A DNA stretch of 64,000 nucleotides from Patescibacteria group bacterium (lineage in GTDB: Bacteria; Patescibacteriota; 4484-211). A program made the position numbers and the translations under genes. The notes beneath the pieces were generated by a model that saw only the letters and a program-made list of their open reading frames with translations, did not search any database and had not been told where the DNA came from. Where the stretch lies: the NCBI GenBank assembly GCA_018824115.1, contig JAHJGY010000070.1:1632-65631 (forward strand). The letters are read 5' to 3'. Positions 1 to 64,000 of the stretch are shown here, one piece after another. The stretch's first letter is position 1, and every line of letters begins with the position of its first letter.

Positions 1-846
1 TCCGTAAAGTATGGCGAGGAGCGAGAAGATAGTAAAGACTGTTCCTAAAAGCTGGAATTGTGAACGGGCATCAAATAGGGGCAGCCAATCATGATTGTAT
101 TTTACCGAGAACCCATTGGTAGCCATGAGGACTGCTTGTTGGTGAGCTCTAATGCCGTAAGGTGTTAGTAATGTGGCTAAGGCAGAAATAGTGACAATGA
201 AGATCAGGAATTGGTAAAGTTGTTTCTTTTTGGAGGCTGGGAGGAATGAGCGATAAATGTCAAAAAGCTGGAAAACGACAAGTAACGAAAAAAAACAAAA
301 ACCCAGGATAAACCCACCGTGAGCATTAGCCCAGATAACAAATAAGGGTGGAACAATCCAGAATAGCTTTAAGTTAGGCAGTTGCTTTTTGGGTCGATAT
401 TTCGTTTTTTCGTAAATATAGTAAAGGATAGTCAAGCCAAGAAAGGTGATACATTGGGTTCTTAAACCAACGACTTTATTGGCTAAAAGAGCAAAGAGAA
501 TAATGAGAAAGCAAGACTTTGTTGTTTTGAGCCTCTTTTTTGTTATCTGAGTAATTAGCCAAAAGCCAATGGTGACAATTAAGCTGTAAAATAGACTTAT
601 ACCCCAGAGCCCTGAGTATCGGTAAACAAGATACAGAAGAACTTCGGTAAGCCAACTGTGATAAACGTAAGGGTAATCAGGCATAGTGAAAGTGAAGATG
701 TCTTTTTGGGGGATTGTGTGATTCTCCCAAATATAATGGCCGGTAGCCAGGTGGAATCCAAAATCAGGATCAACAGCAACGCTGAGATAGAGAGTGATGG
801 TTAGAAGGAAAAAGATTGTGAGAAATAGCAAGTTCTTTTTTTTCAT
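1..846 (-). CDS. Polytopic membrane protein (GT-C-like / DUF2029-like glycosyltransferase fold?), partial; runs off the window start
   Basis: Manual translation of the minus strand from ATG (revcomp of 844-846) gives MKKKNLLFLTIFFLLTITLYLSVAVDPDF...WANAHGGF... with many hydrophobic segments and no in-frame stop before position 1. It is absent from the ORF track because it is open-ended. The listed 597..779(-) ORF is an out-of-frame overlap. Confidence 0.5.
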   Translation of the reverse strand, partial: MKKKNLLFLTIFFLLTITLYLSVAVDPDFGFHLATGHYIWENHTIPQKDIFTFTMPDYPYVYHSWLTEVLLYLVYRYSGLWGISLFYSLIVTIGFWLITQITKKRLKTTKSCFLIILFALLANKVVGLRTQCITFLGLTILYYIYEKTKYRPKKQLPNLKLFWIVPPLFVIWANAHGGFILGFCFFSLLVVFQLFDIYRSFLPASKKKQLYQFLIFIVTISALATLLTPYGIRAHQQAVLMATNGFSVKYNHDWLPLFDARSQFQLLGTVFTIFSLLAILYG

Positions 847-1140
847 TTTCAACAAAAACCAGTAGTTATTAATGAGAATCCACTCGGAAACTGTTTTCGT
901 TTTTGTACCAAACTAAGAAATCCTTCACTAAACTCGTAAACTCCTCTTCGCTACGCTCGTCGTCAAACAGTACGAGTTCTTCACGCTCAGGATTTCTAGT
1001 TCGGAGCCCCGCCGCCGGCGGGCAGGCGCAAAAACTCAAAATGTTTCTTTGTCGGATTCTCACTAAACTGCTTTTAGGTTTTGATCTCATTTAAATTGTA
1101 ACACGTCAAGTGTGGGTTGGGGTGATACAATAAGGTTATC

Positions 1141-2937
1141 ATGGCTAATGATGCCGAAAGGGTCAAAGAGGCAGTTGATATTGTTTCTTTCGTGAATAAG
1201 TATGTTCCTTTAAAACAGGCAGGCCGGAGTTTCAAGGGCTCATGTCCTTTTCATGAGGAAACAAACCCATCCTTTACCGTATCTCCAGAACGGCAGGCCT
1301 GGTATTGCTTTGGTTGTAATCGTGGAGGGGATGTAATTTCCTTTTTAATGGAGAAAGAAGGTTTAGATTTTGTAGAAGCGTTAAAGATTCTGGCTCAACA
1401 GGCGGGGGTGCAGTTGACACAGTCATTTAGCAAGGAAAGTGTAACGGAAAAAGAACGTCTATTAGAGTTAATGAACTTAACTACCCGTTTCTGTCATCAC
1501 TTGCTGGTTAATCATACTGTTGGTGAGAACGCTTTGAAATACTTGCGCCGGAGAGGGGTGAGCGATGAGGCAATTGAAAAGTTCAATTTAGGTTACGCTC
1601 CTCGTTCTTGGCAAGCAACAAGTAAATTTTTGTTAAAACGTGGGTTTAGATTGAGTGAATTAAATGAGGCGGGGATAGTAATTGATAGGGGGCCTGGCAA
1701 GGGTTGGTACGATCGTTTTCGGGGAAGGATAATGTTTCCTTTGCGAGATCATCTGGGACGAGTGCTTGGATTTAGTGGGCGGGCTTTGTTAGAAACACAG
1801 ACGCCAAAATATCTTAATTCTCCAGTGACGTTGTTATTTAAAAAAAACAAGTTCCTTTTTGGCCTGTGTGAGGGGAAAGAGATAATTCGGGCAAAAGGTG
1901 AAGTAATTCTAGTGGAAGGGAACCTGGATATCATTACCGCCCATCAGCATCAGTATGGGAATGTGGTGGCAACCTTGGGTACTGGATTAACTGATGAACA
2001 AGTATCTCTTTTGAAGCGGTTTGCTCAGAAATTCTTTATTTGCTTTGATGCGGATGAAGCGGGAAGAAAGGCTACTTTGAGGGCACTAGAAGTTGCCCAG
2101 TTTCAGGGAATAGACTTGAAAGTTGTTCGGTTGGAAGGGGGTCAGGATTTAGATCAGGTTCTAAGAGATGATGCTCCTTTATTTAAAAAAAGTTTGGCCG
2201 CGGCGCAGAATGCTTTTGATTATTTAGTTGCTCAAGGTAAAGGAGAATATGATGTGAGTCAGCCCGAGGGAAAGTCTCAGTTGTTGCGTTTTGTTTTTCC
2301 GTTTATTAATAAAACGGCTGCGGAGGTGGTGAAAAGGTCGTATATTACTTTGCTAAGTGAGGAGCTGAACATCGAGGAGGCAGTGGTTCTGGCTGACCTG
2401 AATACGCTGCAGCAACAAGCAGGTGTAAGACAAGAAGAGGGTGCAGTAACTGGAAGGACTAAACTAATGACTGCTCAAAAGGGTCGCTACGAAGTTGTTT
2501 GTGAGAATTTACTATCTTTGATTATTGAAACGCCACCAGTAGTTTGGCGAGATGAAGAATTTTACCAGCTTATGAAAAGCATACCTGATGAGTTCTGGGT
2601 TTTACCAGCACACCAGGGTATTTGGCGGGTAATTAGCGGGCAACTTAAGGAAACACCGAGATTGGATGTGGATGCTCTGTCCGAACAGTTACTAGCTTTA
2701 GAAAAGAAAATTCTCAACTTGCTAGTTATGAAAAGCCTTGCTAAAATAGACAGCAGTAATGCCTTTTGGAGCCAGTTAATTGCTGCGGTTATGGAATTCA
2801 AAAGGGCATTTTTGAAGAAGAGAATTGCCGAGTTTTCAGCGAAAATCAAGGAAGCGGAGAATCGAGGGGACAAAGGCACTGTAGCAGAATTAATGGGGAA
2901 GGTTCGTGAGTTCAGTGAGAAATTAAATGCCATCTAA
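1141..2937 (+). CDS. dnaG: DNA primase DnaG
   Basis: N-terminal CHC2 zinc finger ([11 protein letters not shown]...CFGC), TOPRIM (EGNLD), 598 aa; 11-nt overlap with the downstream rpoD gives the classic dnaG-rpoD arrangement. Confidence 0.9.
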
Positions 2938-4012
2938 AGCTGATACCCATAAAATAAAAAAGTTAGTTAAGTTAGGTAAACAGAAAGGTTATCTCACAAT
3001 CGAGGATATTCTGGTCATTTTCCCTAAGGCCGAGGAGGATATTGAAGTATTGGATCATTTGTATCAAGTATTGCTGGAGGAAAGTATTGATCTACTGGAT
3101 ACCCAAGGCAAATCTGAGGACGAAGAACTGGAAGAGTCTAAGCTGGTTAAGGATTTAGAAAAGGTGGCTACGGTTTCCGCGCGGGTGAAAACAGATTCTA
3201 TACGTATGTACCTTTCCGAGATTGGTAAAGTGCCTTTATTGGTTAAAGAGGAGGAAGTGGATTTGGCAAAGAGGGTAGAAGGGGGAGAGAAGGCTGCAGT
3301 AGAGAAGTTAATTCGATCAAATCTTCGCCTAGTTGTTTCGTTGGCGAAGAAATATCTGGGTCGAGGGTTAAGTATGCTGGATTTAATCCAAGAGGGAAAT
3401 ATTGGATTAATGAAGGCGGTATATAAATATGATTGGCGACGCGGGTTTAAATTTTCTACCTATGCTACTTGGTGGATTCGTCAGGCAATTACTCGGGCAA
3501 TTGCCGATCAGGCACGGACAATCCGAATTCCTGTCCATATGGTGGAGACGAAAAATAAGTATTTTAGAACCGCACGTCGCTTAGCTCAGGAATTAGGTCG
3601 TGAACCAGATCCAGGAGAAGTTGCCGAAGAAATGGGTATTCCCGAAGAGAAGGCCTATCAGATTATTCGCATTGCTCAAGAGCCATTGTCTCTAGAGAAG
3701 CCGGTGGGAGAAGAAGAGGATTCTAAATTAGGAGATTTTCTGGAAGATAAACTGGTTATGTCGCCTGACGAAGCGGCATCCCAGGAACTATTAAAAGACC
3801 ACCTCGGCCAGGTGTTAGATAGTTTGCCTCCTCGAGAGCGAAAGGTGTTAAGCTTGCGTTTTGGTCTAGAAACTGGAAGACAGAGGACATTAGAGGAAGT
3901 AGGACGTATGTTTGGTGTAACACGAGAAAGGATAAGGCAGATAGAAGCGAAAGCATTGCGTAAACTTCGTCATCCGACGCGGGCGAAGAAGCTAAAGGAT
4001 TACTTGGGTTAG
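2927..4012 (+). CDS. rpoD: RNA polymerase sigma-70 family factor (compact primary-like sigma, lacks region 1.1)
   Basis: Region 2 ([18 protein letters not shown]...[13 protein letters not shown]), region 3 and region 4 (LSLRFGL...TLEEVG...[18 protein letters not shown]) are all recognisable. Confidence 0.9.
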
Positions 4013-4539
4013 ATATTATACACAGAGGTGGACGTGGAGGGCGTGGGTTGGAAGACCAGTGAGTTGCGAACGGTAAAACAAGCTTCTTCTATGGAGCACT
4101 GCTTGATGGCCACGATTTCCGACGCAATTAGAGAAATTGCCAAGGTGTAGAGTCGTCTTTTAGACAAAGAGAGGCTTTTTCCTTCTTGTTGGCGGTAAAT
4201 TTTTTCATAGAACAGAAATTTAATGATGTTGAGAACATTAGTGGGATCGGTTAAGTTGATCTCCTGTGGGATCTTTGCAGTCCGCAGGAAATCTTGTTGA
4301 TCTCCCAGGAGTGGTTCTTTAAGAATTTCGAGCAGAGTGATAATTTTGTCCACAGGTAATGGCAGGCGCAATCCAACAGTGTTAGCGGTATCAACGGGGA
4401 TTTTTATGATGATCTCCTCCAGAAGAGGATTGATGACATAGCAGGTTTTCTTTTGATCGCAGATTAAAATATGAGCGAGATCGATAATTTCTCCCGCACC
4501 GAATCGAGGATGAATCACATATTGGCCTACGGAAAACAT
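4009..4539 (-). CDS. CarD/CdnL family RNAP-interacting transcription regulator
   Basis: N-terminal [17 protein letters not shown] matches the CarD_CdnL_TRCF RNAP-interaction domain signature; about 176 aa. Confidence 0.7.
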
Positions 4540-4797
4540 AGTTCAAGTTTACCTTATTATAGCAAGAACTTTAAGTTTTTACAATCACCGGATTTGTGTG
4601 GTATGATTCAGCTAAGTAGGGCCCGGATTCGAGTTGGTTATTCTGACTTGAACCCACCTTGTTTTTATTGAGCCCGCCCAAAATCGCCCCCGGCGATATT
4701 GTGGCGGACTAATCCCGCCCGCCTCGCTACGCGAAGCGTTGCGGGCAGGTCGGCGCAACCCCGCTTAGCGGGGGCGCTCATTGAGGGGGTGATTTAT

Positions 4798-5010
4798 ATG
4801 ACGGTGAAGATTATTGAATTAGTTGGGACTTCTCCGGAGAATTTTGGCGAAGCGGTTGAGAATGCAGTCGAAAGGGCTTCGAGAACAATCCGCAATATTT
4901 CTGGTGTTGATATTATAAAATTTTCGGCTAAGACCGAGAAAGGTAAGATTGTTGAGTATCGAGCGAATGTTAAAATTGCTTTTACGGTGGAGGACGGAGA
5001 GGGAGTGTAA
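4798..5010 (+). CDS. Dodecin-family small flavin-binding protein (~70 aa)
   Basis: MTVKIIELVGTSPENFGEAVENAVERAS...; size and motif are typical of dodecin. Start placed at the internal ATG preceded by gagggggtga (SD). The ORF-track start at 4699 falls in a GC-rich non-coding leader. Confidence 0.65.
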   Translation: MTVKIIELVGTSPENFGEAVENAVERASRTIRNISGVDIIKFSAKTEKGKIVEYRANVKIAFTVEDGEGV

Positions 5011-5055
5011 TTTGTAAGAAGCTAACTAGCTAATGAAGCTAATAAGCTTTGTATC

Positions 5056-6012
5056 ATGTTTGATATTGTTTCTATTGGCCACGCCACAGTCGATTTTTTT
5101 CTGGAGCTTGACCCTAAGATGGCGCCATTGATGTGGTCGGAAAAAAAGAAGGAATCCTTTGTTTGTTTAGATTTTGACGATAAAACCCCGGTTAAAAAGA
5201 CAAGTTGGTCTCTAGGTGGTAATGCGGTAAACAGCGGGATTGGGTTGTGTCGTTTAGGTGTTAATATAGCTCTGGTTTCGGAAGTGGGGCAAGATGAGTG
5301 GGGAGATTTAGTACGTCGGGTACTGCTAGAGGAGAAGCTGAAGCTGGATTATTTTAGGATTAATCCGGGACAGGTGACTGATTTGTCTGTGATCCTAATA
5401 CTTAAGGGTGAGCGGACGATCCTTGCTTATCACTACCCGCGTGATTATTGGTTTCCTGAAGAGTTTCCCAAAACAAAATGGATTTATCTAACCTCGCTGG
5501 GGAAGAAATTTCCCGCCTTTCATGACCAACTGATTCTCTTGTTGGAACAGACGGATATTCGGCTGGCTTATAATCCGGGGATGCATGAGTTATTAGTCGG
5601 AAGAGAGGCGAGTAGCAAGATAATTAAAAGATCCGAAGTATTGCTGGTAAATCGAGAGGAGGCAGGAGAATTAGTTGGCCAGAGGCCCTCGCAGGTGAAT
5701 GAGCAGTTATTGATTGACTTGCGTAATTTGGGGCCGGAGATAGTGGTAATTACAGACGGGAAAGATGGAAGCTTTGCCTACGATGGTAATAAGTTTTACC
5801 AACAAGGAGTTTGTTCGGCTGAACGAGTCGAAATGACTGGAGCCGGAGATTCTTTCTCGGCTGGGTTTCTAGCAGCCCTCACTCACGATAAGGGCATTAC
5901 GGAAGCGCTCAAGTGGGGAACAGTTAATAGCGCCTCGGTAATAGGTTTTGTTGGTTCTACGGAAGGGCTTCTTACGCTTGATGTTCTAGAAGAGAGAGTA
6001 AGTAGGTTATAG
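5056..6012 (+). CDS. PfkB-family carbohydrate kinase (ribokinase-like)
   Basis: C-terminal TGAGDSF anion-hole motif and the N-terminal GG dipeptide region; 318 aa. Confidence 0.8.
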   Translation: MFDIVSIGHATVDFFLELDPKMAPLMWSEKKKESFVCLDFDDKTPVKKTSWSLGGNAVNSGIGLCRLGVNIALVSEVGQDEWGDLVRRVLLEEKLKLDYFRINPGQVTDLSVILILKGERTILAYHYPRDYWFPEEFPKTKWIYLTSLGKKFPAFHDQLILLLEQTDIRLAYNPGMHELLVGREASSKIIKRSEVLLVNREEAGELVGQRPSQVNEQLLIDLRNLGPEIVVITDGKDGSFAYDGNKFYQQGVCSAERVEMTGAGDSFSAGFLAALTHDKGITEALKWGTVNSASVIGFVGSTEGLLTLDVLEERVSRL

Positions 6013-6246
6013 TATTTATTTCCTAAGAGTATAATTGTGCACACGTGAACCTTCTAGACGAGACCTTTTCCTTGCCGTAATTTGTGTAATCATGTTTTCA
6101 CGTTTCATAACGTCCTCTCCCCTTGTCTGCCGCCATTGCCTTTCGTGGTGCTAATTATGGCGTTTTAGTTATTGTATTTATGCGCTGATCCAGGCCGATG
6201 ATACGCCCAATCCCTGTTAGATAAGTAAAAACATCGCCCAATCACA

Positions 6247-6275
6247 TTGCAAGGCCCATAGGAATTGGTTATAAT
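6247..6275 (+). promoter_or_regulatory. Sigma-70-like promoter (TTGCAA-17 nt-TATAAT) for the GC-rich beta-helix gene; ~215 nt leader
   Basis: TTGCAA at 6247-6252, TATAAT at 6270-6275, with 17-nt spacing. Confidence 0.4.
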
Positions 6276-6490
6276 ATAGGTACAGAAAGTTTCTCTAGGC
6301 TTTCTGTTTTGGCACGTTAACAATCCTAGCTTTTCCAACCGGGAACTCGCGAAGAGTATTAATGGGGTCTAAGCTCCAAACTCTAAGTGAGAGGAGAATT
6401 GGGTTGATATTTTGTAGTTAGGTTTAGCTGGACCATTTAGTTTTTCCGTTTGGCGGGCACTGCCCGCCCCTAATCTCTGAGGAGGTAAGA

Positions 6491-8245
6491 ATGAGCAAGA
6501 ATCATACTTGGCTGGCCATTGGGCTGGCAGTAGCTCTCCTTGTTTGTCTGGCCGTGACTGTTACGGCCCAAACGAATGAGGGTGTCGTGGCATCGTGTTT
6601 GGTGCGCGTGGGTGAAGTGGACTATACCAACGTGCAGGATGCTGTGGACGCAGCCCGGCCGGGCGATGTAGTTAAAGTCGCCGGTTATTGTGCCGGGTCT
6701 GGGGTGTCAACCCAGTATTACATTACGGTTGACACTATGTTCCCCGAGCAGGAGGCAGTGGTTCTGCGGGCGTCCCCTGCAGTCCAAGTTATTAGAGGGC
6801 AAGGAGGGCGATTCAAGACCCTGTTTGCCGAGTCTGGGGTCGAGGTAAGTCATGCGGTAGTGATCGCCAAGTCCATTACCATCCGTGGCGGTTACGACCC
6901 GTCGGACTGGGAACAGTCCGACCCCGATGTCCACCCGGCCACGATAGATGCTGGGGGCGAAGCCTACGGCATTTACGTTACCGACGGTAACGTTGTCGTG
7001 GAGAATCTCCGGGTGACCGGTGGTTATGGGTGGAACGGCGCGGGAATGCGGGTTGAGGGCTGGTCCGCGAACTTGGTGATGAGCAACTGCGTGATTTTCG
7101 ATAACCATGCCCATTACGACGGCGGCGGACTGTACATCCTGGAAGATGATGAGGCTGAGTTGATCGGTAATACCATCTACTCCAACACCGCTGGCTACAG
7201 TGGCGGTGGGATGTCTCTCGTTCGGTCCAACGCTATGGTGATCAGTAACACCATCCGCTATAACCGTGCTGGCAATGGCGGTGGCGGGCTTGAGATGTGG
7301 TACAGCGATGCCGTGCTCCGCGGCAACGAGATCTTTTCTAACACATCTCTTGCTGATGGGGGAGGGGTGCTTCTCTACAATAGTGATGCTTTAGTGGAGG
7401 GTAATCGTATCCAGGGGAACGTTGCCGACCCCACGGAGTATGGGAAGGGTGGTGGCCTGGACCTATATGGTAGCGATGCCACCCTGCGTGGGAACGCGAT
7501 CGTTTCCAACGTTGCCTGGCTTGCAGGCGCTCTATACGTCTACGATAGTGTACCTGTATTCGAAAACAATTACCTTTGCAACCAGGCGACGATCACAACC
7601 TCCCATGAGACGTATCCCCACTGGCTTGTCCCGGTTGCCCTTGAACTTTCCCCGCTGACCGAGACAATCCTGGCGGGCAACAGCCAAGCCTATAGCGCAC
7701 GGGCTTTGGGTATCCATGACAACACCTGGTGCGCACGTGGAGTCGCCTACTCCACACCTGCAGAAGCAGGTGGCGTCTGGGAGAACGACATCTACGTTTC
7801 CGAAAATGCCGGGACCTGGACGGTCATCGGCAAGTACGAGGAGGTGAGCGGTTACGCCGAGCTGGTTGTGAAACCAATCCCCACCCACCTCGTCTACCTG
7901 CCGCTGGTGGCCCGGAACTATGAGGGACCTAGACTCGAGGCGGATCCGACTAGCCTCGAGTTTGTAGTTTCGGCAGCGGAGACGGAGGAGGCGGATGTGA
8001 CACTCCGCAATGTGGGGTCTGAGCTATTGGAGATTTGGCTCAGGAATAAGGAGGAAATCCCCGCCTGGTTTGATATAGATGCTCCGGGCACGACCTTGAT
8101 CCTGCCCGGAAGTTGGACGACCATGCAGGTTAGAGTTGATTCTGCCGGTATGGAAGTTGGCGAGTATAGATACACGCTTGCCATTGAGTCCAACGGGGGT
8201 AATGCGAGTGTCGCAGTGACGATGATTGTCGTCGCGACGCCCTAA
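6491..8245 (+). CDS. Secreted right-handed parallel beta-helix repeat protein (pectate-lyase-fold / adhesin-like)
   Basis: N-terminal signal peptide (MSKNHTWLAIGLAVALLVCLAVTVTAQ). Many repeats of the G-N-x-I/V-x-x-N pattern (GNTIYSNTAGYSGGG, SNTIRYNRAGNGGGG, GNEIFSNTSLADGGG, GNRIQGNV...). The gene is visibly much more GC-rich than its neighbours. Confidence 0.75.
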   Translation: MSKNHTWLAIGLAVALLVCLAVTVTAQTNEGVVASCLVRVGEVDYTNVQDAVDAARPGDVVKVAGYCAGSGVSTQYYITVDTMFPEQEAVVLRASPAVQVIRGQGGRFKTLFAESGVEVSHAVVIAKSITIRGGYDPSDWEQSDPDVHPATIDAGGEAYGIYVTDGNVVVENLRVTGGYGWNGAGMRVEGWSANLVMSNCVIFDNHAHYDGGGLYILEDDEAELIGNTIYSNTAGYSGGGMSLVRSNAMVISNTIRYNRAGNGGGGLEMWYSDAVLRGNEIFSNTSLADGGGVLLYNSDALVEGNRIQGNVADPTEYGKGGGLDLYGSDATLRGNAIVSNVAWLAGALYVYDSVPVFENNYLCNQATITTSHETYPHWLVPVALELSPLTETILAGNSQAYSARALGIHDNTWCARGVAYSTPAEAGGVWENDIYVSENAGTWTVIGKYEEVSGYAELVVKPIPTHLVYLPLVARNYEGPRLEADPTSLEFVVSAAETEEADVTLRNVGSELLEIWLRNKEEIPAWFDIDAPGTTLILPGSWTTMQVRVDSAGMEVGEYRYTLAIESNGGNASVAVTMIVVATP

Positions 8246-8260
8246 TCTCCAGTTAGCTTA

Positions 8261-8288
8261 GGAACAGGGGTTTCCCGGCCCCTGTTCC
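8261..8288 (+). terminator. Hairpin ggaacagggg-tttcccggc-ccctgttcc downstream of the beta-helix gene
   Basis: Perfect 10-bp inverted repeat. Confidence 0.4.
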
Positions 8289-8305
8289 CCAGAAACAAAC
8301 ATTAA

Positions 8306-8376
8306 GGCCCCGGAGGGGCCGCCGACAAAATGTCAGAACTAACGACATCGGCGGCCCCTTACCCGGGGCCTTTTGT
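8306..8376 (+). terminator. Strong nested GC hairpin followed by a T-run (rho-independent terminator)
   Basis: Outer stem ggccccgg...ccggggcc and inner stem ggccgccga...tcggcggcc, followed by ttttgtt. Confidence 0.6.
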
Positions 8377-8512
8377 TATTTACGGGTCCCCTTCTGGCCG
8401 TGGTAGCTCCGGGTGCTTCATGAGGGGTTTGTTTCTCTCTGGGTGGTGTGAGGGAGCGGCTATTTAACCCGGTTGTTGCCAGTAGGTTTCGGGCTGTGTT
8501 AACCTAATAAGA

Positions 8513-9658
8513 GTGAATAATAAACTTTGGCGCGCAGTTTCTTTACAAATAGGTACAATTATTGGGGCAGGCATTTTTGGACTGCCTTACGCTATTGCCC
8601 ACGCAGGTTTGCCTTTGGGTGTTTTCTATTTGGTTTTTCTGACAATAATTAGTTTGTTGGTAAATCTCGCTTATGCCGAGGTTATTTTGCGGACCCCGGG
8701 AGATCACCAGTTAACCGGCTATAGCCGGTTATATTTGCGGAGGGCCGGTACGGTTTTGGGCTCAATGGCCTTAATGGCAGGTTCGTATGGAGCGCTCTTA
8801 GCTTACACGGCTCAGATGGGTAAGTTTGCCAGCCTTTTGTCCTCAACACTAAACACAGATTTCTTCTTTAGTTTAGCTATTTTTTCTTTTGCCGTGTTGG
8901 CGGTGGTTTCGGGTTTAAAACGGATTTCTCAGTTGGAATCGCTCATTGTTCCGGGGATTATCACCGTGGTTTTTTTGGTTATTATTTTGGGTTTAAAAGA
9001 ATTTGAATTTGGAAATATCCCTTTGGGCTTTAATGATTTGGGGGCGGCAATTACCCCTTATGGCGTGATATTCTTTGCCCTTAGCGGCACTTCGGTGATA
9101 CCAGAGGTAGAGGAGGTACTGCGCGATAAGCGTCAGTTGATGAAGAAAGCGATGTTATTGGGAACGCTAGTTCCCGCTGTAATTTATCTGGTTTTTACGT
9201 TAGTGATTATTGGTATTTCGGGGGCGGCCACTTCGGCAGATGCTGTGAGTGGGTTACAACCGTTCTTACCACTATTTATTATTAAAATCGGTGCCTTATT
9301 AGGTTTGTTAACTATGTTTTCTTCTTTCTTAACCCTGAGTTATGTATTAAAGGAGATGTTTTATCGCGATTTTGGTTTAAATACTTCTTTAGCATGGCTG
9401 CTTAGTTTCGGGCCGCCATTGGCTTTATTTCTTTTGGGAACTCGCGGCTTTATTAGGATTCTGGAAGTTAGCGGGAGTTTAATGGGCGGCTTAACAGGAA
9501 TAATTATCATGCAGCTTTTCCTGCAAGCCAAGAAAGAAGGCCAACGAGAGTCGCCTTTAGATTTATCTTTACCACATTGGGTCATTGTTTTAATTTGTTT
9601 GGTGTTTGTTGGGGGGATGGCGTATGAGGTGATACCGATGATTGTTCGGTTGTTGTGA
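8513..9658 (+). CDS. Amino-acid permease (HAAAP/aromatic amino acid:H+ symporter-like)
   Basis: About 11 predicted TM segments; the N-terminus GTIIGAGIFGLPYAIAHAGL is typical of Tyr/Trp-specific permeases. Confidence 0.75.
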   Translation: MNNKLWRAVSLQIGTIIGAGIFGLPYAIAHAGLPLGVFYLVFLTIISLLVNLAYAEVILRTPGDHQLTGYSRLYLRRAGTVLGSMALMAGSYGALLAYTAQMGKFASLLSSTLNTDFFFSLAIFSFAVLAVVSGLKRISQLESLIVPGIITVVFLVIILGLKEFEFGNIPLGFNDLGAAITPYGVIFFALSGTSVIPEVEEVLRDKRQLMKKAMLLGTLVPAVIYLVFTLVIIGISGAATSADAVSGLQPFLPLFIIKIGALLGLLTMFSSFLTLSYVLKEMFYRDFGLNTSLAWLLSFGPPLALFLLGTRGFIRILEVSGSLMGGLTGIIIMQLFLQAKKEGQRESPLDLSLPHWVIVLICLVFVGGMAYEVIPMIVRLL

Positions 9659-9710
9659 ATTTAATAAAGCTCTAACTCGTTTAATTTGACCAGCGCAACA
9701 ACACATATCT

Positions 9711-10367
9711 ATGTTTCTTGTTCAACCTTATGGTTTAATTATTCTCACGGCCGTTGTTCTTGGTTATTCTTTGTTTCGACGCCGTGTTAGTTCTCTTTCT
9801 ATTACTCCTAAACAACAGGAGACGCTGTTGCTGTTTGTTTTAGTATTTGGACTAGTTGGTGCTCGTTTATACCATGTACTTACCGAGTATTATCGCTACC
9901 AAGGTAATTGGATACAAGTTTTGTGGTGGTGGAAAGGAGGGCTAGGTATCTATGGGGCCGTGTTAGGGGCAATTGCAGCCGGAGCTATTTTTTCGCGAAG
10001 AAACCAAATTTCCCTGCTTCTACTTTTAGATGCCGCAGTACCCTGTCTTTTGCTGGGGCAATCGGTAGGCCGTTTGGCGAATGTAATTAATGAGGAGTTA
10101 CTGCCTTTTGCCTGGTACGATGCGCTTTTATGCCTTTTTCTGTCTGCGGGCATTATTCTTTTGGAGGGGTACTTTCGTTTTAGGCTGGGTTCAGGGAAAG
10201 TAACAGCGGGGTATTTGATAGGTTATGGCACTGGTCGATTTTTTCTTGAGATGTTTAGGGTGCCGCGGTTGTGGCTGGGGTTAGTTAGTTTTACTCAGCT
10301 TGTCAGTTTGATGTTTGTTTTGGTTGGGATATATCTTTTTAAACATCTTGACAGAATATTTAATTAG
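9711..10367 (+). CDS. lgt: Prolipoprotein diacylglyceryl transferase
   Basis: Lgt signature G-x-R-x-x-N-x-x-N-x-E (VGRLANVINEEL) and the GGLGIYGAVLGAI segment; polytopic. Confidence 0.8.
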   Translation: MFLVQPYGLIILTAVVLGYSLFRRRVSSLSITPKQQETLLLFVLVFGLVGARLYHVLTEYYRYQGNWIQVLWWWKGGLGIYGAVLGAIAAGAIFSRRNQISLLLLLDAAVPCLLLGQSVGRLANVINEELLPFAWYDALLCLFLSAGIILLEGYFRFRLGSGKVTAGYLIGYGTGRFFLEMFRVPRLWLGLVSFTQLVSLMFVLVGIYLFKHLDRIFN

Positions 10368-10524
10368 CCATATAATGTGCGCGTTATCTTTCAGTATTTA
10401 TCCGCCTCAGTTATTGCTTATCCCTTAACTTAAGCCGTCTGTGTGGGCTGGGTGTGGTTTGCGTTTGATTAGGAGATGTAGTAAGCTCTCTTTGTTAAAC
10501 GTGATGAGTTTTGGAGGTTAGAGT

Positions 10525-10992
10525 ATGACAAAAGACGAAGTAAAAAATCTAGTTACCCCGCAGGGACTAGCAAAACTTAAAGAGGAATACGAGAGATTAA
10601 CGAAAGCTGAGCGGCCGAAGTTGTTAAAAGAAGTGAGCGAGTTGCGGTCGATGGGAGACTTGAAAGAGAATGCGGCTTTTCATTATGCACGTAAACAACA
10701 AGCAATTTTAGATGGTCGGATTCTGGACTTGGAACTGATTATTAGGACGGCAGTAGTAAAGGAGAAAACAGATTCAACTATTGTTCATTTAGGCTCGCAT
10801 GTTACGGTGGAGTTTGAGGATGAGCAGCAAGGGTATATTATTGTTGGTGAAAGTGAGGCAAATTTTTTGGAAGGGAAGATCTCAGCTTCTTCGCCTTTGG
10901 GCAAGATGTTATTTGGCAAGGTGATAGGTGATGAGGTGATCGTTGAGGCTCCTGCAGGGGAGATGAAGTATAAAGTTGTGAAGATAGAATAA
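10525..10992 (+). CDS. greA: Transcription elongation factor GreA (copy 1)
   Basis: Coiled-coil N-terminal domain with acidic tip (GDLKENAAFHYARKQQ) plus a C-terminal FKBP-like domain; 155 aa. Confidence 0.85.
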   Translation: MTKDEVKNLVTPQGLAKLKEEYERLTKAERPKLLKEVSELRSMGDLKENAAFHYARKQQAILDGRILDLELIIRTAVVKEKTDSTIVHLGSHVTVEFEDEQQGYIIVGESEANFLEGKISASSPLGKMLFGKVIGDEVIVEAPAGEMKYKVVKIE

Positions 10993-10993
10993 T

Positions 10994-11449
10994 ATGAAAA
11001 GTCATATATTTACCCCGGAGGGGTATGAACAATTGAAGAAAGAATATCAATCATTGGTTGGTGGACAGCGTCCAGTAGCTTTGGAGGAACTGAAGGAAGC
11101 GCGAGGTATGGGAAGTTTGGAAGATAACTTGCAGTACGAGATTGCTAAAGAGAAACTAGAAATAATTGATGCCAGGATCGTTGAAATTGAGGAGTTGCTA
11201 CGTCAAGGTAATGTTCAGAAGGTGAGGAAGCACGGTACTGTTGATGTGGGGTCTCAGGTGACCGTGGAGATAGAAGGAGGAAGTGAGGTTTTTGTTATTG
11301 TTAATCCTTACGAGATTGATCCATTGACGGGTAAAATTTCTTACGAGTCTCCAGTTGGCAAGGCATTAATGAAGCGCAAACCAGGAGATAAAGTCATGGT
11401 TACTCTGCCTCATAACACGTTAGAATTTGTGATTGTTAAGGTTGACTAA
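10994..11449 (+). CDS. GreA-family transcript cleavage factor (copy 2, tandem paralog)
   Basis: Same architecture (GSLEDNLQYEIAKEKL, acidic tip retained); starts 2 nt after the copy 1 stop. Confidence 0.8.
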   Translation: MKSHIFTPEGYEQLKKEYQSLVGGQRPVALEELKEARGMGSLEDNLQYEIAKEKLEIIDARIVEIEELLRQGNVQKVRKHGTVDVGSQVTVEIEGGSEVFVIVNPYEIDPLTGKISYESPVGKALMKRKPGDKVMVTLPHNTLEFVIVKVD

Positions 11450-11536
11450 TTATAATCTCAGGTTCAATCCTAAGACAAAAACTGGTTAGTTACGTATTTT
11501 TTGACTTCTTTGTTCTCTTATTGTTAAAATTGCTTC

Positions 11537-13021
11537 ATGGCAGAACCTATTGCCGAGCTAAAAAAAGTGCGTCTAGATAAGTTGGCTAAACTTCGCGAGA
11601 AGGGCATTGAACCATTCCCGGCAGGGTGGGAGCTGCTTAAGCAGCGGGTTAAGACAGTGCAGTGTGGGGATTTGTCACAGGATCAAAAGGTGGTTGTTAC
11701 GGGTCGGGTTATGGGATGGCGGGCTCATGGCAAGTTAATATTTGCCGATTTGCGTGACGATAGCGGGGAAATTCAGATTTGCTTTAGGGAAGATGTTCTG
11801 TCCTCATCACAACTTGAAGTTGTTGAATTATTTGATTTAGGTGATTTCCTGGGAGTTCACGGGGAGCTCTTCCAGACAAAAACAGGGGAGTTAACTGTTC
11901 TAGTAAGAGAATTTAAGCTGTTGAGTAAGTCTTTACGGCCGTTACCGTCGGAGTGGTATGGATTAGAGGATAAAGAGGTTCGTTATCGACAGAGATACGT
12001 TGACTTGATTTTAAATCCTGATGTTAAAGATGTGTTTATGGTGCGGACAGAAGTTCTAAGTGAGATGCGGCGCATTTTGGACGAGGAAGATTTTCTGGAG
12101 GTAGAAACTCCCATTTTGCAACCGGTGTATGGGGGGGCCTCCGCAAAACCGTTTACTACTCATCATCATGCGCTGGATATTGATCTTTTCTTGAGAATTT
12201 CGAATGAGTTGTACCTTAAAAGATTGATTGTTGGTGGCTTTGAAAAGGTGTATGAGGTGTCTAAAGATTTTCGTAACGAGGGCATGGATCGTCAGCATAA
12301 TCCCGAGTTTACACAAATCGAGTTTTATTGGGCATACGCTGATTATGATGAGTTAATGCAGTTTACGGAAAAAATGATCGGGAGAGTGTTGAATAAAGTG
12401 ATGGGCAGTACCGTGATTACTTTTCAGGAGCAAGAGCTGGATTTTTCGGCGCCGATTCCGCGTGTTTCCTTTTATGATTTAGTGAGACAGTGTATAGGAA
12501 TTGATTTAGGGCAGGTTAATAGTGAGAAGAAATTGCTCAAAGAGATTAAAGTGCGTAAATTAGCCTTGGATCTGAGCGGCACAGCTGGTTACGGAGTATT
12601 AGTGGATAAATTGTACAAAGAGTTTTGCCGTCCCAAAGTAATTCAACCCACTTTTCTGGTCGATTATCCTTACGAAACAATGCCTTTGGCCAAGAGAAAA
12701 AAGGAAGAACCAGCTAAAATTGCCTGTTTCCAACTTCTAGCCGCAGGATTTGAACTTATCAAGGCTTATAACGAGCTTAATGATCCGATCGACCAACGGG
12801 AGCGTTGGGAGGAAATGGAAAGACTTGCACAGGAAGGATTAGAGGAGCATGAGGTAGTTGACGAGGACTATCTTCGAGCTTTAGAGTATGCGATGCCGCC
12901 GACAGCTGGCTGGGGAATGGGGATTGACCGGTTTGTAGCGTTGATAACTAATCGTTCTTCGTTAAAGGAAGTTATATTATTCCCGACCATGCGTCCCGAG
13001 AATTTTAAAAGCAGCGGTTAG
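11537..13021 (+). CDS. lysS: Lysyl-tRNA synthetase, class II
   Basis: OB-fold N-terminus, class II motifs (FRNEG, GGFEKVYE), and the C-terminal GMGIDRFVALITN. Confidence 0.9.
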   Translation: MAEPIAELKKVRLDKLAKLREKGIEPFPAGWELLKQRVKTVQCGDLSQDQKVVVTGRVMGWRAHGKLIFADLRDDSGEIQICFREDVLSSSQLEVVELFDLGDFLGVHGELFQTKTGELTVLVREFKLLSKSLRPLPSEWYGLEDKEVRYRQRYVDLILNPDVKDVFMVRTEVLSEMRRILDEEDFLEVETPILQPVYGGASAKPFTTHHHALDIDLFLRISNELYLKRLIVGGFEKVYEVSKDFRNEGMDRQHNPEFTQIEFYWAYADYDELMQFTEKMIGRVLNKVMGSTVITFQEQELDFSAPIPRVSFYDLVRQCIGIDLGQVNSEKKLLKEIKVRKLALDLSGTAGYGVLVDKLYKEFCRPKVIQPTFLVDYPYETMPLAKRKKEEPAKIACFQLLAAGFELIKAYNELNDPIDQRERWEEMERLAQEGLEEHEVVDEDYLRALEYAMPPTAGWGMGIDRFVALITNRSSLKEVILFPTMRPENFKSSG

Positions 13022-13112
13022 AACTTCCTGGCGTTGTGTAATTGCAACGACCTCTTATAAACACCGGACCTCTCTGCTAGCGTTATGCAACACGGGTACT
13101 AGTGTTAATAGT

Positions 13113-14135
13113 TTGAATATGTCGATATGTGTTTTCTCCCCGAGAAATAAAAGAGAGTTAATCTGTTTACTGGGAGGCCTTTTGGTTGTTATCTGCATGA
13201 TCGTCGCATTTTTTCTTATTGGGAATCCTCCACCTGCGGATGAAATTACTTGGGGAGTTAATTTTTCTCAAAAACATGCAGAGAATTTTGGGTTTAACTG
13301 GCAAGAAGTTTACTTGGCTTTTTTAGATGATCTGGGAGTAAATGACATCCGAGTGGCTACCTATTGGGATTTAATAGAGGACCAGAACGGAGAGTTTGTT
13401 TGGGATGATTTGGATTGGATAGTAGAGCAAACGGAGGAAAGGGAGGTTAACCTTATTCTGGCCGTGGGGATGAAAACATTAAGGTGGCCGGAATGTCATT
13501 TACCGGAGTGGGCACAGGGTTTAGGTAGGGAAGAACAACAGAGAGAAATCTTAGAATTAATTAGAGAGTTGGTGATGAGGTATAGGAATTCTTCGGCTTT
13601 AAAATATTGGCAGGTGGAAAATGAACCGTTCTTTCCCTATGGTTCTTGTCCTTGGGTTGACCGGTCGTTTTTACAGCGGGAGATTGATCTAGTGAGGACA
13701 CTGGATTCCGAACACAGAGTGCTAATTACCGATTCGGGGGAAGGGTCTTTTTGGATTTCTGCGGCGAAGATGGGTGATCTGGTTGGAACAACAATGTATA
13801 AGAAAGTATGGTTTAGGCAAGCCCGGATGTATTTTTCTTACCCCTTTCCGCCAGTTTTTTATTGGCGGAAAGCTTGGTTGGTGGAAAGACTATTTGGAGA
13901 TGAAGTAATTTGCGTTGAATTGCAAGCTGAGCCTTGGGGACCGTTGTTGATTTATGATTTATCAATGGAAGAGCAGAAAAAGACGATGAATATTGAGCAA
14001 TTCCACCGGATCGTTAATTTTGCAAGGTCGGTGGGGTTTAAAGAAAATTATTTCTGGGGAGCCGAGTGGTGGTATTGGTTAAGGGAAAACCGGAACGATT
14101 CGCAGATCTGGGATTCTGCGAAACTATTGTTCTAA
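13113..14135 (+). CDS. Membrane-anchored clan GH-A glycoside hydrolase (TIM-barrel, cellulase/mannanase-like)
   Basis: N-terminal TM; the WQVENEPFF catalytic NEP motif is typical of GH-A (GH5/GH113-like). Confidence 0.6.
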   Translation: MNMSICVFSPRNKRELICLLGGLLVVICMIVAFFLIGNPPPADEITWGVNFSQKHAENFGFNWQEVYLAFLDDLGVNDIRVATYWDLIEDQNGEFVWDDLDWIVEQTEEREVNLILAVGMKTLRWPECHLPEWAQGLGREEQQREILELIRELVMRYRNSSALKYWQVENEPFFPYGSCPWVDRSFLQREIDLVRTLDSEHRVLITDSGEGSFWISAAKMGDLVGTTMYKKVWFRQARMYFSYPFPPVFYWRKAWLVERLFGDEVICVELQAEPWGPLLIYDLSMEEQKKTMNIEQFHRIVNFARSVGFKENYFWGAEWWYWLRENRNDSQIWDSAKLLF

Positions 14136-15488
14136 TACTATCCGGGCTAATCCAGCGGCAATACCTTCGAAAACATTGTGGTAGATAATATTGCTTGTCG
14201 GAAAGAGAGCAGCTAATCTTCTTTGCACGATGGGTGTATAAGAAGTTCCGCCAGTACAGATAACTGTGTTGATGTTGTTTGGGTCAATTTTAGAATTTCC
14301 CAAAAGGGCTTTGATGGTTTTCTCGATTGCTTCTATTTGGGGACGGATTAGTTCCTCGAATTCTTTTCTGGTCAGTGGGATTTCTAAGTTGATGTCATGC
14401 CGATGAAAGGAAATTGAAGTTTCCTTATTTTGTGACAGTGTGACTTTTGCTTTTTCAATCGCTTCGAAAAGTTCAAATCCAAGATCGTGATCTATTAGAC
14501 TGATAAGGTTATTTATTAATTCGGGATTTTTAGATTGATGTTTGATTTCTACCAGGAAGTTTCTCAGCTCCGGAGATTTCAGTGCTTGGATTTCATACCA
14601 TTTTCGCAAACTGTGTTTAAGTCCAGAGGGCATGGTTAGGCTTTTGGGGCCGAAGGTAATTTCTGTTCCAAAATAGGGACTCACCTTACCGAACATGATT
14701 AGCTCGTTAAAAAGGTCCCCTCCAATTGAGAGGCCATCGGTCGCGACAATATTTACGGTTGCGTTCTCTTGTTGTATTAGACAGAAATCTAGAGTCCCTC
14801 CGCCGAAATCGAAAACCAGAATTGTTTTGTCAGACAACGGAGTTTGGGTTTTAAGGTAATCGTAGGCGGCACCGACAGGTTCAGGGATGAAGTTGATTAT
14901 TTTAAATCCAGCTAATTCAGCAGCGTGTTCCATTCGGTTTTGAATATCAAGGTCGTCAGTATTGTTTCCGTAGTGTACCGGACGTCCAAGGATTACCTCT
15001 TTGATATCCTTGCCAAGATGCTGGTCGGCGGTATGTTTCATCTCGCCTAAGATTGTGGCAATTAGTTCTTCAAGTGAGAAGATTTCCCCAAAAAGATTCA
15101 CTTGTTGATTAAACCCTTCCCTTAGCGAAGTTTTGAGGGCTTGAATTAATTGGCCAGGCTTATTGATGTCTTCGCGATAGGTGATATCGGTTTCATAGTA
15201 AAAGAATCCGCCGTGGGGGTTGGGGATAGGGATAGTTGCTTTTTGTCCGGTGTCAAAAACTTTAAAGCGTGCTGGCTTTCTGTTTCTGCTATCTTTTAAA
15301 TAATTGTTGATAGCTAGGCTGCCTACGAACTTTTCCTGATTCTTCTTGCGAATATAAAGCAGAGAACGGAGTATCCGGTCCTTGTCATTTCCGAAAGGAT
15401 CAGCGGGGATAACTTCGACCCGGTCGGAATTTTCTTTCTTTACTGCAATAACAGAGTTAGTTGTTCCAAAGTCTAAGCCGTAGTGCAT
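14124..15488 (-). CDS. Hsp70-like actin-fold ATPase, nucleotide-binding domain only (YegD-like)
   Basis: MHYGLDFGTTNSVIAV (phosphate-1), DFGGGTLDF (phosphate-2), TGGTSYTPIV (adenosine motif); 454 aa, with no substrate-binding domain. Confidence 0.7.
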   Translation of the reverse strand: MHYGLDFGTTNSVIAVKKENSDRVEVIPADPFGNDKDRILRSLLYIRKKNQEKFVGSLAINNYLKDSRNRKPARFKVFDTGQKATIPIPNPHGGFFYYETDITYREDINKPGQLIQALKTSLREGFNQQVNLFGEIFSLEELIATILGEMKHTADQHLGKDIKEVILGRPVHYGNNTDDLDIQNRMEHAAELAGFKIINFIPEPVGAAYDYLKTQTPLSDKTILVFDFGGGTLDFCLIQQENATVNIVATDGLSIGGDLFNELIMFGKVSPYFGTEITFGPKSLTMPSGLKHSLRKWYEIQALKSPELRNFLVEIKHQSKNPELINNLISLIDHDLGFELFEAIEKAKVTLSQNKETSISFHRHDINLEIPLTRKEFEELIRPQIEAIEKTIKALLGNSKIDPNNINTVICTGGTSYTPIVQRRLAALFPTSNIIYHNVFEGIAAGLARIVLEQ

Positions 15489-15571
15489 AGCAATTAAAAA
15501 ACCCCCATCATCCTACCTTAGTATTAGTAGTTACTTGCTGTCAAGATCAGTTATTTGCTAGAATGTGATTA

Positions 15572-15784
15572 ATGGCGGCCGATCAGAACGAGACGACACC
15601 AGTGCTAAAATTTGAGTATGTTAATTGGAAAAGTGAAAGGGCTGTAAGAAATATAAGGCCGGTTAAAGTTTGGTTTGGGAGTACTAAATGGCACCCCGTA
15701 GAGCAGTGGTTACTGAAAGCATTTGATCTTGATAAACAAGCTGAACGGGATTTTTCGTTAAAAGAGATTGTAAAATTCTTGTGA
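15572..15784 (+). CDS. Hypothetical small protein (70 aa)
   Basis: ORF with a TAGAAT-like -10 element upstream; no recognisable family. Confidence 0.35.
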   Translation: MAADQNETTPVLKFEYVNWKSERAVRNIRPVKVWFGSTKWHPVEQWLLKAFDLDKQAERDFSLKEIVKFL

Positions 15785-15785
15785 G

Positions 15786-16499
15786 TTGTGTTATAAATGG
15801 GTATACATGCTCGAAGAACAGGCAGATAAACCACAACTGACAGTAGAGGGACAAGAAGCCGTTTCGGATGTAACTACTGGTAGCGTACAGCAGGGCGAAA
15901 CAATGGACGAGAAGCAAGAAGTAAAGGAAGAAAAAAAGAAGAAAGAACCAGTTTTCGAGAAACCAAAAGTGCTGTTAAGCTGGGACGCTCCTGCGCGTGA
16001 ATTTGTTCCAAGAACACCATCTTTCTTTATTGTCCTGTTTATTATAACGGCCGCCCTAACTTTGGTTTTAGTGTTAATCTCGGAATATGTCTTGGCTTTA
16101 GTTGTGGCGGGCGTTGGATTTGTTATCTTTGCAATGAATCGATTTGAGCCATTTCTTAGTCGGTATGAATTACTGAATACAGGAATCCGTGTTCAGGGAC
16201 GTGAATACAGATGGCTCCATTTATGGTCTTTTTGTGTTGCCGAAAGAGAGCCATTCTCAGTTTTGTATATAAAAACGAACATAGCCTATCCAGAGGAACT
16301 GGTTATACTTTTCCCAAAGGAACAAAAAGAAGTAATTGAGGCAGAGTTATTAAATCATCTGGAGTATGAAGAGTTTAAACCAAGAGATGCGGTTGGTTAT
16401 TTAAGCGAGGTGGTAGAAGAGTTCCCTTTTGATCCTGATGCCCCAGTTCCTCGTGCAGTACGGTCGTTATTTAAGCGAACCCCAAAGCAAAGCAAGTAA
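15786..16499 (+). CDS. Hypothetical membrane-anchored protein (acidic N-terminus, 2 TM hairpin, C-terminal acidic domain)
   Basis: ORF containing the TM hairpin FFIVLFIITAALTLVLVLISEYVLALVVAGVGFVIFA; the true start may be the internal M (MLEEQ). Confidence 0.4.
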   Translation: MCYKWVYMLEEQADKPQLTVEGQEAVSDVTTGSVQQGETMDEKQEVKEEKKKKEPVFEKPKVLLSWDAPAREFVPRTPSFFIVLFIITAALTLVLVLISEYVLALVVAGVGFVIFAMNRFEPFLSRYELLNTGIRVQGREYRWLHLWSFCVAEREPFSVLYIKTNIAYPEELVILFPKEQKEVIEAELLNHLEYEEFKPRDAVGYLSEVVEEFPFDPDAPVPRAVRSLFKRTPKQSK

Positions 16500-16554
16500 T
16501 CATTAGTTTGCCCACAGTTTTGGTATAATAAAAATTGAATTTGTCCTTTATTAA

Positions 16555-16644
16555 GGAGGGGTGGCTGAGTGGCCCAAAGCGGCGGTTTGCTAAACCGTGA
16601 CGGTTAACATCCGTCCGTGGGTTCAAATCCCACCCCCTCCGCCA
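16555..16644 (+). tRNA. tRNA-Ser (anticodon GCU), type II with long variable arm, encoded CCA
   Basis: Acceptor GGAGGGG/CCCCTCC, anticodon loop tTGCTAa, long variable arm GTGACGGTTAACATCCGTCCG, T-loop GGTTCAAATCC, 3' GCCA. Confidence 0.85.
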
Positions 16645-16742
16645 TTTCGGGTTGGAAAATAGCCAAAGAACCTGAAAAAATTTCTGCTCGCCCGCTCGCC
16701 TCTGGAGGGAACTTCATTTTGTAAGGGCAAAAGAAATTCTTT

Positions 16743-17360
16743 ATGCAACAAAGATCTACTAAACTCAAACATTATTTTCTTAGGGAGATTAATCCAGTCA
16801 TCCGTTTTTTGATAATTTCGGATACGGTCCTTGTTGGTGCCGCCGGACTTCTTGGGCCTATTTTTGCGCTTTTTATTGGAGAATTTATTCAAGGTAGTGA
16901 CGAAGCTGTTGTTGGTATTGCGGCCGGAATCTATCTCTTTTCAAAAAGTATTCTCCAAATTCCAGTTGCACATCTCATAGACAGGATACGGGGAGAAAAA
17001 GACGATTTCTGGCTCATGTTTATTTTTACAATTTTTATTGCTATCGTCCCCCTCCTTTATCTCGTAATCAGTACACCCATGCAACTTTATATTGTTCAGT
17101 TCATCCTTGGTTTCTTCAATGCATTTGTATTCCCGACATATATGGCGATATTTACGCGTCATATCGATAAAGATAAGGAGGGAACGGAATGGGGTATTTA
17201 TTTTACGCTTACTGATGTAGCTAGTGCAACCCTTGCCGTAATCGGTGGATATGTAGCAGTTTCCGCTGGTTTTCCAGTTCTTGTCATTGCAGTTGTTGTG
17301 CTGTCCCTAGTTGGCGCTTTGTTGTTGTGGCCAATTAAGCCGTACATTAAAACAAAATGA
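16743..17360 (+). CDS. MFS-like 6-TM protein (half-size; possible truncated transporter)
   Basis: 205 aa with about 6 TM segments resembling one MFS domain; no partner half is detectable upstream. Confidence 0.45.
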   Translation: MQQRSTKLKHYFLREINPVIRFLIISDTVLVGAAGLLGPIFALFIGEFIQGSDEAVVGIAAGIYLFSKSILQIPVAHLIDRIRGEKDDFWLMFIFTIFIAIVPLLYLVISTPMQLYIVQFILGFFNAFVFPTYMAIFTRHIDKDKEGTEWGIYFTLTDVASATLAVIGGYVAVSAGFPVLVIAVVVLSLVGALLLWPIKPYIKTK

Positions 17361-17379
17361 TAAAAGGAACTCCATTCTG

Positions 17380-18381
17380 TTAACGAATGGAGTTTTCTTC
17401 AGAGGCCTGGGTAGTGCCCGGTGGTTCCACCGCAAGGTAGTCTTCTTCGGTTTCGGGCTCAATCTTATGAGCTAGTGGAACTCGCGGTACTGACTCGATT
17501 GCTTTTTCTTCGGGAATAACAACCGGGGCTTCAGTTGGAGGTTCTACGGGACCTGTCTCCGGTGGTGATTCGGGGAGACGGATAGTCTCTTGTTTAATTG
17601 GGCGCTGGGCAAGGAAGTCAGCTGCGGTTTGCATGGCCTTTTCCCATTGAGCATCCTTATCTAATAATAGGGCACTGAATTTTAGTAAACGCGGGGACAC
17701 ATTTTCCCTCATTGTTTTGGTTTTTTCCATTACCCCTGTAAGGAGCAGAGAGGCAATAAGTGCGTTGAGGGGGGTTTCTAGCAACTTGATGATGTCATAG
17801 GCCAATTGCGCTTTTGTTTCAGACGAGGGGTCGATGAGGTTGATGCGGCCAAACATGGTATTATCTTCGCCGTTATCAATGTTAACAATTAATGTCTCTT
17901 CAATGGCCTGAGGATATTGTTCGGTGACTTTGCCAAGATTTTTCAGCGATGAAGCTCCGATACAGAGAATTAAGTCGTAATCTAACCCAGTGTAGTTAAT
18001 ATCAATCTGATCTTTGGAAAGAGTGGCCGAATAGGGGGTAAGATAGATATCGAATACGCCTTCTCGGTTTTCGTAATTAATATTTTCTACCGGCGTTGAA
18101 CCATAATTGATTGAGATACGCAGGCTTCTAGGCTCGATCGATTCTGAAATTTGTGTAGACTCCGGTATATTTTTTAAGAGGGTTAGGTTTAAATCTTCCG
18201 CAAGTAGTGCAACCTCTTTTCCTCTAGTTTCAAGAGCTTGACCCAGAGCAAGCATTGCTGTAACTTTATCTAGAGAATGTTCTGTGCCGGAAACGATCAG
18301 GATCTTCTGAGCTGATTCCAGAACTTCTTTTAATTGTTGTTTATCAACTACTTGCTGAGCCACGCCCCGAATATACAGCAT
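17380..18381 (-). CDS. DHH-family NrnA-like protein with degenerate catalytic motifs plus a Pro/Glu-rich C-terminal tail
   Basis: Overall DHH/DHHA1-like layout and its position downstream of infB. Motif III reads NIDNGEDNTMFG where NrnA has IDHHxSN, so DHH has become NGE. Motif I reads SGTEHSLDK. Confidence 0.5.
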   Translation of the reverse strand: MLYIRGVAQQVVDKQQLKEVLESAQKILIVSGTEHSLDKVTAMLALGQALETRGKEVALLAEDLNLTLLKNIPESTQISESIEPRSLRISINYGSTPVENINYENREGVFDIYLTPYSATLSKDQIDINYTGLDYDLILCIGASSLKNLGKVTEQYPQAIEETLIVNIDNGEDNTMFGRINLIDPSSETKAQLAYDIIKLLETPLNALIASLLLTGVMEKTKTMRENVSPRLLKFSALLLDKDAQWEKAMQTAADFLAQRPIKQETIRLPESPPETGPVEPPTEAPVVIPEEKAIESVPRVPLAHKIEPETEEDYLAVEPPGTTQASEENSIR

Positions 18382-18383
18382 TT

Positions 18384-19967
18384 CTATGGGACTGTCAAGC
18401 TAAAGCCGGCTGTTAATTTGGCCTCTTCTACGCATTCAATTAAATCGGCTTCTTGGAGTTCTATTTCCGGAGAAATAATTATGCCGCATTCTTCTCCCTT
18501 TGGCACTTTGGAAATTGTCTTCTTCTCTTGACGCAGGGAGACAACTTTGCCTTCGGCAACCTGCTCTTTTCCTCGCCATACGCGAATCTGTCTGTTTACA
18601 GTGATGATTCCTTCATTTACATGACATCCGGCTACAGTGCTGCCGTCGGAAAGGATAAAAACTTTTCGAATTTTCGCCAGACCAGCCCTGATTATCTCAC
18701 CCTCTTTTTCTTTGCCGGAGATAATTTTTTCAAGATCCTCGAGTAGCTTATAAATAAGGGAGTAAGTTTTTGCTGAGAGCTTGTTCTGTTTTATTAATTG
18801 TTGAGAAATTGAGTCAATTTTAACATCGAATCCGATAATAATGGCGTTGCTGCTTTGAGCGAGAAGGGCATCAGCTTCAGAAATATCGCCGAGTCCTTCA
18901 TGAAGGAATTGCAGGTGCACCGTAGTTGTTGAAAGATGTTCCAGGGCATGATGGATAGCGTCAAGAGAACCATCTGTGTTTGCTTTGAGAATCAGTCTTA
19001 ATAATTTGATGTGATCTTCTGTGTCTTCGCTAACGTTTTGCAAGAGAGGAGAAGGTTCTATGGATCGAGTGTAAGTAATGAGCTGAATTTTGGCTTGTTG
19101 TTCGTTTTCCACAGTAACAAATTGTGTTCCCGCTTTAACAGTTTCCTTTAAGCCGAGAACTTCTGCTGGCATTCCCGGACCAACTTCTTTTAATGGTTTA
19201 CCCTGCCAGTCCCATGCCCCTTTAATGCGGCCGTAGCTTTGGCCAGCAATTATAAACTGACCTAGTCTAAGTATTCCTTGTTTTACAATCACTGTTGCCA
19301 TTGGGCCGCGGCGAGCGTTCATGACAGATTCAATTAAAATTCCTTTCGGTTGTGCCCGGAGATCTGCTTGCAATTCCTCGAGTTCAGCGACTAAATGAAT
19401 CATTTCTAGTAATTCCTTAATACCATGGCCGGTTTTGGCCGAGCATTCAACACTGACAATTTTTCCGCCCCAGTCTTCGAGTAAGACACCATGTTCAGTT
19501 AATTGCTGTTTTACCCGATCGACATTGTTAGTGGATAAATCTATCTTATTTATCGCCACGATCATTGGTACGTTCGCAGCTTTAATGTGATTAATAGCCT
19601 CGATAGTTTGTGGCTTAACACCATCATCCGCGGCAATGACTAGAATGGCGATGTTAGCTGTTTGGCCGCCCCGAGCACGCATTGCGGTGAAAGCTTCGTG
19701 GCCGGGAGTGTCGATAAAGGTAATGCCCTCGACGTGGTAAGCTCCTATGGATTGGGTAATACCGCCTATTTCCTTCTGCTGGATATGAGATTGACGAATG
19801 TAATCAAGGAGACTTGTTTTGCCGTGGTCTACGTGACCAAGGAAGCAAACGATAGGCGGCGGAACAACTATTGATGGGTTTTGAGCTGGGAGATCAGTTG
19901 TTCGGGGTCGATCTTTTGACGAAAGGCTTTGTTTAGTTTTTTTCTTTCGAGAGCTTTTTTTAGACAT
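18384..19967 (-). CDS. infB: Translation initiation factor IF-2 (compact, 527 aa)
   Basis: G-domain [24 protein letters not shown]; C-terminal beta-barrels. Confidence 0.9.
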
Positions 19968-20143
19968 ATTAGATCACAGACATAAGTACCTCTTCCCGGC
20001 ATGTTGTGATTTTCGTCGATAACAAGATGGTTATCTGGTAGCATGGCCAGGCGCGCCAAGTTTTCTTTCTTGTCTATTATCTGGCAACCAATACACGTTC
20101 TTAGTGACACTTCCAGGTCGTTACTCTTTCTTCTAGCGGTCAT
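19868..20143 (-). CDS. YlxR/DUF448 family RNA-binding protein
   Basis: RTCIGCQ...GRGTYVC motif; sits between nusA and infB as in the canonical operon. Confidence 0.75.
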   Translation of the reverse strand: MTARRKSNDLEVSLRTCIGCQIIDKKENLARLAMLPDNHLVIDENHNMPGRGTYVCDLICLKKALERKKLNKAFRQKIDPEQLISQLKTHQ

Positions 20144-20145
20144 CT

Positions 20146-21285
20146 TTATGATTCATTAGCAGCCCGATAATCTTTAAGAGCTTTGATGGTTTGAGAGCCA
20201 ATACCCTTCATGGCTAACAGATCTTCCTCGCTCATTTTTGTTGCTTGCGCTAGTGTTAATCCAGAACGTTCGAGTTTTCCTGCCAGGGCTGGCGGAATAG
20301 TGGTTGCTTGTTCTGCAGCCAATTTAACTCCGGGAGCTGTTTGTGCTATGCTGTGAATGTCGATCCGGTATCCGGTAAGTTTCGCTGCTAAACGAGCGTT
20401 TTGGCCTTCCTTGCCAATTGCCAATGAAACTTGGTCATCGGGGACTTTGATAAGTGCGGATCCTTCTTTTTCATTAATTTCGATGTGCGAGACTTCGGCA
20501 GGAGAAAGGGCGGCAGAGACGAATTTCTCTGGTTCACTGTTCCAAAGGATAACGTCAATTCGTTCTCCGTTTAATTCATCGGTAATTGCCTGAATGCGAA
20601 CCCCGCGTTGACCTACGCAGGATCCTACGGCATCGACTCCCTCTTGAATCGAAGTAACAGCTATCTTAGATCGATGGCCTGGTTCGCGGGCAACGGCCTT
20701 AATCTCGATTGCTTTAGAAGCAACTTCAGGGATTTCTTGTTCGAGCAAACCAGTTAATAGTTCGCTTGCGGAACGCGAGGTAATAATTTGGTAGCGGCTG
20801 GATTGCTGATTGATTTCTTTGACATAAAGACGTAAGCGTTGATTATGACGGTAGTTTTCAGTGGGCACCTGCCCTGATCTGGGTAGTAATCCAGTTGTGC
20901 GGCCTAGGTCTACAACCCAATCAGACCCTTCACGGCGTTGGAGCATTCCCGAAATAACGGTGCCGATCCTGGCTTGAAACTCGTCGATTATGGCTTCCTT
21001 TTCGGCCTCGCGGACTCCTTGGAGAATAACCTGTTTCGCTGTTTGAGCGGCAATACGGCCAAATCCGGGAGGGGTAATGTCTTGACCTTCCTGTACAACG
21101 GTAACCGCACCGTTTTCTTTGTCGATCTGAATTTCAATATCTTCTTCGGCCCCGCTATAATCTTTTCGATACGCTGCGCGGATTGCGTGTTTAAGTGTTT
21201 CGAACACCGAATCTGGGTCAATTCCCCTTTCGGAACAGACTTGGTTAACTGCGGCCATAAATTCCGAACGAATCATGCTGGTCAT
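20146..21285 (-). CDS. nusA: Transcription termination/antitermination factor NusA
   Basis: N-terminal domain, S1 domain and KH domains (GSCVGQRGVRIQAI...). The C-terminal GIGSQTIKAL helix-hairpin-helix is present. Confidence 0.9.
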   Translation of the reverse strand: MTSMIRSEFMAAVNQVCSERGIDPDSVFETLKHAIRAAYRKDYSGAEEDIEIQIDKENGAVTVVQEGQDITPPGFGRIAAQTAKQVILQGVREAEKEAIIDEFQARIGTVISGMLQRREGSDWVVDLGRTTGLLPRSGQVPTENYRHNQRLRLYVKEINQQSSRYQIITSRSASELLTGLLEQEIPEVASKAIEIKAVAREPGHRSKIAVTSIQEGVDAVGSCVGQRGVRIQAITDELNGERIDVILWNSEPEKFVSAALSPAEVSHIEINEKEGSALIKVPDDQVSLAIGKEGQNARLAAKLTGYRIDIHSIAQTAPGVKLAAEQATTIPPALAGKLERSGLTLAQATKMSEEDLLAMKGIGSQTIKALKDYRAANES

Positions 21286-21313
21286 TATATCACTGTAAAT
21301 AGGGGTTTACAAA

Positions 21314-21868
21314 CTAATGCTTGGATAGTGACTCTAGAAGAGGGAGGCTGATGTTAATTAATTGCTGAATTTCATTGGGGGTTAATTTTGAGTCGTAGTC
21401 GACAATGTCACACAGGTTAATTACCTTTTGAATTGCTTCGAAGACTGGTTCGGCAATAATCTTTTTATAATTCAGATGAACTGCCAACCTTAAGGCATCG
21501 GATGGTTGGATCTGCTCATCCTTAGGCAATTTATCGGTCTGTAGTTTGGCCAATTCCCAACGCAGCTTTTCTTTTATTTGGGCGGTGGTGAAAAATGGGC
21601 CTCGCTTGTCATCGGTAATCTCAGTGGAATCGGAGCTGTCTTTACCGGTAATTTTCTTTACTGCGTCTTTGGCTGCGCGCAAGGAGCGTTTGAAAGAGAA
21701 AAGGTAGCTAATTGATCCACTGGATATGGTTGGCAGGATAGCCAGGAGGAAGAGAAATGCCAAGAGGCTTAAAGTATATTTATCAACCCGGATTTGATCT
21801 GGGAAAAAAGTGTACCCCAACAGGTAAACCAGGGTGATAAGGCTGAGGAGGAATTCTAGCTTAATCAT
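21314..21868 (-). CDS. Hypothetical membrane protein
   Basis: ORF containing two hydrophobic TM segments. Confidence 0.4.
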   Translation of the reverse strand: MIKLEFLLSLITLVYLLGYTFFPDQIRVDKYTLSLLAFLFLLAILPTISSGSISYLFSFKRSLRAAKDAVKKITGKDSSDSTEITDDKRGPFFTTAQIKEKLRWELAKLQTDKLPKDEQIQPSDALRLAVHLNYKKIIAEPVFEAIQKVINLCDIVDYDSKLTPNEIQQLINISLPLLESLSKH

Positions 21869-22127
21869 GTTTACAAGTTTTTCCTATTGCTTATCGTATT
21901 TGTTTGCGATAGCAGTTCGTCGTTCTTCAAGGGCTTCTCTCTGATCGGGCGGGAAAAACTGCAGGGCTTCATCTTGCATTGCCCGGAGTTCAGCAATCCT
22001 CGTATCCTTGTTGGGTTTCTTGAGGCATTGCCATCAAAAGCGGTTTTGTATTTCTATAATTCATAATAGCGAATGTTGATTAGAGATGTCAATGGAGCGT
22101 GTTGATGGGACTTGTTTTCGTTGTACG

Positions 22128-22670
22128 TCAGTTTTGATACAGAAAGAGAGGGTGTTGCGTGGAGGTGTCTTTTTTGCTTACTTTCCAACCAGGGATAGGA
22201 TAGCGAGCGGTGATGATGCGTGCTCCTGGCGGTAGTTCTTGTTTAAGTTTGGGCTTTAGTTTTTCCAGTAGATTTTTGGTTAAGTAAAGGACAACAACCG
22301 TGGCGTTTTTTAGGTCCGATTTAAACAGGTCTTTGTTAAGGATAGTAATATTGTGTTTAAATTTCCTGGTAGACATTTTTGCCTTTAAGTATGGCCATGG
22401 GCTAATTTCATATCCCAGGGCTTTCTGGACACCAAAGTTTTTGACGGCAGTGATAAGTAATCGCCCATCGCCGCAGCCAAGATCGTAGACAATGTCTTGA
22501 GAACTAACACCAGCGAGCTCCATCATTTTCCGGCCCACTTCGCGAGATAGTGGGACAAAGGGTGCGCCGTGATGACTGGAGATGAGGTCGGAGGTGAGGT
22601 TAAGAATAAGCCAGGTTGTGGTGGCGAGAGCGAGGAGGGCAATTGTGATGAGAAGGAAGATTATGAGCAT
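22128..22670 (-). CDS. Small membrane-anchored class I SAM-dependent methyltransferase
   Basis: N-terminal TM; motif I VYDLGCGDGRL. Confidence 0.6.
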   Translation of the reverse strand: MLIIFLLITIALLALATTTWLILNLTSDLISSHHGAPFVPLSREVGRKMMELAGVSSQDIVYDLGCGDGRLLITAVKNFGVQKALGYEISPWPYLKAKMSTRKFKHNITILNKDLFKSDLKNATVVVLYLTKNLLEKLKPKLKQELPPGARIITARYPIPGWKVSKKDTSTQHPLFLYQN

Positions 22671-22676
22671 AGATCT

Positions 22677-25646
22677 TTAAATTTGTACCTTATACGCCGG
22701 GCACAATAGTTGATATGAACAGTATTGGCACATTAAACCAATATTGGGTGTAAAGTTGCCTTGTCTTATTTCTTTAACGAGTTCCCCGATTTTCGTTTTG
22801 GTAGTCTGTAGATCATCAGAGTTTCTGGTGGTGGTCAATTTAATGCTTTCTTCGAGAAAAATGAAACTTAGTTTCTGCTTCTCTGGAGGGGTGTTAAGAA
22901 TGTTTGGATCAGCCGCGGCAAGGGAATAGATGCCTAGCTGGAGGTCTTTATCAATTTCTTTTTGTTTTTTTGCTTTTCCCGTTTTGTAGTCGATAATTTC
23001 GATTGTTCCATCTGCTAATTTGTCTACCCGGTCAATCCTGCCAGTGATTTTAATACCACCGATTTTAATTGAAAACGGAAACTCTATCTTATTGACTATT
23101 TGTTTGGGCGAGTAGTGGTTTTGGCAGAAGGTTTTAAGCATCTTTATGCCGGCTTTTTTCTGCCGTGCTTCGTGTTCTTTTGCTTGGTAACCTTCGCTGA
23201 TCCAGTAGGTTTCCAGCAGTTCTTTGAGGGCTTTAAACGCCGAGCTTTGGGAGCTTTTAAAGCTCGACGTTTCTTGCATATGACGCCGATAGAACTCGGC
23301 CAAAGTTCGGTGCATGGATTCCCCAAACGAGAGTGGTGATGTGGGAGGCGTAGGGATTCCGAGTATGTGTTTGTATTTATACTGCTGTGGGCAAACGGAA
23401 TAAGTGTTAATTTGTGAGTAGGATAGTCTGGAGATTCTATGTGTGAGTGGTTTTCCGGCCGGTTCCGCAGCTGGTGTTTCTGGTTGATACCATTTAAACA
23501 GCGAGGTCTGTTGTTGGGTTTTGTTAATGATCCGAAAGGGCTCTAAATTTTCTCCGAGAGTCTCGGTAATAAAAGGGGAGAGTCGTTTGGGACGTTTATT
23601 TTGGTGATAGAATTTAGCTCCACTAAAATATAATTTCTTTTGTGCTCGAGTTATACCGACGTAAAACAAACGACGTTCTTCTGCGATGTGAGGGTTGCTA
23701 CTAGGAAGGGGTTCCTTAATTAGTTGATCGGGGACTGGTATTTGATCTTTGCGTTCACGTGTGGGGAATCGGTCGGTAACGAGGTTAACCATAAAAACGA
23801 CTGGGAATTCTAAGCCCTTTGCCGAGTGGAAGGTAAGAATATTGACGGCGTTGTTATCGCGCCAGTCAATTTCGCTGGCAAGCGGGGATTCGCCCTGGTC
23901 GATAATAAAGCTGAGATATTCAACAAAATGATAGACGTTACTTTCTGGATTTTGTATTTCAAACTTCTTAGCGACATCAAAGAATTTAGAAATGTTTTGG
24001 ATTTCTCGCTGATGCTGTGGTGATTGTGGGTCTTGGTAAGAAACTAATAGGCCGGTGTCCTTCAGGAAGTAATAAAGGATTTGCCCGGGTAGTTCTTGGG
24101 GCACGAGTTTTAAATGCCTGTGAATCATTGAGATGAACTTGCTGATTTTCTGATAAGTGTCTTGTTTTAGATTGGCGATTTCTCTGATGTTTTCCAGTGT
24201 TTCAAATAGGCTAAGATTTTTCTGTTTTGCGTGGCTGATCATGAATGCGATGTCCCGGGTATTTACATTAAAGTGTGTTTTGGTCAACACTCTGTACATG
24301 GCGATGTCGTCTTTAATGTTAGACAGGATTGTTAGGTAGGCAATTAGATCTTTAATTTCCGGTTGGTGAAAAAGCTGGCCCGGGCCAAGAAATTGATAAG
24401 GCAGGCCAGCCTGACTTAATGCTTGAAGGAAGGGGAAAGCATGATTATTGGCTCGGACCAATATTGCAAAGTCTTGATAGCGCAGGCCGTTATTATTCTT
24501 AGTTAATCTCTGGATTTCGCCGATCACGCTTTCTGCTTCTTCCTCTACTTTCTCTTCCCAAATGAGGGTGATGTCGGAACCGTCTCGTTTTGGGACCGCC
24601 CGGAGTTTCTTGTCGATTCTTTCTTGGGTTTCTAATCGATCTGGGTTGTTGTGTTGGATGAAGTGGTAAGCTCGATCTAGTATTATTTGCGGTGACCGAT
24701 AGTTGCGGATCAAGCTAACCAGGCTTGAATTTGGGAAGTGTTTTTGGAAGCTGAGGACATTATAGATTGCCGCTCCCCGCCAGCGGTAAATGCTTTGATC
24801 GTCGTCGCAAACTGCAGTGATATTCTGATCGTCTCCTGCTAGCAGTACGGCGATCTCGTTTTGGATATAGTTGGTATCCTGGAATTCGTCAACAAGGACG
24901 TGTTTAAACTGTTTCTGATATTTGACTAAGATGTTCGAGCGAGTCTTAAAGAGTTTTAGAGTGTAATAGAGGAGATCGGCGAAGTCCATTACACTGTGTT
25001 GGATTTTTAATTCTTGGTATTTCTTATACGCTGTTGCCAGTTCCTCTAACCTCTCAATTTGCAGCCTTTCCTCATTATTCTGGCTACCGGTTTCTGGTTC
25101 TGCGTTCTGGGCTACAGTTTTCCGGTTCTTGAGGCTCCTGATGTATTTCGAGTATTCCTCCGGTGTGATATTTTCGTTTCTCAGTCGACTAAAATGGGTG
25201 ATTAATCCCGAGATGAATTTGGCGGGGTTACCGAGGGGTCGATAGTATTGTAGGTTGAACTCGAATATATGTTTTTTTATAAAGAGATAGTTTTCGGCCT
25301 GGCTTAATATTCGGAAAACGGGGTCGAGGCCGATATGGATAGCTTCTTGGCGCAAGACTCGTTCACAGAAGGAATGGAAAGTAGAAATCCAGGTTTGTAC
25401 ATAACCAATGGGCAAGGCAATGTCTACTCTTTCTTCCATCTCCTGCGCTGCCTTTTCTGTAAAAGTTAAGGCGAGTATTTCTGAGGGTTTGGCACTTTTT
25501 TGTTCGATGAGCCATTTGATGCGTTCGGTGATTACGGTGGTTTTCCCGGTTCCTGCGCCAGCAATGATGAGGAGAGGGCGCTGAGAATGAGTGATGGCAG
25601 CATGCTGTTCGGGGTTGAGTTTAAACTTAGCTTTATCGTCGTGCAT
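22677..25646 (-). CDS. UvrD/PcrA-like helicase fused to a C-terminal PD-(D/E)XK nuclease with a Cys cluster (AddA/Cas4-like helicase-nuclease)
   Basis: Walker A GAGTGKTT; UvrD motifs (VDEFQDTN, helicase C-terminus). C-terminal GRIDRVD...DYKTG and QYCSYQLLCP Fe-S-type cysteines. Confidence 0.85.
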   Translation of the reverse strand: MHDDKAKFKLNPEQHAAITHSQRPLLIIAGAGTGKTTVITERIKWLIEQKSAKPSEILALTFTEKAAQEMEERVDIALPIGYVQTWISTFHSFCERVLRQEAIHIGLDPVFRILSQAENYLFIKKHIFEFNLQYYRPLGNPAKFISGLITHFSRLRNENITPEEYSKYIRSLKNRKTVAQNAEPETGSQNNEERLQIERLEELATAYKKYQELKIQHSVMDFADLLYYTLKLFKTRSNILVKYQKQFKHVLVDEFQDTNYIQNEIAVLLAGDDQNITAVCDDDQSIYRWRGAAIYNVLSFQKHFPNSSLVSLIRNYRSPQIILDRAYHFIQHNNPDRLETQERIDKKLRAVPKRDGSDITLIWEEKVEEEAESVIGEIQRLTKNNNGLRYQDFAILVRANNHAFPFLQALSQAGLPYQFLGPGQLFHQPEIKDLIAYLTILSNIKDDIAMYRVLTKTHFNVNTRDIAFMISHAKQKNLSLFETLENIREIANLKQDTYQKISKFISMIHRHLKLVPQELPGQILYYFLKDTGLLVSYQDPQSPQHQREIQNISKFFDVAKKFEIQNPESNVYHFVEYLSFIIDQGESPLASEIDWRDNNAVNILTFHSAKGLEFPVVFMVNLVTDRFPTRERKDQIPVPDQLIKEPLPSSNPHIAEERRLFYVGITRAQKKLYFSGAKFYHQNKRPKRLSPFITETLGENLEPFRIINKTQQQTSLFKWYQPETPAAEPAGKPLTHRISRLSYSQINTYSVCPQQYKYKHILGIPTPPTSPLSFGESMHRTLAEFYRRHMQETSSFKSSQSSAFKALKELLETYWISEGYQAKEHEARQKKAGIKMLKTFCQNHYSPKQIVNKIEFPFSIKIGGIKITGRIDRVDKLADGTIEIIDYKTGKAKKQKEIDKDLQLGIYSLAAADPNILNTPPEKQKLSFIFLEESIKLTTTRNSDDLQTTKTKIGELVKEIRQGNFTPNIGLMCQYCSYQLLCPAYKVQI

Positions 25647-25668
25647 AGGACATGCCTATTATACACAA

Positions 25669-25706
25669 CAAAGAACAACCCCGACCCAAGGTCGGGGTTG
25701 TTCTTT
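25669..25706 (-). terminator. Perfect palindromic hairpin (aacaaccccgacc-ttgg-gtcggggttgtt) flanked by T/A runs; terminator after hup, possibly bidirectional
   Basis: Inverted repeat read directly from the sequence. Confidence 0.5.
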
Positions 25707-25799
25707 ATCAGTAACCTTTGACCTGCAAGTCTTAGATAGTGGCTAGTGTTCTCACCTAATTGATAATCCACTTCCACTGGGACTGCGTGTCAGATTAAA

Positions 25800-26072
25800 T
25801 TACCGAACAATGTCTTTCAAAGCTGTACCAGCTCGGAAAGCAGGTGTGTTCTGAGCAGGGATGTGGAGAGGTTCTCCAGTCTGTGGGTTCCTGCCCATTC
25901 TAGCGGCTCGGCGTCGAACTAGGAAAGTCCCAAAACCGGTAACGGTCACTTTGTCTCCGCGAGCCAGAGCTTCACCAATAAGCTCAATAACAGCATTTAC
26001 TGCGTTGGCACCAGCCGATTTGGTCAAACTAGTACGTTCGGCAACTTGTTCAATTAATTCTGTCTTAGTCAT
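25800..26072 (-). CDS. hup: HU-family DNA-binding protein
   Basis: 90 aa; GFGTF...RNPQTGE arm motif. Confidence 0.85.
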   Translation of the reverse strand: MTKTELIEQVAERTSLTKSAGANAVNAVIELIGEALARGDKVTVTGFGTFLVRRRAARMGRNPQTGEPLHIPAQNTPAFRAGTALKDIVR

Positions 26073-26327
26073 TTACTCTCACCCCCTCTCGATGAAGCCA
26101 CGGCAGCAATTACTGCCGGATAGGCTGAAGTCCGCTGAATCCGCGATCTAAAGTCGGGAATAAGCAGGCCTGATGAGAAAAATTGATCCTATTGTTAAGG
26201 GCTTGGGTAGGTTTTGAGGCGATTGCTGTATGTGTAAATGAGGAGGTTAGCAGGTGATTCATTTTAGTTTCTAAATAAAGCAATTCTCTTATATCAGAAG
26301 CATAGGATTCTGTCAAGGGGTTTACGC

Positions 26328-27143
26328 CTATGTAACAACATCTTCCAAAATGATATCGTTGCGAGTGATCGAGTCGCTCGCGTTTCTGCTTTTAATGTTA
26401 ACCAATACAGATTGAAAAACAGTTCTCCCATTTTTGACCCACTCAAATCGCTGAGGGCGAGGATAGCGGTAAAGGTTCCAGATGATTTCTTTCTTTACAC
26501 CAAGGACAGAGTTTAATGGACCTGCCATGCCCACATCGGTAACGTAGGCGGTTCCAGCCGGCAGGATTCTAGCGTCAGCTGTTGGTATATGTGTGTGTGT
26601 GCCGACAAACATAGAGGCCTTACCGTCGGTGTAGAGGCCAAGGGCTAGTTTCTCCGAAGTGGATTCGGCATGAAAGTCGATAACGATAGCGGCCAGTGAC
26701 TCTTCGGCGTAAGTTTGTAATATGTTGTCTATTGTTTCGTAGGGGCAGTGAGTGGTTTGGCTAACATTAGGGTTGAAGAAGGTTTTTCCGAGAAGGTTTA
26801 TTAGCAGGACTTGTTGGCCTTGCGGGGTTTGGGTGATTGATACTCCTCGACCAGGAGTAGTGCAGGGGTAATTGGCGGGTCGGAGTAATCGGAAGTTTTC
26901 GTCTTGCAGTAGGCTTTCCCAGTTTTCTTGACGAAAGATATGGTTGCCACTGGTGAAGTAGTCAACTCCGGCATCGAGCATTTCGTAGAGAGTGTTTTCG
27001 GTTACTCCTCGACCCCCGGCAAGATTCTCGGCATTGGCAAAAGCCAGATCAATCCCTTCTTGCCTTTTTAACCCTGGAAGGACTTTTTTAATTGCTTCAC
27101 GGCCCAGTTTGCTAACGATGTCCCCGATAAATAGGATTTTCAT
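26328..27143 (-). CDS. ymdB: YmdB-like 2',3'-cyclic-nucleotide phosphodiesterase (TIGR00282 metallophosphoesterase)
   Basis: MKILFIGDIV...GNHIF...; lies downstream of rny as in Bacillus. Confidence 0.8.
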   Translation of the reverse strand: MKILFIGDIVSKLGREAIKKVLPGLKRQEGIDLAFANAENLAGGRGVTENTLYEMLDAGVDYFTSGNHIFRQENWESLLQDENFRLLRPANYPCTTPGRGVSITQTPQGQQVLLINLLGKTFFNPNVSQTTHCPYETIDNILQTYAEESLAAIVIDFHAESTSEKLALGLYTDGKASMFVGTHTHIPTADARILPAGTAYVTDVGMAGPLNSVLGVKKEIIWNLYRYPRPQRFEWVKNGRTVFQSVLVNIKSRNASDSITRNDIILEDVVT

Positions 27144-27172
27144 TATTATTTAGTGAGAATTATGTTTCGGAC

Positions 27173-28393
27173 TTATTCCACTTGCGCGGTGGCGTATGCG
27201 GCAGTTCTAGTTTCGCGGATAACGTTTACCTTAATTTGACCAGGGAAATTCTTCATTTGACGGTGGATTTTTAAAGAGAGTTCGTGGGCGAGGTTTACCA
27301 TCTCACTTTCCATAATTTCTTCGGGCTTAACAATCACGCGAACTTCTCGGCCAGCCGAGATGGCGTAGGCATCTTTTACTCCGGTGAAAGACTTGGCGAT
27401 GTTCTCGAGTTCTCTAACGCGGTTTACGTAAGCTTCGTAGTCTTCACGCCTGGCACCAGGGCGCATTCCTGAAATGGTGTCGGCGAGGTAGACAATGATT
27501 GCTTCGAGATTGGGAAATTCGCCGGTGTGATGTCCTTCAAAAGTTTGGACGATTTCCTCTTCAATGCCATGACGTCGCGCAATATCGGCTCCTACTTTGT
27601 CATGAGATCCTTCTACCTCCGCCGTGACAGCTTTACCGAGGTCGTGAAGAAGACAGGCTTTTTTTATTAATTCCAGGTTGGCTCCAAGTTCGGCCGCAAG
27701 TGCTTTACCAATGTTCACTACTTCTAGTGTGTGTTCAATCATATTTTGTCCGTATGAGGTTCTGAATTTGAATCGGCCGAGGAGATTGGTGATGTCTTCT
27801 GGGAGATCAATTACACCTGCTCGATACGCTAATTCTTCACCAGCTTCCTTAATTGTGTTCTGAGTTTCTCCTTTAACCTGGTTTACAATTTCCTCGATTC
27901 GGGCAGGTTGGATACGGCCGTCGGCAATTAGGCGTTTTAAAGATTGCGTGGCCACTTCCCGTCGTACGGGATCAAAGGAAGAAATGGTAACCATTTCCGG
28001 CGTTTCGTCGATAACAAGGTTAACACCGGTTGCGGTTTCAAAGGCTTTGATATTGCGTCCTTCTTTGCCAATAATCCGACCCTTCATCTCTTCGTCCGGA
28101 AGTTTTACCGTGGCACTTGTCATTTCCGCAACGTGGTCGGTGGCGATTCTTTGCAGAGTGGAGAGCAGGAGTTCGCGGCTTTTTTTCTCGGATTCTTCCT
28201 CCAGCTGTTTTTCCATCTTACGGATACGGATTGCTTTGTCTTCGGCAAGATCTTTGTCTAGCTCGGATAAAAGGAGCTCTTTTGCCCGTTCCTGGGAAAC
28301 TTTCGCGAGCTCTGCAAGGCGCTCTTTGTATTGGTCTTGGAGTTGTTTAAGTGTTTGCTTTTCTTGCTGGAGATGGTCTTGGTCGGTGTTCAT
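27173..28393 (-). CDS. rny: Ribonuclease Y (KH + HD domains), no N-terminal transmembrane helix
   Basis: KH domain GRIIGKEGRNIKAFE; HD domain LLHDLGK...; start chosen at the internal M (MNTDQDH), because the 5'-extended ORF would overlap recX by 80 nt. Confidence 0.8.
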   Translation of the reverse strand: MNTDQDHLQQEKQTLKQLQDQYKERLAELAKVSQERAKELLLSELDKDLAEDKAIRIRKMEKQLEEESEKKSRELLLSTLQRIATDHVAEMTSATVKLPDEEMKGRIIGKEGRNIKAFETATGVNLVIDETPEMVTISSFDPVRREVATQSLKRLIADGRIQPARIEEIVNQVKGETQNTIKEAGEELAYRAGVIDLPEDITNLLGRFKFRTSYGQNMIEHTLEVVNIGKALAAELGANLELIKKACLLHDLGKAVTAEVEGSHDKVGADIARRHGIEEEIVQTFEGHHTGEFPNLEAIIVYLADTISGMRPGARREDYEAYVNRVRELENIAKSFTGVKDAYAISAGREVRVIVKPEEIMESEMVNLAHELSLKIHRQMKNFPGQIKVNVIRETRTAAYATAQVE

Positions 28394-28403
28394 AATTGCG
28401 GTC

Positions 28404-29105
28404 TCAATTCCTTTGTGCGCTTCCCATCTTCGCATTGTACCGCTCTTTCGCCAGTTGGTCAACCGCTTGTTTGGCGGTATCAAACGAAAAACCGCGACTA
28501 GCTAAGTAGCGTACAGCTTTTGCTTGATACTGTCTATGATCTAAATCTTGCCGAGATAACAGGCGGTGGTGTTGCAGGGCGGCGAGAGCAAGGCTAACTT
28601 CCGTGGTATTGCCCTCTGCACCGAGGGTTTTTTCGATAATATCATCGGCAACACCCTTTTGCTTGAGTTCGGATCGTATTGCCCAGACACCCTTTGGTTT
28701 ACGGCCGGTTTGTCGTTGTTCTAACCACCACTGCCCAAAACTGGTATCGTTAATTAAATCCAGCTCTTCTAATTGAGTTAGCGTTTTTTCGATAATTTGG
28801 ATTTCTTCCTCATGGGTTTGATAAAGTTGTTTTTGTTGGCTGGTTTTTTTCTTAAGATATTGAGAGACTTCTTTTCTTGATCGGGGGCGGTATTCTAGAT
28901 ACCGGAAGGCTAATTCTAGCAACTTGTCTTTTTTTTCGTACGTTAATAGTTGTTCTAATTGGTCTGGAGAAAGTTCTTGTCCGGCTTGATATTTTTTCTC
29001 GATTAAAGTGTTTTCGTTGACACTGGCGATGTATTTCCCATTAACGAATAGATTGTAGCGATGAAGGTTGCGCTTTTGCTGTTTGATGGCGGTGATTGTA
29101 GACAA
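28404..29105 (-). CDS. recX: Recombination regulator RecX
   Basis: Three-helix repeat architecture; located immediately downstream of recA. Confidence 0.75.
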   Translation of the reverse strand: MSTITAIKQQKRNLHRYNLFVNGKYIASVNENTLIEKKYQAGQELSPDQLEQLLTYEKKDKLLELAFRYLEYRPRSRKEVSQYLKKKTSQQKQLYQTHEEEIQIIEKTLTQLEELDLINDTSFGQWWLEQRQTGRKPKGVWAIRSELKQKGVADDIIEKTLGAEGNTTEVSLALAALQHHRLLSRQDLDHRQYQAKAVRYLASRGFSFDTAKQAVDQLAKERYNAKMGSAQRN

Positions 29106-29119
29106 ATTAGCTGTAAAAT

Positions 29120-30130
29120 TTATTTAGGCGGGGGAGCTTGTACTTGGTTCCTATTCAGAATTGCTTGTTTGATTTCCTCCGATATCTTAGGATTTTCTTT
29201 TAAGAATAGCCTCGCGGCTTCTTTCCCCTGGCCTATTTTTTGATCTTGATAAGAATACCAAGCACCAGATTTGTCGACAATGCCCAATTCGGATCCTAGA
29301 TCAAGTAAGCTCCCTTCCTGTGATATTCCTTCGTTAAACATGACATCGAACTCGGCTGTTCTAAAGGGTGGAGCGACTTTATTCTTGACAATTTTTGTGC
29401 GTACGCGGGAACCGATAACTTCCTCGCCTTGTTTAAGAGACTGGATGCGCCTGATGTCTATCCTAACCGAGGAGTAGAATTTGAGGGCGCGGCCGCCTGG
29501 GGTTACTTCCGGATTGCCAAACATAATCCCGATTTTCATTCTTAATTGGTTGGTGAAAATGACAGCAGTGTTGGATTTGTTGATTGCGCCTGCTAATTTT
29601 CTTAATGCTTGTGACATTAACCTTGCCTGTAGGCCGATATGGTGGTCCCCCATTTCTCCTTCGATTTCTGCTCGGGGGACTAATGCGGCCACTGAATCGA
29701 TGGCAACGACATCGATTCCGCCCGATCTAACCAGTGTTTCGACGATTTCCAGGGCTTGTTCGCCAGAATCTGGTTGCGATAATAATAGTTCGTCGATGTT
29801 AACACCAATGTTGCGGGAATATGTTGGGTCTAGGGCGTGTTCGGCATCAACGATGGCGGCTATACCTCCTTGTTTCTGCGCTTCGGCAACGATGTGCTGG
29901 ATTAATGTGCTTTTTCCAGAGGCTTCTGGGCCAAAAATCTCGGTAATTCGTCCACGCGGGATTCCTCCAACTCCCAGAGCGAGATCTAAAGCAATACATC
30001 CGGTAGGGATAATGGAAATACCCTCGGCGATGCTTTCCTGCCCTAACCGCATAATTGATCCTTTACCGAACTGCTTTTCAATTTGCTCAATGGCCAGTTT
30101 AACAGCCTCCGATTTTTGATCTTTGGGCAT
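29120..30130 (-). CDS. recA: Recombinase RecA
   Basis: Walker [11 protein letters not shown]; the highly conserved RecA core ([31 protein letters not shown]). Confidence 0.95.
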
Positions 30131-30265
30131 ACCTGAATAATACCATAAAGGGGATAATTTGTGGGAGGGGTAGGGGTGGATTAGTTTGTTCTTTCGGGTT
30201 TCCTGATTTGCAATTCTAGATTACAAATTAAGCTTCCCTATATTTACGGTATAATAAGTTTTGTA

Positions 30266-30688
30266 ATGTTAGAGATTAAGAAGGCACTTACAATTTTCTG
30301 TGATGGTGGGGCGAGGGGAAATCCAGGGCCGGGAGGGATTGGAGTTGTTGTTTACCGGGACGGTGTATTGATCGACAGCATCAGTAAGTTTGTTGGGAAA
30401 AAAGTAACTAACAATCAGGCAGAGTATTTGGCGGTGATTGAGTCACTGCGGAAAGCGAAGGAACTGCAAGCGGGGAGTATTAAAGTTTTGGTTGATTCAC
30501 AATTGGCCCAAAGACAGCTGACGGGAATTTATAAAGTGAAGAACGCTTTATTGCGCGAGTTATGGCAAAAGGTTAAAGATCTCGAGACCGAATTTAAAGA
30601 AGTGAAGTTTGAGTTTGTGCCGCGGGAGAGCAATAAAGAGGCGGACCGGCTTGTTAATGAGGTTTTGGATGCCAAGCTGGGAAAATGA
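30266..30688 (+). CDS. rnhA: Ribonuclease HI
   Basis: DGGARGNPGPGG...AEYLAV...ESNKEAD catalytic DEDD residues. Confidence 0.85.
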   Translation: MLEIKKALTIFCDGGARGNPGPGGIGVVVYRDGVLIDSISKFVGKKVTNNQAEYLAVIESLRKAKELQAGSIKVLVDSQLAQRQLTGIYKVKNALLRELWQKVKDLETEFKEVKFEFVPRESNKEADRLVNEVLDAKLGK

Positions 30689-30737
30689 TTATTCTCACCA
30701 TCCCGCAGAAGGCATATGTGGTAAAATTTATTTGACT

Positions 30738-31355
30738 ATGGAATTAAAAGATTTTCTTGCCCCTTTCTGCAAGCGTTGGAAGCCCGTTCTTCTTGTTCCA
30801 TTTACCTTGGGAGTGCTTGCCTATATATGCAGTAGCTATCTTCCACTAAAGTACCAGGCTTCGGCAACAATTTATGTTCAGAGAACTCCCGAGCAAAGTC
30901 AGGGAGAGTTCTTTACCTACGAAGGATACTATGCTTATAAGGCGGCTCAAGAGTATGCCGATACGATTACCGGATTTTTAGAGAGTCCAGATATTATCCG
31001 GCAGGCGGGGTTGATAGTTTGGGAATCAGTTTCTGAAGATAGGCAGCGGCAATTGCAAAATTCTGTCAGTGCGACGAAAGTTGCTCCACAACTTGTTCAG
31101 GTGGTAGTTACGTTTGGCAGTACCGACGAGGCAAAACAGATATTAACTGCCTTGGTCCAAGCTGTTGATACAAGTACGAAATCACTGAACCAGCTTGGTG
31201 GTGGTGAGACTAAGATTGGCTTGTTAACTGAGGGGCTATTGACGGAAACGGTTAGGCCACGGCGATTGTTAAATGCATTAGTTGCTGCCGGTGCCGGAAT
31301 TATTATAGTTTGTGTTTGGGTTTGGCTGAGAGAGTATGTTATTTCGGCTAACTGA
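30738..31355 (+). CDS. Wzz-like polysaccharide chain-length-determinant family protein (N- and C-terminal TM)
   Basis: Topology: TM, about 150 aa extracytoplasmic segment, then TM; start placed at the internal ATG (MELKDF) to avoid overlap with rnhA. Confidence 0.45.
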   Translation: MELKDFLAPFCKRWKPVLLVPFTLGVLAYICSSYLPLKYQASATIYVQRTPEQSQGEFFTYEGYYAYKAAQEYADTITGFLESPDIIRQAGLIVWESVSEDRQRQLQNSVSATKVAPQLVQVVVTFGSTDEAKQILTALVQAVDTSTKSLNQLGGGETKIGLLTEGLLTETVRPRRLLNALVAAGAGIIIVCVWVWLREYVISAN

Positions 31356-31421
31356 AAACTCTTCACTACGCCCTGTCTGACGGGGTTACGCTCGAGTTTT
31401 CTGAGCCTCATTAAACTGCCC

Positions 31422-34400
31422 ATGGAAAATACGATAAGGTCCGAAATAAATTTTTCTACTGCAAGTGTTTTAATTGCCGGAGTTGGTAATTTTGTTGGCT
31501 ATCATTTAGCCGATTCGTTGTTAACCTCTGATGTCCGCGTTATTGGAATTGATAATTTTATTACTGGATCCGAAGGTCTAGTACAGGGTCTCTGCCGCAA
31601 TCCGAGATTCAGTTTTTTCCAAGCAGATATTAACCAGCCCCTCCCCGCCGCCTTGTATAAAGAGGAGGTATCTCATGTTATCCATTTAGCCAACATTGAA
31701 ACTTGTACGAGCCAGGGACATCTACAATTGAATGAGTTGCTTTCCAATTCGTTTGGCGTTAAGAATCTACTTGACTTTAGTATAGATAAAAAGGCGCCGT
31801 TTGTGTTTACATCTACGATTGATATTTACCAGGGTTTAGCATCTTCGACCAGCTTAAGCCACTACTTTAACGGTGAGGGTATGGCGAATAAGCTCACGTA
31901 CGCGGAAGCGAAGCGTTATGCCGAGAGTCTGTGTCAGGAATATGTCCAATTGTATGGTGCTGATGTTCGTGTTGCCCGATTATCCGAAGTTTACGGTCCA
32001 TGGATGAGGCTGGATCGAGGGACTGCTTTTAGTGAACTTTTGCGCCCGGCACTGTTAGGAGAGGACTTAGTGGTTTTGACGAGTGGTACCTCAAATTATT
32101 ACCTTACTTATGTTAGCGATGTTGTGTATGGATTGGTGAAGTTAATTTTTGCTCAGTCGGATTTGGTAAAGCAAGGAATTTTCTATTTTGTTAACCCTCA
32201 GGAGGTTAACCTGGTAGACATTGCACATACTCTTGTGCGTCTATCTGCTAAGGGCAAGGTACGGATTGAGGGGATAGTGAAGGAAGGGATTGCTTTCCCT
32301 TCGTCGCGAGTGGATTTGTCGCGTAGTCAACACGATTTATACTGGGGTGCGAAGGTAAATCTTGAGGAGGGGCTTGGATTGACCTTGGCTTATTTCCGTG
32401 ATTATCCAGATTTACGGTCGGTCGATAGTTTTTCTGTGCCCCAGAAGATGGCGGCCAGTAGTTCGACCGAAACCCAAAGGGATTATATGCAGTACCAGGC
32501 GGCTAAAGAAGTAGTAGAAGATAGACTTGAACAGCCCGAGATACAGCCTAGTGATGTAGGAGGGGCATTACCGCAACCGCCAGTTAAGGACAGGATTATG
32601 TTTGGCCTAAAGTCGATGATTGAGAAGGAGCGTACGGATGTTGATGATGATAGTAAAACATCTGTGCCGGGTACGGAAAAGGAAGCGGGAAAAGATAAGG
32701 GGGCGCGGGGATGGCTTGCTTTGAAGCGTCAGGAAGAAGTTGTTCCGGGGAGTGGTTCTTCTCTGGATGTGCCGCAGGAAAGCCTAAGCAGTGTTCATAT
32801 ATCGTATCGCAAGAAAAAATGGAAGGGCATAGCCCTTGTTGTTAGCGCGATTCTAATTCTATTCAGTTTCGTGCTGCTACCCTTAATTAAACCATTTTTC
32901 TGGGGCTGGCAGAGTTTGCGGGAAGTAAGAGCGTTACAGCAATCACTTCTGGAAGGAAATCTTGAAGTGAGTGCAGGGCGGTTAGGTGTTTTACAGAAGG
33001 ACATTGCCCTTTTTGATCGGAGTCTTTCGAGTGTCGAATGGTTTTGTCGTCTAATGGGTAAACAGCCAATCTGTGAGTCGTTACACAAATTACTGTCGGT
33101 TGCATCTTTCGCTGGTGAAGGCGGAGATGTGTTGATCCAGGCCCTGCAGGAAGGAGAGTTACTATTCGCAGCAATCCAGTCAGCGTCGCCAGCATTGGGA
33201 GGGGAAGAATCGGCGATTTCAGAGAAAGTACAGTCTTCGACCAAAAAAATATTGGTCGATTTTGAATCTGCGCAAAAGCGGTTTTCGCTGGCAAGGGCGG
33301 AGCTGAGTTCAGTGGATGCTGTAGTGCTTCCATCTAGCCTTAGTGGATATAAGATAAGGGGGGAAGAAATGCTTACAGAAATAAGTAGCTATTTGTCTCA
33401 GGCAGAGGCATTGTTCGAATACTTGCCTCAATTGTTAGGGATTCCGCAACAACAAAGTTATTTTGTTTTGCTTCAAAACAGTAGTGAACTGCGAGCCACA
33501 GGGGGTTTTATTGGTAGTTACGCCACTTTTACCTTTGAACAGGGCAAGTTGATGGAATTAAAGGTGGATGATATTTATAATCCGGATGGTCAGTTGCAAG
33601 ATACAGAGCCGGCCCCGAAGCCGATAAAGGATAATTTTAAAGTGGAGAATCTTGGTATTCGTGATGCTAATTGGTGGCCACATTTTCCAACTAGTGCGCA
33701 GAAAATAATTGATCTCTATCAGCAAGCGGTTGGAGAAGAAGTAGATTTGGTAGTCGGTCTTAATCTGTACACGATTGGCCAGTTGCTAGATAAAGTTGGT
33801 CCGGTTAACTTGGCTGATTACCAAGAGACTATTTCGGGGGAAAACTTGTTCGAAAAGGCAGAACTATATAGTGAGGTTGGGTTTCAGCCCGGCTCCGATC
33901 AGAAAAAAAGCTTTCTGACAGCTTTATCCCAGGACTTAATAGCCAAACTCCTTCAGGCAGACAATACCCAATGTGCTTCCGCGCTGGGGGTATTGTTGGA
34001 GAATCTTGAGGACGGGAGTGTGATGTTGTATTCCTCTTCCGAGGATTTACAAACAGTGTTTAATCAATTGGGTTGGAGTGGGCGTATAGCGGCGGTTGAA
34101 AAAGAGGAAGACTATATTGCCGTAGTGGATTCCAACGTTGGCGGTAATAAGGCAAACTTTTGGATTGAGCGGTCGACAGATTATCGTTTAGACGTGGATC
34201 GTGATGGTAATCTGACGGGCGTTTTGACTATTTCCTGGGTGCATCGGGGTGACTCTGGTACCTGGCCGGGCGGGGATTACAAAAATTATCTACGAGTGTA
34301 TGTGCCAGAGTACGCGGTGTTTATTGAAGCAGCCGGTTTTGCTGGTGAAGTTGAGAAATATACGGAGTTCAATAAGAAGGTGTTTGGAGCTATAGTAGAT

Positions 34401-34664
34401 GTCCCGGTTAACTCAACTAAAGAGGTTATTTTAAAGTACAGTTTACCCTGGGAAATTGGATTTTCGAAGAAAACGGGTTACCGGCTTACAGTTAAAAATC
34501 AGCCAGGCATTATGGGTGAATCGTTTAATTTAATCATAAACTTGCCCGTATTTCTTAAAGGGAAGAGTGTGAATGGAGGGTTAATTGATGCAGATAATAA
34601 TCGTGTTGTCTGGGAAACAATACTAGACGGAACAAAAACTATGGGGTTGGAAGTGGATCGGTGA
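31422..34664 (+). CDS. Fusion protein: N-terminal NAD-dependent epimerase/dehydratase (SDR) + TM + C-terminal DUF4012-like extracytoplasmic domain
   Basis: Rossmann GVGNFVG motif with SDR-like catalytic YxxxK (YAEAK); mid-protein TM segment IALVVSAILILFSFVLLPLI; long C-terminal domain. Confidence 0.65.
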   Translation: MENTIRSEINFSTASVLIAGVGNFVGYHLADSLLTSDVRVIGIDNFITGSEGLVQGLCRNPRFSFFQADINQPLPAALYKEEVSHVIHLANIETCTSQGHLQLNELLSNSFGVKNLLDFSIDKKAPFVFTSTIDIYQGLASSTSLSHYFNGEGMANKLTYAEAKRYAESLCQEYVQLYGADVRVARLSEVYGPWMRLDRGTAFSELLRPALLGEDLVVLTSGTSNYYLTYVSDVVYGLVKLIFAQSDLVKQGIFYFVNPQEVNLVDIAHTLVRLSAKGKVRIEGIVKEGIAFPSSRVDLSRSQHDLYWGAKVNLEEGLGLTLAYFRDYPDLRSVDSFSVPQKMAASSSTETQRDYMQYQAAKEVVEDRLEQPEIQPSDVGGALPQPPVKDRIMFGLKSMIEKERTDVDDDSKTSVPGTEKEAGKDKGARGWLALKRQEEVVPGSGSSLDVPQESLSSVHISYRKKKWKGIALVVSAILILFSFVLLPLIKPFFWGWQSLREVRALQQSLLEGNLEVSAGRLGVLQKDIALFDRSLSSVEWFCRLMGKQPICESLHKLLSVASFAGEGGDVLIQALQEGELLFAAIQSASPALGGEESAISEKVQSSTKKILVDFESAQKRFSLARAELSSVDAVVLPSSLSGYKIRGEEMLTEISSYLSQAEALFEYLPQLLGIPQQQSYFVLLQNSSELRATGGFIGSYATFTFEQGKLMELKVDDIYNPDGQLQDTEPAPKPIKDNFKVENLGIRDANWWPHFPTSAQKIIDLYQQAVGEEVDLVVGLNLYTIGQLLDKVGPVNLADYQETISGENLFEKAELYSEVGFQPGSDQKKSFLTALSQDLIAKLLQADNTQCASALGVLLENLEDGSVMLYSSSEDLQTVFNQLGWSGRIAAVEKEEDYIAVVDSNVGGNKANFWIERSTDYRLDVDRDGNLTGVLTISWVHRGDSGTWPGGDYKNYLRVYVPEYAVFIEAAGFAGEVEKYTEFNKKVFGAIVDVPVNSTKEVILKYSLPWEIGFSKKTGYRLTVKNQPGIMGESFNLIINLPVFLKGKSVNGGLIDADNNRVVWETILDGTKTMGLEVDR

Positions 34665-34755
34665 GGATCGGTGTCTTTAGCCCCGAACAGTTACTACATA
34701 ACCTACCTGTCTTTTCCCGTTGGTATTTTGAGGTACAATACTTAGGAGCGAGCTT

Positions 34756-35862
34756 ATGAATTATCTTAAAGAATATCCAATAAAGGGCAAGGTGTTGGAG
34801 TTTCCGGTCTTTTTCCCCGATGCCACAAGGGCAGTGATCAGAAGTATAGACACGCATGATTTAAGGCGGACAGGCGTTGAAGGGGTGGTGGTGAATACCT
34901 ATCATCTAATGGCTCAGCCGGGAACGACAGTAATAGAACAACTGGGTGGGGTAAAGTTGTTAATGAATTGGGATGGCTGGGTAGCTTCGGATTCTGGTGG
35001 TTTCCAAATAATGTCGTTAATTCAGCGGAACAGGTCGATAGGAAGCATTACTGACAGAGGGGTTGTTTTTCATCGGGGGACAAGGAAGAAAAAGAAATAT
35101 GTATTTACGCCGGAAAAATCGATTGAAGTGCAGTTTAGTTTAGGAGCAGATATCTTGGTATGTCTGGATGATTTCACGGACCCGCGTGCTAAAGAAGACG
35201 AGATAGAGATTAGTGTAAAACGAACAATCGAGTGGGGGAAAAGATGTAAAGATGAGTTTTTAAAGCAAGTGGCGCAGCGGAAACTGGATAATGCCAGTCG
35301 CCCGATACTGATTGGCGTAATCCAAGGTGGTGATAACAAGGCAATGCGGGAAAAGTGTGCACGGGGATTATTGGAGATAGGATTTGACGGTTACGGGTTC
35401 GGCGGCTGGCCGCTAGATAAAGATGGTAATTTGGATGTGGAGATAGCCAGTTTTACGGCCTCGTTGTCACCAGAAAACCTGCCCCGTTTTGCTCTGGGTG
35501 TTGGTAGCCCGCAGAATATACTGGAGTGCTTTCGTTTTGGCTACAATATTTTTGATTGCGTTTTACCTACCCGCGATGCGCGACACCGGCGCTTGTACGT
35601 TTTTTCTGAGGATCCGGAAAAAGTTGATATTTTGAGCCTAAAGCGGCTTCATAGCTACCTGTATATTCTTCGTGAAAAGTATGTTCGTGACAATAGTCCG
35701 ATTAGTGAGCATTGTGATTGTTATACTTGCCAAAATTATTCTCGGGCTTACCTACATCACTTGTTCCGTATTGAAGATTCACTGTCCTGGAGGTTGGCCA
35801 CTATTCATAACCTACGTATGTATACGAGGTTAATTGAGATGCTGAGAGGGATGATTACCTAG
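34756..35862 (+). CDS. tgt: Queuine tRNA-ribosyltransferase
   Basis: The first of the paired catalytic aspartates (D-x-x-...-D) is seen here as DSGGFQ (DSGGFQIMS); Zn site CDCYTC...H. Confidence 0.85.
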   Translation: MNYLKEYPIKGKVLEFPVFFPDATRAVIRSIDTHDLRRTGVEGVVVNTYHLMAQPGTTVIEQLGGVKLLMNWDGWVASDSGGFQIMSLIQRNRSIGSITDRGVVFHRGTRKKKKYVFTPEKSIEVQFSLGADILVCLDDFTDPRAKEDEIEISVKRTIEWGKRCKDEFLKQVAQRKLDNASRPILIGVIQGGDNKAMREKCARGLLEIGFDGYGFGGWPLDKDGNLDVEIASFTASLSPENLPRFALGVGSPQNILECFRFGYNIFDCVLPTRDARHRRLYVFSEDPEKVDILSLKRLHSYLYILREKYVRDNSPISEHCDCYTCQNYSRAYLHHLFRIEDSLSWRLATIHNLRMYTRLIEMLRGMIT

Positions 35863-36988
35863 TGCGTCCTTCAATAAGATCGGGCTGGAAAATTTTTTGG
35901 CGCGTGTAGTCTATCCCGCGGTAAAAGTAATAGAGTGGAGATAAAGGCAGATCAAGACAACCGATATAGCTAACTCGCTTTCCACTAAAACCTTTCTTAA
36001 ATAATGTGTGTCCGCTCCAAGCGTGTTTGGGGTTGTCGGTGGGAGCAATTCCCCAGAGGTCATATTCTTTAACATTCTCTCGTTTTAAAGATTGCATGAT
36101 TTCCCATTGTAGAATATAGGGGGCATATAAGTTCTTTGTTTCTGGGCTTATATCAGAAGCTCCCCACAGGTAACAACCCATATTTTGTGTTTTAAGAATA
36201 GCGGCGGCGGCAATAACCCTAGAGCCGGCAGGAAAGCTATCAACAAGCACTGAGGGGAGTTCGCTCTGTTGTCTTTTGATTTGCGGGGGGAGGAAAGAGA
36301 GATAAAGTTCAGCTTGCTTACTTGGCGCCATCAGTTGGAAGACTTTTTCGAATTGTCTCCAAGATCTCGGCGAGAAACCTTTTTCTGCCGTTTGTTGATA
36401 TTTCTCGTAGAATATTTTCCATAGTTCTTTGTTTTTTCCTTGATCTTTGATTACCCTTACACCTTCACGGGCGGCGCGGCGGATGCCATAACGGGTATCT
36501 TTATCCATATGGTAAATAAGGTCTTCTAGTTTTTGGGTTAAATCGATTATTGAAGTATGGGAAGGTTGAATAGATTTAAAATAGGGATGTAGTGACAGGG
36601 GGCCGGTAACTGATAACTGGTAACTGGAATCAATTTGGGGTTCTATGCGGCAGAATAATGTTCGCGAAGAAGAATATTTTTCTTTGATATATTCGAGTAA
36701 GTTTTTTAGGATGGTGGGTGCTTTTGGATCTTGCCAATTTAGTACTGGCCCTCGGGGACAGTAAAGCATTGAGAGTCCGAATGGTAAAGTTCGTTTGAGA
36801 ATTTGTGCTCCAGCGACGAGTTTTTTACGGTAAAAGACTCCTAAGTGAATGGGCTGCCAAACAACTGATGTTTTAACTTCTCCCCATTCCCAGAGTTGTA
36901 AGGGACTGTTGTAAGGATGGTGACTAATAAATTTATTCCACGCGATTTTGGAGTTAGTTGAGAGTGATTTAACTTGGTAAATTGACAT
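35855..36988 (-). CDS. FemAB-family peptidoglycan interpeptide-bridge aminoacyltransferase
   Basis: 377 aa; GNAT-like duplicated fold characteristic of FemX/FemAB; overlaps tgt by 8 nt. Confidence 0.65.
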   Translation of the reverse strand: MSIYQVKSLSTNSKIAWNKFISHHPYNSPLQLWEWGEVKTSVVWQPIHLGVFYRKKLVAGAQILKRTLPFGLSMLYCPRGPVLNWQDPKAPTILKNLLEYIKEKYSSSRTLFCRIEPQIDSSYQLSVTGPLSLHPYFKSIQPSHTSIIDLTQKLEDLIYHMDKDTRYGIRRAAREGVRVIKDQGKNKELWKIFYEKYQQTAEKGFSPRSWRQFEKVFQLMAPSKQAELYLSFLPPQIKRQQSELPSVLVDSFPAGSRVIAAAAILKTQNMGCYLWGASDISPETKNLYAPYILQWEIMQSLKRENVKEYDLWGIAPTDNPKHAWSGHTLFKKGFSGKRVSYIGCLDLPLSPLYYFYRGIDYTRQKIFQPDLIEGRTR

Positions 36989-37123
36989 TAGTGCTCGAGA
37001 GATTACTATATTATATCAGCCGGGCCATTAACTGCTTCTCGGGGTTTGAAAAAACCCTCTCTTCTGTGGTAGAATATGAATGGTTTAGGGCTTTGTTGGG
37101 CTTAAATATTGGAAAAGTGGGTT

Positions 37124-37546
37124 TGTTGAGGTGGGAGAGAGGTCTATCGCCCCGACCTTTGGGTCGTGGGAGGAAAGTCCAGACTACATAAGGCAGGGTG
37201 GGCGCTGCAAGGCGTTCGTGGTAACACCGAGTGGGCTAATCCCGAAAGGGAAAAGTCATCTTGAGGGAAACAACCTTCAGGAAGAGCCACAGTGACGTAA
37301 CTAATTTCTAAGTCCTTGTGATATGAAATTAGAGTGAAACGTGCAATCCTCCCTGTAGCAACTTCCGGATGGCACGAGCTCTCGACTTTAAGTCTGCCAG
37401 TCGGCAGACAGGTCGGAGGAGAGGTCGCCTGCCGAGTGCCGAAGACGAAGGCATTAGATAGATGATAGACAGTCTCGACTTTAGGCCTGCCCGTCGGCAG
37501 GCAGGTCGGGATAAACAGAATCTGGCTTACTCCTCTCCCATCATAA
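37124..37546 (+). ncRNA. rnpB: RNase P RNA, bacterial type A
   Basis: P4 5' strand GGGAGGAAAGTCCAGAC...ATAAGGCAGGGTG; 3' conserved ACAGAATCTGGCTTA; P1 pairing between tgaggtgggagagagg and ctcctctcccatca. Confidence 0.8.
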
Positions 37547-37692
37547 CAAGCCCATATTGATTCGAACTCGTAGGGAAATGAAGGAGCTGTTCCTCCAGAT
37601 GGCCTCTTGCTAGTTAATGAAGGGACCGTCCTCCCACAGAGCTATCTTGACCTAATACAGAGCCGTACTAGGGGTGGCCCTTAACGAAAAAA

Positions 37693-37707
37693 TGTTACAA
37701 TAGAAGC
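37693..37707 (+). promoter_or_regulatory. Extended -10 promoter (TGt-TACAAT) ending 6 nt before the ATG, giving a probably leaderless mRNA
   Basis: aaTGtTACAATagaagcATG; no SD sequence. Confidence 0.35.
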
Positions 37708-38196
37708 ATGTCAGTGCACTTCTACCCAAAACTTTTCGACTCCAAACAATTCGAAGATCAAAAAGAGCGTAAAGACAATTTATATGAGCTGGTTATGGAA
37801 TGTACCGACGAGAATTTTGATTTTAATATTGATGACTCGTTCACCGCATTAGCCTACTATCCATCAGCAGACGTACCAGCAAATTTTGCTACTGTTTTGT
37901 CTGAGCAATTAGAACTAGATCTCATTGATCTTGATGATGATTCCCAGCTTGAAGAAGTAAGTAAAACGATCGAAATACTTAACAAAATCGGGTCTGTGGA
38001 AAAGACAAACTTAGATTGGGAAACTTATGAACCATATATTGGATTTATAACACTAGAAGAAAGCATTACCCTCAAGGGTTTTCTCGAGAAATATAATTTT
38101 GATGATGACGTAATTAACAATTATAAACATTTTATGTTGGAGATTTTACGTAAAGCTATTGAAAAGAATAAGGGGATTATTATTCTAGCATTTTAA
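37708..38196 (+). CDS. Hypothetical highly acidic protein (162 aa, D/E-rich)
   Basis: ORF; about a quarter of residues are Asp/Glu; no recognisable family. Confidence 0.5.
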   Translation: MSVHFYPKLFDSKQFEDQKERKDNLYELVMECTDENFDFNIDDSFTALAYYPSADVPANFATVLSEQLELDLIDLDDDSQLEEVSKTIEILNKIGSVEKTNLDWETYEPYIGFITLEESITLKGFLEKYNFDDDVINNYKHFMLEILRKAIEKNKGIIILAF

Positions 38197-38352
38197 TCCA
38201 GCTTCCTATACTTTTTACTTTGTAGAGTACACCCTATCTAAGTTTTCTAAGGACGGATGTTCTAAAAACCCATTAATGAAAGGACGATCCTTCCGTCCTC
38301 CGTTCCCCCATTCAACGCGGCGAGCCCAGGATTTGCCGTCACATGGCCCTTG

Positions 38353-40611
38353 TCAAACACTAGGTGTTTGGTTAACAAATTCTTTGAGGTATCTACCTGT
38401 ATGGGAGTTGTTACTATTACAAATATCCTCTGGTGTTCCTTGCGCAACAATTCGACCACCTTTATCTCCACCCCCTGGCCCTAAGTCAATAATCCAGTCC
38501 GCTTGCCGGATTACGTCTAAGTTGTGTTCAACAATAAGTACTGTGTTGCCATTATCCACTAACTTATTTAATAGCCTCATTAATTTATCGAGATCTGCGA
38601 AGTGGAGACCCGAAGTTGGTTCATCTAGAATATAAAACTCATTTTCCTTCTGAAGCCTACTTGCAAGTTTAAGTCTTTGAGACTCGCCACCCGAAAGGGT
38701 GTCTAAGGTTTGTCCCATTTCAATATAATCGAGCCCAACATTAATTAATAAGTCCATTGCGTCTATAATTTTTTTGTCTTCAAAAAATCCCTTTACTTCC
38801 CGTGCCGTCATTTCTAAGATTTGTGCGATGTTTCTACCCTTATGTCTGTATCTGAGAACTTTTTCTTTATATCTAGTGCCGCCACACTTGTCACAGCGTA
38901 TCTTCACATTACCTAAAAAGTTCATATCCATGTTAATGTAGCCAACACCCTTGCAATTCGCACATCCACCCTTTGAGTTAAAACTAAATAAACCTACGCT
39001 CATATTCGTACTTTTGGCAAATATTTTTCTTATTTCATCAAATGCACCAATATATGTGGCAATGCAACCCCTTTTGGTGTTGCCAATTTGCTTTTGATCC
39101 ATAGCCGTTATCCTTTCACCGTGTTGAGCAATAATTTCTTCAACCAAAGAGCTTTTACCCGACCCTGATACTCCAGTTAGTGCTACCAATACTCCGCAGG
39201 GGATTTTCACATTCAGATTTTTCAGGTTGTGCTTTGTTGCGTTGACAATTTTTAAATGATCTATGGGTGTTCTAACTTTATCTTTTAAATCCTTTCTTTC
39301 ACTATTTACTAAATACTTTGCTGTTACGGATTTAGGGTTGTTGACAATCTCATTTAGTACTCCTTGAGCAATAACCCTTCCCCCCTCCTTGCCGCCCCCG
39401 GGTCCAATTTCAACAATGTGATCCGAGCTTTTTATTATTGCCTCATCATGTTCAACCACCAATATCGTGTTGCTGTTCTTGCATAAACTTTTTAAATTAT
39501 TAACCACCCCAGCGACATCTTTGGGGTGAAGGCCGGCCGTAGGTTCATCCAACACATAAATAGTTTCAATTAAATCACAACCTAACTGTCTTGCCATTTT
39601 TACTCGCTGTGCTTCTCCTCCCGATAAAGTATCTGCCGATCGGTTAAGAGATAAATATCCGACACCTGCGTTAACAAGATGTTCTAATTGCTCTGTTAAA
39701 CGAGGCTTTATTACCTCGGCATGGGGATGACCTACATTCTTTATAAATTCTAAGCAGTCAGTTAATGGCATATTTGCAACCTCACCAATACTTTTGCCAT
39801 TTACCCTTACCGATAATGCTTGGGCGTTGAGCTTTCCACCCTTACAAGCGGGGCAGTCAATAAAGTCAAAATATTTTAAATCACTTTTGGAGGGGCCCCG
39901 ATGCACCTTAGTGTTTCTGTGCATTATCCGATAAACAATTCCCTGGTATGTCCACTTATTTACTATAAATGCGCCCTGGCTATCCAACAAAACCGGTTTG
40001 GCATTTAACAACTTATCAAGTTCTTCTTGGCAATAATCTTTTATCTTTTTATCCATGTCAAAGTAACCACTTGATCCGATGATGCTCCACTGTCGTCCGC
40101 CTACGTACCACTCACCAGGTTTCAATGCTCCTTCATTTAAACTCTTATTTACATCAAGTATCTTATCTAGATTTACTTCAACAGATCTTCCTAATCCCTT
40201 ACATTGTGGACATGCTCCAAATGGATGATTAAAGGAGAAGTAGGTTGAATCCATCGTAGGTAAACCCACCCTAGAGAAGAGTAGCCTCAAATAGTTATAA
40301 CTTTCGGTCAATGTCCCAACTGTTGATCGGGGATTACTGCGAACTCTGGCTTGGCTAATTTTTACAGTTGATGAAATTCCAGATATTGAATCGATATCTG
40401 GCTTGTTATTTTTGCTTAGATATCTTCTGGCATAAGTACTTAATGACTCGAAATACTGCCTTTCGCTTTCACGGGCAATAATGTCGAAGGCTATTGTTGA
40501 CTTGCCGGAACCCGACACGCCCACAAAACAGACAACCCGGTTTCTAGGGATAACGACATCAATGTTTTTCAGGTTGTTCTCTCTGGCCCCTTTAATATTA
40601 ATAGTGTTCAT
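38353..40611 (-). CDS. UvrA-like tandem ABC ATPase lacking the UvrB-binding domain (UvrA class II/III; DrrC/UvrA2-like)
   Basis: Two Walker A motifs (GVSGSGKST, GVSGSGKSS), two LSGGE signatures, and Zn modules (FSFNHPFGACPQCKGLG, CANCKGVG, CDKCGG). The ~140-aa segment found in canonical UvrA between RLLF(A/S)RVG and the FSFN zinc module is absent; 752 aa. Confidence 0.85.
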   Translation of the reverse strand: MNTINIKGARENNLKNIDVVIPRNRVVCFVGVSGSGKSTIAFDIIARESERQYFESLSTYARRYLSKNNKPDIDSISGISSTVKISQARVRSNPRSTVGTLTESYNYLRLLFSRVGLPTMDSTYFSFNHPFGACPQCKGLGRSVEVNLDKILDVNKSLNEGALKPGEWYVGGRQWSIIGSSGYFDMDKKIKDYCQEELDKLLNAKPVLLDSQGAFIVNKWTYQGIVYRIMHRNTKVHRGPSKSDLKYFDFIDCPACKGGKLNAQALSVRVNGKSIGEVANMPLTDCLEFIKNVGHPHAEVIKPRLTEQLEHLVNAGVGYLSLNRSADTLSGGEAQRVKMARQLGCDLIETIYVLDEPTAGLHPKDVAGVVNNLKSLCKNSNTILVVEHDEAIIKSSDHIVEIGPGGGKEGGRVIAQGVLNEIVNNPKSVTAKYLVNSERKDLKDKVRTPIDHLKIVNATKHNLKNLNVKIPCGVLVALTGVSGSGKSSLVEEIIAQHGERITAMDQKQIGNTKRGCIATYIGAFDEIRKIFAKSTNMSVGLFSFNSKGGCANCKGVGYINMDMNFLGNVKIRCDKCGGTRYKEKVLRYRHKGRNIAQILEMTAREVKGFFEDKKIIDAMDLLINVGLDYIEMGQTLDTLSGGESQRLKLASRLQKENEFYILDEPTSGLHFADLDKLMRLLNKLVDNGNTVLIVEHNLDVIRQADWIIDLGPGGGDKGGRIVAQGTPEDICNSNNSHTGRYLKEFVNQTPSV

Positions 40612-40675
40612 AAGATTGACATTTCTCTACCACGGGACTATAATAAGCTATTACGTTACGTCATAGTCAAGTATC
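40612..40675. promoter_or_regulatory. Overlapping divergent promoters: plus-strand TTGACA-17-TATAAT for the MerR gene; minus-strand TTGACT-19-TATTAT (MerR-type long spacer) for the UvrA-like gene, with an imperfect dyad CTATTACGT-T-ACGTCATAG in the spacer
   Basis: Coordinates read directly: TTGACA 40616-40621, TATAAT 40639-40644; minus-strand -10 at 40640-40645, -35 at 40665-40670, spacer 40646-40664 (19 nt). Confidence 0.5.
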
Positions 40676-41473
40676 ATGAATAATTACTTAACAGCGGGTG
40701 AATTAGCCAAGCTTGCAAGTACCACTAAGCGAACTATTCTCTTTTATGATGAGAAAAACATTCTTGAACCCGTGGAAGTTAATAATAAGGGTTATAGATA
40801 TTATTTAGAAGATCAGGTGCTTGACTACCAAAAAATACTTCTCCTTACTACCCTAGGTGTTTCATTGGATGAAATTAGGCTTCATCTCAAAAATAAGGGT
40901 AATCTGACTCAACTCTTTAACGAAAAAAAATCTCAAATAAGAAATCAAATAAAGAAGCTTGAATTTAATTTAGATAGTCTCGAGAAATTCTCAAACAACA
41001 TAAATAACAATGGGACAATGGTCAACCCGGAAATAAAGACAATTGAACCATTTGATGTTTATTACATTGAAAAAATCGGACCCTACGTTAAAATCGCGGA
41101 GTACTGCAAAGAGTTTATCGAGATGTTTGATAATAGGGGGAAAGAGTTTACAACTCTAGCCATCTTTGAGAACCCTACCTATCAACCCAAGAAAAGCAAG
41201 ATTAAAATTGGAGCGCTTGTAAAAAAGGACATGAAGATAGGTGAGAAACATAAAGATACTGTTAAACGCATGACTTTTAGCCCCGGAAAAGTTATAACCC
41301 ACACCTACAATGGTTCAGGAAGTTTACTTTCCTTATTCTGGAAAGAACTTGAAAAATACTGCATGATAAAAAAAATAAAAATTAGAAAAGATGTTCCTGA
41401 TTTTGAAATATACCGCAAAGTCAGCGAAGATCCAGTGGAGCAGTTTTTTGAAATTTATCTTCCTATCCGTTAA
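40676..41473 (+). CDS. MerR-family transcriptional regulator with C-terminal GyrI-like effector-binding domain (BmrR-like)
   Basis: N-terminal MerR HTH (LTAGELAKLASTTKRTILFYDEKNIL), coiled-coil linker, and a C-terminal GyrI-like domain ending ...PDFEIYRKV...EIYLPI. Confidence 0.8.
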   Translation: MNNYLTAGELAKLASTTKRTILFYDEKNILEPVEVNNKGYRYYLEDQVLDYQKILLLTTLGVSLDEIRLHLKNKGNLTQLFNEKKSQIRNQIKKLEFNLDSLEKFSNNINNNGTMVNPEIKTIEPFDVYYIEKIGPYVKIAEYCKEFIEMFDNRGKEFTTLAIFENPTYQPKKSKIKIGALVKKDMKIGEKHKDTVKRMTFSPGKVITHTYNGSGSLLSLFWKELEKYCMIKKIKIRKDVPDFEIYRKVSEDPVEQFFEIYLPIR

Positions 41474-41634
41474 TTTATTTTTATGGCCCGCCCGCCTTCA
41501 TGTAAATCCGAGACTTGCCAGTTCCCAAAGTCGTCTTGCGAACTGGCCAAGTAAGATTGGCTTCCTTATTGCACCAATTTAAATTAGTGAAAATAGGACT
41601 TTCCAGGTCATCGATGCTAAAGTATACTGTTGTT

Positions 41635-42369
41635 ATGCAGACTAGGAGGGCTCCAGAATCAAACCCGCCAGAAACCGAGTCCTGGGGTGAGATACAGCAA
41701 CGGGCGGAGTCGCAATTGGAGGACCTTGGTTTGGGTTGGGAAGACCTGATAGGTAATGTATTAGATGTTGGTTCGGGAGAGTCTTTTATTACAAAGGCGG
41801 CCCGGGAACAAGGTATAGATACCGAGGTTACATCCCTTGATATTGATCCACGGCGAGGTGAATGGTCTCCATTGCCAGGCGAGATACGCCAACGATCTGT
41901 ACAAGCCGACGCACTTGAGATGCCCTTTGCCGATGAGTCATTTGATCTTGTTGTGGCACGAGGATCAGTTGGATTTCTAGGTATACCCGAAGCAATACGT
42001 GTCCTACGCCCAGGTGGTGAGTTGCGTATCTATCCACTAAGCACAGGAGTAGTGGAACAGTGGATGATGTTTTATTATTTGCATGAGGTGCAAGGTGAAT
42101 CTCAAGAAGATGTAATGGATAAGATGCAAGCTCTTAGTTCTTCGTACAATGAGGAGTTGGGGGCTTACTCTTTAGAATATACGGCCTTGCGTGATGAGGC
42201 GCTCGAAAGTCTGTCGAAAGATCAAAAATTAGAAGTAATACAGATGGTAGTAGATACGTTATCGGACAGATATGGTCTTTCATTAACTCATATTGTCCGT
42301 GAACCGGATGCCAGAGAGCCAAAGGCAATACTATGTTATACCAAGCCTGATCTGTTCCGTGAATTTTGA
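41635..42369 (+). CDS. Class I SAM-dependent methyltransferase (Methyltransf_11-like)
   Basis: Motif I VLDVGSGES; ALEMPFADESFDLVV. Start chosen at the ATG 6 nt downstream of a TATACT -10 (leaderless-like). The ORF-track start at 41515 lies inside a hairpin that is probably the MerR-gene terminator. Confidence 0.6.
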   Translation: MQTRRAPESNPPETESWGEIQQRAESQLEDLGLGWEDLIGNVLDVGSGESFITKAAREQGIDTEVTSLDIDPRRGEWSPLPGEIRQRSVQADALEMPFADESFDLVVARGSVGFLGIPEAIRVLRPGGELRIYPLSTGVVEQWMMFYYLHEVQGESQEDVMDKMQALSSSYNEELGAYSLEYTALRDEALESLSKDQKLEVIQMVVDTLSDRYGLSLTHIVREPDAREPKAILCYTKPDLFREF

Positions 42370-42436
42370 GGCGTCTTAAAATGCCGGGTGTTTAAAAACT
42401 GGTTGAATTCGACAGTGTTTTGGTAGAATAATAAAT

Positions 42437-42679
42437 ATGGAGATAGGAAAGATTACAAAGAACTTTGCTGACGACTTTTGTAATTTGGTTTGGAAAAAGC
42501 TCGGCAAGGTAGGAGTAGAAGGAATTGGGATTACCGGCAGTTATGCCCGAGGCGATTATTCAAAAGCTCGTCCAGATATAAACTTCGCGCTTTTCATTGA
42601 TAAGAGTACGCCAGAATTGCTTCTTGAAATTGGGAAAATAACCTCAAGTCTTAATATGAAGTATTCTCTTCAGTTATAG
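42437..42679 (+). pseudogene. Truncated MNT-like nucleotidyltransferase domain (80 aa, DxD to DIN, no HEPN partner); probable gene remnant
   Basis: GITGSYARGDYSKARPDINFALF contains the GS...D-x-D NTase motif with the second Asp replaced. The ORF ends after about 80 aa, against about 100-130 aa for intact MNT. Confidence 0.4.
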
Positions 42680-42786
42680 GGCCAGAATAGATACTTTCGC
42701 GGCGTTGGTGTAAAAGTAGTATTAAGGTGTGAGAATGGGTAAAAGATTGCTTATAAAACGCAATTGGGCTATCATGGACTTATCTC

Positions 42787-44340
42787 ATGTTAGCTAAGAT
42801 ATACTCCGGTACCATACTCGGCCTAGAAGGGAAGCGGGTGGATGTGGAAGTTGACTTAGCCAAGAAAGGATTCCCCTCGTTTAAGATTGTTGGTTTACCC
42901 GATAAGGCGGTGAATGAAGCGCGGGATCGGGTTCGGAGCGCAATAATAAACTCCAAAGCTGATTTCCCTAAATATCGTTTGACTGTGAATTTAGCTCCTG
43001 CTGATTTGCCTAAAGAGGGCAGCGCTTTTGATTTGCCGATTGCACTAGGGATATTAATTGCGTCGGGGCAATTACCGCTTTCCGCCGAGCTTGAAAAGAG
43101 CGTTTTTTGGGGTGAGCTATCTTTAGAAGGCGATTTGCGTTCCATCACCGGAGCCCTTCCGCTTACTCTCTGGGCCAGAGAAGCTGGATTCGAACAGGTG
43201 TTTCTGCCGGCGGTTAATGCTCCAGAAGCAGCGGTAGTTAAAGGGATAAAGGTGATGCCGATAAATTCTCTAAGGGAGTTGTTCTACCACCTTGGAGATG
43301 TGAAGCCGATTGAACCTCACGATCCGGTAGATGTTCAGAGTTTTGCTAACAAATTAAGGGACTCTGAGTTTGACTTGGCAGATATAAGTGGGCAGGAGCA
43401 AGCTAAAAGAGCGTTAATAATTGCTGCCGCGGGTGGGCATAACCTTTTTATGATGGGGCCTCCCGGAGCAGGGAAAACACTACTAGCGCGCGCTTTGCCG
43501 TCAATTCTTCCCTCTTTAACTGAGGAGGAAATGCTAGAGGCAACCCAGATTTATTCGGTATCGGGAAATCTACCCCACGGTGAAGCGCTAATATTACAAA
43601 GACCATTTAGAACTCCACATCATACCACTTCCAGAATTGGTCTTATTGGTGGTGGCAGCCGTCCGAAGCCAGGGGAGATCTCACTGGCCCATCGAGGAGT
43701 GTTATTTCTGGATGAATTCGCTGAGTTCCCACGGCATGTATTGGAGAGTTTAAGGCAGCCGATGGAGGATGGAAAAGTTACTGTAAGCCGTGCGCTCACT
43801 TCGACAACTTTTCCGGCGCAGTTCATGCTGGTAGCAGCGTCTAATCCTTGTTACTGTGGGTATTTAGGGAGTCAGCGGGGCGTTTGTCGATGCACTTCGT
43901 ATCAAGTTGACCGTTATCAAAAGAGAGTTAGTGGCCCAATGCTTGATCGTTTTGATCTTTATCTAACAGTGCCGGAGGTAGAGCGGGAAAAGTTGAGTCA
44001 GGCGTTAACCGAAGGGCGCGGGCGGCAGACGTTGACTTCGGCAGTTGCCAGAGAACAAGTACAGCTGGCGCGTGATTTACAAAAAAAGAGGTTCAGTAAT
44101 GGTCCGAGTTTAGTCTGTAATGCTAATATTGGGCCAAAAGAAATAAGGGTTTATTGTGAACCTGATAATCAGGGGCGCGAATTGTTAAAGCAGGCATATG
44201 CTCGTTTTAGACTAACAGCGCGTGGTTATCACAAGGTTTTAAAAGTAGCACGAACAATCGCGGACCTAAACGGTTCATCGGAAATTGCACCGGAGTGTAT
44301 TAGTGAGGCATTATGTTACCGGCGGAGAGGTTGGGGTTGA
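42787..44340 (+). CDS. comM: YifB/ComM family Mg-chelatase-like AAA+ ATPase
   Basis: N-terminal Lon-like domain, Walker A GPPGAGKT, and the C-terminal Cys cluster CYCGYLGSQRGVCRC. Confidence 0.85.
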   Translation: MLAKIYSGTILGLEGKRVDVEVDLAKKGFPSFKIVGLPDKAVNEARDRVRSAIINSKADFPKYRLTVNLAPADLPKEGSAFDLPIALGILIASGQLPLSAELEKSVFWGELSLEGDLRSITGALPLTLWAREAGFEQVFLPAVNAPEAAVVKGIKVMPINSLRELFYHLGDVKPIEPHDPVDVQSFANKLRDSEFDLADISGQEQAKRALIIAAAGGHNLFMMGPPGAGKTLLARALPSILPSLTEEEMLEATQIYSVSGNLPHGEALILQRPFRTPHHTTSRIGLIGGGSRPKPGEISLAHRGVLFLDEFAEFPRHVLESLRQPMEDGKVTVSRALTSTTFPAQFMLVAASNPCYCGYLGSQRGVCRCTSYQVDRYQKRVSGPMLDRFDLYLTVPEVEREKLSQALTEGRGRQTLTSAVAREQVQLARDLQKKRFSNGPSLVCNANIGPKEIRVYCEPDNQGRELLKQAYARFRLTARGYHKVLKVARTIADLNGSSEIAPECISEALCYRRRGWG

Positions 44341-44390
44341 TTATCTTTTAGTGTTTGCGGTATAGTTGGGAGGGAGGACAGATTTTAATT

Positions 44391-44948
44391 ATGCCTGAGG
44401 AAAGGAAAGAGTTACCCAATGAGATACAGCTTTTGCCACCTGAGGAAATTGAGAGGCGAAAGACGGTAGCAGAACGTTATCTGCGGGTTGTGTCTGGAGT
44501 GAGTATATTCCTTGTTGTTGTGCAAATTATTGCCTTGACAACGATAATTATTAAGGCAAATGCAGAGAGGGATCTCCACCGAAAGGCTCAGGCATTGGAG
44601 CTAGTAATTGGGGAGCTGGAATCGTATTCGGAAACAGAGAGACAATTACGCCTTCTTGGGGAGAATGTGAAGCTTATCGAAGAGTTGCGGAAAGCAAATA
44701 ATGTAACACCAGAGCTCTTGAGCGCTATTGAGCAGTCATTACCCGTTGATATTTATCTGGATAGCATCCAACTGGGTGATGTTTTAAACATTCGTGGGCA
44801 AACTTATAACTATCTGTCTGTTTTCCGTTTCCTGAATCGATTACAAGAACAAGAGCAGGTTGACGAGGCGTTACTAGCGGGGTTAACGAGGAAAAGTGCA
44901 GGCGGAGCAGTCGAGTTTGCAATTACATTTAAGCTAGTTAAAGACTAG
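44391..44948 (+). CDS. PilN-like type IV pilus assembly protein (bitopic)
   Basis: Short cytoplasmic N-terminus, a single TM (VSGVSIFLVVVQIIALTTIII), a coiled coil, and a periplasmic ferredoxin-like fold. Confidence 0.5.
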   Translation: MPEERKELPNEIQLLPPEEIERRKTVAERYLRVVSGVSIFLVVVQIIALTTIIIKANAERDLHRKAQALELVIGELESYSETERQLRLLGENVKLIEELRKANNVTPELLSAIEQSLPVDIYLDSIQLGDVLNIRGQTYNYLSVFRFLNRLQEQEQVDEALLAGLTRKSAGGAVEFAITFKLVKD

Positions 44949-44959
44949 CTTGGCAAGAT

Positions 44960-45535
44960 ATGGTTAATGTAAACGGATTTAGACATAAGTCATGGAAGGG
45001 CTGGCTGAGTATTAGTTTAAGGATAGTCTTGGCATTGGTGCTCTTGTTGTTTGTAGTGTACCCAAATATTCGACGCGTTTTGGAAGTAAGTGGGTTAGCT
45101 GAGGAAATTGTTGAGGAAAAAGAAGCCTTGGAGTATAAACTGGACCGCATAAAATTACTCGGAGATAAATATCCGACTTATTCTGAGTTGCTGGATATAA
45201 GTGAACAGTATTTACCGGGCGAGCCGTTAGTATTAGGGGTAGTGACTAACCTGATTGCTGACGCAACGAATAGTGAGCTTTCCTTAGAAGACTTTCGCTA
45301 TGATGCTACTGCCCCGGTCTATCAGAGAAAAGACGTCGAAAATTCGATAACAGAAGGGGTAAAGTCGATGATCTTTTCGGTTACGGGTGATGGTAGTTAT
45401 CCAGAGTTTAAGTCATTTCTAGTTGGCATGGAGGAGGAACGTAGAGAGATTCAGCTTACTGATCTAAGGTTAAGGAAAGGAGAGTCCGGCGAATCACTGA
45501 TCTTTGGTATTACCGGGCGATTTTTTTGGAAATGA
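44960..45535 (+). CDS. PilO-like type IV pilus assembly protein (bitopic)
   Basis: A single TM (WLSISLRIVLALVLLLFVV), a coiled coil, then a periplasmic domain. Confidence 0.5.
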   Translation: MVNVNGFRHKSWKGWLSISLRIVLALVLLLFVVYPNIRRVLEVSGLAEEIVEEKEALEYKLDRIKLLGDKYPTYSELLDISEQYLPGEPLVLGVVTNLIADATNSELSLEDFRYDATAPVYQRKDVENSITEGVKSMIFSVTGDGSYPEFKSFLVGMEEERREIQLTDLRLRKGESGESLIFGITGRFFWK

Positions 45536-45747
45536 AAAAACTGGCGATTTTGTCCAAGATACTATCTCTCACGATAATTTTATTACTTGTTGTAATAGTG
45601 GTACTTTGGGGACAGCAGTGGTGGTTATTACGCGATGGTTCGGGGGTGCCTCGGCGAGCGACAACTAGACAACTGGAGTTGTTTAACGTTGAACTAGGTG
45701 GGCAGGTATTGGAAGAGTGGGTCTCCCCAACGCCGCAGCAAGAGTAA
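45526..45747 (+). CDS. Small single-TM protein (73 aa), possibly a PilP-like / pilus-operon member
   Basis: ORF overlapping the pilO-like stop by 10 nt; single TM. Confidence 0.3.
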   Translation: MEMKKLAILSKILSLTIILLLVVIVVLWGQQWWLLRDGSGVPRRATTRQLELFNVELGGQVLEEWVSPTPQQE

Positions 45748-45993
45748 AGCAGAGATCACAATAATCGTAAGCAAGAGGCTTCTTTTAAAGTCATTAGATA
45801 AAAAACTTGGATCGTAGTTTTCCCACCCGCTTTTTGTTTCTTTAGAGAGCCTTTGACCAGACTCAGCGTCGCGAGCAGGTTCTTGGGATTCCGATTTCTT
45901 CGGCGACAGGTTGTTGAGTTGTGATTTAAGCTTTTCAATTCGCTGTTTTAGGTAAATATTCTCTTGGCGGAAGTCTTTTTTCTTTTTGGTCAT
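45694..45993 (-). CDS. Small coiled-coil protein with a C-terminal TM anchor (99 aa)
   Basis: ORF; QENIYLKQRIEKLKSQLNNL coiled coil; C-terminal LLLTIIVISALLLL. Confidence 0.3.
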   Translation of the reverse strand: MTKKKKDFRQENIYLKQRIEKLKSQLNNLSPKKSESQEPARDAESGQRLSKETKSGWENYDPSFLSNDFKRSLLLTIIVISALLLLRRWGDPLFQYLPT

Positions 45994-47486
45994 TCTTGTT
46001 TTACTTCAATTTTGATTGTTATCCGTGAGATACGATGTGGTAGTCTCTGTAATAAACTGGGTAATTGTGGCCAGAGATCGACTTTGTACCCACTAATCCT
46101 CTCAAGATTACGGATATAAGTTTCTGCCTGACTGGGATTTAAAGACTTGAGAGAAGTTTTGATCTCTTCTTGATTAATTTGAGGAATAACCGTTGCGCGG
46201 ATAGTGCCTATAAGAGATATTTTACCTTTCTCACTTACATTAATTGCTTCTACTGTTACAGTGCTGTCATTGTTTGGGAGAGTGAATCCTTGTGGAATGT
46301 TTGCGGTGAGGTTTTTCATTAAGAGAGCTTCAATATTCGAGCGGTCGAAGGTGGTGGCCGATGACTTGACACTTATAGTGGCGGTGAACTCCTCGGTTTC
46401 AGATTCTACTTGGTGACTATAGCTGGATTCTAGAATTCTATCCATAACGGTTTCAGTTAACAGTTGCTGGTTCTCATCTAAGTTGTTTCGCAGATTCTCT
46501 GCGTTTTTTGTTGAAATTTGTGCGGCTAACTCGTCACGTGCTTGGTTTTGATCAGCTGCGGTAACAATTGTTAGTTTTGTTGTTAATCCACCAGTGAAAT
46601 CGTTTTCACTAACAGCAGTCACTTTGTCAGTGGTATAGCTGTCGACGCCAAAGCTGGTTGTTTGAGGGAGGTTGAATGCTTCTCCAATTTCGGTGGCGAT
46701 CACACTTATATTCTCGGTGATGCCCCAATTATATTGAACCCCTCGGTCGAGGAAAACTTCATCTCTCGGGGCAATAGTTGCCTCTTCCAGTAGAGTAAAA
46801 CTTAGTGTTGTGCCGGCTTCGGTAGTGTGACTAACTACTGTTCCGATTTTAAGTGAAACAGCTGCAGGAGTCATATTAACTAAAGTGATATTTCCCGTTG
46901 CTTTTTCGCCAGTGATTTTTTCTCCGGTTGCTTTGAATTCTCTACTCTGGGTGTCCTGAGCTTCAACTGCTGTGCCGGGGATTTTTAAATTATTGTAGTC
47001 AACTTCGGCAATTTGGGGATCAACAGTAACACTCTCCTGTTGATTTAATTCCGATTCTTGGACATATAAAGTAACGGTAGCCCGAGGAAGGTAGTAATAA
47101 ACAAAGGCAATGGCAGAGAGAAAGAAGGCAGCAAAGCCTGCTGTGGAGATTAAGAATATTCTCAGCGGGGTGAAGCGTTTCTTTTGTTTTAAATTACGAG
47201 CAGACTTTTCTGGTTGGCGTGTTAAACGCTCCTTAACTGCGCTCAGTGTTGTTGCGGGTGAGGATGGAGTAGGATCCGTGCCGGGCGAGGGATCTTGACT
47301 ACTTCTGACCTGGACAGTTTTTCCCTGTTTTGCCGCCCAATACCTTATGATTTCTTCGTTGATAGGCGATTGGGTAGCTTCGGAATTTGTCTCGAGGATA
47401 ATGTTAAGCTCGGTAGAATCCTCTTGGGTTATTCTTTCTAATATTAGGGCTAGGTTGTCTTGTTCAGTAAAAGTTAGGTCGGTCAT
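45990..47486 (-). CDS. Hypothetical bitopic protein (acidic cytoplasmic N-terminus, Pro/Ser linker, TM, ~360-aa extracytoplasmic domain)
   Basis: 498-aa ORF immediately downstream of the FtsA/PilM-like gene; TM segment FLISTAGFAAFFLSAIAFVYYYL. Confidence 0.5.
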   Translation of the reverse strand: MTDLTFTEQDNLALILERITQEDSTELNIILETNSEATQSPINEEIIRYWAAKQGKTVQVRSSQDPSPGTDPTPSSPATTLSAVKERLTRQPEKSARNLKQKKRFTPLRIFLISTAGFAAFFLSAIAFVYYYLPRATVTLYVQESELNQQESVTVDPQIAEVDYNNLKIPGTAVEAQDTQSREFKATGEKITGEKATGNITLVNMTPAAVSLKIGTVVSHTTEAGTTLSFTLLEEATIAPRDEVFLDRGVQYNWGITENISVIATEIGEAFNLPQTTSFGVDSYTTDKVTAVSENDFTGGLTTKLTIVTAADQNQARDELAAQISTKNAENLRNNLDENQQLLTETVMDRILESSYSHQVESETEEFTATISVKSSATTFDRSNIEALLMKNLTANIPQGFTLPNNDSTVTVEAINVSEKGKISLIGTIRATVIPQINQEEIKTSLKSLNPSQAETYIRNLERISGYKVDLWPQLPSLLQRLPHRISRITIKIEVKQE

Positions 47487-47546
47487 TTTAATGAGGCTCC
47501 CCGCTAAGCGGGGTTAGCCGAATTAACCCCGAGCTTGTCGAGGGGT

Positions 47547-48773
47547 TTAATAAACTTCCGTTGATCCCAGAGCTGCACTTACTAACGAAACAAATGCCGG
47601 CTCATTGATTTTACTAATTTCCCCACTTATGTTTGGTATTTCAGAAAGTTCAAGGAACCTTGGTTTTGGGAATGTGCTAAAGGATAAGTTTTTAGTCCAT
47701 GGATAAGCAATAAACGCCGATTTTAAATTTGGGATTTGTAATCCACCGCCATAGATAAAAAAGTTTTCCGGAAAACTTGAGGAGTAATTCATTTGTTTTA
47801 AACACGCGGCAATACCAGTCATTAAGATATCCAACCACGGTTGTGTTAAGCGATCCACTCCTTGTTGTTTCTCATCATTCAGTTTTCTTTGACTCGCGGC
47901 AATCTTAAGATTGTCAGCATTATCGAAATTGAGGTCAAGGTGTCTCATTAGATTCCAGGTGAAATGGTAGCCTCCCCAGTTAAAAGTGTAGCCGCCAAGG
48001 ATTTCACCTTCACTGAATAACGCTACTTCGGTTAGTTTGCCACCGATATCTATTAAGATCCCTCTTGCAAATTCATCTTTCAGGAAGTTTAGTGGGGCAA
48101 AAATAGGGTCTCTGATTTGTGATATTCGTAAACCAAGGGTGTCACCCAGTTGAGATAGGGTTTTATGTGTTTCTTGAAGACAGAAAGTCTCCTTTAATGA
48201 GATTTTGAGTTCTTCACCTCCGAAATCAATAGGCGAGGAAAGTTTTTTTCCATCTAGTCGGAATTCTATTGCCTCGGTACTGAGGCGTTGAAGGCTTTCT
48301 GGTGGGGCCCGGAAGAGCTGAGAAGCTTTAATGAGTGAACGCTCGGCTGTACGCTCTTCGATTTTCCGGAAAATTTTGTTGAGTTCGGACTCTGTCACAG
48401 GGGTTTCTACTTCGGCGCGTTGCAGTTTAATTTTTGTGTTTACGGTTTTAGTGAAACCCCCGGCTAGAAGAGTCGTTTGTTGTGGCATAATACTAGCTTC
48501 CAAATTTGCCTTTTCGATCGCCAGGGAACAAGCCTCCAAAACGGCATCAGGTTGTTGGATTTTGGAACCAAGGAAGCTAGCTTGCCCGTGCCTTTGTTGG
48601 CTGAGTGCGAGAACTTCTATCTTGGGGGTGTTACTGAAGGTAGGGTCGCCTGGTTCGGGGTCATTTAAAAGACGGAAGATGCCAGCCTTGACGGTGGTTG
48701 TCCCTAAGTCTAGCATCATGAAGGGCTCTGGTTGGCGTGGTTTAAATAATTTAGAGAGAATAGGTAGCTTCAT
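47547..48773 (-). CDS. Actin-like ATPase of the FtsA/PilM family
   Basis: MLDLGTTTVKAGIF (phosphate-1), IDIGGKLTEVALF (phosphate-2), IYGGGLQIPNL (adenosine motif). Confidence 0.6.
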   Translation of the reverse strand: MKLPILSKLFKPRQPEPFMMLDLGTTTVKAGIFRLLNDPEPGDPTFSNTPKIEVLALSQQRHGQASFLGSKIQQPDAVLEACSLAIEKANLEASIMPQQTTLLAGGFTKTVNTKIKLQRAEVETPVTESELNKIFRKIEERTAERSLIKASQLFRAPPESLQRLSTEAIEFRLDGKKLSSPIDFGGEELKISLKETFCLQETHKTLSQLGDTLGLRISQIRDPIFAPLNFLKDEFARGILIDIGGKLTEVALFSEGEILGGYTFNWGGYHFTWNLMRHLDLNFDNADNLKIAASQRKLNDEKQQGVDRLTQPWLDILMTGIAACLKQMNYSSSFPENFFIYGGGLQIPNLKSAFIAYPWTKNLSFSTFPKPRFLELSEIPNISGEISKINEPAFVSLVSAALGSTEVY

Positions 48774-50569
48774 TTTTTCTCCAGTGTTGCCTTTATCCTT
48801 CTTATTCCTTTCCCAACACTTTCTTCTTTAATAATTTTAAAATACCCTAATTCTGATGTATTAGCAACATGGGGTCCGCCACAGAGCTCTTTAGAAAAGT
48901 TATTAATTTTGTACATCGTCACCTGGTCAACTTCTTTGTATTTGTCTCTAAATAAAGCAATAGCTCCTTGCTTAACTGCCTCGTGGAATGTAGTTTCCAC
49001 TTTTGTTACCGAGAGGCCTTTTTGGATTTGCTGGTTAACAATTTTTTCTACTTTACGAATTTCTTTCGGGTCAAGTTTGCGATCAAAAGTAAAGTCGAAT
49101 CTCAATCGCTCTGGTACTAGGCTCTGACCAGCTTGTTTTACTTGACTACCGAGTACTTCTGTTAAAGCCTGGTGCATTAGGTGAGTTGCGGTATGCAGGG
49201 GTGCGATTTCTTCATTAGCGTATTCTTGCACTTTGCCGAATTTGCCTTCGGCTCCCTTGCGTGATAGGTCCTGGTGTTTTTTGTAGGCAGCTTGATAAGA
49301 TTCTTTGTCAATAATAATACCGTGGTTTTCAGCAATTTCTTTCTGTGTTTCTAGCGGCACGCCATAGGTGGCTTCGATGTCAAAGGCTATTTCACCGGGG
49401 AAGACCGCCGCTTTTCCTTTGCCCTGCCCAACGATAGTGGCTAAGCTTGCTTCGAGAACACCTAACCCTTTTTTAAGGGTCTTAAGGAAGTTTTCATGCT
49501 CGTTTTGTAGTACTGCAATAATATCTTGATCCTTGATTTCCGGGTAGAAAGACCCGTAGATGTTGGTGATTGATTGATGCAGTCGTTCGTAGAGATCTTC
49601 TAGCTTAATCTTTAAAAAGATCTGATGGGTAATTGCCCTGCGGATAAGTCGCCGTAAAATGTAACCTTCTCGTTTGTTCGATGGTACAACTCCGTCACCG
49701 ATGAGGAAAAAAGCGGCCCGTAAATGATCGGCGACGATTCTTACCGAACGGGTTTGCGCTGTGGTTAAAGAATCGATATTAAGCGTGGATGTGATTTCCG
49801 TGATTAAGGGTGAGAAGAGATCGGTCTCGTAGTTACTCTCCTTACTTTGTAAAACTGCGGCAAAACGTTCTAAGCCGGCCCCAGTGTCAACACTGAGAAA
49901 GGGAAGCTCCTCGAATTCGGTTTCGCTTTTACGATTATATTGCATAAAAACACCTGCGTTCCAAATTTCGTAGAAGCGGCCACATTCACAATTCGGATTG
50001 CATTCTATTCCGCAGGAATATTTTACTCCTCGATCGTACAAGACTTCGGTGCAGGGTCCACAGGGGCCAGTTGGCCCAGAGACCCAGAGATTTTCGGAGG
50101 CGGGGAGTTTAAGGATATGTTCGTCAGGTATTCCGATGGACTTCCAGTGGCTGATGGTTTCGGTATCGGCCGGAATGTAGTCATCGCCGGCAAAAACAGT
50201 GGCGTATAGTTTGTCTGGTTCGAGGTTAAACCCTTCCTGCGAAGTGAGCAGTTCCCAGGCGAGTTCAACCGCCATCTTTTTACCGTAATCTCCAATCGAC
50301 CAACTGCCAAACATTTCAAAAAAGGTATGGTGGTGAGGATCACCAACGCATTCAATGTCCTCTGTACGGACACACTTTTGAATGTTGGTTAATCGGGGGT
50401 GCGGCGGTTTTTCTTCGCCGGTGAAGTAGGGTTTAATTGGCGCCATGCCGGAGTTAACTAGGAGTAGCGTTGGGTCGTTTTTGGCTACCAAATTGGCCGA
50501 ACCAATATTTTGGTGATTATGCTTTTCGAAAAATTCAATAAAGCGTTTGCGGATTTCTGTGTGTGTCAT
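48770..50569 (-). CDS. alaS: Alanyl-tRNA synthetase (compact, 599 aa; catalytic and editing cores present, C-Ala domain absent)
   Basis: N-terminus FFEKHNH...NDPTLLLVNSGM...HHTFFEM; editing-domain HTATHLMHQAL and CGGPH zinc motifs. Confidence 0.9.
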   Translation of the reverse strand: MTHTEIRKRFIEFFEKHNHQNIGSANLVAKNDPTLLLVNSGMAPIKPYFTGEEKPPHPRLTNIQKCVRTEDIECVGDPHHHTFFEMFGSWSIGDYGKKMAVELAWELLTSQEGFNLEPDKLYATVFAGDDYIPADTETISHWKSIGIPDEHILKLPASENLWVSGPTGPCGPCTEVLYDRGVKYSCGIECNPNCECGRFYEIWNAGVFMQYNRKSETEFEELPFLSVDTGAGLERFAAVLQSKESNYETDLFSPLITEITSTLNIDSLTTAQTRSVRIVADHLRAAFFLIGDGVVPSNKREGYILRRLIRRAITHQIFLKIKLEDLYERLHQSITNIYGSFYPEIKDQDIIAVLQNEHENFLKTLKKGLGVLEASLATIVGQGKGKAAVFPGEIAFDIEATYGVPLETQKEIAENHGIIIDKESYQAAYKKHQDLSRKGAEGKFGKVQEYANEEIAPLHTATHLMHQALTEVLGSQVKQAGQSLVPERLRFDFTFDRKLDPKEIRKVEKIVNQQIQKGLSVTKVETTFHEAVKQGAIALFRDKYKEVDQVTMYKINNFSKELCGGPHVANTSELGYFKIIKEESVGKGIRRIKATLEKK

Positions 50570-50667
50570 TCAATGAGGCTCAAAAATTGCGAGTGTAGCG
50601 AAGCAATTTTAGTTAGCCGAATTAATCCGCCTAAATATGCCGTAGGCATTTTTGGCGTGATGATGTC

Positions 50668-50696
50668 ATTATACAAAGGGAATCGCAATGTTACAA
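50668..50696 (-). promoter_or_regulatory. alaS promoter (minus strand TTGTAA-17-TATAAT), ~95 nt leader
   Basis: Read on the reverse complement: ttgtaacattgcgattccctttgtataat. Confidence 0.4.
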
Positions 50697-50879
50697 GGAG
50701 AAAATAATGAAAAAGGTGGTATTTGGGGTTTTGGGAAGTGCGAAATGCGGGGCTAGGTGTCGGAAAATCGCTGATGCTGGCGCCCGCCTATTTTTGATTC
50801 TTTAAAAAGAATTTTGAGGCGGGCCGCTTGCTTTGCAGGAAAAGTAGTGCGGTAGAAGTTATTTTTCTGCAAAGCTTAA

Positions 50880-51590
50880 GTGAGTGGGATTAGTTGTGAT
50901 CCCAGCTCCTTTTTTCAAGCTTGCCTGCCAAGTCGGCAGGCTTGCCCGCCGGATTGGCGGGCAATGCTCGGTACCGGTTGGTGCCGAGGTTTGTTCTCCC
51001 ACCGCAGTATTGATGGGAGAAGAGTTGATAAGGAAGTTCATGAGGTCGGAGCTTTGACATGCCCACCTCGAGGGTTCCTTAGCCCTTTACGCCAGTCCGT
51101 CACCACAGGCCTTTTAAGGCGTTACCTGCGGTCCCAGGTCCTTGGGGAAGTCAGGTCCATTCCGATAATTATCGGAATCCCGCCCCGTTAGGGCGAGTCT
51201 TCCCAGAACAGCATTCCTGAGTTTGTCGTGGTTCCCCGATCTACAATCGAGGGCTGTTCCCACACCACTATTGCTAACGCCTCCTTTTGGACTTTAGGAG
51301 TACGCCCTGCGGCTAAGTGATGCCGTCACATTTTGCTCTCACGAGCGAGCTGTGGCCAGCTCTTGGTTCTGGAGATGTTGTCCCTTACGGAGCCTATTGG
51401 CTCCGTCCTTCACTACAAACAAGCCCAAAGGACTTGCTGGAAGGAAGGGATTCCCTTAGCTCCGAAAGGGGCTGCTACCCGGGCCCACCATGGGCTCGAC
51501 AGGATGCAGTCTTTTTGAGATTTTGGCTTGCGTTCATCCCGATTCGCGGGATACGCCTTACCCCGAATCCCACGGGGCTACAAATGTTCT
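50880..51590. ncRNA. Candidate large structured non-coding RNA (~700 nt, GC-rich, hairpin-dense, no ORF); identity unknown
   Basis: A series of perfect hairpins (gcctgcc-aagtc-ggcaggc; ttgcccgcc-gga-ttggcgggcaa; ttccgataat/tatcggaa; tctccca...tgggaga; ggagcc-tatt-ggctcc); only short GC-biased ORFs without an SD sequence. Confidence 0.3.
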
Positions 51591-51885
51591 AAAAGAAACC
51601 GGAGAATATGACTAGCCATATTCCGGCGATCGCCAGGATGCATCCGGCGAGTATGAGTACCCTCCGGAGTTTACGTCCCTGGCGCAGATGGTGGAATCCT
51701 CGATCCTCAAATCCTAGAGAGATTCCCTCATCGATCGCTGCCTTTAGGCCTAGGACTAGTCCTAAGCCTAACAGGGCGAGCCCGCCACCGGCGGCGATAC
51801 CGAGTTCTTGGTTGTCGGTGACAGCTGTTATCAGCGCCCCGGCGATTAGGCCGAGGATCAGCCAAAGAGCCGCTAGCTTAGACAT
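51589..51885 (-). CDS. Small membrane protein (2-3 TM, Gly/Ala/Leu-rich), GC-rich
   Basis: ORF; start trimmed to the internal M (MSKLAALWLILG) to give an 8-nt overlap with the upstream CSD gene. Confidence 0.45.
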   Translation of the reverse strand: MSKLAALWLILGLIAGALITAVTDNQELGIAAGGGLALLGLGLVLGLKAAIDEGISLGFEDRGFHHLRQGRKLRRVLILAGCILAIAGIWLVIFSGFF

Positions 51886-52558
51886 CGTTACCTCCCTTGA
51901 AAAGCACTTCGAGTGCCCGCTCGACCCAGAGGTCGATGTTGCGGACATCTAGCCTTTCTTTCCCCCCTAGAATTACTGGGGGATAGGGTTTTCCGTCATC
52001 GACCACTCGCCACGGGGCGGGGTACTCGGCGGGGTGGAAGAACCAGTAAGCGGCGCCGTTTTCCAGGACGCGCTCATCAGTTCTCCAGATTTCCCCAGAC
52101 TTGGCCGTCCAAGCCGTGCTTCCGACGGGGTATGGCTTGGCTGCCACCCAATGATCTCCTTTGCGGAAAATGAGATAGTCGTCATTTTCCATCATAAGCT
52201 CCCACCCGCGGTGAGCAAAAGCTGCCTTGATACCTTTGACAATTTCTTCTTCTCCGAGAGCGAGGGCGATTTCACTAGCTCTGTGGGGTGGGACCTCGAT
52301 AGTTCCGTTTGCATCACGGGGGAGGTTTCTCGGCCTCACATTGTGAGCAACGGCCCCATTCCGGCCATGGCCAACTGTGAAGGTCACTTGCGTGCCCTTC
52401 AGGTTATCTTCGGCGACAATTGCTCGCACACCACCGATGTGGTGGTGGTTTACGAAGATATCGGGCCCATCATCTTGGCTGATGAACCCGTAACCGGATT
52501 TGCCCCGGCGGTCGGGGCGGTCCCTTGTGAAAAAAACCTTAATGGTTCCGGTAGGCAT
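51878..52558 (-). CDS. Cold-shock-domain fusion protein (N-terminal CSD + ~160-aa uncharacterised C-terminal domain), GC-rich
   Basis: GTIKVFFTRDRPDRRGKSGYGFISQDDGPDIFVNHHHI resembles the CspA RNP1/RNP2 fold (KGFGFI...VFVH). Confidence 0.65.
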   Translation of the reverse strand: MPTGTIKVFFTRDRPDRRGKSGYGFISQDDGPDIFVNHHHIGGVRAIVAEDNLKGTQVTFTVGHGRNGAVAHNVRPRNLPRDANGTIEVPPHRASEIALALGEEEIVKGIKAAFAHRGWELMMENDDYLIFRKGDHWVAAKPYPVGSTAWTAKSGEIWRTDERVLENGAAYWFFHPAEYPAPWRVVDDGKPYPPVILGGKERLDVRNIDLWVERALEVLFKGGNDV

Positions 52559-53153
52559 CTTGCACCTCCTTTTTAGGTGTGGCGGCGGTTCCGAGCTGCC
52601 AACTTGGAAGATGCCAACGCCGCGATTGGTTTTCCCTGCGCAAGGCAGATAAGTGCAGAGAAAACGTTAACCAGTAAAAACTAAGGACTTATCGTCCACC
52701 TCCTTTCCCTGCCTCTGGCAGGACTAAAAAAAACAAATACGCCCCACGATTGGGGAGTAAAAGAAAAGCAATGTCAAATGTCAAAACGGCATTACTTCTC
52801 ATCTACTCCTCAATACTAGAGGGTATACGCAAGAAGGGGGGCTGTTCTTTGTTGATGGTATTAACGTGCAAAGCTCCACGTAACTACCTAAAGTATAGCA
52901 TAAAACTATCGGATTGCAAGTTGAATAAGCTTATAGGGGGCTGATGTGGAGGCGATTAGTTAGTAGGGGCGATTTGCTTTCACCCTGCGTAAAGGTCAGT
53001 GAGGGGACTTTTTATGATACGGCGCGGTATAAATTCCGCTACTACACCAACTGAATTGGGTATGTCTAAAGAGTTCTATCCGACTGTTTTTTCTATAAAT
53101 CCTTTAATTAGAGCGGTTTTCTCGGGGCGGGTAGTAGCTAAGGGTGCTAGTTC

Positions 53154-53504
53154 TTAAATCCCCCTAAAGAAACGGAGCTTTTTGGAAGGGGGTTTCGATT
53201 TTTTGGTTGTTGCGCCTGCTTTTTCCTCCGGTTTTATTTCGGCAGGCGTGTCTTCGGCGGTTTCTGGTTCTGCAGCTATTTGTGAGGCTTTATCCCAAGA
53301 TGCTTTTAGATTATTAGCAACCTTCTGTGATTCTTGCAGGACTTTATCAAAGTCCTTCTTGAATTTTTCCCCTTTGGACTTAAGCTGGTGGCGCAGTTTT
53401 TTGCCGGTTTGGGGCATATACAGCAGTACTGCGGCCGCACCCACTGCACCGCCAATTAAGGTCCCTAAAAGAAAACCTTTAAATGAGGATCTATTATTTC
53501 TCAT
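53154..53504 (-). CDS. YtxH-like small membrane-anchored protein
   Basis: N-terminal TM GFLLGTLIGGAVGAAAVLLY followed by a charged helical region. Confidence 0.5.
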   Translation of the reverse strand: MRNNRSSFKGFLLGTLIGGAVGAAAVLLYMPQTGKKLRHQLKSKGEKFKKDFDKVLQESQKVANNLKASWDKASQIAAEPETAEDTPAEIKPEEKAGATTKKSKPPSKKLRFFRGI

Positions 53505-53520
53505 GTTTTACTACTTACTA

Positions 53521-53814
53521 TTACTCAGTTTCCTCTTCAAATTCTTCACTTCCCTTGAAAAGCTGCCAGAGGCTTTTCCCGATGGCCACAATTGAGAGGG
53601 TCCCTTTTAGTTTTTCTAGTAGATCGCCGAATTGTTCCGCTCCGCTGGCAACACCACCGGTGACTTTTTCAAAGTCATCAAGAATAAGACTGAGCTTTTT
53701 TAGGTTTTGCCGGATATCTCTTAGCAGGAAGAAAATCTGTACCCCGATGATCGTTAGGGTGGTACCAAGAAGGAGGATCATTATTACGAGAAGGATTTGG
53801 GCAGTTGATTCCAT
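53521..53814 (-). CDS. DUF948-like small membrane-anchored stress protein
   Basis: N-terminal TM ILLVIMILLLGTTLTIIGVQIFFLL followed by a helical domain. Confidence 0.45.
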   Translation of the reverse strand: MESTAQILLVIMILLLGTTLTIIGVQIFFLLRDIRQNLKKLSLILDDFEKVTGGVASGAEQFGDLLEKLKGTLSIVAIGKSLWQLFKGSEEFEEETE

Positions 53815-53924
53815 TCAATGACCCCGATGTCACTTCGGGGGAACTAATCCGCCACAACCCCGCCTGTCAAGGGACGAAGGTGGACGGGCGACTAAGGGAA
53901 ATCTAACATATTAATATAAACGGG

Positions 53925-54563
53925 TCAAGGTTGAGAATTGACTACTTCTACCTGCCTGGTTACGGTGACTTCTTTTCCTACTTTACTGCGCGCCGTAATT
54001 GTAAGATGGTTGATACCAGGGTCGAGTCCGATAACTACAGCAAATGATCCTTGGGCTGAGACTTTTGATTCCTGGCCGTTAATATAGATTTTGGCTTCCG
54101 GGTCGGTTTTCCCTGTTATTTCAATGTAATCCTGGTATATTGTTGTCTGAGCGGCTGGCGAGGTTACAACTAAGAGTGGTTTTCCTACGTAATTGCGATA
54201 CTGCCAAAAGAGGAAAGTTAAAAAAATTAGAATTGCCAGAGAAATAAAAGCTCCAATGATAATATTCGGCGTTAATGAGAAAGAAAACTTTTTTAGTGGT
54301 TGTGGCGGCGTTGAAGATTGAATTTTTTGCTGGCGGTATTCTCGGCGGAAGAGGGCTAGGGCTCTTTGTTCGTTGATTTCCAGTAAATTGGCGTAGCTCT
54401 TAATTACGCCTTTTATATATACTTCGGCAGGCAGGTTATTGTAATCACTTTCCTCGATTGATTTAGCGAAAGAGGAGCTAATATTGAGTCGTTCGGCTGT
54501 TCCTTCTAAGGTTAAATTTTTACTCTGGCGTGTTTCTTTGAAGAGTTGGCCAACTGTTTTCAT
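53925..54563 (-). CDS. RodZ-like cytoskeleton protein (HTH + TM + C-terminal DUF4115-like)
   Basis: N-terminal HTH (GQLFKETRQSKNLTLEGTAERLNIS), a single TM, and a C-terminal beta domain. Confidence 0.6.
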   Translation of the reverse strand: MKTVGQLFKETRQSKNLTLEGTAERLNISSSFAKSIEESDYNNLPAEVYIKGVIKSYANLLEINEQRALALFRREYRQQKIQSSTPPQPLKKFSFSLTPNIIIGAFISLAILIFLTFLFWQYRNYVGKPLLVVTSPAAQTTIYQDYIEITGKTDPEAKIYINGQESKVSAQGSFAVVIGLDPGINHLTITARSKVGKEVTVTRQVEVVNSQP

Positions 54564-56830
54564 AGGGCGGGATTTTGCACATCAGCAGTCGGCCCCTTAA
54601 GGTATTCTTGGGCCCTTATGGCGAAGACTTCTCGAGGCTTTGAACCATCTTTGGTACTAACAATTCTGGCTTCCTCTAATTCGTCCAGGAGACGGGCGGC
54701 GCGGGCGTAACCGATACTTAGACGTCGCTGAAGCAAGGAAGCCGAAGCTCGTTTGTGATTAAGAATTATTCTAACGGCCTCTTTGAACAGAGGGTCTTTG
54801 TCATCATCGACAACTGCAGAAGTAATGATTTGGCTTTCGGGTTGTCTAAGAGTATCCTCGTCCGAGACGGAGATGTCTGGAGAGTAGTTCGCGTTTTCCG
54901 TACGGATGAAGTTTAATAGATCCCTAATTTCTTTTGGTGAAACAAATACGCCTTGGATACGAATTGGTTTAGCTCGATCCGGCGGCAAATAGAGCATGTC
55001 ACCCCGCCCGAGTAGTTTTTCTGCTCCGGTAGAATCGATAATTACGCGGGAGTCAGTATTTGATGAAACATTAAGAGCAATACGGGCGGGAATATTAGCT
55101 TTAATTAACCCGGTGAGGACATCAACGCTTGGCCTTTGAGTGGAGAGAACAAGATGGATGCCTGTAGCTCGTGACATCTGGGCAATTCGGCAAATAAGAC
55201 GTTCGACTTCGTTGGCGGCTAGAGCCATGATATCCGCCAGCTCATCGACGATAATAATGACGTAAGGAATTTTGCTGTCTTTATTAGCCTGGTTGTACGT
55301 GTCGATGTCCCGAACCCTTGCTTTCTGAAGTTTTTCATATCGCTTTTCCATTTCCGCCACGGACCATTTGAGTGCTGGGACAACTTTGTCGGCTTGTGTA
55401 ATAACCGGGGTGAGTAAATGTGGGATATCATCGTACTGGGTTAGTTCTACGCGTTTTGGGTCAACGAGGATAAGTTTTAGTTCCTGGGGTGAGTTTTTAA
55501 ATAATAGGGTGCTGACAAAAGTGTGTAGTAGAACGGATTTACCGCTACCTGTGGCGCCGGCAATAAGTACATGCGGCCATTTAGTAATGTTAGCAACAAT
55601 TGTTTTTCCAGCCACGTCAAGTCCAAGGGGCAGAGTTAAATTAGAACTAGATTTTTGCATTGGCCCCGAGGTGAGAACGGAGCTTAGAGAGACAGTAGCA
55701 GCCGATTTGTTTGGAACTTCTACCCCAATTAGCGATCTCCCAGGTATTGGAGCTTCAATACGTACTGTTCCGGTTGTGGTTGCCAGAGCCAAGGCTAAGT
55801 CGTTTTGCAGGGCGATAACACGCGAGACTTTTGTTCCTTCGGCTAGGTCGAGCGCATATTGAGTGACGGTAGGTCCCAGGTTAACTTCTGCGACCCCAGC
55901 TTCAATACCAAAACTTTTAAGAGTTTGTCTGATAATCAGTGCATTTTCCTCAATATCTCCTCGGTCTACGGTTGTATCCTGAATGTCGCTAAGCAGAGAG
56001 GTTGGTGGATATTGCCAATCGTTCAAAAGTGCTGCACTTGAGCGGTCTGATTCCAAAACGGGATCTTTTGGGAGATTGCTTGCGGGTTCAGTTGTTCCAG
56101 CAGTTTCCTCCTCGATTGTAATTTCTTCAATTGGCCTTGTTGTTTCCAGATGACTTTTTCTCGTGGGGGTTTTGGGCTGGATAGTTTTGATATTTTTACC
56201 TAGGCCGCCGTTAATCTTTATATTGTCAATTGCGGCTTCTTTGTTGGAGATGTCTATGGATTCAGCTGCGTGCTGAGAGCGGCGTTGTTTAAGGTTTTCC
56301 TCCCATTGATCAATAAGGTTTGCTTTAAACCAAGCAGTTAAAGTTTTGCTGGCGTTCATACCGATGGATATGATTTTTTCCCATGGTGAGCTGGTGATGA
56401 TCTGGAAAGAGATGATAATTGTTACCAGAAGAATAAGAAAAGTGCCGATGGGGGTGAATAACTGGTTTAGATTATTGACGAGTAGAGCTCCCAGCGTACC
56501 TCCACCTGTGGGAGAGATGAGCGCGGTGATACCTAGCAAGCTGAGGAGAGTTAACGATGATCCAATAAGAAAACGCAGGTTAGGTGACACTTCTTTAAAA
56601 CCTAGGAAGTAGAATCCAGTAAGGATAGAAAGGAAGGGGAAAAAAAGTATACCCCAGCCCCAAAAATCTTTAAGCTGCTGAGAAAAACCGTTTAGAATTG
56701 ACCGAGTGAGGCCAAAAATGGAAAAGATGGAAATGATGCCCAGAATAATTAAACCAATAGCAAGGATTGTTAGGGGTTCTGGCTTGTTGAGTTTGAATTT
56801 CGATCGTCGGCGCCGTTTTCGTCTGGCCAT
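54560..56830 (-). CDS. ftsK: DNA translocase FtsK/SpoIIIE
   Basis: N-terminal 4-TM domain; motor Walker A GATGSGKS; C-terminal gamma (winged-helix) domain. Confidence 0.85.
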   Translation of the reverse strand: MARRKRRRRSKFKLNKPEPLTILAIGLIILGIISIFSIFGLTRSILNGFSQQLKDFWGWGILFFPFLSILTGFYFLGFKEVSPNLRFLIGSSLTLLSLLGITALISPTGGGTLGALLVNNLNQLFTPIGTFLILLVTIIISFQIITSSPWEKIISIGMNASKTLTAWFKANLIDQWEENLKQRRSQHAAESIDISNKEAAIDNIKINGGLGKNIKTIQPKTPTRKSHLETTRPIEEITIEEETAGTTEPASNLPKDPVLESDRSSAALLNDWQYPPTSLLSDIQDTTVDRGDIEENALIIRQTLKSFGIEAGVAEVNLGPTVTQYALDLAEGTKVSRVIALQNDLALALATTTGTVRIEAPIPGRSLIGVEVPNKSAATVSLSSVLTSGPMQKSSSNLTLPLGLDVAGKTIVANITKWPHVLIAGATGSGKSVLLHTFVSTLLFKNSPQELKLILVDPKRVELTQYDDIPHLLTPVITQADKVVPALKWSVAEMEKRYEKLQKARVRDIDTYNQANKDSKIPYVIIIVDELADIMALAANEVERLICRIAQMSRATGIHLVLSTQRPSVDVLTGLIKANIPARIALNVSSNTDSRVIIDSTGAEKLLGRGDMLYLPPDRAKPIRIQGVFVSPKEIRDLLNFIRTENANYSPDISVSDEDTLRQPESQIITSAVVDDDKDPLFKEAVRIILNHKRASASLLQRRLSIGYARAARLLDELEEARIVSTKDGSKPREVFAIRAQEYLKGPTADVQNPAL

Positions 56831-56864
56831 GCTAGCATTATAGCAAATCGTGGTGGAGGGGAAG

Positions 56865-57827
56865 CTACATTTCCTCGAAGCCTAGATCAAGCAGCTTTAT
56901 CGCTGCAAGATTTCGGTAAGTAGCTCCGAGAACGATGGCTATGATCCTTCTGTTGTTTTTCGTTGCCGTAGCAATTAGGCAAGAGCCTGCTTCTTCGGTA
57001 TTACCGGGCTTGACGCCGTCGATGCCCTCATAAGCAAGCATTAGATCGTTAAAATTTCCGAAAAAAAGATATTTGTGATTCTCGGTGTGAGGGATTTCGT
57101 ATTGCCGAGAGGCTACAATCTGGTTGACCACAGGGTAACGCGTTAAGACGTAGTGAGAGAGAATTGCTAGGTCGTAGGCTGTTGAGTAGTTGTTTGAGCT
57201 ATCTAACCCCGAAGCATTAGCAAAGTGAGTGTTATTAAGACCGAGACTCTTGGCTTTGCGATTCATCCAGTATACGAATTGGTCTTCGGTTCCTGCAAGT
57301 CCGATAGCGAGTGTCTTGGCGGCGTCATTACCGGATGGGAGAAGCAATCCGTAAAGGAGTTCTTCTACGGAATAGATTTCTGTTGGTGTGACACCCATTA
57401 TGCTGGAGTCGGGAGGGAGTTCAGTAGCTTCGGGAGGAACGGTAATTGAGGTGTTTAAAGACGAATGGTCCAAAGTAACAGCCGCGGTCATTATTTTTGT
57501 TAAACTGGCAATTGGTAGTTGTTTGTGTGGGTTGAGAGAGTAGTGCACTGCCTGAGTATTGAAATCTATACTGAGCGCAGAACTAATTGCCTGCTGGAAG
57601 ATGTTAGCATCATTGACCGATGAGTGGTTTTCGATTTGTGGATTCCATAGATACCGGTAGGCCGGCTCGATGGATGAAATTCCCAATAGTTGAGAGTTGT
57701 GAGTTGTAGTGATCAACCAGGCGTACCTAAACAACCAAATCCAACAGCCGATTCCAATTAATAGAATTAGTCTGTATATAGGGCTGGGTTTTTGCTTGCT
57801 CTTAGTAATTAGACTCGATTGGAGCAC
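56865..57827 (-). CDS. D-alanyl-D-alanine carboxypeptidase (PBP5/DacA-like, S11 peptidase)
   Basis: SxxK (SLTKIMT), SGN (PSGNDAA) and KTG-like (KPGNTEEAG) motifs. Confidence 0.8.
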   Translation of the reverse strand: MLQSSLITKSKQKPSPIYRLILLIGIGCWIWLFRYAWLITTTHNSQLLGISSIEPAYRYLWNPQIENHSSVNDANIFQQAISSALSIDFNTQAVHYSLNPHKQLPIASLTKIMTAAVTLDHSSLNTSITVPPEATELPPDSSIMGVTPTEIYSVEELLYGLLLPSGNDAAKTLAIGLAGTEDQFVYWMNRKAKSLGLNNTHFANASGLDSSNNYSTAYDLAILSHYVLTRYPVVNQIVASRQYEIPHTENHKYLFFGNFNDLMLAYEGIDGVKPGNTEEAGSCLIATATKNNRRIIAIVLGATYRNLAAIKLLDLGFEEM

Positions 57828-57933
57828 TGTAATATTAAAACATAATTATGCAAATTGCATTTCATTTTTCTTTAAACCGGGGTTGTCATTCACGCTCTTG
57901 TCTGCTATAATGAGCCACGCTTTTGTCTAAAGT

Positions 57934-58155
57934 ATGGTTAGTAAAGAGAAAAAAATAGAGGATGTTGGGCAAGTGATAGAGAGCTTGCCCGATGTATTTT
58001 TTAAAGTAAAATTGGAGTCGGGGGAGGAAGTTCTTGCGCACGGTTCGGGTAAGATACGGAAGTACAGAATTCGCATCTTAGTTGGCGATCGTGTTAAAGT
58101 AGAGCGGTCCTCTTATGATTTGGCTCGAGGACGAATAGTATATAGATTTAAGTGA
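57934..58155 (+). CDS. infA: Translation initiation factor IF-1
   Basis: S1-like OB fold; [19 protein letters not shown]. Confidence 0.9.
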
Positions 58156-58220
58156 GGGGTGTGTTATCTTGTTCTCCTTGTCCTGTCGGTACTCCTAGGA
58201 GATCCAATTGCTGGAAGATT

Positions 58221-58337
58221 ATGAAAGTTAGATCCTCGGTGAAAACATTTTGTGAGAGTTGCAAGATAGTCAGGCGCGCGCGAGTGTTGTACGTGATCTG
58301 TAAGCGAAATCCAAAGCATAAACAGAGACAAGGATGA
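58221..58337 (+). CDS. rpmJ: Ribosomal protein L36
   Basis: [28 protein letters not shown]...; 38 aa; start placed at the internal ATG of the ORF-track entry. Confidence 0.85.
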
Positions 58338-58440
58338 AAAGATAGCTGCTTAGCTTCATTAGCTTTTTAGAGATGGTAAGATATGCGGTTGAGAGACCTG
58401 ACGGTCTAATAAGCTAACGAAGCTAATAAGCTAGTTTGTA

Positions 58441-58839
58441 ATGGCCAGAGTTAGTGGGGTTGATATCCCGGATGACAAGAGAATAATTTACGCATTGACC
58501 TATATTTATGGTGTCGGTTTGTCCCGGGCTAGACAAATTGTTAAGCAGGTGCGGATCGAACCGTCAGTTCAAGTTAAGGATTTGGACGGAAATGACCTAT
58601 CCCGGTTAAGCCGTTTTATTGAGAATAACTATCGGGCGGAAGGTGAGTTGCGGATGCAAATAAGAGATAATATCCGGCGATTACAGGCGATTGGTACATA
58701 CCGAGGTTCGAGACATAAAAAGAAATTACCTGCTCGTGGTCAAAGGACTAGGCATAATGCGCGTACGGTAAAACAGCGTAAACGAGTAACGGTAGGAGGG
58801 CTTTCGGCTAAGAAGAAAGCGGCACGGTCTAAAACGTAA
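58441..58839 (+). CDS. rpsM: Ribosomal protein S13
   Basis: ARVSGVDIPDDKRI...GVGLSRA. Confidence 0.9.
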   Translation: MARVSGVDIPDDKRIIYALTYIYGVGLSRARQIVKQVRIEPSVQVKDLDGNDLSRLSRFIENNYRAEGELRMQIRDNIRRLQAIGTYRGSRHKKKLPARGQRTRHNARTVKQRKRVTVGGLSAKKKAARSKT

Positions 58840-58971
58840 ATTATTAGCTTTTAACTGATACTTCCGAACTAGACCTTTGCAGCTCGGTATAGGTGATTAT
58901 TTAATCTATTGAGAAGGCAAATATTGTTAAGCTAGCTTCAAAGAAGCTAATTAGCTAGCAAGCTCTGAAAT

Positions 58972-59391
58972 ATGTCTGCAAAAGCTAAAACGAGAACCAA
59001 GGCTACGGCTAAGGTTAAGGTTAAGAAGAAAAAAAAGAAAATAATTCCTCAGCAGGCGCAGGTTCATGTGAGGGCGAGTTACAATAATACGGTTGTTAAT
59101 ATTACCGATCGTGAAGGTAATGTGATTATCCAAGGTAGTGCTGGAACGGCTGGGTTTAAAGGGACGAGAAAATCAACACCGTATGCGGCAACAGTTGCGG
59201 CGGAGAGAGTAGCCAGGGATGCTGTTGGATTAGGAGTTAAAAGTGTTGATGTATTAGTTAAGGGGCCGGGATTTGGTCGCGAATCTGCTATACGAGCGAT
59301 TAAATCTGCTGGGTTGAAAATTACTTCAATATCTGATGTAACGCCGATTCCCCATAATGGATGTCGGCCGAAGAAGAAAAGGAGAGTGTAG
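58972..59391 (+). CDS. rpsK: Ribosomal protein S11
   Basis: Lys-rich N-terminus, then [16 protein letters not shown]...TPYAA. Confidence 0.9.
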
Positions 59392-59459
59392 GAATTTACA
59401 AAGAAAGGAATTACCTTATTTTTGAAAATTAGAAAATTGTAAATTCGGAAATTATTGTT

Positions 59460-60086
59460 ATGGCTAGATATACTGGACCAAAATGCAAATTGTGTCGTCG
59501 TGAAGGCAAGAAACTCTTTCTTAAAGGGAAAAAATGTGATTTGGTAAAGTGCTTAATTGAAAAGAAGGGCGCTGTTCCTCCAGGGGAATTGCCTAAGCGC
59601 CGTCGTCCTAGAGTGACTGATTACGGGCGAAGATTAAGAGAAAAACAACGAATAAAACGAACCTATGGAGTATTGGAATCACAATTTAGACGATATTTAA
59701 GTGAGGTTGATCGCAGTGATGGGGACTTTGGGTTATCATTGATGAGGTTATTGGAATCGCGGCTAGATAATGTTATCCGTAGATTGGGGTATACCTGGTC
59801 GCTAAATACTGCACGCCAGTTAGTTAGGCATGGCCATATTTTGGTTAATGGCGAAAAAGTTGACATCCCTTCATATAATATTAAAGAGGGTCAAGTAATA
59901 AGTTTGACCCCAGAAGCACGTAAGTTATTAATAGTTCAACAAGCTTTAAGTGAGATTCCTACCGAGGATATCCCATCCTGGTTAGTTAGAAAGGGAGACG
60001 TTGGTAAAGTTGGGCGGCTTCCGGACAAGGATGATTTTGCTGAAGATTTTGACTTTGGTTTAATTCTAGAGTTCTATTCTCGATAA
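59460..60086 (+). CDS. rpsD: Ribosomal protein S4
   Basis: MARYTGPKCKLCRREG...; S4 domain. Confidence 0.9.
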   Translation: MARYTGPKCKLCRREGKKLFLKGKKCDLVKCLIEKKGAVPPGELPKRRRPRVTDYGRRLREKQRIKRTYGVLESQFRRYLSEVDRSDGDFGLSLMRLLESRLDNVIRRLGYTWSLNTARQLVRHGHILVNGEKVDIPSYNIKEGQVISLTPEARKLLIVQQALSEIPTEDIPSWLVRKGDVGKVGRLPDKDDFAEDFDFGLILEFYSR

Positions 60087-60089
60087 ACA

Positions 60090-61022
60090 ATGCCATTATT
60101 TGATCCAGAGATTAAAATTGAAAAAGAGACAGATACAGAGGCGATCCTATTGGTTGGACCACTTGAGCGAGGTTTAGGCCACACAGTAGGTAATAGTTTG
60201 CGTCGGGTAATGCTCTCGTACTTATCAGGAGCTGCAGTTACTGAGATGAGAATCGGGGAGGTGCCGCATGAGTTTTCCACGATTAAAGGCGTTAAAGAGG
60301 ATGTTATCGAACTAATGTTGAATGTGAAGAGGGTTAATTTTAAAATGGACTCTTTAAAACCGCTGATTGTGACAATAGAGGCTGAGGGTGTTGGGAAAGT
60401 TAAGGCGGGAGACCTGAAATGTCCTGCCGGGTTAGAGATTTTGAATAAGGACCTCGTGTTAGCAAATCTTACGGATAAAAAGGCAAAGTTAAGGATGGAA
60501 TTAAAAGTTGAGAATGGGCGAGGTTACGCATTGGTGGATCAGCAGCAAGCGAAAGTTGGGGTGATCCTTATTGACGCGGATTTTAGTCCAGTTCGAAAAG
60601 TGGCGTATCGAGTAGAACCAGTGCGTAAAGGGCGAGTTAGCGGTTTAGATCAGGTAGTATTTGAAATTGTCACCGATGGTTCGACTACCCCGAGAGACGC
60701 GTTGCGTCAGGCGGCAGCGGTTTTGGAAGAGCACTTCAGTTTGCTTAAGGAAGGGGCGGAGGTTCAGGTAACATGGGATGAGACGCAAGAAGTTAAAAAG
60801 GAAGTAGAAGTGGTATCTTCCCCGCCCCTAGAGTATTTAGAAGAATTGAATTTACCAACAAGATTGCTTAATGCCTTGAAAGAGGCGGGGGTTCAGACAT
60901 TAGAAGATATAGATCGAGTTGGGGAAGAAGGTTTATTAAAAATTAAGAACGTTGGCCCTAAAAGTATTAGCTTAATCTCGAAAGCTAGAGAGACTAGAAC
61001 AGAGAAGTCTGTTGGTCAGTAA
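60090..61022 (+). CDS. rpoA: DNA-directed RNA polymerase alpha subunit
   Basis: N-terminal domain (GHTVGNSLRRVMLS) and C-terminal domain (LNLPTRLLNALKEAGVQTLEDI). Confidence 0.9.
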   Translation: MPLFDPEIKIEKETDTEAILLVGPLERGLGHTVGNSLRRVMLSYLSGAAVTEMRIGEVPHEFSTIKGVKEDVIELMLNVKRVNFKMDSLKPLIVTIEAEGVGKVKAGDLKCPAGLEILNKDLVLANLTDKKAKLRMELKVENGRGYALVDQQQAKVGVILIDADFSPVRKVAYRVEPVRKGRVSGLDQVVFEIVTDGSTTPRDALRQAAAVLEEHFSLLKEGAEVQVTWDETQEVKKEVEVVSSPPLEYLEELNLPTRLLNALKEAGVQTLEDIDRVGEEGLLKIKNVGPKSISLISKARETRTEKSVGQ

Positions 61023-61040
61023 TCAGCCTTTGGTGGAAAA

Positions 61041-61409
61041 ATGCGTAAAAGAAGAAAGGGGAAGAAATTTTCACGTGAGCAAGGGCATCGACGGGCGCTA
61101 TTTAGAAGTCTTGCATTGGGGTTTTTTCTACATGAAGAGATTAAAACGACTCTTTCTAGAGCGAAAGCATTACGTCCTTTTGTAGAGAAGATTATTACGA
61201 GAGCTAAACGTGGTCGCCCTAGTGATGCTGTTGCTCTGCGGCAATTGTTTCCTCGACCTGACATTGTAAAAAAATTAGTTCAAGAAATTGGACCGCGGTT
61301 TAAGAACCGGGCGGGTGGTTATACCCGTGTTCTAAAGCTGGGGCCGAGACGTGGAGACGGAGTGGAAATGGCGATTATCCAGATGGTGAACGAGGAAGAG
61401 AAATCCTAA
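61041..61409 (+). CDS. rplQ: Ribosomal protein L17
   Basis: Position in the alpha operon; GHRRALFRSLA...TTLSRAK. Confidence 0.9.
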   Translation: MRKRRKGKKFSREQGHRRALFRSLALGFFLHEEIKTTLSRAKALRPFVEKIITRAKRGRPSDAVALRQLFPRPDIVKKLVQEIGPRFKNRAGGYTRVLKLGPRRGDGVEMAIIQMVNEEEKS

Positions 61410-61435
61410 ATTCGAATTTCGACTTTATATACGTT

Positions 61436-61864
61436 ATGTTTGACAAAAATATTAAACCTAATGAGATACAACGCGAGTGGTTCATTATTGATGCTAGTGA
61501 GGAAATACTAGGCCGAATGTCCACGCATATTGCTGATATCCTCCGCGGAAAACACAGGCCTTACTTTAGTCCTCAGTGGGATATGGGTGATTATGTGATT
61601 GTGGTTAATGCGGAAAAAGTAAAGTTAACGGGGAAAAAGGATAAACTAAAGATGTACTACCGGCATACGGGATATCCCGGCGGGTTTCGCGAGGAGACAG
61701 CGGGAAAAATGCGGGCGAGGAAGCCTGAGAGAATGGTGCAACTGGCAGTAAAGCGGATGCTTCCAAAGAATCGTTTATCTAGACAGATTATAAAGAAGAT
61801 GTTTGTCTATGCTGGATCGGAGCATCCACATGGAGCACAACAGCCAAAGGAATTGAAGTTCTAA
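61436..61864 (+). CDS. rplM: Ribosomal protein L13
   Basis: REWFIIDASEEILGRMST.IA..LRGKH. Confidence 0.9.
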   Translation: MFDKNIKPNEIQREWFIIDASEEILGRMSTHIADILRGKHRPYFSPQWDMGDYVIVVNAEKVKLTGKKDKLKMYYRHTGYPGGFREETAGKMRARKPERMVQLAVKRMLPKNRLSRQIIKKMFVYAGSEHPHGAQQPKELKF

Positions 61865-61873
61865 GTTGGAAGA

Positions 61874-62284
61874 GTGTTTGTAATTATGCCTAAATCAGAA
61901 GTTGTTTGGACATCAGGAGGGAGAAAAACATCTGGAGCCCGGATTAAATTATCCAAGGGGAAGGGTTTGTTTGTTATCAACGATCTTCTGTTCGAGGAAT
62001 ATTACCCATTAGAAGTTGACCGCACCCTTTTATGCGAACCACTGGTAATTGTCGGATTAGAGGCGAAAGACTTTGATATTTCGTTAAAGGTTAGGGGCGG
62101 TGGAAAAAAATCGCAGCGCGATGCCTGCCGGCACGCCTTGGCCCGCGCTTTAGAAAAATACGACCCGGAATTAAGAAAACAACTTAAATCGGCTGGGTTT
62201 TTAACACGTGACGCACGGATGGTAGAGCGAAAAAAGTATGGGTTAAGGAAAGCTCGCCGTGCCCCTCAATTCTCCAAACGGTAA
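61874..62284 (+). CDS. rpsI: Ribosomal protein S9
   Basis: C-terminal [29 protein letters not shown]. Confidence 0.9.
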   Translation: [136 protein letters not shown]

Positions 62285-62400
62285 ATTGGTTACGCGAACA
62301 GATGTAACCTTAACAGCCGCTTTACCACTACAGGTCGGCGCCCCTAAGGACGGTCCTTTTTTTACCTTGTTTTAAGCTTCGTGATATACTTTTCTAAAGT

Positions 62401-62976
62401 TTGCTTAGTATGCCTAGAGTGTCTAGTAGTATCCACAAGTTAAATGCCGCAGTTGAATGGGTTCGTTCTCAGGAGGCTCCCCGTCAGAAAGTTCCTGTAT
62501 ATATTACTGTCCCACGGGAAGTTCTCCCACACGTTCTTGAAAATGGCTTGCGTGTTGGGAATAACCAAATGGCGAGTAAAGATCCGGAACTTCAAGATTT
62601 ATTCGAGCGAATTGCGCGGGAGATGAAAATTGATCTCGATAGAACAAGCTGTGTATATGCCTACCCAAACAAGAGGGATCAAGAAAATAGCCACTGGCAT
62701 GATGATGGAAATAGGGTTTTATTAGAAGTGGCCGTGGATCCATCGAAACCCATGTTGGTTACCGATGGTGAAATATACGCTAAAGCTCTCGCTTGTGCAC
62801 TTGGTAGTCATCACCAAAAGGGAACACCCGAAAGTTGGGCGCGGGAATATTGGAAGCGTGCGGTATCTATGCGAGAATATTTAGAGCAGACTGCACAAGG
62901 GAATTTACTTTTCGAATCGCCGGAACTTCTTATACCTTTTGATATTAGCCCAGAATCAATTAAGGTGATCCATTAA
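62401..62976 (+). CDS. Hypothetical protein (191 aa)
   Basis: ORF; no recognisable family. Confidence 0.45.
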   Translation: MLSMPRVSSSIHKLNAAVEWVRSQEAPRQKVPVYITVPREVLPHVLENGLRVGNNQMASKDPELQDLFERIAREMKIDLDRTSCVYAYPNKRDQENSHWHDDGNRVLLEVAVDPSKPMLVTDGEIYAKALACALGSHHQKGTPESWAREYWKRAVSMREYLEQTAQGNLLFESPELLIPFDISPESIKVIH

Positions 62977-63111
62977 TAGATGCAAAGAGCTTGGTACACT
63001 TCCAAGATAGAATCCATTCTTAATTTAGCCCAAGGATAGGGAGTAGGTTGTTTACAAACATTGATTACTAATAGAATACCTGTATAATTTAATTAGGAAG
63101 GAGTGATTAAT

Positions 63112-63222
63112 ATGGTCAAAGGAAGAGATCGAGTCGGCAAAGCCGAAAAGAAAAAATCACAACTATCCATTAAAGAGAAAAGGCAAAAGAAGAAAGAAAA
63201 AAAGTTGGAAAGAGCTTCTTAA
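63112..63222 (+). CDS. Candidate small highly basic peptide (36 aa, MVKGRDRVGKAEKKKSQLSIKEKRQKKKEKKLERAS)
   Basis: ATG preceded by aggaaggagtgattaat (SD) and a TATAAT element; below the ORF-track size cut-off. Confidence 0.3.
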   Translation: MVKGRDRVGKAEKKKSQLSIKEKRQKKKEKKLERAS

Positions 63223-63292
63223 CACCAGAGAACGAAACTACTTAATTACACCTCGGGTCGAGTACTCTTGGTCGGCACGCCTCACATCGCCC

Positions 63293-63412
63293 CTTTATTA
63301 ACAATTCAGCCCTACTCATCACCAGCCAGCCAACCAGCCCTATAGCTTGAATATTTCCCCGCATTATGTTACAATTCTGCCGATTTAAGCGTTTCGCTTT
63401 ATTCGCGCGGCA
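63293..63412 (+). repeat. Promoter/leader repeat, copy A (-35 TTGAAT, extended -10 TGtTACAAT, ~70 nt leader with hairpin gcggcagaggccgctgc)
   Basis: About 75-80% identical by manual alignment to 63889-64000: ttcagccCtactCatca...gccctatagcttgaAtatttccc...attatgTtacaat... Confidence 0.6.
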
Positions 63413-63444
63413 GAGGCCGCTGCACACAAAAAGGAGGAATCGAA

Positions 63445-63753
63445 ATGGCAGTCTCGGTGCTTTTCAGTACGGTAGGGCACCTTGATGAGGGTCTTTTGGG
63501 GGCCGTAGAGATCAAGCTCTATAGCTGGGGTGTCCCTTTTGGCCCTGAAATGGATAAGGCCATGCGGATCGTGCGCGAGCACGTCGCGACCTGTAAATTG
63601 GTCGTCACCGTCCATGTGGGCGGCGAGGTCCCGCAGTCGCAGTATGACCAAGTGTCATCGATCACGGACCGCGTGACCGTCTACCACATGTTAGGCGGGG
63701 ATCTCTGGTTCGTGAGTCTCGCATGTGATGAGGCGTTTTTGCCCGAGGACTGA
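63445..63753 (+). CDS. Hypothetical small protein (102 aa), GC-rich
   Basis: ORF preceded by AAGGAGG at the correct spacing; no family recognised. Confidence 0.5.
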   Translation: MAVSVLFSTVGHLDEGLLGAVEIKLYSWGVPFGPEMDKAMRIVREHVATCKLVVTVHVGGEVPQSQYDQVSSITDRVTVYHMLGGDLWFVSLACDEAFLPED

Positions 63754-63777
63754 CACTCATCACGCACACCTAGATTC

Positions 63778-63810
63778 GGGGGGGCGCTTGCCCCCCCGAT
63801 TTGTCCTTTC
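63778..63810 (+). terminator. Rho-independent terminator (GGGGGGGC-gctt-GCCCCCCC followed by a T-rich tract)
   Basis: Perfect 8-bp G/C stem followed by gatttgtcctttctttctt. Confidence 0.6.
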
Positions 63811-63888
63811 TTTCTTCGACTTACCTATAGAACTATAACTTTTTCCAAATCTGTGTATAGCTTCGATTGCAAAGTCAGCTCATTTCCC

Positions 63889-64000
63889 CCATATTTACCA
63901 TTCAGCCTTACTTATCATTACCAACCAGTTAGGCCTATAGCTTGATTATTTCCCTGTATTATGCTACAATATTACTAGTTTAGACGTTTTGTTTTATTCG
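63889..64000 (+). repeat. Promoter/leader repeat, copy B (extended -10 TGcTACAAT); the downstream gene lies beyond the window
   Basis: Aligns to copy A across about 110 nt. Confidence 0.55.

Follow-up and report, generated by a model that had tools for sequence, protein, structure and literature searches.

A cold-shock-domain fusion gene with a conserved leader RNA and a coupled membrane-protein gene in a Patescibacteria genome

What is encoded by a GC-rich two-gene operon that lies among housekeeping genes in a Patescibacteria (CPR) genome? Patescibacteria have tiny genomes, and their accessory genes are mostly unannotated. The operon was analysed within a contiguous stretch of 64 000 nucleotides (the window). 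It lies on the minus strand and consists of a gene for a 226-aa cold-shock-domain (CSD) fusion protein, here termed CSD-X, and a gene for a 98-aa membrane protein. The features of the locus are listed below, with the basis of each assignment in brackets.

50668–50696, minus strand: alaS promoter, TTGTAA-17-TATAAT, marking the host-like AT-rich downstream boundary of the island (consensus match, composition)
50740–51588, strand not assigned: non-coding tail of 53.7% GC, rich in stable hairpins (composition, folding, period-3 signal)
51589–51885, minus strand: 98-aa Gly/Ala-rich protein with three predicted transmembrane (TM) segments (ORF, period-3 signal, hydrophobicity)
51878–52558, minus strand: CSD-X gene, 226 aa (ORF, Pfam, period-3 signal)
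52556–52666, minus strand: conserved structured 5′-UTR motif (covariance models R1 and R2, compensatory changes)
52667–52726, minus strand: upstream part of the leader, with small hairpins and a second Shine–Dalgarno (SD)-like sequence, AAAGGAGGUGG (conserved between the window and locus L009)
52727–52755, minus strand: hairpin CCCCAATCGTGGGG with a T-run behind it, resembling an intrinsic terminator (partial match to a RybB-like terminator, below threshold)
52892–52919, minus strand: candidate sigma-70-like promoter, TTGCAA-16-TATACT, with TG before the −10 element (consensus match only)

Composition and coding content of the island

The CSD-X gene (55.8% GC, GC3 0.60) and the 98-aa gene (55.9% GC, GC3 0.59) stand apart from alaS (44.3% GC, GC3 0.44), from the other genes of the window (GC3 0.36–0.48) and from the window as a whole (44.3% GC). 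The initial annotation, made from the sequence of the window, had called both genes compositionally foreign, and at ~56% GC against 44% for the window they are indeed atypical. It had also described the leader (52559–52700) as markedly GC-rich; at 51% GC this region is moderately raised. Over 2 kb across the island the GC content is 54.3%, against a mean of 43.9% (standard deviation 2.65%) outside it. The island extends past both genes through ~850 nt of non-coding DNA and reaches ~50740, close to the upstream side of the alaS promoter. A second GC-rich stretch in the window (6100–8300, the gene of a β-helix protein) has a GC content even above that of the island. The neighbours of the island are the housekeeping genes ytxH, a RodZ-like HTH gene (HTH_25), ftsK, alaS and an ftsA-like gene, together with a 97-aa ORF. 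The locus is 99.97–100% identical in two NCBI MAG contigs and in several independent assemblies.

Both reading frames carry a strong period-3 signal (z = 15 for CSD-X and 9.9 for the 98-aa ORF), and are therefore real genes. CSD-X is deposited as MBU0708617.1, 'cold shock domain-containing protein [Patescibacteria group bacterium]', and a strong SD sequence, AAAGGAGGTG, lies 6 nt upstream of its start codon. The protein comprises an N-terminal CSD (approximately aa 1–80) and a C-terminal orphan domain (approximately aa 90–226, ~130 aa). That it begins with a CSD, as first proposed, is confirmed by Pfam PF00313, which matches aa 20–75 (E = 4.8e-7, 30.0 bits against a gathering cut-off of 27). 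RNP1-like (SGYGFI) and RNP2-like (DIFVNHH) motifs are present and aromatic residues are retained; RNP1 has Ser in place of Lys, and in RNP2 the His is displaced by one position. Eight residues are inserted in the β1–β2 loop, a further insertion follows RNP2 and the conserved Trp of β1 is lost. Because of the lost Trp and the loop insertions, RNA binding by CSD-X is an assumption.

The C-terminal domain had been reported to belong to no nameable family, and this description stands. All 61 of the 61 HMMER matches among 1.84e9 representative proteins are limited to aa 1–101, with none to the C-terminal region, and word-indexed, PDB phmmer, Pfam, PADLOC, PHROGs and fold searches returned nothing specific beyond the CSD. 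The structure model of the C-terminal region is of low confidence (pLDDT 60). A profile search with the CSD alignment was uninformative, as canonical Csps dominated its matches. CSD-X was rejected as a canonical CspA-type protein (a single domain of ~65–75 residues) on the grounds of its 226-residue length and its orphan C-terminal domain.

The predicted overlap of the CSD-X gene with a small Gly/Ala-rich TM protein gene was also upheld, with coding by the 98-aa ORF confirmed. Its ATG overlaps the CSD-X stop codon by 8 nt (ATGTCTAA) and is preceded by GGAGG, and the gene is translationally coupled to CSD-X through this overlap. The hydrophobic segments on the Kyte–Doolittle scale span residues 1–25, 28–52 and 73–98. 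The sole database match of the protein, including a scan of 1.84 billion proteins, is itself (MBU0708616.1/KJ596_02570), and it matches no Pfam family.

The leader RNA and the family of CSD fusions

Immediately upstream of the CSD-X start codon lies a structured RNA motif of ~110 nt with two hairpins, which was found at five loci. The initial annotation had remarked on the length of the leader but had missed this structure. Hairpin H1 (13 bp, 52665–52629) has a pyrimidine-rich loop, UUAUCUGCCUU. Stem P1 (GCGGCG/CGCCGC) encloses hairpin P2 (52623–52582), the apex of which, UUGGCA, is conserved; CACAC, the SD (52570–52564) and the ATG follow in that order. Two covariance models of the motif, R1 and R2, were built in this analysis and score 127 and 100 bits, respectively, at 52666–52556 on the minus strand. 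Their other matches abut the start codons of CSD-fusion genes (loci L009, L011/L013, L014 and L010). In the three-sequence alignment 96% of cells are paired and 11 of the 27 pairs show compensatory changes; in the five-sequence alignment, which was fitted to the model so that pairing is somewhat inflated, the values are 91% and 16 of 27. For the five sequences, none of 500 shuffles reached the observed values, and slid controls gave 36–55% pairing with at most five compensatory pairs. The G–U pairs of the motif fall on the sense strand. A 25-mer at the leader reads AACCGCCGCCACACCTAAAAAGGAG.

Searches of Rfam over 50400–53200, even at E ≤ 10, returned only a sub-threshold, terminator-like RybB match, and eight related loci gave no Rfam match. 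A scan of IMG/VR for the leader pattern yielded 58 chance matches, none of which scored with R1. The motif is a previously uncatalogued RNA structure supported by covariation. Membership of the leader in the cis-regulatory families of Rfam, the cspA-type 5′-UTR thermoregulator among them, was rejected, as no Rfam covariance model matched. The locus resembles the E. coli cspA type in its PF00313 CSD with RNP1/RNP2-like motifs and in its long structured leader before the SD. It differs from that type in the orphan ~130-aa C-terminal domain of a 226-aa protein (compared with a single domain of ~70 aa), in the eight-residue β1–β2 insertion, the missing β1 Trp and the lack of an Rfam match for the leader, and in the coupling to a membrane-protein gene.

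Upstream of the motif, the hairpins CCUGCC-AGA-GGCAGG and GGAC-GAUAA-GUCC flank the second SD-like sequence, AAAGGAGGUGG; the SD-like 16-mer is internally repeated in the leader. Comparison of the window with L009 shows one compensatory change here (CUGCC/GGCAG versus CCGCC/GGCGG). The hairpin CCCCAATCGTGGGG lies where the GC-rich island borders its upstream flank, and the same sequence opens the related contig L009; the hairpin serves either to attenuate transcription within the leader or to terminate a transcript that comes from upstream. The candidate promoter at 52892–52919 could serve the leader and operon or a short upstream transcript; promoter-like sites were found in the number expected by chance, and transcript ends are likewise consensus guesses. 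A 38-codon ORF crossing the terminator (52802–52688) was rejected as a leader peptide, as its frame is disrupted in L009 by an indel.

The CSD of CSD-X falls into a rare subfamily with the signature KVFFTRERP...GFGFI...GEDNLKG, in which the CSD is always N-terminal and is fused to mutually unrelated C-termini. Locus scans found one locus in genome contigs, two in metagenome contigs and none in viral contigs, and searches of IMG/VR, INPHARED phages and PLSDB plasmids found no relatives. The family genes are GC-richer than their flanks at all five loci with readable flanks (the window, L002, L008, L011 and L014), which fits horizontally circulating cargo. At L002 tandem cassettes are separated by repeated modules of ~350 nt, and L011 adjoins a PIN toxin pair.

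A survey of genomic context shows that the membrane partner recurs at two other family loci: a coupled small TM gene lies downstream at three of the eight loci with readable downstream sequence (the window, L008 and L011) and is absent from the remaining five (L002, L007, L009, L010 and L014). The L008 partner starts 11 nt past the stop codon behind AGGAGG; that of L011 overlaps the CSD-fusion gene by 4 nt and has two TM segments. The three partners show no detectable similarity to one another, so their recurrence could be a coincidence in GC-rich DNA. Four other subfamily loci (L002, L003, L006 and L008) lack the leader motif. As the motif and the TM partner are each missing from some loci, neither is obligatory. 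Fusion of a CSD with a domain of membrane type has been reported as the CSP-DUF1294 architecture (PMC7404187). The present locus is similar in tying a CSD to a small hydrophobic module, here through separate, translationally coupled genes, and dissimilar in that an additional soluble orphan domain separates the CSD from the membrane component; DUF1294 (PF06961) was not detected by Pfam at E ≤ 1 in the 98-aa, 78-aa and 64-aa TM partners.

Origin of the island and alternative readings

Recent acquisition of the island had been proposed from its composition. This proposal stands in part: both proteins are orphans and the family shows a GC excess over its flanks at every readable locus, but no tRNA, integrase or flanking repeat was found at the island. 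The island has no similarity to phage or plasmid sequences, and its only PHROGs matches are to the CSD. An integrated mobile element (prophage, ICE or IS) was rejected, given the lack of integrase, tRNA, flanking repeats and phage or plasmid homology. Among contigs with an identical YtxH, each has the island or ends within the leader, and none shows an allele without it. We infer that the module is horizontally circulating accessory cargo rather than an ancestral housekeeping gene.

Such cargo might be a conflict module (anti-phage, abortive-infection or toxin-like) in which the CSD would sense nucleic acid that is foreign or single-stranded, specificity or effector activity would reside in the variable C-terminal domain, and the TM protein would either disrupt membranes as an effector or serve as an immunity partner. 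The conserved N-terminus, non-homologous C-termini and varying small partners resemble polymorphic conflict systems, but searches of the family members detected neither defence nor toxin domains. The PADLOC CSD_V model matches the CSD (E = 2.4e-6), with a score no better than that of the generic Pfam CSD. The atypical composition in every host with readable flanks, the orphan status of the proteins, the tandem cassettes with repeats and the adjacent PIN toxin pair would all suit such a role, whereas the neighbourhood in the window is entirely housekeeping and relatives are missing from the phage, plasmid and viral collections searched. For the defence role suggested by the initial annotation no positive evidence emerged, as no defence family was matched beyond a generic CSD; we regard a conflict function as unlikely. 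Compared with polymorphic toxins, the family shares a conserved N-terminus (here together with the 5′ UTR), unrelated C-termini and variable small downstream ORFs; it differs in that the N-terminal domain is a nucleic-acid binder of cytoplasmic type, and no toxin, immunity or secretion/trafficking domains were found in family members by Pfam, PADLOC or PHROGs. With retron type V and TOTE S1/CSD systems it shares a CSD as a nucleic-acid-binding module beside non-coding RNA, and a weak CSD_V match. It lacks the reverse transcriptase of retron type V or any other defence gene in its neighbourhood, the CSD_V score is generic and no retron RNA was found by Rfam at the island. A DGR, retron, group II intron or T-box was rejected, as reverse transcriptase, template/variable repeats and Rfam matches were lacking.

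The tail downstream of the genes bears on a further reading. A period-3 signal is lacking (z = −1.1), and a 901-nt fold is far more stable than those of shuffled sequences (z = −8.2 on the minus strand and −8.7 on the plus strand); 300 nt windows give z of approximately −1.3 to −7.9 against a background in the window of −0.5 ± 1.65. Hairpins containing G–U pairs favour the plus strand at 50740–51100 and the minus strand at 51180–51565. The tail matches nothing in Rfam even at E ≤ 10 and has no similarity to the fetched loci, non-coding flanks, phages, plasmids or the rest of the window. The tail, of ambiguous strand, could correspond to an extended 3′ UTR or to a large non-coding RNA.

A tail RNA, transcribed with the genes or separately, might conceivably form a membrane-tethered ribonucleoprotein (RNP), with CSD-X bound to it and the TM protein as its anchor. 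The tail is non-coding, resembles the genes in its high GC content and folds more stably than shuffled sequences and most other parts of the window. The TM gene is followed by no canonical terminator before the tail, which directly adjoins genes for an RNA-binding and a small membrane protein. It has no homologue in any search, however, and its G–U hairpins leave the strand ambiguous. The context survey found no similar tail at other family loci, and at L011 a strong terminator directly follows the TM gene. The unrelated intergenic region of L011 folds strongly as well (z = −8.3), which shows that such folding lacks specificity. The OLE RNP consists of OLE RNA, the membrane protein OapA and the RNA-binding protein OapB. 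The resemblance to it, which we take to be one of arrangement only, is that a large structured non-coding region adjoins genes for a membrane protein and an RNA-binding protein; the gene order differs, Rfam gives no sequence or structure match to OLE or any other family, and the tail is a putative RNA. An RNP of this kind seems quite improbable.

Recently acquired, decaying foreign DNA of no role in the host, to which the atypical composition, the orphan C-terminus and partner and a long, possibly degraded non-coding stretch would point, is equally improbable, given that both ORFs are intact with strong period-3 signals and SDs, that compensatory changes maintain the leader structure across relatives, that the locus is nearly identical in all of the assemblies noted above and that the tail is folded much more stably than random sequence, an outcome not expected of decayed coding sequence.

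A proposed working of the module

We tentatively read the locus as a horizontally circulating, leader-regulated RNA-binding module at the membrane. The CSD of CSD-X would bind single-stranded RNA and the conserved leader would act as a cis-regulatory element, most probably by autoregulation or by temperature- or structure-dependent control, as in cspA-type genes. Csp proteins act on RNA structure and on terminators (reviewed in PMC4347634); given this activity, a CSD and a long structured leader, autoregulation or thermosensing is a natural model. The pyrimidine-rich loop of H1 is a candidate binding site for the CSD, and the upstream terminator a possible point of attenuation. The RNA-binding activity would be positioned, or put to use, at the membrane by the lineage-specific C-terminal domain together with the coupled membrane protein.

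It is improbable that the loci form a CPR-associated family of swappable cassettes in which a fixed front end of structured leader and CSD is combined with C-termini and small membrane partners exchanged between genomes, with the tail of the present member as a dedicated large non-coding RNA in a membrane-tethered RNP. If true, this would be an RNA-centred accessory or conflict system of a new kind in ultra-small bacteria. Should either cassette exchange or the RNP prove right, an RNA-centred accessory system particular to these organisms would be indicated. The solid gains are a new RNA motif and the definition of a family; its biological function is what we infer. Were the leader autoregulatory or temperature-responsive, it would be among the few cis-regulatory RNAs described for Patescibacteria.

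Operon structure and an orphan C-terminal domain

Elements of the locus (window coordinates)
52919-52892, minus strand: sigma-70-like promoter (consensus match)
52755-52727, minus strand: intrinsic-terminator-like hairpin with T-run, common to the window and contig L009
52558..51878, minus strand: CSD-X, the cold-shock-domain (CSD) fusion ORF of 226 aa, ATG preceded by the SD AAAGGAGGTG
51885..51589, minus strand: TM gene, ORF of 98 aa, ATG behind GGAGG, 8-nt overlap with the CSD-X stop codon
50696-50668, minus strand: alaS promoter, AT-rich, TTGTAA-17-TATAAT, at the end of the GC-rich block

Three-base periodicity is strong in CSD-X (z=15) and the TM gene (z=9.9) and absent from the leader upstream of CSD-X (z=-0.8) and from the 849 nt downstream (z=-1.1), so that two real genes lie between non-coding stretches. 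The Pfam CSD family matches residues 20-75 of CSD-X (E=4.8e-7; 30 bits, cut-off 27), and the 98-residue protein has three hydrophobic segments. Together with the ORFs and their 8-nt overlap, these data confirm the cassette of a CSD fusion and an overlapping small membrane protein proposed in the initial annotation. In NCBI, CSD-X is MBU0708617.1, a 'cold shock domain-containing protein', and the 98-residue protein is MBU0708616.1 ('hypothetical protein KJ596_02570'); both entries are from Patescibacteria group bacterium. The window matches contig JAHIZE010000040.1 (GCA_018814785.1) at 100% identity.

In a word-indexed search, CSD-X matched only itself among 5.8 billion clusters. HMMER, run exhaustively over 1.84 billion representatives, gave 61 hits; all are limited to residues 1-101, and the C-terminal ~130 residues therefore have no detectable relative. 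Only the CSD was matched in PDB sequences, PADLOC and PHROGs; the C-terminal domain, for which the initial annotation could name no family, is thus still without one. A low-confidence AF2 model calculated without an alignment (pLDDT 48 for the full protein and 60 for the C-terminal part) has a core fold of helix-three strands...strand...helix. The 98-residue membrane protein is an orphan in the database search.

The best CSD hits (the related fusion proteins P0002-P0005, P0008-P0011 and P0016) have in common an N-terminal CSD variant, M..GTIKVFFTRERPxRxGKxGFGFI..DGPDVFVH...GEDNLKG..V.FEV, with a beta1-beta2 insertion. The CSD is N-terminal in all of these subfamily members and is followed by 70-550 residues with neither a Pfam family nor mutual similarity; several of the proteins end in zinc-ribbon-like CxxC...CxxC motifs. 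The subfamily is rare, forming approximately ten 50%-identity clusters (1.84e9 proteins), with one locus among 185,579 species genomes, two in JGI metagenomes and none in IMG/VR.

The leader RNA

The DNA of the window and of L009, a contig carrying a related fusion gene, is 76% identical over the leader and the first ~100 nt of the gene; past that point the genes are unrelated. The aligned leaders of the window, L009 and L011 contain two elements immediately before CACAC-SD-ATG. The first, H1, is a 13-bp hairpin whose loop is rich in pyrimidines (UUAUCUGCCUU / UCAUUCGCCUU / UUAUCGUCUU). In the second, P1 (GCGGCG/CGCCGC) encloses the hairpin P2, the apex of which, UUGGCA, is conserved. In this three-sequence alignment 96% of cells are paired (36-51% in slid controls), with compensatory changes in 11 of 27 pairs. 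The covariance model R1, built from these three sequences, recovered two instances outside its building set: one in L014 (36.8 bits, E about 1e-8), the end of which coincides with the ATG of P0010, and one at the truncated start of contig L010. With five sequences 91% of cells are paired and 16 of the 27 pairs have compensatory changes; these values were reached by none of 500 shuffles, and slid controls gave at most five compensatory pairs. G-U pairs are present in the sense orientation, which favours an RNA structure rather than a DNA operator. The rebuilt model R2 matches the same five loci, with a single copy in the 64-kb window. No Rfam family matched the motif, and it was not found with R1 or R2 in L002, L003, L006 or L008.

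Farther upstream than the motif, a second SD-like sequence, AAAGGAGGUGG, lies between small hairpins in both the window and L009. As read from consensus matches alone, the order promoter-terminator-leader-gene suggests possible attenuation. The promoter-like site is followed ~130 nt on by the intrinsic terminator, and this region (52727-52919) may encode a small RNA or serve as an attenuator. It is crossed by a 38-codon ORF, whose frame L009 does not preserve.

Three independent Logan assemblies (SRR2544004, SRR27458548 and SRR6514274) include contigs that match the window at 100% identity and all end at 52566, within the SD. The contig that follows in SRR27458548 begins at 52590 and overlaps its predecessor by the 25-mer AACCGCCGCCACACCTAAAAAGGAG; the contigs at this break are L074, L075, L076 and L078. 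The most economical explanation is that the piece at 52566-52590 has at least two sequence contexts in those communities, and the extra contexts could be paralogous or allelic leader copies. Such copies would fit a multi-copy or exchangeable front end.

Composition, neighbours and downstream region

The GC content is 55.8% (GC3 0.60) in CSD-X and 55.9% (GC3 0.59) in the TM gene, compared with 44.3% (GC3 0.44) in alaS; GC3 is 0.36-0.48 in fifteen further genes checked. The markedly raised GC originally reported for both genes and the leader therefore holds for the genes, whereas the leader reaches only ~51%. The GC-rich block extends past the cassette, from ~52760 to ~50740, and the 2 kb of island average 54.3% against a mean of 43.9% (sd 2.65%) outside.

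A second GC-rich island (6100-8520, up to 59% GC) holds a beta-helix/NosD-like gene (6491-8245) unrelated to CSD-X, encoding a 584-residue right-handed beta-helix with an Ig-like C-terminus; such islands are thus not unique to the CSD-X locus. The stretch after this gene, 8101-8400, is the strongest-folding 300-nt window of the first 23 kb (z=-9.9). A short GC-rich patch at 63200-63500 (up to 55.6%) has no long ORF and no Rfam family at threshold, the only match being a weak rpsL-leader-like one at 63708-63831 (E=0.036).

CSD-fusion genes lie 10-20 GC points above their surroundings in all loci whose flanks could be read, and family members look compositionally foreign wherever found.

GC content of CSD-fusion genes and their flanks in related contigs
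L002: gene 0.5-0.64; flanks 0.38-0.43
L008: gene 0.57; flanks ~0.47
L011: gene 0.60-0.67; flanks ~0.44
L014: gene 0.56-0.67; flanks 0.40-0.43

A small TM gene directly follows the fusion gene in three loci: the window, L011 (78 aa, two TM segments, 4-nt overlap) and L008 (64 aa, start 11 nt past the stop codon, behind AGGAGG). These partners cannot be aligned with one another. Co-occurrence of a membrane partner, a point raised in the initial annotation, does not extend to L002, L007, L009, L010 or L014, which have no such gene.

The neighbours are housekeeping genes: thrS-infC-rplT-pheST (L008), leuS (L011), rnpA (L013) and ytxH/ftsK/alaS (window). Adjacency to translation genes (all of those listed for L008, L011 and L013, and alaS) was noticed post hoc and could be chance in small genomes. 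The variable C-termini are compatible with a defence or toxin-like module, but neither domain nor context searches gave positive support for the defence role suggested initially: the CSD-fusion loci have no defence or mobility genes nearby other than a PIN pair in L011.

L014 has two different CSD-fusion genes in tandem (911-1525 and 1624-2133); the first has the leader motif, and the CSD of the second is closer to the canonical form (Pfam E=1.9e-17). L002 has its own ~350-nt non-coding module in three copies (2385-2728, 5521-5868 and 7757-8005; 76-94% identity), each running from just past a stop codon to the next start codon. The orphan genes that they bracket follow one another in a GC-rich island; one is a CSD fusion and one is not, and the arrangement resembles tandem cassettes that share a leader. 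The genome hosting P0016 has two copies of a 76-nt intergenic repeat, 91% identical (L013 1191-1265 and L011 9806-9881), one of them within a 1.1-kb non-coding stretch upstream of the CSD-fusion gene.

The tail that separates the TM gene from the alaS promoter (50740-51588, ~850 nt) is non-coding with 53.7% GC. Its folding z-score over 901 nt is -8.2 on the minus strand and -8.7 on the plus strand. In 300-nt windows z is about -1.3 to -7.9 (background -0.5 +/- 1.65), with values of -4 or lower on one or both strands in five of the six windows. Hairpins containing G-U pairs point to the plus strand for 50740-51100 and to the minus strand for 51180-51565. An unrelated intergenic region of L011 folds equally well (z=-8.3), and strong folding alone is thus weak evidence for a dedicated RNA. 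There is no canonical terminator at the start of the tail, no Rfam match at E<=10 and no similarity in everything reachable by search. The tail is a candidate for a large ncRNA or a long 3' UTR rather than an established part of the system. An OLE-like RNP involving it is possible, but no homologues of the tail were found for comparison.

Proposed function of the family

The CSD of CSD-X would bind RNA and the leader would act as a cis-regulatory element. Its most likely mode would be autoregulation or control by structure or temperature, on the model of the Csp proteins; these remodel RNA and keep terminators from forming (PMC4347634). A role at the membrane is proposed for the orphan C-terminal domain and the coupled TM protein; for a CSD with a membrane component, the closest known architecture is the CSP-DUF1294 fusion (PMC7404187). 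The initial interpretation is supported in part. The CSD-X locus is an intact, leader-equipped CSD-fusion operon of a rare family, the members of which have the CSD in common. Five loci also share a covarying leader RNA; the rest of the protein is completely different from member to member. The CSD protein is of a known kind, and its leader is a new candidate cis-regulatory RNA.
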